Positions 1-64,000 of a stretch of DNA of 64,000 nt are shown here, piece by piece. How positions within the stretch are numbered: the stretch's first letter is position 1; every line of letters begins with the position of its first letter. The DNA is from Octopus sinensis (Eukaryota), in NCBI RefSeq assembly GCF_006345805.1, contig NC_043011.1, forward strand, positions 47,752,464 to 47,816,463. The letters are read 5' to 3'. The notes beneath the pieces are model-generated. The model saw only the letters and a list, made by a program, of their open reading frames with translations. It did not search any database and was not told the origin of the DNA. The position numbers were made by a program, and so were the translations under genes.

Positions 1-24
1 CAACCACTCCTGCGCCTGTATTAA

Positions 25-247
25 CCCTATCAATACCAACCCAGCTGGAACCGCCTCTGGTTCTGTAGTACAAATGTCTTGCTTTCATAAATTCTGAATT
101 AAAATCTTCCACAAACACCTTAATCATAATTTATGTTCCTAACACTCGCCTAATGATATCTAAGTTATTTCACTAAATTCTTTGTTACATCTCAAATTAA
201 TCGAAAGAAACACAGAGCATCTCAACAGAAATATGGTAACCAAAGGG
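25..247. mobile_element. piggyBac-type MITE, family P1
   Basis: TTAA|CCCT...AGGG|TTAA ends (TTAA at 21-24 and 248-251); homologous along its length to 2475-2696. Confidence 0.8.
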
Positions 248-495
248 TTAAATTTGATCACAGGATTGACCTGGGATTTGAAAATAGCTATAAGTAAATA
301 CTTTGCTTTTCTTTATGGAATGAAGTATTTCATATTTCTAATCTGTCTGACTTAAGCTGTTATCTGTTATCTGTTACATAGAAAACAGAAGCCATGTGTT
401 GTTATAAACTCAAGTAAGATTCCTTTGATTGCTGTTTCTAGTGTTTGGTTTAGAAGGAAATATCTCATAGACTCTTAGTTTGACCTGAGTATTAA

Positions 496-715
496 CCCTT
501 TAGCGTTCAAATTAATATGTCAATAATAATCTTTATTCATTTACATTTAAAAAAATTAATCTGGTATTATCTTGTAGCTTCAAAATTTGAAAGATGTAAT
601 GGTTTATTTTTAGAATGACATTGCAGGGTAGGTGTGAGATACTGGTTCTGGCCAGTTTGAGCATAAAACGAGCAGAATATATAGGCCGGATATAGCCGGT
701 TTAAACACTAAAGGG
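496..715. mobile_element. piggyBac-type MITE, family P2
   Basis: TTAA|CCCTTTAGCGTT...AACACTAAAGGG|TTAA; reverse-orientation homologue at 45857-46075. Confidence 0.8.
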
Positions 716-1112
716 TTAAAGTGAAAAACAAATCTCGAATCAATGGGGATCCATTAAACAGTTTTTCTGAAACTGCTAGAAATAACAGCATCAAACTACT
801 TCAAATCAAAGGCCACTGTTTTAAAACAGGAAGGATACTCAAGTCCTAGATATACAAAAGAAAGTTATGGCTAAGAACAAAATGCTTTTGGTCACAGAAC
901 TGACCATTCAAAGTTGCTCACCAGTAATCCGGCCACAGCTACCATTATCAGCATCACCAACATAGATGGATGCTTTTAGGAAACTAAACCTTCAGAGTTG
1001 ATGCCAAAGATTGCAATTTACAATAAGATGCTGTGTCAGAGAAAATCCTCCAAACCACGCAAGCTTATAAAATTCGTTTTACAATAACTACAATAAAAAG
1101 AACGTGCACCTT

Positions 1113-2010
1113 TGGCTGAGCTATTGTAGAAGACACTTGCTCAAGGTACCATACAGTGAAACGGAACCCAGGTGATTAGGAAGTGAACTTCTGACCACAG
1201 GGTCATGCTTGTACCTATTCTTTTATTTGTTTCAGTCATTAAAATGTGACCATGCTGGGGCATTACCTTGATTTTTCTTTTAGTTGAATGGATCCCCCCC
1301 CCCAGTGCTTATATTTTCAGTCAGGTACTTATTTCACCAGTCTCTGTTACTGAACAGCTAAGTTACAAGGACATAAAAATACCAACACTGGTTGTCAAGC
1401 AGTTGTGGGGGACTAACACAGATACAAAGGCACACACATGTAGGGATATACACACACATATATACATTTACTCTCATACTTGTTTCAGTCACTTGACTGT
1501 GGCCATGCTGGAGCACTGCCTTTAGTTGAGCAAATCGACCCCAGGACTTATTCTTTGTAAGCCTAGTACTTATTCTATCGGTCTCTTTTGTTGAACCGCT
1601 AAGTTACGGGGACATAAACACACCAGCATCAGTTGTCAAGCGATGTTGGGGGAACAAACACAGACACACAAACATATACACACACATACATATATATATA
1701 TTTATATACATATATATAATGGGCTTCTTTCAGTTTCCGTCTACCAAATCCACTCACAAGGCTTTGGTTGGCCTGAGGTTATAGTAGAAGACACTTGCCC
1801 AAGGTGCCACGCAGTGGGAATGATCCTGGAACTGAAAGAAGCCCATAAGCCCATTTCGTGGGCTTCTTTCAGTTTCCATCAACCGAATACACTTACAAGG
1901 CTTTGGTCAGCCCGAGGCTATAGTAGAAGACACTTGTCCAAGGTGTCACACAGTGGGACTGAACCCATACAGTTAGGAAGTAAACTTCTGATCACACAGC
2001 CATGCCTGTA
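1113..2010 (-). mobile_element. Cluster of tRNA-derived SINE family A copies/fragments (1113-1215, 1215-1460, 1470-1820, 1860-2010)
   Basis: Reverse complement of family A blocks (GGCACCTTGGGCAAGTGTCTTCTACTATAGCC; ACTGAAACAAGTAAAAGAG tail) seen in many window copies. Confidence 0.8.
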
Positions 2011-2220
2011 CCGAGATTAATTAAAAATAATTATCAATAATGATTATACACATGGAAAAATTGTGGAAATTGATACCAATTAAGTATATAAGCTGAAATA
2101 TTATCAAAGGAATAACTAATAGTTAAAAAAAAATATGATTGACATCATATGCACTCAAAACAGCCTGTTTATGAGAATATATGAATTAGTAAAGATACTG
2201 ATGTGTTGTACTATTTCAAA

Positions 2221-2770
2221 GACATCTGCAGTCATCAATTTGTAGTTTTGTAACAAAAGGACAGAAGTAACCAATAATGAGAGTATTTAAAATATGGAAG
2301 CATTTGGTGATAAAATTATTTGCATTCTAGATCATGTCCTCAATATCCTTCCATTAGCTAACTGCTGTTTCTACTATCAGATGAAGTGGACACATGGTTG
2401 AATGCCTGACATCTGCAGTCATCAGTTTATATTTTTCTAATAAAAGGACAAAACTAGTCAATAAGAATATTTAACCCTTTTGATACTAACTCGCCCGAAA
2501 CCTCTTCTAGCTCTGTAGTACAAATGTCTTATTTTCAAAAATTCTGCATTAAAATCTGCCACCAAACCTTAGTCACAATTTATGTTCCTAACACTAGCTT
2601 AATGATTACTAAGTTATTTTATTAAATTCTTTGTTATATTTAAAATTAATTGAAAGAAACACAGAGCATCTCAAAATAAATATGGTAATGAAAAGGTTAA
2701 AACATGGAAGTATTTGGTGGTGAAACTATTTACATTATAGATTATGTCCTCAATATCCTTCCATAGTTAA
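2221..2770 (+). repeat. Old local duplication (~140 bp; 2221-2361 and 2408-2474+2701-2770), second copy split by a MITE
   Basis: GACATCTGCAGTCATCA...ATGTCCTCAATATCCTTCCAT present twice. Confidence 0.8.
2475..2696. mobile_element. piggyBac-type MITE, family P1
   Basis: TTAA TSD at 2471-2474 and 2697-2700; homologous to 25-247. Confidence 0.85.
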
Positions 2771-4280
2771 AGTTCATGACTGCAAATCAGTGGGACATGT
2801 ATTTGCCCATTTGGGTAAAATCATTCAATAAACTAGCAAACAAAAAAAAAAGTTTTAAAAATCTGTCACTTTTTAGTGACAGATGTATCTATGTGGTTAT
2901 ATGTCATTGTAACCCATCATTTTCAGCAAGCAGTATTTTACAACTGTTTTTACAAATTAATGGGCTCAGCATTTTGGTTAAGATCTTTCATTATTAAATA
3001 CAAAGTGCTAAGTCTTTAGGCAAGAAATTTATCAATGCTTGCAATCATCAATTTGACTGGCTGCACCATTCTCTATAATTGGATGCAATAACAAATAAAT
3101 TAACAGGAAAACTAAAATCAAAGCCCTCGCTTCAATTTCTCAATTTGTAAAATATATTTAAAACCGCAGTTTCTAAATTGCTGTGAAATTGCTATTTGCC
3201 ACTGAAAAGTTATTGAATTTGAAGAATATTTATGTGGCTAAACTTTTCGCCAATGCACACTTAACTGAATATTTAATGTTTTATGGAAAACAAAATATTC
3301 CGATGACTCAATTGAAAGCTGGTAAATTTTTAAATAGTTTTAAGATTGATTTCGGTGGGAACTAAAAAAAAAAATGAAATATATCAATAAATGAATGAAG
3401 AATTTGATAAAAAAAAATATCTTCCTGTCATTTTACAAAGTTTGACAATGCAAATAATGTTAACTATGTTTAAATCATCTTAAACTATTTAAACTTTAAA
3501 ATAAAAATTAAAAACACACAATCAAATGAATAATAAATACACAATTTCATTCTAGAATTGTTTTTCAATTAATAATTTCTTTTTTGTTTTTTTAGACAAA
3601 TTGATTTTCCTGTTAGTAAAATGGAATTTCGAATTATTACTTTTGCCTTTATTTATTTATTTATTTTGTTGTTGTTTTTTTTTTGCATGTTTCTTTTAAA
3701 CTATCAAAACTTTCATTTCAAAATTCTCAAAATATCCCACTAGAATTAATAATTTAAAAAACAAATATATGACACATGAAAATCCTGATTTGCTATGAGG
3801 ATATGTTATCCAAACACTTAGGGAGTTTAAAAAATATTGTTTCCCATTTTAAAGATATTAGGGGTTTTTTTGAGGAAGGAAATTTGGTTGCTATGCTGAA
3901 GTAAATTGAGTGACTATTTTGATTTTCCAAAGAAAAGAATTCTTGATTAAATCAAAGGGATCACAGCTTGAAGAACTGGATAAAAGCTTTCCCCAGTTCT
4001 GCATAATATCTGGACACATGTAGCCTCTATGCGGTCACTGAAATTGCTAAAATTAGCAGCCAAATTTCCCCTCAAATCACATGCTGTTCGTTTAAAAGAA
4101 TAAATGACATATTCGATCATATAATCTTTGGTACACTATGCTTGAAAAAGGAAAAAAAAAAGACAGTCATTTCTGTAACGCATTCAATCTGATGGACCAG
4201 AACTGATCTGGGAGTGGAGGTAAACTATTTTCTGTTCATGCGTATACATACACACATGTATATATATATATATATATATA

Positions 4281-4786
<506 letters not shown>

Positions 4787-5192
4787 GTATGTATGCATAT
4801 ATGTAAATAAGTATGCCTATATACACATACATATAATATACATGTAAGCACATACACATATACTTGCATACACACACACATATATGCATGCATCCATACA
4901 CATACAAATGTACATACATGCACATTTATACAAATCTTGGTTTACCGGTTCCTAAGAAAACAGACCAAATAAAAGATTCAAAGCGTTGGATCAGAATGTT
5001 AATAGGTTTCATTAACAATATAAAGATCATCGTCAGCACCATTATCATCATACATTTCAAAGGTCTCACTGCCTTTGATAATGTGTGAGTATAGATGTAA
5101 GAATTATAAGTTTTCTTTCCTTTATGAAGATGACATGTTATGATACAGTGATGGTAATAAGTAGAAATCGTAAATTAGAAATTTATACTTAC

Positions 5193-5253
5193 CGGTAGAA
5201 CATTTCATGAAGGCGCAAAGCAAATTTTCCTGCAAGAATTGGAAATGACTTAC
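5193..5253 (-). other. Candidate 61-nt host exon
   Basis: Minus strand: long polypyrimidine tract TTCTTTTTATTTTAG acceptor and CCG|GTAAGTA donor; two open frames (xKSFPILAGKFALRLHEMFYR; VSHFQFLQENLLCAFMKCST); product not recognised. Confidence 0.45.
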
Positions 5254-5755
5254 CTAAAATAAAAAGAATTAAAAAAATAAACATTGTATTAAAATAAAGT
5301 TTTAATTATCTATTTCTTTTTGTTTTCTTTTTTGAAGAATTCTAAAATAAGTATGGGAATTAATTTAGAAAGCTAAATTAATGCATTTTGGAAATCATCA
5401 GAATTCATTGCTATGGCTTTCTAAAATGAATACTTGTAATTATGTATTTCATAAGTTTTTCAAGTAAATAATGATTAGTTGCATAACATTGGATTTATAG
5501 AATACTACTGAATATATTTCAATGCTTCATCTTTTATCAAAGTATAGTTTGGGTAAATCAGCTTGCCGGATCTCATCATCCAATTTTAATCCTTTCCATT
5601 GAAAAGACTTAAAATTAGTATTGAAAATGCACGAAGAACATTCACCAGTCAAACAATTCTCCCACTGATTACAACAGCAAATTTCAGACGTTAGAACGTG
5701 ATCTAAAGCTAGACTAGCTCTTCTGTCAGCAAACCCCCTTAGATCCACGCCTGTA

Positions 5756-6184
5756 TACTCTTTTTACTCTATTTTACTCTTTTTATTTGTTTCAGTCATT
5801 TGACTGTGGCCATGCTGGAGCACCACCTTTAGTCGAGCAAATCGACACCAGGACTTATTCTTTGTAAGCCTAGTACTTTTTCTATCAGTCTCTTTTGCCG
5901 AACCGCTAAGTTACGGGGACGTAAACACACCAGCATCGGTTGTCAAGCGATGTTGGGGGGACAAACACAGACACACAAACACACACACACACACATATAT
6001 ATACATATATATATATATATACGACGGGCTTCTTTCAGTTTCCATCTAACAAATCCACTCACAAGGCTTTGGTCGGCCCGAGGCTATAGTAGAAGACACT
6101 TGCCCAAGGTGCCACGCAGTGGGGCTGAACCCGGAACCATGTGGTTGGTAAGCAAGCTACTTACCACACAGCCACTCCTACACC
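5756..6184 (-). mobile_element. SINE family A, full length
   Basis: Head, body, central microsatellite and (GAGTAAAA)n-like tail all present. Confidence 0.85.
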
Positions 6185-6699
6185 TATGATGATAATGACA
6201 ATGGTGCTGGTAATGATCTATATGATGTTTAATCCCAGTTGAGTGATGACTGAACAGACTTATGATTAAAAAGTATTTCAGCTATTCTTTTGGTAATTTT
6301 TCATTGTTATGTGAAGGGTTCTATTTATTGTCCAATGCATCATTTCTTTGTTGCAAAACAGTGGAATATGTAATTTGACAAAGATTAGGGTGTTTTTTTC
6401 TTGTAGAATGAGCAATTGTATAGAGGTTTCCTTCATGATAGTTTTACCAACGTAACATAAGCCAGATCCACATATGTGAATTAAACAAGCAGAACATGAT
6501 TTAGTCAATGTTTCTCCTCAGCTGATCAGTGATAACATGACTTGGCCAGTCAGTTAAAGATTCCACTATGTAAACTATTGAAGGCATGACAGATGAAGAA
6601 AGACTTGTGTAGATCATTAGAATTATCATCGTTGTTGACATTTATGTCTATTTATTCATGCTTGTATGGGCCCTATACATATATATATATATATATATA

Positions 6700-6849
6700 T
6701 GACGGGCTTCTTTCAGTTTCCATCTAACAAATCCACTCACAAGGCTTTGGTCGGCCCGAGGCTATAGTAGAAGACACTTGCCCAAGGTGCCATGCAGTGG
6801 GACTGAACCCGGAACCATGTGGTTCGTAAGCAAGCTACTTACCACACAG
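6700..6849 (-). mobile_element. SINE family A, 5' half
   Basis: Near-identical to 6022-6169. Confidence 0.8.
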
Positions 6850-7194
6850 AACACAGTAAATTATCACTTGTTGCAGTCCTTTATCTTCACTCTGATGAGA
6901 CTTTGCTCCCTGAAATTAGCTATCACCACTTTTCCCCATATATTTCTTTTTTTCTTCTTTCCCCACTTCATTGGTTCCTTCTGTATGGATTACCGAGAAC
7001 TTCTTTATCCAAATGTTATTCGGATAAAGAAGTATTAATCTATACATATAGAAGGAACTTCTCTTGTAGGTGTCTCCTAAGAAAGAATCAGGAGATTCCC
7101 AACCTTGTTCAAACCAGGATAGCATCTCATTTAAACTCATTTTCCCCCTCATCATTTGTGATATAACTCTATAATATTTACAATTTCTAAGGCA

Positions 7195-7405
7195 ATGAGC
7201 TGGTAGAATCATTAGAATACAAGGCAAAAAGCATAGTGGCATTTCATCAGTCTTTGTGTTCTGAGTTCAAATGCCGCTGAGATCAACTTTGCTTTTCATC
7301 ATTTTGGAGGTCAATAGAAGTACCGGTTGAGCACTGGGGTTGATGTAATCAATTTACCCACTTCCTCTGAATTGCTAACCTTGTGCCAAAATTTAAAATC
7401 AATAA
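7195..7405 (+). mobile_element. SINE family B, diverged
   Basis: GAGCTGGTAGAATC head, TTCTGAGTTCAAAT B-box, CAACTTTGCTTTTCATC core. Confidence 0.7.
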
Positions 7406-7451
7406 GAGCTTTAACAATATATACATACATATATATATATATATGTATATA

Positions 7452-7503
<52 letters not shown>

Positions 7504-7532
7504 CATACATACATACACACATACATATATGT

Positions 7533-7805
7533 GGCGGCGCAATGGCCCAGTGGTTAGAGCAGCGGACTCGTGGTCGTAGGATCGCAGTTTCGATTCCCAG
7601 ACCGGGCATTGTGAGTGTTTATTGAGCGAAAAACACCTAAAGCTCCACGAGGCTGTACTCTTTTGCCACAACTTTCTCTCAGTCTTTCTTCTCTTGGTCT
7701 GCTCGCTTAGCCAGTGGGGTGGCATCATTTGGAGGCTAAAACAATGCGAAGCGCATTGTGTCCAGCGATGTGTAGCAACATCTGATAGCCTGGTCGGTCA
7801 CAGTG
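7533..7805 (+). mobile_element. tRNA-headed SINE, family C variant
   Basis: GGCGCAATGGCCCAGTGGTTAGAGC A-box and GTTTCGATTCC B-box; related copy at 28645-28862. Confidence 0.75.
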
Positions 7806-8192
7806 ATATACATATATATATTTGTGTGTGTTTATATGTGTCTGTGTCTGTCCCCCTACCGTTGATTGTCTCCGTAAGTTAGCGGTTAGGCAAAAGTGAC
7901 CAATATAATAGGTACTAGGCTTACAAAGCATAAGTCCTGAGGTTGATGATCCAGCATGGCCGCAATCAAATGACTGAAATGAAAGAACATCCTTCAAATC
8001 ATGCACTTAAAGAGACATGAAGTAACCTTGTCTTGGATATACTATTTTCGAAATGAAAATTAGGATAGTCACAGCTATAATGGTTCCGACCAAAAGTCTG
8101 CTTGATGTAAAATGACTTGAGGAATTAGTAATAAAATACAATTTAGCACTTTGTGTTATTCTGTGTGTGCTCAGGCATGTGTGTATGCATAA

Positions 8193-8224
<32 letters not shown>

Positions 8225-8264
8225 TTATGTGTGTACATGTGTTTATTTATGTGTATCTATGTTC

Positions 8265-8298
<34 letters not shown>

Positions 8299-8513
8299 AT
8301 CTGAAAGACTAGGAAAATCTTAGCATGGGGTAAAAGTTGGACAAGTATTGAAATGTTTAAAAAAATGTTTTCTTAGAATAGATTAACAAAATACAATAAT
8401 AATAAAATATAAAAGACTAAATGAGTATCCCATTAGATTTTCAGTTGTTTTTCTTTTTTCATTATTATGTCTTTTGTTTTGCTGTTTACTAAAAATGACC
8501 TCCTACAACTTCT

Positions 8514-8554
<41 letters not shown>

Positions 8555-8563
<9 letters not shown>

Positions 8564-8751
8564 GGAGCTTCTACAGGACTAGTACTGTTTCATTCAAGAG
8601 AAATCTTCAGGAAGCTCAGCTTCCTGAAGATTTCTCTTGAATGAAACAGTACTAGTCCTGTAGAAGCTCCTTCTATATAATAAATTAATTTACTCTGCTA
8701 TGTATTGAGTACCTTACTTACTGTGGTTAACCCGGATCAACCCGGGACCTA
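8555..8751. mobile_element. Penelope-like pLTR remnant with perfect palindrome, between (TA)n tracts
   Basis: 8561-8616 is the exact reverse complement of 8618-8673 (1-nt spacer); contains a hammerhead fold; flanked by (TA)n. Confidence 0.7.
8618..8668 (+). ncRNA. Type I hammerhead ribozyme motif (mirror copy on minus strand at 8566-8616)
   Basis: Stem I AGCTTC/GAAGCT; core CTGAAGA (8624-8630); stem II TTC/GAA; GAAA (8643-8646); stem III ACAG/CTGT; cleavage triplet GTA (8660-8662). Confidence 0.75.
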
Positions 8752-8752
8752 C

Positions 8753-8829
<77 letters not shown>

Positions 8830-8835
8830 TATAGG

Positions 8836-8866
<31 letters not shown>

Positions 8867-8878
8867 TATATATATGTG

Positions 8879-8919
<41 letters not shown>

Positions 8920-8935
8920 TTATATATATACATAC
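8752..8935. repeat. (TA)n-rich microsatellite
   Basis: Direct reading; similar tracts at 7417-7530, 9445-9652, 15790-15905, 35420-35880, 57010-57270, 61145-61370, 63270-63580. Confidence 0.95.
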
Positions 8936-9484
8936 ACACGTTATTGTCAATTTTGAATCGATCAAAATGAGGCATATAAAGAGATTATAATAATAGCCAT
9001 TCCAAAAAGACAGAGCATTTTTTAGGGAGGAAAAAAATTTATACGAGTTGAAATGATGTTTCTGTCTTTGCAGTGTATTGCTGAGCTTGCTCCCAAGTAT
9101 AATACTGTATAAGCTGATCACTTCAATAAAAATAAGCATACAAATACACACACACACATAAACATACATACAATCATATACAAACATAAAGAAGATGACA
9201 ATATGTATGTTTTACAGATTATATGTGCGTGTGTACACGTACACGCACATACACACACATATATATATATATAGCCATATATATGCAAGCACATGCAGTT
9301 ATATACAGAAAAATCATATTGTATGTGCTTTCATGTACACTATATGTTTATGTGTGGGTATTTATTCTTCTCTACAAAATTGGGTATTTGACAGTGGAGC
9401 CAGCGAAAGATTGGATGTTTCCATCCCTATTTTCCTCGTGTGTACATATATATAGATATATCTATCTATCTATATATATATATA

Positions 9485-9526
<42 letters not shown>

Positions 9527-9597
9527 ATATATTATATATATATATATATTTATATGTATAAATATATATATATATATACATGTAACTATATACATAC

Positions 9598-9651
<54 letters not shown>

Positions 9652-9652
9652 A

Positions 9653-12091
9653 CTAGCAGAATTTCCGGCGATGCTCGGGGCTGAATTGCTTGAAAGTACT
9701 GTTAATGATTGCACTGAATTATGATGATTATTCAGGCAAATATTGATATAAGTTTACGGCGAATGAATGTATTTGTAAGTGTATAGAAAGCCGTGTAAAG
9801 GGGTTCCTACCCCCTCGTAGAATGGTGTAAGAATTGAATGCGAGGTTGCCTTGAAAAGAGCCATGTTATTGTTGTCATAATTGTAAGAATTTGATAGTCG
9901 TGGAAGGCGGTGTAAAACGTTCGCAGGTGAATAGGGTCTCTTCGTTTTCCACCGAACATGTACGTATGCATGTATATGTATGTATGTATGCCTGTATATA
10001 TGTACAAAATCCACTGAGATGGCTTTTGTTGGTCTGAAGCTACAGCAGAAGACACATGCCAAGTCACCACATAGTGGGACTGAACCCAGGACCATGTGTT
10101 TGGAACGTAGTTTGTTACCACACAGCCACACCTGCCTCTATGTATGTGTGTGTGTGTGTGTCTGCGTATGTGTGTATGGGTAGATATATTATGCATGTAT
10201 ATATGTGTATATATATATGTGTACATATTACATGTACATCTATATATATACATCTACACATAAAATACAAAATTATATCTTGATATCGCTAGCGATAACA
10301 ATACTCAAAATATATAACAGACTGGAATTGTAGGCCCGTCTCTTGCAATTTCGATCAATTGCATCTTGTCCTCCCTCTTGTATAGAAGTTTACGGCTGCA
10401 GCGAAATTCATTTTTGGACTTTCTTCTATCGAAGGCATTTTAACAAAAATGCTTCCGTAAAGACGGTGAAAATATTGTCAATTTCCCCAAAGAGGGACAC
10501 AATTCAATTTTTAACAATAACCAAAGCCCCTTCTCCGAAAGGGGGAGGGTTACGGTTTACAATTATTTAACAAATGCAACACAACAACGTTTCCCTGACG
10601 AGGAACCAAGAAACGTGATTACAATAGTCAAACAGTAATAATAATAACAACAAACCTTTTTAAATTATCCCCATTTATGTGAAACCCCTTATTCAAGTTC
10701 AAGTCATTCATGCAATTTTATACAATTGCTAATACACACACATACACATAATAAGGGTGACTATTAATGGCTCATCCCTGTTATATATACTTTCACTTTA
10801 ATAGTTTCACACTTGCAAAGAGAAAGTAGGAGAAAGTGTGGTGGTTATAGCAGGAGTAAACCACTTGAAATGAGAGAGGCAAATCGTAAAATATTGAGTT
10901 TTCTCGAAATTTTGCTTAATTGGGGGTCAAATTGAAAAAACTTTACATGCCATGACCCAATCGAATCTACTTGGAAAAATTCCAATTGAAGAAATTCAAT
11001 ATTGTAGAATTGTATTAAAAAGGAACATGGGAACAGGCAGAGAAAATCTGCCATGGAATCCCACCTTATTAATAAATACAGACCACTTCTAAACACATCC
11101 CCCTAACACGAACCCACAACAAATACACTTACACCTGCACACACTTTTACCCAGATATTAACACCATGACACACGCAAATATATGGTTCCACACATACAC
11201 ATAATTTGATACGGGTGCAAAACATCCAACACTATTTTTTGGAAATGACTGTAAATATTGACTTCACACAAACACGTTGCTTCCCGATACAGGCACAAGG
11301 CCAGCAGAACTATAAATATTGAAAATTGTACCCACACACGCACACATATATACACGCGCGCGCGCCCCAACATACATATAAACACACGCGCGCGCGCACA
11401 CATACATACATATAGCTCTTCCTGTCCTAAACGAACTTACTTATCCAGCTCAAATTCAGTCAAGCGGAAAATACACTCCTTAACTACGCGCTAAAAAGCT
11501 ATTTAAAATATTCACATGCCGTCTACTGACCAGCCTGAACAATAAGAATTTTCAACAACGCTATTTTCGAAAACTCCATACACCACCCACACCAACATTC
11601 ATTATAAACATTCACGTGACCTCTCTATTATGACCACATCCACGTGACCTCTTTATTATGACCAATAAGAAATTTTAGGCGTGACACTAGCCAAATTTTA
11701 ACATCTCTGGAGCCAATATTCTTACCCCAACACCAACTTCCATTCAAACATTCACGTGACCCCTTTATAATGACCAATCAAAATTGTATTGACCATTGTC
11801 CACAAGAAATTTTAGGCGCGAAACCAAGCAAACCTTAAACAACTCTGGAGCCTCTTTTTCACATATAAGAGACAGCAAACCCAACATAAAGTCAGATAAG
11901 AGAAAAAATCTATCAGAAAGGAACTCTATCTCTCTTAAAAAAATATTTTTTGATAAGCATAACAAATGCGCAACCGGTAAAAAGAACTTCCACCTAATTA
12001 AATACACTCTCCCTTACTTAAATTATTTTGTCAGCATTTTCTTCATTTCCTTTTTTTATATATCACAACTCGTGTCCACATCTCCTTTTTT

Positions 12092-12100
<9 letters not shown>
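9653..12100 (-). mobile_element. Probable larger non-autonomous Helitron (3' end certain, 5' end not located)
   Basis: A|CTAGCAGAATTTCCGGCGATGCTCGGG equals a minus-strand hairpin + CTAG|T terminus like the three short Helitrons; extent to ~12.1 kb is inferred. Confidence 0.45.
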
Positions 12101-12158
<58 letters not shown>

Positions 12159-12322
12159 GGTGAGAAAATTGGTGTGTGAAAGCACGTGGTTGAATATATA
12201 GAAAATAGTAAAAAGTGAAAAAAACTACACAAGGCTTGTTTTAAAAGGTTAAAAAATATATATTTGAGTCATTATGTCTGAAGAATGTTATAAATTATTT
12301 TCATACAATGACATAGCTTTTG

Positions 12323-12362
12323 AAGAAATGACCAGTTTCGCGTTCAGCTTTTCAAATTTCTT
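12323..12362 (-). ncRNA. Minimal type I hammerhead motif, U3-A8 variant (second copy on + at 12614-12653)
   Basis: AAGAAAT-TTGAAAA-GC TGAAC GC-GAAAC TG GTC-ATTTCTT: 7-bp stem I, 2-bp stem II, minimal stem III, GUC site. Confidence 0.7.
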
Positions 12363-12454
12363 ACATCGTTATGTTTACGTTGAGAAGTGTGAAGAGAAGT
12401 TCCAGATAAGGGGAGGTAATAAGTGATTTCTTCCGGTGTAAGGGAGATAATTGC

Positions 12455-12577
12455 TTAATATTTCTTGCCTTTTTTTTGGAGTGAGTTTCTCTGTATAAGA
12501 ATGTTGGAAAAGTTAAGTTTGGGCTTGTGTTTTTCAATGAAGAATGTTTCCTTGTTTAGTCTAATTTGTGTTGGTGT
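12455..12577 (-). pseudogene. GIY-YIG endonuclease C-terminal fragment (Penelope-like)
   Basis: Translates TPTQIRLNKETFFIEKHKPKLNFSNILIQRNSLQKKGKKY*; matches the R-x-x-K-E-x-x-x-I-x-x-x-x-P-x-L-N GIY-YIG end motif. Confidence 0.75.
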
Positions 12578-12859
12578 TCCTCTTCACACTTCTCAACGTA
12601 AACATAACGATGTAAGAAATTTGAAAAGCTGAACGCGAAACCGGTCATTACTTCAAAAACTATGTCATTGTATGAAAATAATTTATAACATTCTTCAGAC
12701 ATAATGAGTCAAATATATATATTTTTAACCTTTTAAAACAAGCCTTGTGTAGTTTTTTCACTTTTTACTATTTTCTATATATATATATATAATTCTCCAT
12801 CATCTGAAATTATATGAACTATTAGTAGATGGAAATTCCCTCAAGGAGTTTTAAAAATC

Positions 12860-13321
12860 TAAACCTCTAAATCAAGTGCCTGGAGGAGATACTGCTGCTC
12901 TGGGTCAAGAGGGTAGCTGCTGGATGATCCTATGTCTGGCAACAGGACTCTGCACCACCATGCTGTACAAGCAGGAGAGCCCAGTCATGGCTGTCAGACA
13001 ATTTCTGCGACCACATCACCCCTAACATCTGGCCTCCTAACTCCCCAGACTGCAACCCCTTGATTATATATGTGGCATGCTGTTGAACGAGAGACAAACA
13101 AAACTCCTTGTAACATCGAAGATTAACTGAAGGTAAGCATTATTGCTGAATTCACCAACTTAACCAAGGAGACTGTCCAGAAAAGTTGCAAGTGATTCCG
13201 AAGTGGTCTGGAGGCTGTGACTGAGGCCAATGGGGATTTAATTGAATAAATTTATTCTTTAGCATTTTAATATCAGTATTATTTTCATTTTTGCCTAAAA
13301 TATATTCATGGCGCCCTGTAC
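12860..13321 (+). mobile_element. Decayed Tc1/mariner-superfamily (maT/DD37D-like) transposase 3' part
   Basis: Reads YVWQQDSAP...SWLSDNFCDHITPNIWPPNSPDCNPL with frameshifts and stops; ends GGCGCCCTG|TA. Confidence 0.7.
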
Positions 13322-13331
13322 ACAGACAGAG

Positions 13332-13332
<1 letters not shown>

Positions 13333-13420
<88 letters not shown>
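13333..13420. repeat. (GATA)n microsatellite (also 13725-13808 and 62215-62334)
   Basis: Direct reading. Confidence 0.95.
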
Positions 13421-13421
<1 letters not shown>

Positions 13422-13424
13422 GAT

Positions 13425-13678
13425 AAACCTCCTTCCCAATCATATAGACTCATGAGGCTAGTTTTCCCATTTCTGTGACGTACATATCCCCCACCCTTGA
13501 TGGGACACGCCGATCTGCTGGAGGAATACTCATTTTTTGTAAGCCAAGTGGACTGGGGCAACATGAAATGGAGCGTTTTGCTCAAGAACACAATGTATCG
13601 CCTAGTACAGCAATCAAAAGCACAACTCTACAATCAAAAGCCCAACACCCTAACCACCAAGCCATACCACTCCACCAT
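13425..13678 (-). mobile_element. SINE family C (tRNA head + Nin-like core)
   Basis: Reverse complement of TTGTGTTCTTGAGCAAAAC...CATTTCATGTTGCCCCAGTCCAC core. Confidence 0.75.
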
Positions 13679-13723
13679 AAATAAATAAATAAATATAGGT
13701 AGGTAGGTAGGTAGGAAGGTAGG

Positions 13724-13800
<77 letters not shown>

Positions 13801-14426
13801 GATAGATGCACGCACACATTAAGCACATATGTTGGTGTAAAGATTCTATAATGATGTGCATTACAACAGCTTTTGAAGAAAATCTAGTCTTTTTGTTTGC
13901 AAGTTATTTAGTTTTCTATTCTTTGTAATTTTCCCAGATAAAATATAAATTGTCTGTCAGCAATTTGTCAGTTTTGTCAAAAAGGTTGTGTATGACAATA
14001 AGACCATTAACATTTTATAGTTCACTATATAACTTATTTCATCATAACGTAGTCGAAAGAAGAGAGCTGATTCTGCGAATACAATATACGGAGAAAAAAT
14101 TTGATATGTCTGAGAAGAAGCGAGAGAAGCTATTTTATAGCAGAATGAAGAACAAAGAAAGAAGACTACGAGGACGTTTTAGAAACATATGGAAACTCAG
14201 TAAAGAGGTGTCTGGATTTGTTTGTTTGAGAGAGAGAAAGAAAGAGAGAGAGAGATACGTTATTGTTTGTGTACAATGTCTCCTGTGGTGCCACTCAGAG
14301 TTTAGTATTTCAAATGCGTTTCAAATGTATAGTTAGGTATCTTTTTGACTGATGGAATATTTATCGTGGGAAATAGTAGTCAAAAGTAATCAAAATATTA
14401 AAGAATATATGTGTGTGTGTGTGTGT

Positions 14427-14750
14427 GAAGGTGGGTGGCTTAGTGGTTAGAGCTTTCGGCTCGCGATTGCAAAGTCCGTGAGTTCGATTCCCGGCGACGC
14501 GTTGTGTCCTTGAGTAAGACACTTTATTTCACGTTGCTCCAGTCCACTCAGCTGGCAAAAATTACTAGTACCTGTATTTCAAAGGGCCGGCCTTGTCACA
14601 CTCTGTGTCACGCTGAATCTCCCTGAGAACTACATCAAGGGTACACGTGTCTGTGCATTGCTCAGTCACTTGCACGTTAATTCCACGAGCAGGCTGTTCC
14701 GTTGATGGTATCAGCTGGGACTCTCGTCGTCGTAACTAACGTAGTGCTCC
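14427..14750 (+). mobile_element. SINE family C variant
   Basis: TGGCTTAGTGGTTAG A-box, GAGTTCGATTCC B-box, GTTGCTCCAGTCCACTCAGCTG core. Confidence 0.8.
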
Positions 14751-14751
14751 T

Positions 14752-14790
<39 letters not shown>

Positions 14791-14794
<4 letters not shown>

Positions 14795-15789
14795 CGTTTT
14801 CGTTTCTCGTTGAGTTCTACGTCTATTTGTGGTGTCCTCTACTCACGTATATATATTTATATATGCATGTATATATACATGTAGGTACGTACATATATGT
14901 ATGTATGTATGCATATATTTTATTTATTACACTATTGTATGACTGAGCGCCCTCGTTTCGTTTCGTTTCCTCAAAGTAAGTTTTTATATATAATTATGAC
15001 GCGAAACTCTATAACCCTTTGCTTGACCCTCCCTTCCTTCCTTGTCTTCCTCTATCTCTATCTCTCTCTCACTCCTCCTCATCTCTCCCACAGCCGCTTG
15101 TCTTCCTCTATCTCTCTCTCTCTCTCTCACCCCTGCTCATCTCTCTCACAGTCGGGCGACTACTTCCTTTCGCTTGCGGCCTCCTAACAGTGAACACGCT
15201 TTCTTCCTGCGCTCTTAAGAATCTTTCCTCGTCTAGGCCGAAAAAGGCCCTCATTGTTTGTTTTCTTGTTTGTTTTTATTTCTTGTACTGTATTTTTTTG
15301 TAATTGTATTTTTATTTTGTATTTTATTTTGTAATTTTATTTGTATCGTTTTTACGTCCTGTTTTTGTCACATTTTTTTTCTTTCCCTGTTTTTACCCCT
15401 CTGCAAAGGAACTTTATTTAATTCTTTCGCAGGAAGGGCTAGTTCGACGAGTCGTGTTCTGTCCTCACCTTCGAAACACGCATGGAGTCGTACTAGGGAC
15501 AGCTGATGAAGGGGAATTTTCCTTGTGTTGTTTGTCTCGTACTCTGTTTTTTCGTTGTTAAAAAAAGGTCCGTTTCTATGTTTGTTTTTACGTTTTCATT
15601 TCTCGTTGAGTTCTACGTCTATTTGTGGTGTCCTCTACTCACGTATATATATTTATATATGCATGTATATATACATGTAGATGTAGGTACGTACATATGT
15701 GTATGTATGTATGCATATATTTTATTTATTACACTATTGTATGACTGAGCGCCCTCGCGTCGTTTCGTTCGTTTCCTCCAAGTAAGTTT
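14791..15789 (+). mobile_element. Non-coding direct-repeat element (retrozyme / non-autonomous Penelope-like candidate)
   Basis: ~200-bp direct repeats 14791-14985 and 15587-15789, (TA)n on both sides, GT-AG intron candidate 14976-15432, HHR core boxes at 15473-15509. Confidence 0.7.
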
Positions 15790-15813
15790 ATATATATATA
15801 TTTATATATATAT

Positions 15814-15907
<94 letters not shown>

Positions 15908-16584
15908 TGTTGTACGTAGTTAGTACCATGGTATACATTCTATCAGACTATAACGATACCCATTTCTTTTTGAGACATTTTATGTTCAATTAGCCTTAAA
16001 TACTCTCCACACGTCAATCTTTAATTAGTCGTTTGGAACATTTGGTCGAGTACTGTGAGGGATAAGGATCTCGGATCTAATCCAGTTGCGCGCAATACAT
16101 CCTCAAACAATCTGAAGCGAACTCTTTGCTTATAAATAGTTTTGTTAAAATAATTTATGAGCAATGAGTTGAGAGATTTTCTGGAGCGCACGTCCTGATA
16201 TTTTCCTTCTGTTATAACGAAGCACGTGTAACCAAACGATGGTCAGAGTTGAATTATCCTAATGATGGATTAACTATACACCCAACAGAATTCATGATGT
16301 GTTATTTGGTCCACTGTATAATTTAGTAGAGAAATAAAGTCTCGCTGTTATCTTAAAGTTTGTTTCCTGTATTATTTCCATAAGTTAACACGCCACACAT
16401 TATATAATCGTATGCAACATTGCGTAGTAAACCACGAGAGACTTTATAACCACCCCAGCTAAAATGTCTGTATTGCCTGGATATATGTTTACAATGCTTA
16501 ACTCTGAGTAGCACCATGGGATGTATCAAGCGTAAATAGTAAACGTGTGCGTCATTCCCAGTGCAGCAGATTTATGATCTAAGG

Positions 16585-17302
16585 GAGTGGTTCTCAAACA
16601 TTTTAAAATTTATTTATGGGCCCCATCGGTTACTGTTTAACTCTGTTGGAACCCGGTAGCCATTCGATGTTTAAAAACTAGTTTTATAGAGGTCTCTTTC
16701 AAAATTCCCATGTTGTTTATTACACACTAGCAGTATCGCCCGGCGTTGCTCGGGTTTGTAAGGGAAATAACTATATAAGCATTTTTAAAGAGTTACTTCC
16801 CTTATATAATAGCAAAAAAAGGCATTAAAAGTGGAAAAATGATGGTAAATTTTTTTTTTAATCGTACACTCATCGTAGACATTTTTAGAGAGTTACTTCC
16901 CTTATTAATAGCAAAAAAATGCATTAAAATGGAAACAAATGATGGTAATTTTTTTTTTAATCGTAGACTCATCGTAGACGCGCGCTAATACCCAGAAGGG
17001 CTCGATATGAATCACGACTATAAGATACCCGCTTTTGGTTAAACTGCACCGCAAAATGTGGGAGTAGTTAGGAATCTAAATCGTAGGAGACAGACACAAC
17101 ACAACTTTTCTTTTATATATATAGATTTACCTGTGTAGACGGAACTTTGTAAAAGGTCAGAGAAAGAAATCAAACCGTGTCTTGTAATAAATACATCTAA
17201 ATTAAGACCGTTTCATGGACCCATACAACATTATTGCGGGCCCAGTTTGCTATTTTGGTTGTGTGGACATGCTCTTATATGGAGCCCGGTTTAGAACCAC
17301 TG
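16585..17302. mobile_element. hAT-type MITE interrupted by a Helitron
   Basis: AGTGGTTCTCAA...TTAGAACCACTG TIRs; homologous to 47116-47858. Confidence 0.7.
16727..17125 (-). mobile_element. Non-autonomous Helitron (399 bp) with internal ~100-bp tandem duplication
   Basis: Minus strand A|TCTATATAT...CCCGAGCAACGCCGGG hairpin...CTAG|T; no TSD. Confidence 0.85.
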
Positions 17303-17733
17303 ATTTAGGTATTGCTACCACAGCCATTCTCTTATTTCTACAAAGAATGATGTGAGGGAGATTTGGGGTGTTATCGCTAACAGGTTGAGTGACCGCAAAA
17401 AGGTTTCCTTTTTCACTGGATATAGTTTAGAAGAAATATCCACTCGATATACAAAAGATTGTAGCAACAAAACGGGGACTATTTTAGTCTGTCAGAGTTA
17501 AAAAGCAAGTGAATAACCATAAGGGAGTGAACAATGAATCGTTTATTTTGGAGATTAATGCCTAAACTTATTTCCATAGATTTCGTTAATGGATTTGGTT
17601 TGCAAGATTCTTTATTTGAGTTCGTGTGTTGAAGCATATTCTGTTGTGTCTGGGGAGAGTCATTTTCTTTTTGTGCCTTATAATGTAACACACTCACCGG
17701 TAAAATTTCCACTTATTTCTTATTTTTATTTTC

Positions 17734-17770
17734 CTAAAATTTTCGTTGCGTCTTGCAACCTTTTCAATAG
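17734..17770 (-). ncRNA. Minimal hammerhead-like motif, U3-A8 variant
   Basis: CTA-TTGAAAA-G-GTTGC AAGAC GCAAC-GAAA ATTT-TAG: 5-bp stem II, palindromic AATT stem III, 3-bp stem I. Confidence 0.5.
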
Positions 17771-19072
17771 TCTTTCCATGGAGATTTCACAAAATTTTGT
17801 CAATAACTCGTTTGATATTTGAATGTGAAGAAAATTTCCTCCGTCGCGTGAGGATTACCCCTTCCCTCAATTAGCCAAAACCCCACATTTTGAGATAGGG
17901 ATATAGTTGAATCAGTCGAGGACAATATTTAACTAGTTTATTTAATCCACGCAGAAAGGATAAATGGTAAGGTAAATCCCAGTACGATTTGAACCCGGAA
18001 CGTCAAGAAACGTAGTTACGCAGTATTTGATTTGTACTTTTTTTATCTGCTTTACACATCCGTATAATGGTGATAATAGTGATTTGTAACAGAGGTACGA
18101 GATCAGAGATTTGGGAGCGGGGTATAATCAAACAAATCGATATCAGTACGTGATTGGTATTTATTTTAACAGGTCAAGCGACTACGTAGAAGCTATTGCG
18201 TCGGCATTGTTTGTTGTTATTGTTGTTCCAAGTGCATTTCCTTCCATTTACAGAAACTTCAAAACGTGTAAGACAACTCGAAAACACCAGAGATAAATAT
18301 AGTTAAACGTTAATCAATAAAGTCTTTAACACAGCCAGGAAACGTTTAGGCCTGTTTAAAAAAAAAATTATCTAAAAATAGTGGAAGGTGAATTTTTATA
18401 CGCATCAGAAAACGATTGAAAAATTATTTATTTCTACATAAAACCCAGTTGATTATTGATGTGTAAATGACTGAAATACCTTATTTAGGAAAGAAAAAAT
18501 AAAATAAATGTTGTTTTGGTTAACCTTAATTATAAAATTTTTACTACAGATTCTACTAAAAAGAAAATTACAAGTAAATTTGTTATGGACAGGAATGGTT
18601 GTAATGTTTTCAGTAGTGAATTCACTTAAAAATTAACAATTACCATACTTGAAAAAAATAATTCAAAATAAAAAGTGAAACGAGTTTTAGCCAAACGAAT
18701 GAAAAATAGGTTTGTTGTAATTAAATGAACAACTGCTTTAAAATTCATTTAGGTTTGTTGATTCTTCTTCTTCCAAATAAGCGGTGAGAAAATTTTTTTC
18801 CTCTCTTTGTTAACAAATTAAGACAAACAGTCTACGTATATTATTAAAATCAACACATTTACAACAAACCTGTAAATAAGTTATTGCACAAGATATTATT
18901 TGTAGATTTCCTCATACAGGAAAAAAAGAAAATGTCTTGGAAGCAGGGTCGTGGCTGAAGATGTTGAGTGAACTAAACGAATACAAATGAATAGAAGTCG
19001 AACAAACGACGAAGACAGACTTCTAGAAATAACAGCCAAATATCCTCAAATTACATCCATTGACATTGAACA

Positions 19073-20213
19073 ATTGTTTTATTACTACCCACAAAGGGCG
19101 AACACAGAGGGGACAATACAACCTCTGTGCCTCCCCGATCAGACCATCCGCGACACGCGCCAATCTTTTCGATAACACTTTGGCCAAAATCTTCAACTCT
19201 GTGTTTAGCAGAGTGATGGGCCTGAAATTATCAATGCACTCCCCCTTGTTCGGGTCCTTTCTGACAAGCGTCACTACTCCCCCGCGCACAGATCTGGGAA
19301 TGAACCCGTTCTGCTGCCAATTCGCGTAGACCTCCGTCAGTAGGTGCCCGAACAAGTCTGACATACTCTTATATAACTCATAGGGTAGACCATCCAAACC
19401 TGGCGCCTTGCCCGCGCCGCAGTCCGCCATCGCCTCCGCCACTTCCTCAGGCGTGATTGACCCTTCACAGCCCTCCGCATCTCGCCCCGATAGGCGCGGC
19501 AGCCCGTCGAGGAGGTCCGTAAAGACCCTCCTTCTATCCAGTCCGCCGCCCCCACCGAAAAGCTGAGCGAAGTGCTCCTGAAAGGCCTCACACATCTCCT
19601 CGGGTTCGTTTATCAACTTACCTTGTTGGTTTGTCAAAGATCGAATCGTGGCATCATTACCACGCTGAGCTTCCACCACTCGGGCCCATCTCACGGCGTT
19701 GATTCCCTCACAACCCATTGCGCGGATCCTAGCCCTGACAATGCAGCCCATGTGTTTGGCCTCGAGGTGCTGGTTTAACGCCAGTCTCTTGGCCTTCACA
19801 TGATCCGCAGAGCCAGTTCTCATGGCTTCCTCTAATTCCTTAGCTAAAGTTGAATCCCTCCTAGCCTCTCTAGCCACTAATCCTATGCTATATCTAATAG
19901 ACTCGAATTTGATGGCTCGCTTGAGGGTATACCACCATTTGTTATTAATGATGGCACCATATAGCGCCCTCTGAATTATAGTCCTAATCCGGTCTCTGTA
20001 CTCCTTAATCGCCAAAAAGGACGTATTAAGTTTCCAATAACCGGAGCCTCTATTATTAACCTTATCTATGTCAAGCTTACAGGGCACCATTTTATGATCA
20101 CTGTAGCTGACCGGGTAAAACTGTGGACACTTAGCTATTTCTCTGTCTACTTTTCTAATTAGTATTCTATCTATGTATGACCTGGAAGATCCGTCGCTGC
20201 TTGACCATGTCCA
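19073..20213 (-). mobile_element. Tx1/L1-clade LINE fragment (endonuclease end, linker, RT start) joined to a 52-bp 3' tail
   Basis: Open frame WTWS...SRSYIDRIL...SYSDHKMV...GYWKLN...KAPGLDGLPYELY...NFRPITLLNTELKILAK...GEAQ. Confidence 0.9.
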
Positions 20214-21392
20214 TAAAAGCCCTTAATGGTGTCTTTGTAACAGCTTTCTCATAGTTTGTAGATCTGAGTAGCATTTCCATGACTAGCACGAATAAGATTA
20301 CTGATATCGTGCATCCGGCTGCAATCCCTATTTCAAGCCGTTGCCACTCCGTTGTGAACTTTCCTGCTGTAAATCTCATCCTCAGGTTGTCGTAGTACGA
20401 CATGAGCATTCGTTGAACATCTTTTGGAATCCAAAAGAAGTCCATCGCTGTTTTTATTATTGCGTGCGGAACAGATCCATAAGCATTGACAAGATCTAGC
20501 CAAACAATATACAGGTTTTTCTTCATTTGTTTTGCACAGGTGATGGCTTCCCAGATGGAAAATGCGTTTTCAATGCACCCAGTGATTCCTGCTTTTTGGA
20601 TTGCTTCATTAACGTACCCGTTATTCTGTACGAATCTCATGATTCGTCTAGCAATTATTCCAAACATAATTTTCCCGTCTGTATTTAGTAGTGAAATTAG
20701 TCTAAATTGGCCCAGTGTTTTTGCCTCTTTTTCTTTAGGTAGATAGATACCTTCGGCTATACACCATCGCTCCGCTACATCTTTCTTCTTCCACATTTCT
20801 CTTATCAGTGCAAACAGCTGCAAGCGTAATTTCGGCCAATATTTATATACCTTGTAGCTCACTCCATCGTTCCCTGGTACACTTTTCGCTCTTGGTTTCC
20901 TTATGAACTCATCCATTTCTTTCCGTTTGATGTCACTCAAATCAAATGGTACTCTTGGTTCAGGTGGTTTCTTCAGTCCGTGCATTTCTGGGAGTACTTC
21001 ATTTCTGTCAGAGTCGCTGTATGTCTCTTTCAGATGTTGTTCGAGCTCTTCTTTCGTGCAATCCAATTTTCCGCTTTTACTTTCAGTAAATAGATGTTTC
21101 GCATATTGATAGGGATTGTTCACAAAGCTACGATGGGTTATTTTCTCTCTCCTTTCTTCTGCTCCTCCTTCTTTGTTTTCTTAGCAGATCTCGATGCCTC
21201 TTTTTTTATCTCTTCATACAGCTGCTTTAGCCCTTCTCTTTCCTCCTCCTTTGCATCCCTCCATCTGGTTCTCTGAGTTTTTTCTTCTCTTCTCGAATCT
21301 TTGCGATCCGTCTTTCTCTCCTCGATGGTCCGCTCTTTGCTGTTGATTCTACCTTCCCTGTTGTTTCCAGTCCAAATCTTTTCTCTCCTTCC
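20209..21392 (-). mobile_element. HERO-clade (R2-group) LINE reverse transcriptase fragment
   Basis: PGNDGVSYKVYK, QFRLISLLN, QKAG..GC, WLDLVNAYGSVPH, WQRLEIGIAAGCTIS, ends at RAFMD. Confidence 0.85.
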
Positions 21393-22219
21393 ATATCAAA
21401 CAGATGATTGTAAAATATGACTTTTCATCAATCTTAATTACATACGGCTCAATTCAGCAGGTCTACAACATTCAGTGAATGTAGAATGATTAGAGAAACA
21501 GGTAAAGAGAAAATCTATATACTACGTGTTCTTGCTACAAGTATAGAAACATCACCTGTCTGTTCTGAACTCACTCCAAACATAAGTTACGTTAGTGTTC
21601 ATATGTGATATTACTTGTCCGAAAGGTTTGTTTAAAACCTTTAATTTGTCTGGTAAAATATAATTTAATAAAACAACGAACGCCTGCCGGGGAAATGTCT
21701 TGTTTTCTTTAAAAAAAAAATACTGTTTTATAAGATTATTAAGCAATTTCAGGAATGCCCAATAATGGTAACCAACAAATAATGCTAAACTTTTTCAACT
21801 AAAACCAATAAAAATAAATGGTTCTTGTTCATCGGCTGCTGAAATAAACAACAGTATACTTGGCAAGTACGACCAGAGGCTTCTATTAAAATCATTTCTG
21901 TCGTTGTAGTTTCAGTTTCATTATCTCGATGATCATCAATACAGCCGACCAAAGTAATCACCGACAGGTTTGCTTCCATTGCATAATCAAATCAATCCTA
22001 CAAACCGGGGAAATTTACTTGGTAAATTTTGAAAAAAAATTGCTAAAAATGAATAAATAAATAAAACAAGAAGATTGAATACGAACTGAAATTTGATCGT
22101 ATCTTAGCTTTGAGAACAACTCAAATAGAAACTAGGAGCCCCATGATTTCAGCCGAATTCTTTATAGTTATTCCAACTCATTCAAGTAATGATAAGAATA
22201 TATATATACAGTCAATATA

Positions 22220-22444
22220 AGGCGGCGAGCTGGCAGAAACGTTAGCTAGAAATGTCTAGCGGTATTTCGTCTGCGGCTACGTTCTGAGTTCAAATTCCGC
22301 CGAGGTCGACTTTGCCTTTCATCCTTTCGGGGTCGATTAAATAAGTATCAGTTACGCACTGGGGTCGATGTAATCGACTTAATCCCTTTGTCTGTCCTTG
22401 TTTGTCCCCTCTGTGTTTAGCCCCTTGTGGATAGTAAAGAAATA
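22220..22444 (+). mobile_element. SINE family B with TSD
   Basis: Full head-core-tail; flanked by ATATA(T/G)ACAGTCAATAT duplication. Confidence 0.9.
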
Positions 22445-23249
22445 TATAGACAGTCAATATTGGAGGCAAAGCTCAAATGAAATCGGTCGTTTCATTTCTC
22501 TTTCGGGCTAAACGTCGTCCAGATCTTGTACACAATCATACAATTTATCAAATTTACGGTAAGCAGCAAATTTATTGTTAACAGACAGGCAAGATGACAA
22601 GTTACTAACAAAAAATTATGGTAGAGATGGGAAACGAAGCTTCATTTGACATCCTCTGTTATAATATTGTGCAGAAGGGAACAAAACTATTTTGTCTCAG
22701 AACTCCAGTTTCCATGAGATAAAAAAAAAATCCTTAGAAAATTTGGAGGGTAATTAGGGACAGTACACCATCTCAATCGATAGTTCAAATCCATTATCGA
22801 TATATGTATTTTGAGGCCTCGTATGAAATAAATCGCTTCTTTCTGCCAATGCTTTGATCAAGCAAATTACAAAGTATGTTCTACGTTCGAGAAGGATATC
22901 TGAAATCCATTTCATTGAGGAAAAGTATGCCTGTGACACTGAAATGAATTTGCTGGCAACTTGGCTTCTGGCATTTGAAGTTTCTATGAGAAGCACCTCT
23001 CATTATGGTTTGGTGAACATTATAAAGCAACTGAATAGAAAAAAAAAACATTAAGTGACAAACTTCTATCTAATAGAGATTGTTTTTTTACAATTTGCCA
23101 ATGCGGTTGTCTGGCAAAAAGCTTGCTTCCCAACCATATGCTTCTGCGTTCAACTGAGTCTTTTGCTATATAGCTAAGAGCTGATGAAAACCTTATGAGT
23201 GGATTTGGTTGATGGGAACTGAAAGAAGCCAATCATATATATATCTTTT

Positions 23250-23490
23250 TTTGCACCCTTTTAAAACCTAGCCAGGCTCATGGGCCCGGTTTCAATGGCG
23301 TATGTGTTCCACAGCTGGACGGGACGCCAATCTATCGTAGTGTTACTCAATTTTGCCAGTTGAGTGGACTGGGGCAACGTGAAATGAAGTGTTTTGCTTA
23401 AGGACACAACGCGTCGCTCGGTCCAGGAATCGAAACCACAATGTTACGATCATGATGCTGACACCCTAACCACTAAGCCACGCGCCTCAA
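23250..23490 (-). mobile_element. SINE family C
   Basis: Reverse complement of the 38311 and 47920 copies. Confidence 0.85.
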
Positions 23491-23532
23491 CACACGCACA
23501 CACACACACACCACACACACACACACACACAC

Positions 23533-23587
<55 letters not shown>

Positions 23588-24049
23588 TATATATGCATGT
23601 GTTTGTCCTCCAGCACCACTTGAGGACTGATACTGGTTTGTTTACATCCCCGTAACTGCCTGATAGAATAGCTGCTTTAAAAAGATTCGCACTGGGATCT
23701 ATTCATTTAACTAAAAACGCCTCTCTGTGGATTCCAAAATGATCGCAGTCCAATGACTAAAACAAGATAGATAATATGCCACAGCTAAAAGAACAACAAT
23801 TGGCCAACGACTAGAGTTACACCTTCAGTCACAAATGATACGTGAGAGATTAAATTCTCTGACTATATTTCCCATATTACAAAGAATTGACAAGCGAAGG
23901 GAATATGAGCAATTACTTTGGAATTTGCTTTCCAAAATGAGAACCATCAAAAGAATTTTGATAGAATCTGACAGGTCCGATAAAAAATTGTGTTGAATTT
24001 AATAAAGTGTTCTAATTAGAATTGCTTACCTCTCTTAGAATGGCATCAT

Positions 24050-24180
24050 ATTGTTTTATTACTACCCACAAAGGGCGAACACAGAGGGGACAATACAACC
24101 TGATGTGGGGTCAGATTCACGGATGGGGTTACAGAAAAGATGAGTTTAAAAATTCACAAAATACAAAAATATAAAATCGG
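24050..24180 (-). mobile_element. Severely 5'-truncated LINE 3' end (probably Tx1)
   Basis: 24050-24101 identical to 19073-19124. Confidence 0.65.
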
Positions 24181-24804
24181 GCCTTGTGCCTAGAGTAGAA
24201 AAGAATAAAATAAATACCTGTTGAGCACTTGGGTCGATGCTATCAACTTAACCCCACTCCCGAAATTGCTGGCCTTGTGCCAATATTTGAAACCATTATA
24301 TTTTTGTAATTAAATACTATTAAGAATTAGATAAAAATAATTATTAAAATATTTTGTGTATTGTTGAATTAAATTCAGTTTATTGCGGATAATTTTTTGA
24401 AACAAGGTCTTATGTGGACCCCAAGAGCCATATGGTCCCCGGTTGAAAACCACTGTGCTCGATTATATTGGCCTCACTCACTTAAAAGCAGCTAAACAAT
24501 TCCTGCACACGATTATATCATGTACAATAACCTGTTTATGCCTAAACACTTTATAACAAACAGATTATTTTATTTATAATGTGTATTAAGAGTTATTGTT
24601 TATTTTATTTCAGATAAGAAGGAAAACAAATATCCGTCAACAATTAATTAATAAAAGGAGCTGCATGGCTGTTTTGAATAGAGATTACACTTTTTTGATA
24701 AACCTATATGTCAACCTTTCTCTTTGTAACTTGTAATTCTTGTTAGAGATACATCAGATTTTGTTATGGCGGTTTAAATAAACATTAAATTAGAATAGAA
24801 CAAA

Positions 24805-25110
24805 GCGTCGAGCTGGCAGAAACGTTAGCGCACGTGGCGAAATGATTAACGGTACTTCGTTTGGCTTTAGGATAAGGCGGCAAGCTGGCAGAAACGTTAG
24901 CACGCCGGGCGAAATGCGTAGCCGTATTTCGTCTGCTGTTATGTTCTGAGTTCAAATTCCGCCGAGGTCGACTTTGCCTTTCATCATTTTGGCGTCGATA
25001 AATTAAGTACCAGTTACGCAATGGGGTCGATGTAATCGATTTAATACCTATGTCTGTCCTTGTTTGTCCCCTCTGTGTTTAGCCCCTTGTGGGTAGTAAA
25101 GAAATAGGTA
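24805..25110 (+). mobile_element. SINE family B with duplicated head
   Basis: Two AGCTGGCAGAAACGTTAGC heads followed by core and tail. Confidence 0.85.
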
Positions 25111-25289
25111 TTTCGTCTAGTTATTTTCTCAATAAAGCCAAGAGAAAATGATGTTTTATAAACACATTCTACCAGTATACGAAGTTTAAAAGTGTTTAAT
25201 TAACTAGAAATTGTGTTGATAAGTGCCGTTCAAAAGGAAAAGATCCCACAAGTATAATTTGATGCATCACTTCGTCTTTTTTTTTCTGC

Positions 25290-25727
25290 CTTTAATCCTC
25301 CAACTCGGAGTATAGGCCACTTATAATTGAATTACATGTTGCATAATCTTTCGCTTCTGTACTTATCCTCTGCCATGAATGTCCCCCTTTCTCTAGTTCC
25401 TTTTGTGTTAATCTCCGCCACGAATTCTTAGGCCTCCCTTTCTTTCTATATCCATCCGGTTTCCACTTTAAAGCACTTTTCGTTACATTTGGTGTGTCTT
25501 TTCTAATTGTGCTACCAATCCACTTCCACTTTTTCTTAAATATTTGCTCCCTAATCGAAACTTCATTTGTTCTTTGCCATAGCTCCATATTGCTTATGTG
25601 TTCGGTCCATCTAATTTTAAGTATACTTCACAAGCATCTGTTGATGAATGAGTGTATTTGCTTATTTGACTTAACTGTTGTTCGCCATGTCTCAGCCCCA
25701 TACAATAACACCGCTTTTACGTTAGTG
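25290..25727 (-). mobile_element. RTE-group LINE 3' fragment
   Basis: TNVKAVLLYGAETWR...ELWQRT...KWKWIG...ALKWKPDGYRKKGRPKNSWRR; internal stop. Confidence 0.85.
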
Positions 25728-26284
25728 TCTTTAGCTTACGCTAATTTCAAATTAATGAAGAACAAGTAAAAATGTTCAATCAGAGCTGTTATCGATGTTG
25801 CTATCAACGATTCCATCTTCTCTTCGCAATTATCAAAAATATCACGGGTCAGTCGGTCCACTACTTTGATCCCAGTCGGTCACTTTTATACAGTGTTAAA
25901 ATAATTACTGCACGTAAAAATAACTGACATGCTAAAAGGATTTAAAAGCAAAGTAAAATTAATGGCGTCGTCCTTCATTCGAAGATTTTATTTCAAGTAT
26001 ATTACACGTTACATGTAAACGGGAACGTAGCTGTTACCGTGTCTGTCAAGAAAAAGTGACAGTCGAACAGAGATGTGAGATTTTATAATGTCTGAGTTGT
26101 CTAGAAAAGCACAACAGTACACCACTTTCTAGCTTGAATGGCATAAAACATCTGTTAGTATGCATTTGTTTTACATAATTATGTTCGTTATGACTCTCTC
26201 GTCTGCTTCAATTGTATAATGCAGTTCAAACAACTGAATAAATTTCATACCAGGAAGAAGAAGGGAAGCTTAACCCTTCACCAA

Positions 26285-26295
26285 GACAGACAGAC

Positions 26296-26369
<74 letters not shown>

Positions 26370-26379
26370 GCAGACAGAC

Positions 26380-26454
<75 letters not shown>

Positions 26455-26457
26455 CAA

Positions 26458-26518
<61 letters not shown>

Positions 26519-26531
26519 CAGACAGGCAGAC

Positions 26532-26585
<54 letters not shown>

Positions 26586-26660
26586 ATATATAGGCAGACA
26601 GGCAGACAGACAGTCAGATAGATAGATAGATAGATAGATATAGATAGATAGATAGATAGG

Positions 26661-26692
<32 letters not shown>

Positions 26693-26750
26693 CAAATAGA
26701 TAGATAGATAGACAGACAAATAGATCGATCGATCGATAGATAGATAGATA
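26285..26750. repeat. Long (GATA)n/(GACA)n compound microsatellite
   Basis: Direct reading. Confidence 0.95.
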
Positions 26751-27723
26751 TGAAATATCTGAAGGTGTCGCAAGGTAAACAAACGGTTTAATACAATTCT
26801 TCACATCTTTATCGATGTATTAAATGGCTTGCACATTTTATTGATTATTTATCTAAGAATTATGAAAGAAAATGCAAGCAATACAAAGTCTTTGAAGATG
26901 GGGGTAAAAAAAATTAATGTGAGTAAATAAAAAACATCACAAAACCTCTAGAAACGAAAAAAAAAGAAAAATGTAACGAAACGTTGTGAAATGAAAGTAA
27001 AGAATCGACAAATAAACTGCGCGACATTCTGGCATTTTTCAAATAAGCCATACTTCTTGTGACGCAATTACACAATTATAAAACCATTTCAAAACATTTG
27101 AAGATAAAATGTATTTAATGAAAGAAAACAAATCGACGTTTGCCATGAAATTTTACGCTGCCTTACAACACCCTAACCCTGAAACTAAACCTAAATCCTC
27201 ACCCTTAATCCCTACTTCTAAACCTTCTTAATACATCAATGAAATGTGTAGAATTTTATTAATCCATTTATTTACCTTACAACCCTATTTGACATTTCCT
27301 CTTCTTTTCTTTCTTTCTCACTATATCTGTGTATCTAAATTTCTCCCTAAACCCAACATTAAACCCCCTAATCAACCCCAGCAATGTTTTGGTTTCCTTT
27401 CAGTAAATTCCTTTCATTAAAAATAAAAATTAAAAAGAAAAAAAAAGCATATGGTGCTCCTTATAAGATTATCAACACATAGCAATTACGATTCTAGTAT
27501 GTCAATAACGGAGGCTTCTAACTAGGTAAAATTATATTAAAAATTAGCCTTCAAAGGTTTACAATTTTATTATTATTAATTTCACAAAAAGAATAAAAAA
27601 ATGAATGGGATTTTCATAATAAAGCCGTAAGTTTATTGATTGTAGCTTGCTGTTTCCACAGCATTTCTTATAACATTATGAAAGCATCATCCTAAATTTC
27701 TAACTACCAACACATGTGTGGGT

Positions 27724-27725
<2 letters not shown>

Positions 27726-27771
<46 letters not shown>

Positions 27772-28357
27772 TGTGTACAGTGCTTAGGTGCACTACAACT
27801 CATCTAAAGTGTATATATAATCAGGTGTAGTTTCGGCGGATTTCGGAAAGCATGAGGGCCTTAAAGGATGCAGTGTCATGGCAGTCAACAACTGACGCAG
27901 GCAGTTTATTCCATGCTTCAGCAACTCTGAGCGTGAAAAAATGTTTCCGAAAGTCATGGGAGCTGTGTTGTTTTCTGACTTTGTAGGCATGTCCACGTGT
28001 GTTAGACACATGGAGATCAAAAAGGTGTTCAGTGTTGTTGGTGGTGAGGTGGTTGATAACTTTGTGGGTGTTTACCAAGTCCGTCGACAGACGCCGGAGC
28101 TTCAGTGAATCCATGCCCAGGGAAACAAGGCGCTCAGAGTATGGTAGGTGTCTGATGGAGGGTATGCGTTTGGTTGCACGTCTCTGGACAGATTCCAGGA
28201 GGTCAATGTTCTGAGCAAGATAGGGGTTCCAAACCGATGATGCGAATTCCAAGTGTGGTCGTACCATAGCTGTATACAGCTTTAAATAGATGGCTGGAGA
28301 GCGGCTAACAAAAGTCTTGCTGAGTGATGCCAAGACATCCTCGGCCTTCTTGACATT
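27726..28357 (-). mobile_element. CR1-like LINE 3' end with (ATT)n tail
   Basis: LYTAMVRPHLEFASSVWNP...LESVQRRATK...TRGH...FFTLRVAEAWNKLP; short UTR then (TAA)n on + strand. Confidence 0.9.
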
Positions 28358-28644
28358 CTCTTAGATGTTAAATGGATTCAACCTTTTATTATTCTGATAA
28401 TCAAAAATCCCTTTTCGAATGCATTAAAAGCACACAACTTCGATTCCAGCATGGGAGTACGTGCACAGTCTCTCAGCCTGTTATAAATTGCAGCTAATCT
28501 TCCCTCTAACAACACTATACCGATTTAAAAATGTAAAGAAGTATTGGAAACGTATGATGGCCAAAGTAAAGATATTTACCACTGATAAACCGTTGATAAC
28601 TGCAACCTACATTTGTTCTGTTTATAAAGATATCATACCATTGT

Positions 28645-28862
28645 GAAGGCACGTAGCCAAGTGGTTTGGCGATCACTAGATCGCGGGTTCGATTCTCAGA
28701 CCGGGCGATAGGGTTCTTCAGCAAAACCCTTCATTTTACGTTGCTCTAGTATTCCTTTCTATCAAGGGGTACGTTGGTCTGCTCGCCTACCCAGCGGGGT
28801 GGTGCCATTCGAAGGTTAAAATGATGTAAAGTGCATTGTGATATCTGATAGTCTGGTCGGCC
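28645..28862 (+). mobile_element. tRNA-headed SINE, family C variant
   Basis: Similar to 7533-7805. Confidence 0.65.
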
Positions 28863-28931
28863 ATTCCCGGCCCAAATATTCTACCTGTTTTACGTTCAAA
28901 CTGGCCAAAACCAGCTTCTAGCACTTATCCT

Positions 28932-29156
28932 TATTTCTTTACTACCCACAAGGGGCGAAACATAGAGGGGACAAACGGATTAAGTCGATTACATCGACCC
29001 CCCCCCCCCAGTGCGTAACTGGTAATTAATTTATTGACCCCGAAAGGATGAAAGGCAAAGTCAACCTCGGCGGAATTTGAACTCAGAATGTAACGGCAGA
29101 CGAAATATGTCTACGCATTTCGCCCGGCGTGCTAACGATTCTGTCAGCTCACCGCC
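28932..29156 (-). mobile_element. SINE family B with 17-bp TSD, inserted in a P2 MITE fragment
   Basis: CTTCTAGCACTTATCCT at 28915-28931 and 29157-29173. Confidence 0.9.
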
Positions 29157-29648
29157 CTTCTAGCACTTATCCTACAATGTCATTCTAAAAATAAACAAAC
29201 AGGTGTGGCTGCATGGTAAGAAATTAGCTTGTCAACCACATGGTTCCTGGTTCAGTCCCATTATTTTGTAGAGGTGATTTGAGCCTCGACTAAGTGGCCT
29301 CTATTCATTGCAGTTCCAACTGTATCAATTAAATCACATTATATATAAAGGATACATTATCTCATGTATCCTTTCTTTTTAAGGATGTGACCTGAGAAAT
29401 TTGATCTCTCTATTTAGCAAGATAGGTGCAGGCACTGGCTTTGTGGTTAAGAAATTCTCTTTGTAACTATGTAGTTTGGGCTCAGTCACAAAGCACAATA
29501 ACCTGGCGCAAGCATTTTCTACTGTAGGCCCATGCTAACAAATTTCTGATGAGGTAATTTGACTGACAGAAACTGCATGGAAGCCTGTTTATATGTGTGT
29601 ATATATATGCAGATGTGTAAATCTTTGTGTCTTAAGTTTATCTCTCAC

Positions 29649-29836
29649 TATCTATCTATCTATCTATCTATCTATCCGCTCAGTCGAAGTCAACTCTCGG
29701 TTACTCGATGAATCAGTGTCCTCCAGTCAGTTCTATCCTGGGTCGCTTCTTTCAGATTGGCTATGGCCATTCCCGTGTCACTCTTGATGGTGTCAAGCCC
29801 GCGGGTTGACACCATCACAGTTTGAATAAAATTTAA
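29649..29836 (-). mobile_element. RTE-BovB-like LINE extreme 3' end with (GATA)n tail and TSD
   Basis: LDTIKSDTGMAIANLKEATQDRTDWRTLIHRVTES*LRLSG*; TSD TTATCTCTCAC at 29638-29648 and 29837-29847. Confidence 0.75.
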
Positions 29837-30639
29837 TTATCTCTCACAGTTTGAATAAAATTTAATGTTGGTTTGGTTATGTCTGTGTAACTTAACAGTT
29901 CGATAAAGAGACTGATATAAGAAGTAGCAAACTTATAAATTAAGTATTTAGATCGATTTGATCAATGACAAACATCAAGAAGGTGCCCCAGCATAATCAC
30001 TGTCCAGCAACTGAAACAAGTAAAAGAGCAAGATCAAGCCATTCTGTCGATGCTTCTGTAATTTTTGGTTGACAAGTGTAAGAATTCAATGTCAAGTTTT
30101 CAAAATTACTTTGGAAATTTCACACAAGTCAATGTGACAGTCTAACGGTTCCGTGTCTTGAGATTATAACAATTAGTAATATCCAATGGAATCTTCTTTT
30201 ACCGCTTCTTGAGAAAGCTTTCAAAATGTTTTCTGTATCTTTTGTTTGATGTAAAAGGGAATTCTGTTTTAAATGAAATTCAATTTGTTTTACATGTAAA
30301 GCCATTCAACTTCCATCGAAAATTCTGTAATTTTTGCGCATTTAACCAAACTTTTGATTTGAACCACACTTCCAGAGATTTCCTCTTTACAAAACTACTT
30401 GATAAAGAACAATAACAGCTAATATTGATTTCAAACTTTGACACAAGGTTAGCAATTATGGATGGAGGTGGTGGAGATGTAAGTCAATTAAATCGACCCC
30501 CCCCCCCAGTGCTCAAACTGGTATTTCTTTTATCGACCCTGAAAGGATGAAAGCCAAAGTTGACCTTGGCAGAATTTGAACTCAGAACACAAAGATGGAT
30601 GAAAGGCTACTAATAATAACTAATATTTTGCATACAAAA

Positions 30640-30991
30640 ATCGAAATCGAAATCGATCAACATCAATGGAAATTGCAGCTGTGATACCAGTGCCGGTGGT
30701 ACGTAAGAGAACCATCCGAATGTGGCTGTTGCCAGCACCGCCCCGACTGGCCTCGTGCCGGTGGCACATAAAAAGTACCATCCGATCGTGGCCATTTGCC
30801 AGCCTCGTCTGGCACCTGTGCCGGTAGCATGTAAAAAGCACCCACTACACTCGCGGAGTGGTTGGCGTTAGGAAGGGCATCCAGCCGTAGAAACATTGCC
30901 AGATCAGACTGGGCCTGGTGCAGCCTTCTGGCTTCCCAGACCCCCAGTTGAACCGTCTAACCCATGCTAGCATGGAAAGCGGATGCTAAAC

Positions 30992-31023
<32 letters not shown>
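30640..31023 (+). mobile_element. RTE LINE 3' UTR (5'-truncated) with (GAT)n tail
   Basis: Homologous to 60750-61144. Confidence 0.85.
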
Positions 31024-31025
<2 letters not shown>

Positions 31026-31205
31026 GTGTACTTCTGAATAATACAATCTTCTTTTGTATTTGGTTAAAGACATTCATTTGCAATAATCTAATTTGGATAT
31101 ATTTCAACTGAGCATGAAAAAATTGGTGGCAATAATCTATACCCAACACACCCCTCTTACATCCTTTCCTTGGTTCATCAGTCACACACTTTCATTTATT
31201 TTGAA

Positions 31206-31718
31206 CTAGCAGTATCGCCCGGCGTTGCTCGGGTTTGTAAGGGAAATAACTATATAAGCATTTTTAGACAGTTACTTCCCTTATAGATGCCAATTCGGGC
31301 TTTCTTAGCCATTTCTGTTTTGGTGTCTTCAAGCCATGAAGTCGTTGTTCTAAAAGAACGCTGGTCTCCTTGACAACGCTTTACGACGTTGATTTCCTTA
31401 CACTCCCTTCCCCACAGCTTCACGAGGGAGGGAAGAAGGGGGAAAAGCAACACAGGTGCAGGCGTGAGCGTGGACGCCAACTCCGCCGCCATCGACACAC
31501 GAAAAATATGCATTAAAATGGGATAAAAAATGATGTTAAATTATTTTTAAAATCGTAGACTCATCGTAGACGCGCGATAATACCCAGACGGGCTCGATAT
31601 GAATTACGACTATAAGATACCCGAATTTGGTTAAACTGCACCGCAAAATGTGGGAGTAGTTAGGAATCTAAATCGAAGGGGACAGACACTCACACAACTA
31701 CAGTTTTATATATATAGA
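31206..31718 (-). mobile_element. Non-autonomous Helitron (513 bp)
   Basis: 5' TC, 3' hairpin + CTAG, inserted at A|T; near-identical to 45115-45627. Confidence 0.9.
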
Positions 31719-32026
31719 TTATTGAAAGAAGCATACAATTAAGGAGTACCAGTAAGAATAACAAAATGCAATAAAAAAAGCACAAAACTGAAGAACATTT
31801 TGAACAACTGGTTAGCTGGTTCTGTTAGGGTTTAATTCTTATCGCAAACACATCTAGGGTTGACGGCTTTGTTTCCTTTTTATGTATCCCCAATTCTTCT
31901 TAATAAGCATTCAGTATTACCATTACGGGACCTTTTAAGAATAATACTTCATTTAAAATTTATATAATTTTCTGGAAGTCTTTCTAATACACAAGTTATT
32001 TCCCTCGACCCTTTACTTGAGATCAT

Positions 32027-32057
32027 CCTCATCCCCATCATCATCATCATCTTCATC

Positions 32058-32090
<33 letters not shown>

Positions 32091-32230
32091 GTCATCAGTA
32101 ATCCATTATCTGCTGCATTAGAGTGCCACTTCAGATACTTACCCAATCAGCTGTTACCACCGGTCCCTGTTCTCTGTAATGCGCAGCAGGGTCACAGTGT
32201 TGTGACCTGTTATGTCCTTGATGTTGTCAG
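32027..32230 (-). mobile_element. Decayed RTE-like 3' end with (GAT)n tail
   Basis: DNIKDITGHNTVTLLRITENRDRW*QLI followed by (GAT)n. Confidence 0.6.
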
Positions 32231-32325
32231 ATGAGGGATGTTCTCTAGTTAAGATATCTATTGTTAAAACTGACTACAAAGATTGTCGGCTTTGCTATAT
32301 GAATGAGAGAGAGAAAGAGAGAAAG

Positions 32326-32364
<39 letters not shown>

Positions 32365-32525
32365 CATACACACACACACACAAACACACACACAAGATTC
32401 GCTTTTCATTTATTTCTGAATGATACTGCTGGTTATGAATAGTCAAAAAGTCCTGTGACACTTTTGCAGTCTATCCACCTATACATTTCCAGTGAATCTA
32501 TCAATTGCTAATACATACATAAACT

Positions 32526-32556
<31 letters not shown>

Positions 32557-32929
32557 GCGCGCGCGCAATGGAATGCTTTTAGTTTATGTCAAATTCTGTC
32601 ACAAGACATTGGTCAGCTGAAGGCTATAGTAGAGGTCACTTGCTCAAGGTGCCATGCAATGGGACTGAACCTGAAACCATGCTGTTGAGAACAGAACTTC
32701 TTAAACTACATAATAATGCCTTATCATTATGCCTTCAATGTATAATCTAGGCATAAAAATCTCAAAACATCATAAGAGGTCTCTGGATGAATTAAAAAAG
32801 ATTATAGAGACACCATTAATGTTATCATTCAGCAGATGCTCTTTATATTTCCCAGGCCCTCCAGTATGTAGATATTACTCTATGTTTGTAACATTTTAAT
32901 TAAGATTGTTGCAATATAGTATAAGTTTA

Positions 32930-33640
32930 AGGCGGCAAGCTGGCAGAAACGTTAGCACGCCAGGCAAAATGCTTAGCAGTATTTCATCTGTCTTCATGTT
33001 CTGAGTTCAAATTCCGCCAAAGTCGACTTTGCCATTCATCCTTTCGGGGTCGATAAATTGAGTACCAGTTGTGTACTGGAGTCAGTCTAATCGACTGGCC
33101 CCCTCCCCAAAAATTTTGCGCCTTGTGCCTAGAGAAGAAAAGAATACATTTTCTGTTTAAAGGCAGTGAGTTGGTAGAAACGTTAGCACACCGGGCGAAA
33201 TGCATAGTGGTATTTCGTCTGCTGTTATGCTCTGAGTTCAAATTCCGCCGAGGTCGACTTTGCCTTTCATCTTTTCGGGGTCGATAAATTAAGTACCAGT
33301 TACGCACTGGGGTCGATGTATTCGACTTAATCCCTTTGTCTGTCCTTGTTTGTCCCCTCTGTGTGTAGCCCATTGTGGGCAGTAAAGAAATAAGAAACGT
33401 CAGCATGCTGGGCAAAATGCTTAGCGGTATTTCGTCTGCCTTTATGTTCTGAGTTCAAATTCCTCCGAGGTCGACTCTGACATTCACCCTTTCGGGGTCG
33501 ATAAATTGAGTACCAGTTGTGTACTGGAGTCAGTCTAATCGACTGGCCCCCTCCCCCAAAATTTTGCGTCTTGTGCCTAGAGAAGAAAAGAATACATTTT
33601 TTGTTTGAAGGCAGTGAGCTGGTAGAGATGTTAGCATTGC
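32930..33640 (+). mobile_element. Tandem/nested array of three SINE B units plus a head
   Basis: TTCTGAGTTCAAATTCC core repeated at ~33000, ~33230 and ~33450 with two different tails. Confidence 0.85.
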
Positions 33641-35519
33641 AATTTTACCATTTCTGCTTTTTGTTTTTGACACAAATGTTTCCTCTGTAGTACAAAACCC
33701 TCAACATTATCATCAAAGTATTTTCTTTTGCATGTTTTACAGCATTCAGGTAACCTCAACAATCTTCTAACGAAATGAGTTTGTTTTCGATACATCTTCT
33801 TAGATACGTCTTCTTGTTAGATACATCTTCTAAATTTGGTAGTAATTGTCTTTTCAATTACTTTTCCAGTAATTCTATTATCTTATGAATACTCATTAGT
33901 TCACTATACTGCTTTAGGATGCAGCCAACCTAGTTACATCTAATTGAATTAACTCGTCTTTATTTTGCATACAAGAATGAGACTGTTGTCTTAGAAAATT
34001 TCTAATAATTTCATTGTCAGTGACTCTAATACTTTGACTCTGGTTGGCCCCCATCAGGCTGTGTTCTCTCTGATTTATGCAAGTAAATCATAAAGTTCTG
34101 AACCTTAATTAAAATGGTAGCAGTTGAAATATTGTAGCATTCTTTACAAGTGTTAGAGCAATTACTAGTGAAATAGAACAATGCCATATTTTCTAACATA
34201 AGCATGGAAAAAAATTACTGAGACATGGCTGTGTAGTAAGAAGTTTGCTTCCTGTGTGGTAAGAAGGTGGTGAGCTGGTGGCAGAAACGTTAGCATGCCG
34301 GGTGAAATGCTTAGTGGTATTTCGTCTGCCATTACGTTCTGAGTTCAAATTCCTCCGAGGTCTTTACCTTTCATGAAATTTGCCTTTCATCCTTTCGGGG
34401 TCGATAAATTAAGTACCAGTCATGACTGAAGGGGGTCTCAGATTCTTCTTCTATTATGTATGTGCTATTCACTGCCTTCTGGAAGTACTGTACACTACAC
34501 AGCTATATCACTTGTTACATAGATGACTGTTTGGTGCCCCAAGGAAAAACTATTTCAGTAATGTTCAAATTGGTTTCAAATTTTGGCACAAGGCGAGCAA
34601 TTTCAGAGAAGGGTGTAAGTCGATTATACTGACCCATTGCTTAACTGGTGCTTGTTTTATTGACCCCAAAAGAATAAAAGGCAAAGTTGACCTCAGTAGA
34701 GTTTGAACTCAGAACGTTAAGATAGATGGAATGCTGCTTAACATTTTGTCTGGCATGTTAATGATTCTTCCAGCTTACCGCCTTACAGTAATGTCCAAAG
34801 TAGCTGGGCCTTGAGATAGAGAAAGTATTTAAATCAACATAGGTATCCAGATCCCAAAAGGGGATGTGAAGCTAAGTCAACCTCTGCAAGGTTTGAACTC
34901 AGAATGTAAAGAAACATAGCTAACTGCTATCGGGTATTTTATCTATCACTGAACTGCCAAATCTGCTATTACCATCCCTTATAATTATATTAATTGTATG
35001 AAAATACATATATCTGTTCGATTTTGTGAAATGGCAAGATTGTGTGTGCATGTATGTGTGATTGCATACATGTGTGTGTGTGTGTATGTGTGTGTAATAA
35101 AATTTTCAAGAATTAAAAAGAAAATCAATTAATTATCAGATAATTTTGTTTACTGACCAAAAGCTGATTCATTTCCATTTTTGTTGTTTTGAATACTAAT
35201 TGAATAAGAAAGTGTACAAGAAGTCCTTACTCTGAATAGGAACTCTGAACAGTCAGGTTCTTCACATTTATACACATACAAAACTTTATTACACCTCACT
35301 GTTTGCTTTCAAATTTAAGTGGATGCATGTGTGTGCGTGTGTGTGTGTGTGTGTGTGAGTGTCTACATTTATACAAATGTACATAATATCTACATAAATA
35401 CTCACACACACTCACACACACATACTCATATAAATATATATATGCATAAATATACACATATACATATAGGTGAATGAAAATACATACATACATATGTATC
35501 TCTGTATATATGTATATCC

Positions 35520-35569
<50 letters not shown>

Positions 35570-36164
35570 AGATAGATAGATATACACACACATATATATA
35601 TATATATATAGATATACATATACATATATATATATAGGTATGTACATTTATGTATGTATATATGCATATATTTATATAGGTATATATATATATATATATA
35701 GGCATGTATATATATGTATGTATATATTCATATATTTATATATTAATTATATATATATATATGAGTGTGTGTGTGTATGTATAAATGTATATACATATGC
35801 ATAAATATAAAAATATATATATATACACAGAGATGCACAGACACATGGAAAGGTATAAACACACATGTACGTGTATATATATTTGTATACACCAATTTTA
35901 TGTGAGCATTTATTTTTGAAACTCTTTCAAAAGGAATGTCTGCATGCATGTCTGCCTGCCTGTCTGCTAAAGCTGTCCATTTTTCTGGAGAGAAATTTCT
36001 AGATATTTTTAATGAAGTCAAGGTATTCATAGAACCAAATATTTATTTATTCATCTTCAGTGAAGTGTTTATCTGTCGAGCAAAACGGTTACAAAATATA
36101 AAAAAAAAAAAACTAAGAATAAAAAAAAAAGAACAAACAAATAAACAACAACAATAATGATAAA

Positions 36165-36165
36165 G

Positions 36166-36215
<50 letters not shown>
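36165..36215. repeat. (TAA)n microsatellite
   Basis: Direct reading. Confidence 0.95.
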
Positions 36216-36216
<1 letters not shown>

Positions 36217-36635
36217 GCAATATAGAAAAAAAAAAATTAATAATAGTAACGATAGATTTCTATACCACAAAATTTCCATAGACTCCTGTTGAAATCTCTA
36301 AGCTATTATATCAGTGTCTCTGTTTGCTGAGAGATATGGTTTGTTCAAGGTTTATAAATATGAATAAATAAATAAATAAAATAAAAGAACTAAAAAAAAA
36401 ACACACACACACACAAAACGGAATGTTCTCCATTTAACGCATCAGTCTAAAAGTTCAATGAAAGACATGTTTGATTTTGTTGTAATTCTGTGTGGCATGT
36501 CTGTTTTTTTTTTTTTTTTAGTTTTTTTTTATTGTTTTTTTATAGCTTTTGTTGTTTTGCATCTGCTTTAAATTTTTCTGGTGGAAGGAGGCATGATTTT
36601 TTCATGTATCTATGAATATGTGTGTGTCTGTGTGC

Positions 36636-36677
<42 letters not shown>

Positions 36678-37564
36678 ATATATTATGTTGGTTGGTGCTT
36701 TCATGGAATCTTATTCATGACATGAGTAGATAAAAAAAAAATTTCAAGTTAAATAAATGAAAAAAAAAAAGCACCCCTAGTAATTTCTTGTTTATTTTTC
36801 TTCTCGTTTCTCTAAAACAAGCAAATGCGATATCTGAATTTTGAAATTTAAGTCAGATTTAACGTAGGGATAGAAATTACAAATCATTTTTTTTTTTGTT
36901 AATATGAATTTAATTTAATTAGAATTTCTCAAAACCTATGAAATAATCATTGAGCCAACTAGGAAAATACACTGGTCTCTGTCACTCTACATGACAGAAA
37001 GAGCAAGCATGGTTATGTGTAAGAGGCTTGCTTTTTGATGTCATGGATTTAGGTTCAATACCCACAGCCACCCCACAGCCACCCCACTGTGAACCACTCT
37101 CGACAGCTATCTTCTACCACAGGTATGGGTTTACTAAATCACTTCGAATGAAATTCAGTAAATAGAATTCAGTCAATAGTCAAGCTAGTTATAAGCCAGT
37201 TCCTGTACTTAAGTGAAAAGTTTTATCTATTAGAAGGCTACTGTTTGGCCCTTGGGTATCTTTACTAGAATCCACTCTGCTTTACTACTCTCCATTTTGA
37301 AAATAACTTTTTCTACTGGCCTTGAAGGGTCTGAAAATGGTCATAGGTGTTGCCCTTCTTCCTGTGATTAAGGCACTAAAAAATTTCCTTCAAATTACAC
37401 TGAACCATCTCAAAAAAAAAATGGAGAGTATATTGGATTATGTAACCTGAGATAATATATTGTCTAAAAATAAAATGGAATGCTCAACAATGTCGACGAG
37501 CTGGTAGAAACGTTAGCACACTGGGGGAAGTGCTTAACTGTATTCCGTTTGTCTTTACATTTTA

Positions 37565-37731
37565 GGCGTAGGAGTGGCTGTGTGGTAAGTAGCTTGCTTA
37601 CCAACCTCATACTTTTGGGTTCTGTCCCACTGCATGGCACCTTGGGCAAATGTCTTCTACTATAGCTTTGGGCAGTGGGAACGAACCTGGAGCCATGTGG
37701 TTGGTAAGCAAGCTACTTACCACTCCTGTGC
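37565..37731. mobile_element. Two SINE A heads in inverted orientation
   Basis: 37565-37672 plus strand, 37673-37731 minus strand. Confidence 0.7.
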
Positions 37732-37732
37732 T

Positions 37733-38050
37733 TTCCTAACGCCAACCACTCCAAGAGTGTAGTGGGTGCTTTTTACGTGCCGCCGGCACGAAGGCCAGTC
37801 AGGCAGCACTGGCATCGACCATGCTTGAATGGTGCTTTTTACATGCCTCTGGTACAGAATCCAGTCAGGCGGCACTGGCAATGACCACGCTTGAATGGTG
37901 CTTTTAATGTGCCATTGGCACAGGTGCCAATCAGGTGGTATTGTCATTGGCCACAACAATGATTTCACTGGCCTGAACAGGTCTTTGCAAGTGCAGTTTA
38001 TTGCTCAATGATTGAAGGGTACTCTTAGATGGGCTGGTCATGCTGCACTA
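37733..38050 (-). mobile_element. RTE 3' UTR fragment with internal ~60-bp repeats
   Basis: Reverse complement of AAAAGCACCCACTACACTC...GGTTGGCGTTAGGAA seen at 30835 and 60970. Confidence 0.75.
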
Positions 38051-38310
38051 ATGTATTCAAATAAAATAATCTGCTTTATTTATAATTCAACACTTTTTAT
38101 ATTTAGCAATAGGAATATTAGCTGATATGGTTCTTAGTAACAATTGCAATAGATATGACAAATATCATAGCTTCTCAATGATAAGAATAAAAAAATATTT
38201 CTCGTATTAACATCACAGAATCACATAAATATCATTGTGGGATGAAGCCAATTGTATTTAGCTATATCACTTTTGGGGATCAAATTTTATCAAATCAACT
38301 TTGTATTTGT

Positions 38311-38556
38311 GGAGGCACATGGCTTAGTGGTTAGGGTGTCAGCATCTTGATCGTAAGATTGTGGTTTCGATTCCTGGACCGGGTGATGCGTTGTGTTCTT
38401 GAGCAAAACACTTCATTTCACGTTGCTCCAGTCCACTCAGCTGGCAAAAAATGACTAATGCTGCGATAGACAGGCATCCTGTCCAGCTGGGGAACACATA
38501 CGCCACAGAAATCGGGAAACTGGGCCCATGAGCCTGGTTAGACTTTAAAAGTGCGC
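38311..38556 (+). mobile_element. SINE family C
   Basis: tRNA head, Nin-like core, GGGCCCATGAGCCTGG tail. Confidence 0.9.
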
Positions 38557-40664
38557 AAGAAGAAGAACTTTGTATTTCATCTTTCTCTGGTATATAGAAT
38601 AAAAAATCAGCAAAGAAGAGATATTCACTTCTGTTGTCCCCAATCAAGTACTGAGGGGGATTGAATTGAACACCTCTTCCACCCATATTTCTGGTCTTGC
38701 GTCTTTCAGACAGTCAGATGTGTTTCATCAGGCTCTGGTAGCTATGGAACCTGTATCTTTATCAAATGAAATTACATGGAAAAAAAAAGAAAGAATTTTA
38801 CTGTATAAATTGTTAATAGCAAGGGAGGAATTAAATTGTTTGCATTAATTCTTCCCTGAATGATTTGATAGTTTTTCTGCCACTTACAAACAAAATGGTT
38901 ACATCATTTAAAAACGCCCACCACTGTGCACAACAATTTGAACAAAAACAAACATCTTTTTTACTCAAAATAGACAAAGAGAAATAGAAAACCAATTCCC
39001 AATGGAATAGATTTATTTCACAAGAAACAAATAACGACTTTCTGACAGAAAATAGCAATTTTGAACAATTTATCTGCCCCAAGTAATGACAAAACAACAA
39101 CAGTAACAACTACTACACACATATACAGACACATACGCTTTTGTTCAAGTGAAGGAATGAATGGAGAGTTCAAACTGAGAAAGGAAGTGTTTCTGGCCTT
39201 CTTTTAACTGAAGCTACTGGCAGAGAAAAAGTTTATTTGACTCTACTGTGTGACTCTACCTCATTCCTTATCGAAGAAGAGCAAAAAAAAAAAAAAAAGA
39301 AAAAGAAAGAAAAAAGAAAATAATGTCTCTCTGTGTAGAGGTTTTTCTTAAGTTCTTGAAAAAGCAATCATGAGCAGCTGTAGTCAATGGAATAACATTC
39401 TGCTGGTGTCAGCCAAACAAGATTCTATACAACAATTTGTCAATATGTGTAGTATTCGAAAATGGAGTATATAGAGACAGAATGAAGCAAGCCAGTACTT
39501 ACACACCTGGTGAGAAGCTCTTACAGTGAAGAACAAGGGTTATGTTGAAAAATATTAGTGATGTAGTTGACTCTTAGCTTGTTGTTACCCTTGTAGTGTG
39601 GTGTTTTCTCTGGCGAGTGGTAAGCACTGAAGCTATTGAAACAAACATGTGTTCACTGAACAATTTCAGAGGTGTATCCCATTTTACAGAATTGAAAAGC
39701 CATGAGGCTTGTAGGGAAGAGCAGAAATCCCTGTTGTGATGCTCGTGGCTATAAGAACTGCTCAAGAGCTTTCTGCTGAGGGAAAATAGAAAATTAGAGG
39801 AAGAGACAGCAATAGAACTGGCAGCAACAGCAGCAGCCATTCAAGAATTTGGACCTGGAGATCTCCATTTCCAGCGACTTTGAGGGCCACCTCCCAATGG
39901 TGTCAGGCGTTAACGAAGAGCCCTCGACTACAACAAGACGACAAAAGATTTTTTTTTTCCAAGGTTTGGGGTCTCCTGCCCCTAAGCCCTAGACCATCAC
40001 CTTATCACCCTTACCTGTCTTGTTGCTTAACAACAACAACAACAAGCAACAGCAGCAAGTCCCAACACTACAGTTGCTCAAAGCTTCAGAAATGATTTAC
40101 AGGTCAACAGTCCAAGAAGCTGATGATACAAAATTCTCACTCACAGCAGAGCCATTGCACCCACTTGCGATGATGGGGAGCAGATGGACATTAGAGAAGA
40201 GAGAAAAGAATAGCAAAAAGAAAGAAAATCACAAGGTTGAAAGGCAACAGCGAAAAACATATAAAACACCAGAACAAAACCCCTAAACCCCTTTTCCATT
40301 TGGTTAAAAGGAAGTTCACAGTTTTACAAATGAGCAACAGATTCATATCATAACTGAACTTTTATGAAGTTTGTATTAGTGAGAAAGATCACATACATTA
40401 TTTATGACATCAGCAAAAAGCAATTTACAGAGGAAGTTGGATGCTACTTTTTGTGATGGCCTGAGCAAAACATGTTTACAGGTGGATTTGAGTGCATATG
40501 GTTCCAATAAAAAGCAATAGGCATGCTATGAGATATTTTAAACTTATCAAGCAGGTGGATTCTCATCTATATGTATGTACTGGATTACACTATATGTTCT
40601 ATGTGTGCTTTTAAAAATCAATCTAAAATAATTATTAAGCATTTTTGAATAATAATTTATTTAT

Positions 40665-40957
40665 TGGTTGTATACTGTCAATCTAACGTGAACGTGACAG
40701 TAGGGGGTTACACCACCGCTGTTTAGCCCTAGGAAGCTTCAACGCTTCCTGATGGCTTCGACACATTTTTCCTGTGTCCTTATATACATTTACGAAGGGG
40801 AGACACTGGGGGTGTTTGTCTCCCCTTCGTAAATGTATATAAGGACACAGGAAAAATGTGTCGAAGCCATCAGTAAGCGTCGATGCTTCCTAGGGCTAAA
40901 CAGCGGTGGTGTAACCCCCTACTGTCACGTTCACGTTAGATTGACAGTATATAACCA
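40665..40957. mobile_element. Foldback element / MITE, ~140-bp inverted arms, 11-nt spacer
   Basis: 40665-40805 is the reverse complement of 40817-40957 with about 4 mismatches. Confidence 0.85.
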
Positions 40958-41163
40958 TTCTATCACCCCATCTTCGTACACATCTCTATGAGAGATTTAG
41001 AAATTTAATATTTCTGAATTTATTTATTTTGTGAGTTTAATTCAGTTAACATGTACACACACACACACACACACCACACACACACACACACATATATTTC
41101 ATTATTGAATTGATAAAAGGTGGGTTTTTTCTAATTTACATATATATATATGTAAATATATAT

Positions 41164-41201
<38 letters not shown>

Positions 41202-41286
41202 TTTGTGAAATTTGATTTAGCATTTCTAAATTGAATTTTTGCCTGTAAGTTTGGAATAGTATTCCCTCATATTATTATTATTATTA

Positions 41287-41324
<38 letters not shown>

Positions 41325-41353
41325 AATTCTAAGGGATCTATTCTGTTTGGGCT

Positions 41354-41663
41354 CAGATTTTTTAATTAATTTGTTTTAACTAAACAATTTGAAACTTCGT
41401 ATACTGGTGGAATTTCTCAACCCGTAGAGATGACCTAGTTGTTCCTCTCCGATTTCTATTGCAAACAGTAGCAGCTTTCTTCAACTGAATACACGTCATT
41501 GATTGGCTAAAATTACCTAAATACAACTTTAACACGAAATAAACTTTTAAAATGTGAAATTTAGTCAAAAATGTTCAGAGTAAACTGTGTTCTGTGTGAA
41601 AAATTCCACCAGTATACAAAGTTTCAAACTGTTTGGTTAAAAAAAAATTAATTAAAAAATCTG
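41354..41663. mobile_element. MITE with ~62-bp inverted repeats
   Basis: CAGATTTTTTAATTAA...TATACTGGTGGAATTT (41354-41415) versus 41601-41663. Confidence 0.75.
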
Positions 41664-42088
41664 CGAGACATACTGAACACATCCATTCTGAGTAATCTTA
41701 ATAGTTAGTGATGGTCTTCCTCGGTTACAAGTGGACAGCTGTTCATCTTTCTTTCTGTCAGCCCCTTCACACTCTTTCCACTCTTCTTTCTTTCGTCTCC
41801 CTTTCTCACATTCCCTGGCTTTCTTTTTCATTCTCACTTTCCCTTCTCTTTCACTTCACCCTCCTTCCAACATGCTAGAAAGAATTATTATCATTATTAT
41901 TGAGATGGTAAACTGACAGAAGTGTTAGAGTTGGACAAAATGCATAGCATCATTTATTCTTGTTCCTTACATGTTGAATTAAAATCCTGGAAATGTTATC
42001 TTTGCCTTCTCGTCCCTATGGGGTTTATGAAATAACAGTCTAGCATTGGGGCTTTGGACTCATGTCATAATTACAATGAATCCCTCTC

Positions 42089-42183
42089 ATCATTGTCATC
42101 ATCATCATCAGCTGTTGTCATCATCATCATCATCATCATCGTCATCATCGTCATCATCATCATCATCATAATCAGTGTCGTCG

Positions 42184-42222
<39 letters not shown>

Positions 42223-42245
42223 GTGTTGTCATCGTCACCATCATT
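42089..42245. repeat. (CAT)n microsatellite
   Basis: Direct reading. Confidence 0.9.
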
Positions 42246-43061
42246 ACTTTGACATGAGCAGTGAAATTACAGACTTATCAAACTGACAGCCAGTGTACTG
42301 TAGTGTTTAGTTATTTAGTTACATCCCCTTATAGTCTTAGTTGTTGCGGGCTTTGCTTTTCCTCCCTTCAAGGGTCAAATAATCAGCTATTTTCATCCCC
42401 ACATAGATTTGTGGCCTTGCACCTAACACTCAGAAATCTTACTGCAATAATGCTGATTGTGATGACGATGATGATGATGATGATGATAAGGATAGTAATT
42501 GTATTAAAGTTATTAGAGAGATCTTTTCTTTTCTTTTTTGTTTTAACAATGGACTTCAATGATAGAATTCTATTTGGCAAAATAACAAAAGAAAACCAAC
42601 ATCATTTATTCATCATTTTCTCCATTAAATTCTATTAGAATGATAAAATCTACAAAACAAAAATTAAGGAAAAAGAAATTAAAACGAAATAAAATGCAGC
42701 GGAAAAGCTTAATTTGTCCATTATTTCTTTGTATAACTGATAGAAAAGATTTATATCTTTATCTCTTTCATATTGCTCAATGTAATTGAGTTTAAATGAA
42801 AACAATACACAAATAATATAAAAGATAATGTATCATATGATTAAATATTTATCATTTACTTTTATATAATTTTATTTTAAATTATTAAATCCCTAAAACT
42901 TCTTCATTTCTCAAATTTGCTGCTTCTGATTCTTTGCCTACCCAAACCAGTCTCAGACTTGTGTTGTTCCTTACACTGTTTCTTCTAATTTTGTTGATGG
43001 TATTATGCCTAAAGACTTTACTGTTAACAAGAGAATAACAAAAGGGAAATGTGAAAAATAA

Positions 43062-43970
43062 ATGTGGCTGTGTAGTAAGACGTTTGTGGAGGCTCGTGGC
43101 TTAGTGGTTAGGGTGCCAGCATCATGATCGTAAGATTGTGGTTTCGATTCCTGGACCATTCCATCAAAACACTTCATTTCACATTGCTCCAGTCCACCCA
43201 GCTGGCAAAAATGAGTAACGCTGCGATGGACTGACATCCTGTCCAGTTGGGGGGAACACATATGCCATAGAAACCGGGAAGCTAGGCCCATGAGCCTAGC
43301 TAGGCTTTAAAAGGGCACATTTCTGTCATGGACTGGTGTCCCATCCAGCTGGGAAGAATACATATGCCATAGAAACTGGGAAACCAGGCCCATGAGCCTG
43401 GCTAGGCTTTAAAAGGGTGAATTTCTGTAATGGACTGGTGTCCCATCCAGCTGAGGGGAACACATATGCCACAGAGATCGGGCCCATGAGCCTGGCTAGG
43501 CTTGAAAAGGGTGAAAACAAAAAGAAGTAAGATGTTTGCTTCCTAATCACATGCTTCCAGTTCAGTTCCACTGTGTGGCACCTTGGGCATGTGTGTGGCT
43601 GACTGGCCAGGTTGCCAGCCTCCCCAATGGCAAGTGGGCCCCTCTACCATTAAAATCCATATATGGGGGCCCATATTAGTATCTAAGGGGCCCATCCCCT
43701 CAAGTTTGAGAATTTTTCATTCACTCCTGGAAGAATGCATTAATTATTTCTGCTGGTTGTGTTTGAAGAAAGTTGAAAGGAATACTTTTAACAAAAAAAA
43801 AAAAATTATGATAGCATTGTAGTTGTGAGTAGGCACCCTTGGTTGCCAGGAGACTAAGTCTCCATGGCAACCAATATTTTTAGACCCAGTCTGCCACTGT
43901 CTACTATAGCCTTGGCCTAATCAAAGCCTTGTTAGTGGATTTGGTTGACGGAAATGGGAAGAAGCCCGTC
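43062..43970 (+). mobile_element. SINE A split by a SINE C (43088-43524, triplicated tail) and a MITE (43595-43897)
   Basis: TSD AGTAAGA(C/T)GTTTG around SINE C; SINE A resumes at 43525 and 43901. Confidence 0.75.
43595..43897. mobile_element. MITE with 12-bp TIR and apparent 3-bp TSD (PIF/Harbinger-like)
   Basis: TGT|GTGGCTGACTGG...CCAGTCTGCCAC|TGT. Confidence 0.6.
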
Positions 43971-44111
43971 AAATCATTGTCATCATCGTTTAATGTTTAA
44001 CTGGGCTGCAAAAGTCAAATCCATTGAAAACTGTGAACACATAAGTTATTCACTAAAAAGATTGCAGATTTTTATGCAGATTCATAGGTTCATTAAATAA
44101 ATATTGTCATA

Positions 44112-44403
44112 GGAGTAGCTGTGTGGTCAGTAGCTTGCTTACGAACCACATGGTTCTCGGTTCAGTCCCACTGCGTGGCTCCTTGGGCAAGTGTCTCTTA
44201 CTATAGCCTTGGGCCGACCAAAGCCTTGTGAGTGGATTTGGTAGACGGAAACTGAAAGAAGCCCATCGTATATATGTATACAGATATATCTATATGTATG
44301 TGTGTGTATTTGCATTTGTTCACCCAGCATTGCTTGACAACTAAGGTGGCGCTCCAGCATGGCCACAGTCAAATAGCTGAAACAAGTAAAAGAGTGAAAG
44401 AGT
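44112..44403 (+). mobile_element. SINE family A, internally deleted
   Basis: Head, body and tail match; middle of 3' half missing. Confidence 0.85.
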
Positions 44404-45114
44404 ATATGTTGCAATGTTACGGCTGTTAAGCTACAGCTCAGATCTGATCCAACACATCTCTGTTTAAAGGTATTCAGGTCATGACCACAAAATTTTGCCT
44501 ATATATATGTGTATGTGTGTGTGTGTGTGAGTGTGTCTGTGTGTCTGTGTGTGTGTGTGTGTGTGTGTGTCAGAGTTTTATAGCCTTTATTTTGTTTTTG
44601 TATTGTATAGTTATTTTGTTTGCATATTTTCATCTATATTTGAGCATTTCAGAGCATTTAGAATGCTTTTTATGCTTTGATACTGGTGATACATTTTCAT
44701 CTTTAGTCTCCAGCTCCTTTCAAACTTTGTAGACAAAAGATCTGGCAACTTTTAAAAATCAAGATATTTCTAAATCGCTATGCTCAGCCTTTATAACCAC
44801 AATAAAAGCATGTCTCTTCATTTCTTGAGTATGCTAAGGGTCTGCCATTATTATTTTCTGAAACAAAGATTATTTAGACTTAGCAAAAAATGTATCAATG
44901 ACCCCAAAAAGTATGTCCTCAAATACCTTTCACACCCTGTGACTATATATTTCTATATAGATGAGAGGATGTCTCCTTTTATTTGTCTTGCTTGCATACA
45001 TTCTGGTGTTTGCTAAAGTTTCTGAGAACATATTCTTCATGGTAAGGCAATTTAATGTCTTCTAACATATTAGGAATCCACCTTGGTGGCAATTCCATTT
45101 ATTTCTATATGTAA

Positions 45115-45627
45115 CTAGCAGTATCGCCTGGCGTTGCTCGGGTTTGTAAGGGAAATAACTATATAAGCATTTTTAGAGAGTTACTTCCCTTATAGATGCT
45201 AATTCGGGCTTTCTTAGCCATTTCTGTTTTGGTGTCTTCAAGCCATGAAGTCGTTGTTCTAAAAGAACGCTGGTCTCCTTGACAACGCTTTACGACGTTG
45301 ATTTCCTTACACTCCCTTCCCCACAGCTTCACGAGGGAGGGAAGAAGGGGGAGAAGCAAACAGGTGCAGCTGTGACCATGGACGCCAACTCCGCCGCCAT
45401 CGACACACGAAAAATTATGCATTAAAATGGAATAAAAAATTATCTTAAATTATTTTTAAAATCGTAGACTCATCGTAGACGTGCGCTAATACTCAGACGG
45501 GCTCGATATGAATCACGACTATAAGATATCCGAATTTGGTTAAACTGCACCGCAAAATGTGGGAGTAGTTAGGAATCTAAATCGAAGGGGACAGACACTC
45601 ACACAACTACAGTTTTATATATATAGA
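45115..45627 (-). mobile_element. Non-autonomous Helitron (513 bp)
   Basis: Same termini and body as 31206-31718. Confidence 0.9.
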
Positions 45628-45856
45628 TATAATTCATAGTCCTCAGACATTTTTGAAGTATGCTAGCCACTGGTTTAAATTAATATTAATTAATAATATT
45701 AATTTCTGCCCTCATTATTTAATTTTTATGCATATTTTTATGTATTTATACATACACACTCACATAAATGTATTTAGTTAAAATATATCTAAAAGACTGT
45801 CACACAGAACACCATGACACATTATCTAATGTGTCATGGTGTTCCGCGTTATTTAA

Positions 45857-46075
45857 CCCTTTAGTATTTAAACCGGCCATATCCGGCCAAAATAGTTAAT
45901 CTGTTTTATGTTCAAACTGACCAGATCCAGGCCCTCACACCTACCCTACAATGTTATTCTACATTAAGTAGTTACACCATCAAGATCTTGAAGATATGAG
46001 ATAATGCATGATTAATTCAAATCAATGGCAATCAATAAGCATTATGTTTGATAGAATAATCTGAACACTAAAGGG
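45857..46075. mobile_element. piggyBac-type MITE, family P2
   Basis: TTAA|CCCTTTAGT...ACTAAAGGG|TTAA. Confidence 0.85.
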
Positions 46076-47115
46076 TTAAGATAGCAACAGGTGATTTATG
46101 GGATAATTTGGCTGCTATTTGTAGGAAGTTTTCTGCCTCGTTATCACTCATCATCACTGATGGTGGAGCTTGAGATCCAAGTTTAATTGCTAAATCAAAG
46201 TAGGGTGTATGAACTTCAAAGGTTTGGTGAGACTGAACTTCCAGCTTTGTCACATAAGTAACTCCAGTGTGTGTGCATGTGTGTGTGTGTTTGTGTGTGT
46301 GTGTGTGCATGTGTGTTTGCATGCATGTGTGGCAGTATGTCTGCTCCAGCTGGTTGTTTCACCTACAGTTCAAGCCCTGCTCAATAAAATTCGAAGTAAA
46401 TATCTTCAAAGCCTAGCTTCGTGGGGTCTGGAATACTGGTGTGTATGGTGGCCAAAACGTGATTTCAGAAACTAACATTTCTATGAAGTGTCTGTGAATA
46501 AAAGATGTGAAGTCGATACAGTCAAAGGAAATGCAAAAATAAAAATGGAAATAAAAATAAGCTGCCGGATTATCATTGAGAGTCAGAAGGTACCTTGAGC
46601 TTTGGAACCACAAAGGAAAACGGCAAACTTTGTAGATGGCCAATGTTTTGTAGTCATATATGAAAAGAGCTTTATGGGTTTTTTGGTTTTGTTAGAAGAG
46701 GAAGGCAGAGCACATAATACATTAGCATTCACCTGTGTGAAAAAAATTTGGTCTCTATAATTAAATATGTAAATCAAAATCATCTTTTTTTTTTTTACCT
46801 GAGTATAAGCATGGAACACTTCCTTTCACATTTGTTCAACTTTTTTGTCTAAGTTAGTTTTTTTAAACATGAGGAAAAAGAAACTAAAAGTTGTAGATTT
46901 TTTATCTAGATTTTTGAGCAGAGTTTTGATCTAGAATGCAACACAACAAAGTACCAGTGATTTGTTATGAACTGCTGACCTTTAAGTCAGTAAGCCAAAT
47001 TGCCTATTTATTCAACAAACTGAAAGACAAGACAGTGAACGAAACTCTTCATAGATTTTTGGCCTGCTAGGAAAAGCAGCCAAAACTCCCTCAGAGAATA
47101 CCCTACTGTTTAAAC

Positions 47116-47858
47116 CAATGATTCTCAATTATTTTCTTTACTTATGAACCCCTTTGACTACAGTTTTACTCTGTTGGACCCTATCCATAGCCATTCAATG
47201 TTTAAAAACTAATTTTATCAGATACTTACACTTTTACTTGTTTCAGTCATTTGACTGTGGCCATGCTGGAGCACTGCCTTTAGTCTAGTACTTATTCTAT
47301 CGGTCTCTTTTGCCAAACCGCTAAGTTACGGCGATGTAAGCACACCAGCATCGGTTTCCAAGCAATGTTGGGGGTGACAAACACAGACACACAAACACCT
47401 ACACAAATTTCTATACATATATATGACAGGCTTCTTTCAGTTTCCATCTACCAAATCCACTAACAAGGCTTTGGTTAGCCTGAGGCTATAGTAGAAGACA
47501 CTTGCCCAAGGTGCTACACAGTGGGACTGAACCCGGAACCATGTGGCTGGTAAGCAAGCTACTTACCACACAGCCACTCCTGTGCCTTGATACTGCTTTC
47601 AAAATTCCTATTTTGTTAATCACCCATTCACTTGTGAAGGTTTAACTATGTAAAACATTAGAGAGACCAGCCTAGTTGTTTTCTGCATTAAACACATCTA
47701 AAGTAAAATGCTTACATAAACTACCACAAATCCTCAATTTACTTGTTTACTTGTGTGAAACTACCACAAATCCTCAATTTACTTGTTTACTTGTGTGGAC
47801 CCCCCAAAATCTTATGTGAACCCCGAAGGGTCATATGAACCCGGGTTGAGAACCACCA
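47116..47858. mobile_element. hAT-type MITE with 8-bp TSD, carrying a SINE A (47226-47587, minus) and a 40-bp tandem duplication (47718-47797)
   Basis: GTTTAAAC|CAATGATTCTCAA...TTGAGAACCACCA|GTCTAAAC. Confidence 0.8.
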
Positions 47859-47919
47859 GTCTAAACTAAAGAAGATCACACTGGAATAGACAATATAGTC
47901 TCTTATGTACAAATTGGTT

Positions 47920-48165
47920 GAGGTGCATGGCTTAGTGGTTAGGGTGTCAGCACTAAAATCGTAAGATTGTGGTTTTGATTCCTGGACTGGGCGACGCATT
48001 ATGTTCTTGAGCAAAACACTTCATTTCACGTTGCTCCAGTCCACTCAGCTGGCAAAAATGAGTAACGCTGCATTGGACTGGCGTCCCATCCAGCTGGGGA
48101 ACTCATACGCCATAGAAACCGGGAAGCTGGGCCCATGAGCCTGGCTAGGCTTTAAAAGGGTGCAT
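47920..48165 (+). mobile_element. SINE family C
   Basis: As 38311-38556. Confidence 0.9.
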
Positions 48166-48440
48166 TTGTTATTTATTATGTACAAAATGAAAGGATGACC
48201 ACAATCAAAGTGCCTTCATCATAAGGTCTGCTTAATTAGGACAGGCTAATAAACAGCAAAGATCAATATTTTCGTAATTCTTTGTCCGTTAATGCAGTCA
48301 TTTTAAAATTATAAGGAGTAGAATTTTGATTCCAAAATGTAAGTATTGAAGTGACTTATACAGAAGCTTCTAGAATATAGAATAGTTTATATACAACATG
48401 ATATAAAATAACCATCTAAGCAGGGCAGTATAACCGGATG

Positions 48441-48585
48441 ATGTCTCATTGATTAATATATTTATTAAAATTATCTTATTGATGTATACATAAATGAAAA
48501 TTGTCTCATTTATGTATACAAACATTAAAACTGTCTCATTGATGTATGCATATATTAAAATTGTTTCATTGATGTATATGCACAT
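48441..48585. repeat. 30-bp minisatellite, about 5 units
   Basis: Consensus TGTCTCATTGATGTATACATAAATTAAAAT. Confidence 0.8.
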
Positions 48586-48754
48586 ATATATTGTTGAAGT
48601 ATTCACTGTAATTACTATGCTGGCTCTATGACTGGGTAGCTAATGTGTGTGTGTGTGTGTGTTTGTTTGTGTGTGTGTGTGTATGCATGAGCACACACGT
48701 GTATATGTGTGAGTGAAGGTATGTAGGTTTGGATGAGAATAAGGAAAATATGTA

Positions 48755-49320
48755 TTGGGTTGTCTGGAAAGTTCGTGCCGATTTTTAAAGGAAAGAAAAA
48801 GGTCAATAAATACTTGCAATTACACTTTTGATCAACCAAATACGAACCATTTTGTTACACAGTGCATCTCCATCTTCCCTTTAACTTGAAAATACCCTCT
48901 TCCCAGAATTGAGGTAGTTTCATGGCAAAGAATTCATCATGGTATCTTTTTATGTCATCCAAGGAATTGAAATTTTTACCATTAAGTCTATTCTGCAGAG
49001 ACCTGAATAAGTGGAAATCCGAAGGAGCAATATCTGGTGAATATGGAGGGTGGGGTAACACATCCCAGCTGAGCTGCAGTAATTTTTGTCTGGTTCCTAA
49101 AGCATCAAGTGCTGGAAATGCACTTTCTTATCTTCCATTTTAAAGGGTTACAGAATTAACACAGGTTATAGGAACATAAAGCTTCTTCCACAAAAAGATA
49201 GCTTAAACAGTGCTCTAAATGGAGGTGTAGTCAAATCCTATTTTATGGACTTAACCATGTTCTAAAATAAGTCGAAATGTAAGCTACTATAAATTGGTAC
49301 GAACTTTCCGGACAACCCAA
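48755..49320 (-). mobile_element. Internally deleted mariner element
   Basis: TA|TTGGGTTGTCTGGAAAGTTCGTGCCGAT...ATTGGTACGAACTTTCCGGACAACCCAA|TA; transposase C-terminus LPHPPYSPDIAPSDFHLFRSLQN at 48855-49061. Confidence 0.92.
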
Positions 49321-49324
49321 TACA

Positions 49325-50070
49325 TATTGGTTTCAAATTTTGGGACAAGGCCAGCAAGTTGGGAGGGTGGAGTGAAATTTGATTATACTGACCCCAATGT
49401 TTTACTGGTACTTATTTTATCGACCGCAAAAAAGAAGAAAGGCAAATTTGAACTCAGAATGTGATGACTGACAAAATGCTTCTAAGCATTTTGCGTGGCA
49501 TGCTGCCAGCTCACTGCCAGCTCACTGCCTTTGTGTTGCTATACATATTAAACATACATAGCATGCAGAAAAAGGAGCTTCTACTCGGTTTCTTGACCTG
49601 CTAAAATTAGCAACAAAGTGTTCCTACCCTGCTGTATTAAAAAAGAAACGAAAGGAGATGGACACACTGAATAATGTTAATCTTAATATATTATATCAGA
49701 AAAATATATTAAAAGGAATGATGATAACTGGAGTAACTTGCATTATAAGGTCTGCTTGATCAGAGTTAACCTGGGGATGTATAACAACAACAACAACAAC
49801 AACAACAGCAATATATAATTTGAAAACGTTACTAGTTCTGGTGTTGTTGGTAAAAAAATTAACAGAATTGGTATCAAATTTTTTGCTCAAGTCCAACAAG
49901 TTTTGGAGGTGGGGGTAAGTCAGTTACACCAAGCCAGTACTAAACTGGTCCTTATTTTATTGATCCCAAAAGGATGAAAAGCAAAGTCACCTTGGTGGAA
50001 TTTGAACTCAGAACAGACGAAATGCCACTAAGCATTTTTGCCCAGCATGCTAACGATTCTGACAGCATGC
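49325..50070 (-). mobile_element. Two diverged SINE B copies (49325-49530, 49868-50070)
   Basis: ATTTGAACTCAGAA and ACTGGTACTTATTTTAT blocks. Confidence 0.7.
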
Positions 50071-50858
50071 TGCCGTAATAAAATAAACAGAATTACCATG
50101 GTTCTTATCAACAGCTTTGTGGAAGTGAGCCAGTGAGATTCATATTTCTTGGCTATTGATGACAGCTGTAACATCAGCAAAGTGATACAAGCCACAATGT
50201 AACCTCTGGCAATATGTTGTACAACACCAAGCTGACTCATTCAGCTTTGAGTATTAATTTATATAATCATATGGTTAGTTAGCCTGCAGTTTCAATAAAT
50301 AAATAAACAAATAAACCAATAAATAAATAAAATTTCTTAAAAAAAAAAATTCACAGGATTTTATTTTCAATATTTCAGTAATTTGTTATTCGCTGAGAAC
50401 TGTTTGTTCGAGGAATTTACTTCCTTCCTGAGTGCGTTGCCATGAGGCTATTGAGATGGGCAGCAGGTGAAGAACAGAGAAAGTACCCTTAAGGCTGGTA
50501 TGACATGTTTGCTGTAATGGACTTCAGTTGAAAACAAGCTGAACTGTATCTACTGCAAAAACTAAGAAAGGAAATTGAAATAAATTGGTGCCAGAGGCAT
50601 TGTAGTTGTTGTTAGTAATAGTAGTAGTAGTAGTAGTAGACTTTAAAACTAACAGCAATAAAGATGGTAAAGATGTTTGAGACAGAACACTAGATTAGAT
50701 ATTTAGCTATTCTTACTTCTTTGTTTCTGTGTTCTAATCCTGCATAAAGTTTATAAAATAGTTTTTCTCCTTTCTAATTAAAACGCTAAGTAAGGGCATT
50801 CTGTAAGATCTGTAGCAATTCATATTAGCACTACTCTGTGATGGTAGTTTAATTTAGA

Positions 50859-51091
50859 GGGCGGCGAGATGGCAGAAACGTTAGCACGCCGGACAAAATT
50901 CTTAGCGTTATTTTGCCTGTTTTTACTTTCTGAGTTCAAATTCCGCCAAGGTTGACTTTGCCTTTCATCCTTTCGGGGTCGATTAAATAAGTACCAGTTG
51001 CGCACTGGGGTTGATATAATCGACTTAATCTGTTTGTCTGTCCTTGTTTGTCCCTTCTGTGTTTAGCCCCTTGTGGGTAGTAAAGAAATAG
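50859..51091 (+). mobile_element. SINE family B with 15-bp TSD
   Basis: GGTAG(T/C)TTAATTTAG on both sides. Confidence 0.9.
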
Positions 51092-51461
51092 GTAGCTTAA
51101 TTTAGTCGTTTTGCTTAAACTAGCCAATCACTGTTGGCCGTGGAAGAATACATGTGGCCCAGGCATTGAAGTGCGAGATTTAAAAAGAAAAGCCAGTAGT
51201 TGAGTAGACTGGCTGGTAAGCAGGATAGAGGAGCTTTGGCTTGACAGGACTTTGATCAGAAGTTAGCACTCATCAATGGAAGGACTTCTACCTTAATACA
51301 CAGATTGAACAATTACTAATGAATGAACACAAGGGAACATTGTCTCCTGGTATTTCATTGGGCCTTTTATACAAACATATATTTAAATGTTACTAGCCTT
51401 CTGACATGCATTCATTCAAATAGGTACCCAGCATTAAGCAACATCTTTGCCACAGATCCTT

Positions 51462-51870
51462 TCTTATTTCTTTACTGCCCACAAGGGGATACACACAGAG
51501 GGGACAAACAAGGACAGACAAATGGATTAAGTTGATTACATCGACCCCCAGTGCGTAACTGGTACTTATTTAATCGAAAGGGTGAATGGCAAAGTCGACC
51601 TCGGCGGAATTTAAACTCAGAATGTAGTGGCAGACGAAATACATCTAAGCATTTTGCCCGGTGTGCAAACGTTTCTGCCAGCTTGCTGCCACAGATCTTT
51701 CCTCTTATAGGCACAAGACCCAAAGCTTTTTGGGGAAGGGACTAGTCAATTGCATCGACCCCAGAATTTCACTGGTACTTAATTTATCAACCCCGAAAGG
51801 GTGAAAGTTAAAGTCAACCTCAGCGGAATTTGAACTCAGAACGTAGTGATGAGGGAAATACCATTAAGCA
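51462..51870 (-). mobile_element. Two SINE B copies (51462-51690 with TSD GCCACAGATC; 51700-51870)
   Basis: Reverse complement of family B. Confidence 0.85.
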
Positions 51871-52431
51871 TTTCATAAAGTTAACATGCAAGTGGCTGAG
51901 CACTCCACAAACACGTGTACCCTTAATGTAGTTCTCAAAGAGAATCAGCGTGACACACTGAATGTGACAAAATTCATTTTCGCCATTTGAGTAGAATGGA
52001 GCTACATAAAATAAAGTGTCTTGCTTAAGTACACCCCATGCCACTGTGAATTGAACTCATGACTCAATGATCACGAGCTAAATACACTAACTACTAAGCC
52101 AAGTGCTTTCACAGTAGCAGAAATATAAACCACTAGTGGCATTCTTTTAATGTAAGAATTATCGCAAAAATATGTAACTAATTATCTATAAAACATCTTA
52201 TTGTTATTTATGTTTAGCCTCAAGTTTATCCTTATCAAACAGAATTATCATCAGAGATTCACAGACACAATGGTATCTAAAACTGCATTATGAACTCCAT
52301 AATGCCATTTCTTTAAGTTTCTTCCTCTTTTTTTCTGTTTGTTTGTCGAGCCTCAGATCAGCTCTGATCAAGTAAATCTTTCATTGAAGACACTTCAGTC
52401 ATGACTATCCACCTTTTATTCAAACTGTAGT

Positions 52432-52782
52432 GAAGGCGCATGGCTCAGTGGTTAGAGCGTCGAGCTTATGATCGTGAGGTTGTGAGCTCGAATCCCGGAC
52501 GGGGCTGCGTGTTGTGTTCTTGAGCAAGGCACTTTATTTCACATTGCTCCAGTTCACTCAGCTGTAGAAATGAGTTGCGACGTCACTGGTGCCAAGCTGT
52601 ATCGCTCCCTTTGCCTTACCCTTGGACAACATCGGTAGCATGGAGAGGGGAGGCCGGTATGCATGGGCAACTGCTGGTCTTCCATAAAAAAAAACAACCT
52701 TGCCCAGACTTGTGCCTCAGAGGGTATCTCTCTAGGTGCAAACCCATGGTCAGTGCCTGACCGAAGGGGGTCTTTACCCTTA
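52432..52782 (+). mobile_element. SINE family C variant with different tail
   Basis: tRNA head TGGCTCAGTGGTTAGAGC/GCTCGAATCC and core TTGTGTTCTTGAGCAAGGCACT. Confidence 0.8.
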
Positions 52783-53189
52783 GTTTAGTTAAAACTGTGT
52801 TATTCAATAGATCCCACCACCTTTTTTTTTTAAAAAATTAGAATGGAATGACTTATGGATTAAAGGAAAAATAGGTTTTACTCCAAGATCCAGGTTATCC
52901 TGAACATTATGGATAGTTGCCAGAGGCACACTTTTGCAGTCCAAGTAGAATAGTGGACAGATTACTGACCTGTGATGTCACAAGCCAGTTTATGATAAGT
53001 GTAACATGGTTTGCAATTAACATATTACATTGTTCCACTTCAGTGGTGAATGAATTAATGATAAACAAGGATAAATGTATTTGCAGAAACAGTTGAATCA
53101 AACACAGGTAAAACGAAAGAAAGGTGTTAAAAATTGTCTCACACACCATTTTCCATTTTTTGCATTTTCCCCCACACTTTACTATTATT

Positions 53190-54162
53190 CAGGAGTGGCT
53201 GTGTGGTAAGTAGCTTGCTTACCAACTACATGGTTCTGGGTTCAGTCCCACTGCGTGGCACCTTGGGCAAGTGTCTTCTATTATAGCCTTGGGCCGACCA
53301 AAGCCTTGTGAGTGGATTTGGTAGACGGAAACTGAAAAGAAGCCCGTCGTATATATTTATATATATATATGCGTTTGTGTGTCTGTGTTTGTCCCCCTAG
53401 CATTGCTTGACAACCGATGCTGGTGTGTTTATGTCCCCGTAACTTAGCGGTTTGGCAAAAGAGACCGATGGAATAAGTACTAGGCTTACAAAAGAACAAG
53501 TCCCGGGGTCGAGTTGCTCCATTAAAGGCGGTGCTCCAGCATGGCCGCAGTCAAATGACTGAAACAAGTAAAAGAGTAAAGAGTAAAGAGAGATATAAGT
53601 ACATAATATTTAACATTATCCCAAAACAAATGAAAGAAGAAACCAATCCCATCACCTTCAGATGATACCAGGGCAAATTTCTTCGGGATATACAAGATAC
53701 GCTACCTATACCTGGATACATCTCAGTCACCATCAACTCCCTACTTGAATGGGACATGCTACCACAAAACTTGACTTCAAAATAATTGAACAGATATATA
53801 GGTGCAGGGGTGGCTGTGTGGTAAGTAGCTTGCTTACCAACCACATGGTTCTGGGTTCAGTCTCACTTTGTGGCACCTTGGGCAAGTGTCTTCTACTATA
53901 GCCTCTGGCAAACCAAAGCCTTGTGAGTGGATTTGGATTTGGTATATATATGTATATATTTGTGTGTCTGTGTTTGTCCCCCCAACATCACTTAACAACC
54001 AATGCTGGTGTGTTTACATCCCCGTAACTTAGCGGTTCGGCAAAAGAGCCTGATAGAATAAGTACTAGGCTTCCAAAGAATAAGTCCTGGGGTCAATTTG
54101 CTCGACTAAAAGGCAGTGCTCCATCATGGCTGCAGTGAAATGACTGAAGCAAGTAAAAAAAA
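53190..54162 (+). mobile_element. Two full-length SINE A copies (53190-53591, 53801-54162)
   Basis: Complete head-body-tail matches. Confidence 0.9.
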
Positions 54163-55734
54163 GGGTTCTGTCAGGTGATGCTATTAAGTTAGACATGGTT
54201 TGGGTCAAGTTTGGACCAAAACATATCCAAGTTTATCTAAGTTTCAAGTTTGTTAATTCTGAATTTAGAGATATTTTATATCCATTGAAATAAAAATTGT
54301 TTTCAGATATAGTTTTATTTTTTATTGTCTGTGTCAGGTTTCTAAAAATGCGAGTATGGGATATCCATGGCTATCTCATATGAAGTGAAATACTTATGAT
54401 GGCATTGAAATCAGGCAATACTTAATCTATTACTGATGTTGTTATCACCACCACCACCACCACCAATACCATTCCCCACTGTTACCACTAGCACCAATTC
54501 CACCATCAAAGCTTTAGTTGCCGAGGTTATTATGATTTTGTTTATATAAGAGAACAATAGAACCTTTTCACAACATCTCAATCTCCATGGCTAAGGCTTT
54601 CAAATAACAACTGTAGAGTTATCAACATAATACATATTTCAAGTATTCTGAATTATGCTGTGTCATATATATACATAAAGACATATTATTTAATTTACTA
54701 TTTGGCCGACAAATGTATTATATGCAAATCAGGGCAGCTGTTAATGTTACATCCTGATAAGGTACTGCTATATATATAGTAATTTAGATTCAAAGTCCAC
54801 AGATTAGTAAAGAATAGAAGTACATCTCTGACGAGAGGATAATTATTCCAAAACAAATCTAAAAGATATGCAATTATTTTTCTGTTTAGTTTATGTTTTT
54901 ATTTAATTTCAAGCTTCTCTATAAAGGATTCCAAGTAAACAAAGAATTTATTCTAATTTCTGCACCAAAATCTCAGCATTAAACATTCCTGAGCAATGCA
55001 ATAGGAATACAAATTAAAAAAAACCCTGATATCTGTGCCATTCTATTTTGTGAAAATCGGTCAATGTCTCTATCAGCAATAACAATGGTGATAAAATCCA
55101 GAAGAATTTGCTGGGTTTCAATTACTTTAGTTGCAATAAGGGGGGGGGGGAAATGTTGTTATTGTAGCTTTGTTATCCCATATTGGCCCTGACTGAGTAG
55201 ATAGACCTATGATCAAAAGTATTCAAGTTATGACCATTTTGATTTTTTCCTATATGCCAGACCACTTTAACCAAAGGGAAACAGTAAAATTGCAAAGTAA
55301 ATTGCAGCAATAGTAGAAGATACTTGCCCAAGATGCCATGCAGAGGGACTGAACCTGGAACCATGTAGTTTGGAAGGAAGGTTCTTACCACACATTCCTG
55401 TGCTTATAATCACTAATTTTTTATTTGAATGAGAAGGAATTTATTTTTGATTTCAAATTTTGGCACAAGGCCAGCATTTTCAGGGAAGGTGTTAAGTTGA
55501 TTCCATCAACCCTAGTGTTCAACTGGTACTTATTTTATTGACCTTGGAAGGATGATCAACAAAGTTGACCCCTGGTGGTGTTTGATCTCAGAACTTGAAG
55601 ATGGACAAAATACTGCTAAACATTCTGCCAGTTCACGATCTTTCAAATAGTACTTATTTTATTGACCCCAAATGGGAAGAAAGACAAAGTCAACCTCAGC
55701 AGAATTTGAACTCAGAACATATCATATATAATGA

Positions 55735-56105
55735 AATTATTGTATACAGTCCTCAGGTGCACCACATCTTGTCAAAAGTGCATATAAAGCATATGCAGTA
55801 ATGTACAAATGCTTGGAAAGTGAACAGTGTATGAGTCAGATACATGCTTGCGTGTGTATGGAGGGGAGAAAATCAGGTGTAGTGTTGGTGAATCTCAGGA
55901 AGCATGGAAGTTTTGAAGGATGCAGTGCTCCGACAACTAACAACTGATGCCGGTAATTTGTTCCATACTTCAGCAACTCATAGCGTGAAAAGTATGTTTC
56001 CGAAAGTCATGGGAGCTGTGCTGTTTTCTGACTTTGTAAACATGTCCACTGGTGTTAGACAGGTGGAGTTTGAAAAGGTGTTCAGAGTTATTGTTAGTAA
56101 GATGG
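55735..56105 (-). mobile_element. CR1-like LINE 3' end, related subfamily
   Basis: Homologous to 27770-28050 (GGATGCAGTG, TTCAGCAACTC, GTTTCCGAAAGTCATGG). Confidence 0.8.
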
Positions 56106-57033
56106 TTCTTTTATGGTTCCTTTATGGGAGTATAACATGATATGAAGTGAATAAGATTTCCCAGCCTGCTTTACTTAGCCCAACTACTTCCAGAACCCTG
56201 TTCTTTTTAAAGGGATGGTATTTACCAACTTGAATCACCACGAAGGCTATAACTTAGAAAAGTGCCTCTAATAATCCCTAATCAATTCCATGCCTCCAAA
56301 GTCGATCTGACAAAAGATTATACTAACTTCAATATACATAAAGTTTAATTTATACTGCAGAGAGTGATTAAGGAATAATATCCAGGGTAGCAGCTGCATG
56401 AAAAATTAATAACAGAAGGAGAAACTAATGTAGTTTATGTAGTGAAATAATTACAAACGAGTTCTTGGTTTAATACAGAAAGTATGGAAGCGTCCAGTTT
56501 ACTTTTAATTTATAATTACTGGGAGACTGTAAAAGGAAGATTAGGAACAATTGACAGATAGACAGAGTGAGTAAGAGGAGTAGGAAGAAAGAGACGGGGA
56601 GAAAGTGAGAGGGACAATAAAGGATGATGCAGGGCAGAAAGGAAAGAATGTAAAGTAAAGGAGAGAGAAAAAGAAGGAGAGAGGGAGGAAGGGAGGGAGA
56701 GAAAGAGAGAGGGAGAAGGGGGTTGTGATGAAAGAGTTGTAAGTAGCTTTTCCATTTTATGTGAGACTTCAGAGGGACCCAAGTAGGCTTTCATTCTTTG
56801 AGAAAATGCATATGCACACACACATGCACATACACACACACACACACACTCGTGTAAAAGCATGTGCATATGCACTAAAATGCTTGCACACGTTTACACA
56901 GACATATGGAAATGCATTATCTGTGAGGAGATCTTTCACGTATCAATATCGTCTTTACTCTTATTCATATTCTCACCCTTTCATGCACACACACACACAC
57001 ACACACAGATATATATATATCTGCACAAACATG

Positions 57034-57070
<37 letters not shown>

Positions 57071-57086
57071 TGTATGTATATATATA

Positions 57087-57117
<31 letters not shown>

Positions 57118-57272
57118 GCATATACATACATGCATACATATATATGCATATATATGTATATATATGCATATATATGTTATATATATATATAATATATACA
57201 TATATGTATGTATACCAGAAAATATACACATATATTATATATATGTGTATATGTATGCATGTATGAGTGCAT

Positions 57273-57316
<44 letters not shown>

Positions 57317-57884
57317 AAGACAAACAGAGTGAGACAGAGAGAGGGAAATCAGTGTTAAATCAATATAGACAGATCAGTAAGTACCATGTGTCTTCACTCT
57401 CTGATATATTCATAATATTCTCTAATGAAACGAAATGTTGTCTTATATCTTGGATCTTCCATAAGCCAAGCTATTATCAGGAAAATTGTGCTGTATCAAT
57501 TAAACTATGCTTAGATTTTTCACTACAAGTCATGTTGAGAGGGTCGTTGGTCTGATTCCTGATTAAATGGTCATTGGCTCAAGCTGCATAGACACAGTTA
57601 TACCATATCCACACTGAAGACACTTCTTTAATTTCAAACAGTCCAATGGATCTAACTTCAGACAGGTACCATGAGAGAGGAATGCTGTAGAACCAATTTC
57701 TAACAGAAGATCAAATAAAACCTTAAATCATAGTTGATAATATTGACCCTGGTAGTTTACTGGTACTTACTTTATGAATCATAATGTTGATTTTCATGAG
57801 ATTTGAAATTGGAAAGAAAAAAGATAGGTAGTGGGGGGCTCTGAAAGGGGCCTCAGGGAAATAGCACCTCTGCCTTCCTGAGCT

Positions 57885-58200
57885 AGTTGTGTACTGGAGT
57901 CGATCTAATCGACAGCTCCCCACTTACCCCAAAATTTCAGGCCTTGTGCCTAGAGTAGAAAAGAAAAGATTATTTACAAAAAAATAAGGCAGCAAGCTGG
58001 CAGAATTGTTAGCACACTGGGCAAAAAGCTTAATAGCATTTTGTCCATTTTTACATTCTGAGTTCAAATTCTGCTAAGGACAACTTTGCTTTGCATCCTT
58101 TCGAGGTTGATAAAATAAATACCAGTTAAACACTGGGGTTGATTACATTGACTTACCTCTTTCCCAAAATTACTGGCCTAGCACCAAAATTTGAAGCTAA
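57885..58200 (+). mobile_element. SINE B tail plus diverged SINE B
   Basis: Family B blocks. Confidence 0.7.
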
Positions 58201-60273
58201 TATTTTTATAAGAAAATACATGAGCAAGAATGGAACCAGCGACCTAGAGGTTTGAATGCCAGGTGGGAGGTGGATGGCTGAAGTATTAAGATTGGCTTCA
58301 TTTTTAAATTTACTGCCATAAAATGTTAATTCAGGTTTTAAAAACTAATGATTCTTCTCTAGCCAACAAATTAGATTAGCATAAACGTAAGTAATTATGT
58401 CATCTGCTGTCTGGAGAAATGTATAAAGTGAAAATTTAGAATTGATTGCAGCGTGTGTACCTTCCCTGAGAATTGCAAGAACTGGAGATAAATGTATTTT
58501 TAAATCGAAACTCACAGAAAGCGCAACAATAGCAGAATGTAAATAAAAAAATATATATTTGCCTTTTTGTTACATAACGGAAATATTACACTGAGAATTG
58601 TATCTGATTTAGGCGCAAGGCCAGCGATTTTGATGGGTTGGAGAGTAGTTGATATCCTTAGCCCTATACTTAGTAGGTACTTTACTTCACCAACAACAAA
58701 GGGATGAAAGCAAAGTTGACTTTAGCAGGATTTAAACTCAGAACATGTAGAAATAGGAGAAATACAATAAGGTGTATTTTCTAACAATCTGACAATTATG
58801 TCAGTAATAACAAAAAAACAACAACAAAAAGCAAAAAAACTGATCAAAATGAAAGGGGTATTTCTGCCTGTTTCTTTGTATTACTAAATTTTATGAAGTG
58901 AAACCAGAAATCCACAGAAGCAAGAAAAAGCAGGCCAAGTGAAATGATAGTTGCAGCCAAGGCTGGTGACACATGAAAGCACCTGTGCTGGTGACACATA
59001 AGAGGCACTTGCTACACTCTTAGACTGGTTGGTATTAGGAAGGGCATCAGAAGTAGAAACCAAGCCAAAATCAGGCTGGAACCTGATACAGCTCTAGCAG
59101 CAAACCAGTTCCAGTCAAACCATTTAAGTCATTGGTTCCCAACAATGGTTCCAACAACCCTTTTATCTAAATGAGTTCTTCCACAGATCACTTTTAATAT
59201 GCTTATGCTTATATATATATATATATATATATGAAATTTTGAATTTAGTTCACGGACTCCCAGTACTATATTTGCTGCTTAAAGAGCTAAGGACCCAAAG
59301 TTGTTCTCAAAACTGAGGGAAGCAGAAGAGAGAGTTTGTTGAGGTTTTAAGTGGGACTATGAGGGTGGGTGAGGAAGATGAGAAGAAGAGATTTATACTC
59401 ACGATTGATGGTAGTAGAGCAAGTAGTAGAGAAAGCACAAATTGGTGAGGTGGGAATATGGTAAGGAACAGGGGAAAGGGAAAAGAGGAGGGACCAATGT
59501 CAAGGATTATTGAGAAAGGGACAAAGTGTAATGGTCATAGGATGGCTTGTATGTGGAACCAGCATTAGGGGTGTCCAAAATTATATGGGTGAGTATAAAT
59601 GGAAGGTGTGACGGAAAGGGACAAGAAGGGAGTTGCAGAGTAGGGGAGAAAGGAATTCTAATAGAATCAGTGAAGGAATGTGCAGTGTGGAGTGTTGTGG
59701 AGGTTGGCTAGAGGAGTGAGGGGAGAAAAATGAGGTGTGATGAGGGAGCAAAGCAGCCGTAGGAAGAGGGCAGTGAGGAAAAAATAAGATAGCGGTGGGG
59801 AAATAATGAGGGGACAAGCAATTATGGATGCTATGTTAACATGCTAGATGGTAGGCAGTGAAGGGATCTCAGAAGAGGAGGCAATGGAATGAGTGAGTGA
59901 GATACTGAGTGAAAGTAAAAGAAAAACAGGTGGTGGGGCAGCAGGTGTAGGGAGAGAATGAAAGGCTAAAGTGCATCCTTACAGGTGTAGGCAGGTAGTG
60001 AGATAAAGGTAAGTGGAGGAGTTGGGTGGCAGCTGAAGTAATTCATGATGGATGTGCTGATAAATAGTTCAAAGGCAAATGTATAACAAAAGAGATGAGG
60101 AAGTTCAAAAAGATGAAAAGGTGTGGATCATGGATAGAAAAGAAGATGTAAAGTAATGGCATGGTAAGGTGAGCTTGACGAAGAGTACAAATATAAATAA
60201 ATAAATAAATAAACATGCATCTCTCTCTCTCTCTCTCTGTATACATAGATATATATAAGTCTAAATATAAATA

Positions 60274-60325
<52 letters not shown>

Positions 60326-60329
60326 AATG

Positions 60330-61144
60330 CGGTACTCACACTCGGCAGAGTGTAAGTACCTTGAGAGAAAAGCTGGACCTAAGAAGCATCAGTTGTGGTG
60401 TGCAAGAGAGACGTTTGCGCTGGTATGGTCATGTGGCGAGAATGGATGAAGATAGTTGTGTGAAAAAGTGCCACACCCTAGCGGTTGAGGGAACCTGTGG
60501 AAGAGGCAGACCCAGGAAAACCTGGGACGAGGTGGTGAAGCACGACCTTCGAACTTTAGGTCTCACTGAGGAAATGACTAGAGACCGAGACCTCTGGAAG
60601 TGTGCTGTGCACGAGAAGACCCGGCAGGACAAGTGAGTCCATAACCCGTGGCCTTCTACATGGGATGGAGCCAGCCTACGTATGCATACCTTCCCTTCTT
60701 GGGACAAAAACTCTACTTGTGAAGACGTGTTGAGGCAAGTGAGGATCAGAATCGAAATCGATCAATGGAAATCGATCAATGGAAATTGCAGATGTGTTAC
60801 CAGTGCCGGTGGCATGTAAAGAACTTTCCGTTTCGCGACCGTTGCCAGCACCGCCCCGTTTCGTGTCCGTTGCCAGCCTTGCCTGGCCCTCGTGCCGGTG
60901 GCACATAAAAAGCACCATCCGTTCGTGGCCGTTTGCCAGCTCTGTCTGGCACCAGTGCGGGTGGCACGTAAAAAGCACCCACTACACTCACGGAGTGGTT
61001 GGCGTTAGGAAGGGCATCCAGCCGTAGAAACACTGCCAGATTTGACTGGGCCTGATGAAGCCTTCTGGCCTCACAGACCCCAGTAGAACCGTCCAACCCA
61101 TGCTAGCATGGAAAACGGACGCTAAACGATGATGATGATGATGA
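60330..61144 (+). mobile_element. RTE LINE 3' end (ORF C-terminus 60361-60636, repetitive 3' UTR, (GAT)n tail)
   Basis: RRLRWYGHVARM...VEGTCGRGRPRKTWDEVV...DRDLWK. Confidence 0.92.
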
Positions 61145-61253
61145 TATATATATATATATAAATATAAGTATAAATATAAATATATGTATTTTATATATGT
61201 GTGTATATATATATAAATATAAGTGTAAATATATATATGTATTATATATGTGC

Positions 61254-61289
<36 letters not shown>

Positions 61290-61391
61290 ATTATATATAT
61301 GTGTGTGTATATATATATATATATATTATATATATTACATACATGTATATATATATGTTATATATATAAGTGCAAGTGTGGCTGTGTTACA

Positions 61392-61837
61392 GGTGCAGGA
61401 GTGGCTGTGTGGTAAGTAGTTTGCTTCCCAACCACATGGTTTTGTGTCCAGTTCCACTGGGTGGCACCTTGGGCAAGTGTCTTCTACTACAGCCTCAGCC
61501 TGACCAAAGCTTTGTGATTGGATTTGGTGGATAGAAACTGAAAGAAGCCCATGGTGTGTATATATATATATAATATTTATGTGTGTGTATCTTTGTGTCT
61601 GTGTTTGTCCCCCCACCATCATTTGACAACCAATGCTGGTGTGTTTATATCTCTGAAGCTAAGAGGTTCAGCAAAAGAGACAGATAGATTAAGCATTAGG
61701 TTTGTAAGCTTAGCACTTATTTTATCAGTCTCTTTTGCCGAATAAGTCCTAGGGTAAATTTCTTTGACTAAAGACAATACTCCAGCATGGCCACAGCCAA
61801 ATGACTGAAATATGTAAAATAGTAAAAGAGTAAAAGA

Positions 61838-61838
<1 letters not shown>
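61392..61838 (+). mobile_element. SINE family A, diverged
   Basis: Head, body and GTAAAAGAG tail. Confidence 0.85.
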
Positions 61839-61871
<33 letters not shown>

Positions 61872-61949
61872 ATCATGTATGTATGTATGCATGCATATAT
61901 ATATGCATCTGCGCACACACATATATATATATGAGTGTATGTATGTCTC

Positions 61950-62147
61950 TAAAATGTGTCCGCGTGTGTACCGTTGGCAATTTTTTTCCTCTGTCTTCCC
62001 TTCTCTGGATCTTTCCTTCTCCTATGTTTCCGACAAAGAGCTCTGCTTGAAACGTTAAACCCTCCTTCTTTCCTGAGTGTCCAATAATACTATATTTGTT
62101 CCATGTCCTCGCGTTGTTGTGTTTTTTTTGTGCTTTCTTGTTTGGAT

Positions 62148-62151
<4 letters not shown>
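61950..62151 (+). mobile_element. Penelope-like pLTR relic with decayed hammerhead (62026-62060), ending in (TA)n
   Basis: GTTT-CCGACAA-A-GAGC TCT GCTT-GAAACGTT-AAAC: stems I-III fold, core has two substitutions. Confidence 0.55.
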
Positions 62152-62196
<45 letters not shown>

Positions 62197-62264
62197 CACA
62201 CACACACAGACATATAGATAGCTAGATAGATAGGTGATAGATAGATAGCTAGATAGATAGATGT

Positions 62265-62334
<70 letters not shown>

Positions 62335-63144
62335 TTGTGTGTGTATGTGCACACAGAAATGCATACATACATGTATACATGCATGCACATACATAGTGTA
62401 CATAGAGTGGCAGGGAAATTATTATGCAATTTATTGAACAACAAAAGAACACAAACAAAAACAAAAGAAAAATAATGAAGTTCTTCATATCTTGAATGCA
62501 TTTTAAATATTGCATGTGGACATGGAAGTTAACAATTATAGTTTCCAAGTAGCATAAAAATCTAATAAACACACAATATAATTAATTTGTTTGATAATTA
62601 TATATTTTCAAAATTTATTTGTTTTAATTTTGAAAAATTGATATTTTATAGCTGTTATTTATTTTGCTATTTTGTTTGAGTTTTTTTTATTATTTTTTTT
62701 TAGTTTTGTATTAATATTTTAATTTTGAAAAGAAAGTTTCTTTTTGAAGAAATCCATCATTTCAGTTATAGCTTGAAAAATTTAGACAGTCAGGAAAAAT
62801 GTTTGTCATCTGTTTTCTATTATTCTGATAATCTGATAATTTATTTATTAGTTTGGGTCTATCTCTCCTGCAAATTCTTAAATGCCCACTTTCATTCTTC
62901 CTTTCTTCCTACTCAAATTTATTCTCACTCATTCATCCCTCCAGACTCTCTCTCTCTCTCTCTGTCTATCTATCCTTCTCTTGCTTTATCTTAACCTTCA
63001 TGCAAAAATGCTTCCTTTTTCCCCTCGCTCCCTAAGTTTCAGTCGCTCTATTTACTCTTTGCATGTACTATATCAGCCACACACGAGTTTTCCCTTCATC
63101 TCAGAATCACTCTCATCCTCTCTGATTAATTTCTTTATACCTTT

Positions 63145-63191
<47 letters not shown>

Positions 63192-63281
63192 GCGTGTGTA
63201 TGGGAGTGTGCTTGTGGTTGTGTGTGTATGAGTGTGTATACATATATGCATGAGTGTCTGATATACATATGGGTGTATGTA

Positions 63282-63357
<76 letters not shown>

Positions 63358-63402
63358 TACACACACACACACACACATATGTATGGACATATGTTTGCAT
63401 GT

Positions 63403-63445
<43 letters not shown>

Positions 63446-63492
63446 TATCACATATATATATATATATATACATATACACATACATACATATA

Positions 63493-63526
<34 letters not shown>

Positions 63527-64000
63527 CATACATACATACACACACATATGTATACTATATATATATATATATATATATGTCCCTGCTCACCACTCACTCA
63601 CTTTACATTTTCCCTTTTCACAGTTCAAATAAAGGCTGAACGAAAATGTGTGATTGCGTTTGTTTCAAAATTAAAATTTTATTTGAAGGCTGAATTATTG
63701 GCTGCCAGTTTCCCGTGGACTGTTCATTGGTTCTTTAGATTTCTAAATTGTGGGAGTGTCTTTATCCATCTACTCCATTCCTATCTGAGGCGCCAACACC
63801 ACGTTGGACTACTCCACACCAAAAAGGCCATTGGACCAATCTATATAAAACAGATGCATGTGGTTGTATGTGTGGTACAAAGGTACAAAACACATAATGC
63901 TAAATTAAAACGTGCGGGTATAGTCATCATGATTTAAAGTGCATGGGTTGGATAGGTCATCAAAATCTAAGTCTTCTCTAGTTTGGCAGCTACTGCTCTC

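Follow-up and report, generated by a model that had tools for sequence, protein, structure and literature searches.

Two inverted copies of the end of one repeat lie within a TA microsatellite in the DNA analysed here (the window, a stretch of 64 kb), and each copy carries a small hammerhead motif in which UUGAAAA replaces CUGANGA. The locus raises the question of what kind of element leaves such a structure, whether the altered core marks a decaying ribozyme or a change that keeps the core paired, and how the inversion came about. The two arms were aligned by blastn in inverted orientation over 204 columns with 97.06% identity (E = 6e-94); four substitutions and two indels of one base each separate them. 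Read along the minus strand, the tailless inverted arm leads to a junction at 12580, which is followed by 41 codons and a stop, 58 untranslated bases, the hammerhead-bearing sense arm, a 35-nt tail and finally (TA)n (Table 1). We consider it very probable that this 632-bp piece of an abundant repeat family is a 5′-truncated, partly inverted insertion of an endonuclease-bearing Penelope-like element (PLE) into (TA)n, and that its terminal repeat contains a minimal type I hammerhead in which U3-A8 is family-wide; the inversion would have originated from two start sites.

Table 1. Features of the locus, and unrelated hammerhead-like motifs found in other sequences. Positions are those of the window unless a contig is named.
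Feature	Position	Strand	Basis or remark
Left (TA)n tract	12096..12158		20 + 11 TA units with one interruption; likely insertion target
35-nt tail, at one end only	12159..12193	-	Outside the shared arm
Sense pLTR arm, the 3′ end of the element	12194..12396	-	blastn match to the other arm
Minimal type I hammerhead motif, minus copy	12323..12362	-	Descriptor match; U3 at 12355, A8 at 12350, predicted cleavage after C17 at 12330
Untranslated stretch from ORF stop to pLTR arm	12397..12454	-	Sequence; belongs to the repeat family by contig coverage
ORF 3′ end of 41 codons plus stop, truncated at the inversion; likely the C-terminus of a PLE GIY-YIG endonuclease	12455..12580	-	Motif order by eye; excess of synonymous polymorphism
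Inversion junction, single shared base	12580		Contigs depart from the window sequence here in 4 of 4 runs
Inverted, 5′-truncated pLTR arm, tailless	12580..12782	+	Arm alignment
Minimal type I hammerhead motif, plus copy	12614..12653	+	Descriptor match; U3 at 12621, A8 at 12626, C17 at 12646
Right (TA)8 tract	12776..12791		Overlaps the TA-rich end of the inverted arm
U3-A8 hammerhead-like motif, unrelated	L032:688-717	+	Open frame starts shortly downstream
U3-A8 hammerhead-like motif, unrelated	L049:256-286	+	Metagenome contig
U3-A8 hammerhead-like motif, unrelated	L119	-	Second partial motif copy in the same contig

The motif spans 40 nt. Between the two strands of stem I, the first of them 7 nt long, lie, in order, UUGAAAA, a GC/GC stem II closing a 5-nt loop, GAAA, four bases and UC. 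Stem II carries G10.1-C11.1 and extends over merely 2 bp; A9 directly adjoins G10.1, so that the extra base typical of metazoan PLE hammerheads is absent, and helix III amounts to one base pair in a region of 4 nt. All seven pairs of stem I can form in the minus copy, and the plus copy has one A-A mismatch, at position 12650. The palindrome ACCGGU in the helix III region is intact in the plus copy only, being broken in the minus copy by a change at 12334. C3 and G8 pair with each other in the active hammerhead fold, and U3-A8 preserves this pairing. The sequence-only reading had reported UUGAAAA in inverted arms of about 200 bp, a perfect 7-bp stem I in the minus copy, a GC/GC stem II, retention of GAAA and GUC, and ACCGGT in the plus copy. 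All of these were confirmed by the sequence, and both arms were matched by a U3-A8 descriptor.

Descriptor searches were compared with a null of 200 third-order Markov simulations of the 64-kb window. A U3-A8 descriptor requiring a Watson-Crick stem I of at least 5 bp gave 0.005 chance matches per 64 kb, and a strict version, to which G10.1-C11.1 and a C-G pair at 15.2-16.2 were added, was satisfied in none of the 200 simulated windows. It could be argued that the motif is a chance likeness to a hammerhead in AT-rich DNA, since a looser descriptor (stem I of at least 3 bp, G-U pairs allowed) found three more U3-A8 matches elsewhere in the window, with stem I of at most 4 bp, and since Rfam at E ≤ 10 returned two matches, both of microRNA type, and none to a hammerhead family. 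The empty result of the strict descriptor in the simulations argues against such an accident, as does the location of the motif, which occupies the usual place of a PLE hammerhead between the end of the ORF and the tail. At the level of the window-wide null the chance explanation is refuted, and we find it scarcely credible. A CUGANGA descriptor had no match in the window; as both this descriptor and Rfam failed to find a hammerhead, standard searches miss the motif, which is what the sequence-only reading had foreseen for the family.

Contigs from public sequencing runs were aligned to the element at 80% likeness, in seven different runs over two regions. Region 12160-12600 was covered in four of the 24 runs listed (X1, X2, X5 and X8, all of DNA type, from four organisms), and region 12575-13100 in four runs. 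Between 386 and 1,956 contigs per run matched 12160-12600 in all four runs, with family-level depth over tail, arm and spacer. In the large runs the summed depth over the motif exceeded 100,000, compared with about 7-12 at the unique flank 12809-12826, depth being a different quantity from copy number. The repeat family is very abundant. A second repeat, to the right of the element at 12866-13065 on the plus strand, is even more abundant in the contigs. The motif was also covered by contigs in two runs guessed to be RNA, a result that is uninformative on transcription or cleavage.

Coverage of the tail and the junction distinguishes what belongs to the family from what belongs to this locus. 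The one-sided tail was covered at family-level depth in all four runs, and is therefore part of the repeat. At 12580, by contrast, the contigs of all four runs leave the window sequence and continue into other sequence that they share, so the inversion is a property of this insertion, and family sequence continues upstream of it. The long inverted arms, each ending in TA, would also suit a non-autonomous, MITE-like foldback DNA element, whose 200-bp arms would be terminal inverted repeats moving as a unit. For such an element the junction should be the family norm, and it is not; moreover, only one side has a tail, a truncated coding frame occupies the spacer and no further copy of the element was found within the window. 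We therefore regard a foldback element as highly improbable. The inverted pLTRs, the 5′ truncation and the one-sided 35-nt tail match the layout described for endonuclease-bearing PLEs, of which this would be a truncated copy with a sense stub of only 421 nt, lacking the telomerase-related reverse transcriptase of such elements.

The sequence-only reading had held U3-A8 to be a compensatory double change rather than decay, and this can be judged from the family. Variant tables comprised 40 listed rows of 50 for region 12160-12600, and for region 12575-13100 there were 93 rows beyond those listed. Among the 40 rows listed for the former region, none fell within the core at 12349-12355. A reversion to C3 would read as A>G at 12355 and a reversion to G8 as T>C at 12350. 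The listed rows account for all places with A>G in X2, X5 and X8, and for all places with T>C in X1, X2 and X8. Because these tallies are fully explained by rows elsewhere, C3 and G8 would each make up less than 3% of the depth in X2 and X8, a figure that applies to contigs, which drop rare variants. Neither a CUGANGA consensus nor a loss of the stems was seen in the runs examined. These results support U3-A8 as the normal, fixed state of the family, and the compensatory interpretation holds at family level.

The same data indicate that the two defects noted above are private to this locus. The palindromic letter at 12334 is present in 98.7-99.7% of the family depth (region 12160-12600), and the letter that pairs in stem I at 12650 in 94.6-100% (region 12575-13100). 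The family motif thus has both an intact stem I and an intact palindrome, and each arm here bears one private lesion. The sole polymorphism within the 40-nt motif among the listed rows is C17/A17 (12330 and 12646), with a frequency of 0.7-45% in region 12160-12600 and 14-88% in region 12575-13100. The cleavage rule NUH requires H at position 17, and the polymorphism stays within H, so that the rule is kept. The C/A share at this position varies widely between runs, from 0.7 to 88%, and may be a subfamily marker.

The spacer was claimed to encode a GIY-YIG C-terminus. In the minus-strand frame 12458-12580 (41 codons), the residues R..E..I..P.LN occur in this order, and a by-eye comparison with Fig. 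S7 of PMC8557442 shows that the order fits the conserved end of the PLE endonuclease. Of 17 family polymorphisms listed in 12455-12530, excluding three near-fixed private letters, 10 are at third positions and all 10 of these are synonymous; the expected synonymous share is 0.19, or 0.26 when transitions are weighted (P = 0.0007 at a share of 0.21, and 0.025 at 0.33). This synonymous bias supports a coding past for the spacer frame. Protein searches did not recognise the 41-residue piece. Against longer proteins there were three candidates, none at E ≤ 10, and no match was found among near-length proteins, 1.84 billion representatives, Pfam or PDB; PHROGs returned a single unannotated family (E = 0.32). 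All Atlas matches scored below 0.9, with a GIY-YIG cluster, in which 53% of the members carry PF19835, below threshold at 0.76 and rank 25. The piece is likely a GIY-YIG C-terminus, on the strength of motif order and synonymous bias. The frame stops 18 codons after LN, and the hammerhead motif and tail then follow. Since 10-22% of the family depth reads through the stop at 12457, the exact stop of the family is uncertain.

The arms also bear on how the inversion arose. Two letters common to both arms (12230/12747 and 12297/12679) are absent from 98.8-99.96% of the family depth, which suggests that the arms derive from one parent element or molecule and hence from one parent template. The shared letters could also stem from a rare subfamily or from subsequent conversion of one arm by the other. 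A third shared rare letter, at 12396, was rejected, as the region is polymorphic and thinly covered. ADAR hyperediting was considered as well and left no signature: among 12 listed near-private letters of the window there was one A-to-G change per strand.

The course that we propose for this locus is one of double priming. The endonuclease of the element would nick the TA tract on both of its strands, and the element's reverse transcriptase would prime twice on RNA from one parent element. A first cDNA, primed at the end of the tail, would run for 421 nt, and a second, primed about 35 nt further in at the TA-rich stretch, for about 203 nt; the two would then be joined head to head at 12580 through one shared base. 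A conceivable, though doubtful, alternative is snap-back copying, in which a single cDNA made from the tail to 12580 would fold back at 12396 and be copied as far as the internal TA-rich stretch, which would anneal to the (TA)n target. Such a course accounts for the two shared rare letters without a second RNA, and the inverted arm does end in TA repeats matching the target. A single shared base at the junction, however, offers little for fold-back priming, and the one-sided tail is explained by the two start sites that have been described in vitro (PMC11167929). Snap-back copying would alter only the mechanism of inversion and leave the identity of the element the same. At one locus double priming, snap-back copying and later gene conversion are indistinguishable; loci whose shared rare letters show the parentage of the arms could provide a test of double priming against snap-back. 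According to the passages of PMC8557442 on this subject, the route by which PLEs acquire inverted ends is still open, and among the titles and opening lines of abstracts surveyed we found no report of PLE inversion by twin priming or template switching.

The predicted folds bear on whether the motif could be active. For the isolated monomers, a stem II pair probability of 0.22 and 0.08 was predicted in the two copies, and stem I was unformed in the plus copy. An intermolecular helix III duplex was predicted at -9.7 kcal/mol with the palindrome and at -4.6 kcal/mol without it. The sequence-only reading took ACCGGT to suit dimeric folding. The pair of motifs at this locus cannot dimerise in cis, because their strands are opposite and any one transcript has only one of them in sense. 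In the predicted fold of the whole element the opposite arm pairs with either motif (-344.6 and -322.2 kcal/mol), so that a long hairpin is expected to bury the motif in a read-through RNA. Given one private lesion per motif and this pairing with the opposite arm, the copy at this locus is probably inert, irrespective of any activity in the family. Where elements stand intact in tandem, self-cleavage after GUC (or GUA) would likely depend either on a second copy of the motif, providing helix III through ACCGGU, or on help from the element's protein.

Whether the family motif is itself maintained for cleavage is a separate matter. It might be a relic with little or no catalytic activity left, which became fixed in a single founder and was amplified along with the element, without selection for cleavage. 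The short stem II and helix III and the weak folding of the monomer fit a relic. So does the distribution of polymorphism, in which conservation beyond that of the flanks was not found: by a hand count of the rows listed, one row was polymorphic in the 40 nt of the motif, where about three are expected from 13 in the remaining 163 nt of the arm. Even dimers of metazoan PLE hammerheads are poor at cleavage (PMC4209133). In vitro, PLE insertion was unaffected by hammerhead mutations, and no RNA ends mapped to the cleavage site (PMC11167929). On the other side, both departures from the canonical core fall exactly on the 3-8 pair and restore its pairing, the remaining core positions are intact, and the polymorphism at position 17 stays within the permitted letters; hammerheads with U3-A8 have also been reported to be active in vitro (PMC3088659, citing its ref. 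32). We judge a relic to be possible and somewhat unlikely. With equal reserve, we entertain the idea that a natural hammerhead of unusually small size has become fixed in a very abundant PLE family of animals. At 40 nt, with two base pairs in stem II, one in helix III and the weaker pair U3-A8, it would be obligately dimeric or protein-dependent, and inverted stubs from one parent with two fixed start sites might form a genome-wide in vivo record of two-ended priming.

Relatives of the motif were sought in other sequences. The U3-A8 pattern matched at least 120 metagenome stretches and four viral stretches, and both stems were at least 4 bp long in three of the 124 matches listed (L032, L049 and L119), against 0.13 expected. 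These three show no likeness to the present family (best blastn E = 0.13, best tblastn E = 0.74), and by eye they contain no endonuclease end. The remaining 121 matches listed were dropped as chance, and L079 proved to be a bacterial insertion-sequence-like contig. Covariation of the stems across the three metagenome motifs and the two arms (84% paired, with seven of nine pairs changed on both sides) was set aside as circular, the sequences having been chosen for pairing.

The window as a whole is animal-type DNA rich in microsatellites and SINE-like repeats, and its repeats are reminiscent of octopus genomes. An imperfect direct repeat of about 130 bp with CACGTGACC units was seen by eye at 11590-11860. 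To the right of the element, the frame 12928-13086 contains a WPPNSPD motif, as in Tc1/mariner transposases, and had no Pfam match at E 0.1. Two adjoining long frames at 19023-21180 on the minus strand match the reverse transcriptase family RVT_1 (E = 0.018 and 4e-14) and are likely LINE fragments of different families. A near-perfect hairpin at 40665-40957, with arms of 141 bp that are 97% complementary and 11 nt apart, contains no match to the hammerhead descriptor.

The locus is a further, probably inactive example of a kind that is already known, PLE families whose hammerhead has a U3-A8 core. The sequence-only reading implied that the U3-A8 core was novel, and in this it was mistaken. Natural covariation to U3-A8 in hammerhead cores was reported in 2011 (PMC3088659, Perreault et al.); the examples given there have the same compensatory change at positions 3 and 8, and the passages concerned do not tie them to PLEs. 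In PLE hammerheads, U3-A8 in place of C3-G8 was described for the Cercyon PLEs of Schistosoma mansoni, where the kind of U3-A8 descriptor search that had been proposed for the present family was already carried out, with about 1,300 matches (PMC4209133, Cervera and De la Pena 2014). The undercounting of U3-A8 motifs by Rfam models and by descriptors limited to CUGANGA, which is confirmed here, has accordingly been in print since 2014. In the literature on PLE hammerheads we found no publication on this particular repeat family, which may be listed by Lunse et al. among dimeric PLE hammerhead variants.

As an insertion, the element closely resembles the endonuclease-bearing PLEs described by Craig et al. 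(PMC8557442, 2021), which form inverted 5′-truncated copies with a one-sided tail of 30-40 bp in (TA)n targets. Here, likewise, the 5′ copy is inverted and truncated, the 35-nt tail is found at one end and the (TA)n target lacks a discernible duplication; the difference is that only the sense stub is available, so that the clade cannot be fixed. Neptune, Nematis and Penelope/Poseidon are recognised by reverse transcriptase phylogeny and by the linker Zn-finger, which lie outside this stub. Probes from the element matched only unrelated sequences in the parts of the PMC8557442 supplement that were searched. Two clades were considered and rejected. The Hydra clade is marked by a canonical C3-G8 hammerhead and by an endonuclease in which a CxxC precedes, and a CxH follows, the conserved E and N (PMC8557442); the frame in the window has no CxH after LN, the Hydra hammerheads listed in File S2 of that paper all begin with CUGA, and the hammerhead of Hydra-1_Obim listed there differs in sequence from that of this family. 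The Naiad clade has an N-terminal endonuclease followed by the reverse transcriptase and no canonical hammerhead, whereas here the frame ends soon after LN and is followed by hammerhead and tail.

The anole element PAc (Poseidon, Anolis carolinensis) provides a biochemical counterpart. In purified form, its protein cleaves AT-rich DNA on both strands, extends them, and initiates reverse transcription at two neighbouring internal sites, one on each side of the tail (PMC11167929, Frangieh et al. 2024); the model of two start sites applied here derives from that work. The hammerhead of this element depended on the element's protein, and insertion in vitro could proceed without the hammerhead (PMC11167929). 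PAc shares with the present element the order of hammerhead then tail and an AT-rich target. In contrast, PAc has C3-G8 and an ORF that starts inside the hammerhead; the present motif has U3-A8 and contains no ATG at which an ORF of at least 30 codons begins.

The closest parallel for the motif is offered by the S. mansoni families. Minimal hammerheads have been reported to occur in pairs, with 100-700 bp between them and in opposite orientation (PMC4209133), and metazoan PLE hammerheads with a 1-bp helix III are thought to act as dimers and to cleave slowly (PMC4209133; review PMC6765202). An extra base between positions 9 and 10.1 is a recurring trait that lies outside the descriptor of that paper (PMC4209133). 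Like the element described here, the Cercyon PLEs carry a minimal type I motif in the terminal repeat, with U3-A8, G10.1-C11.1 and a palindromic 15.2-16.2 region. The two differ in the proportions of their stems, with a stem II of 2 bp and a stem I of 7 bp here, compared with a helix II of 7-8 bp and a helix I of 4-5 bp in the S. mansoni families, and in the usual extra base between 9 and 10.1, which is present in the S. mansoni motifs and absent from this one.
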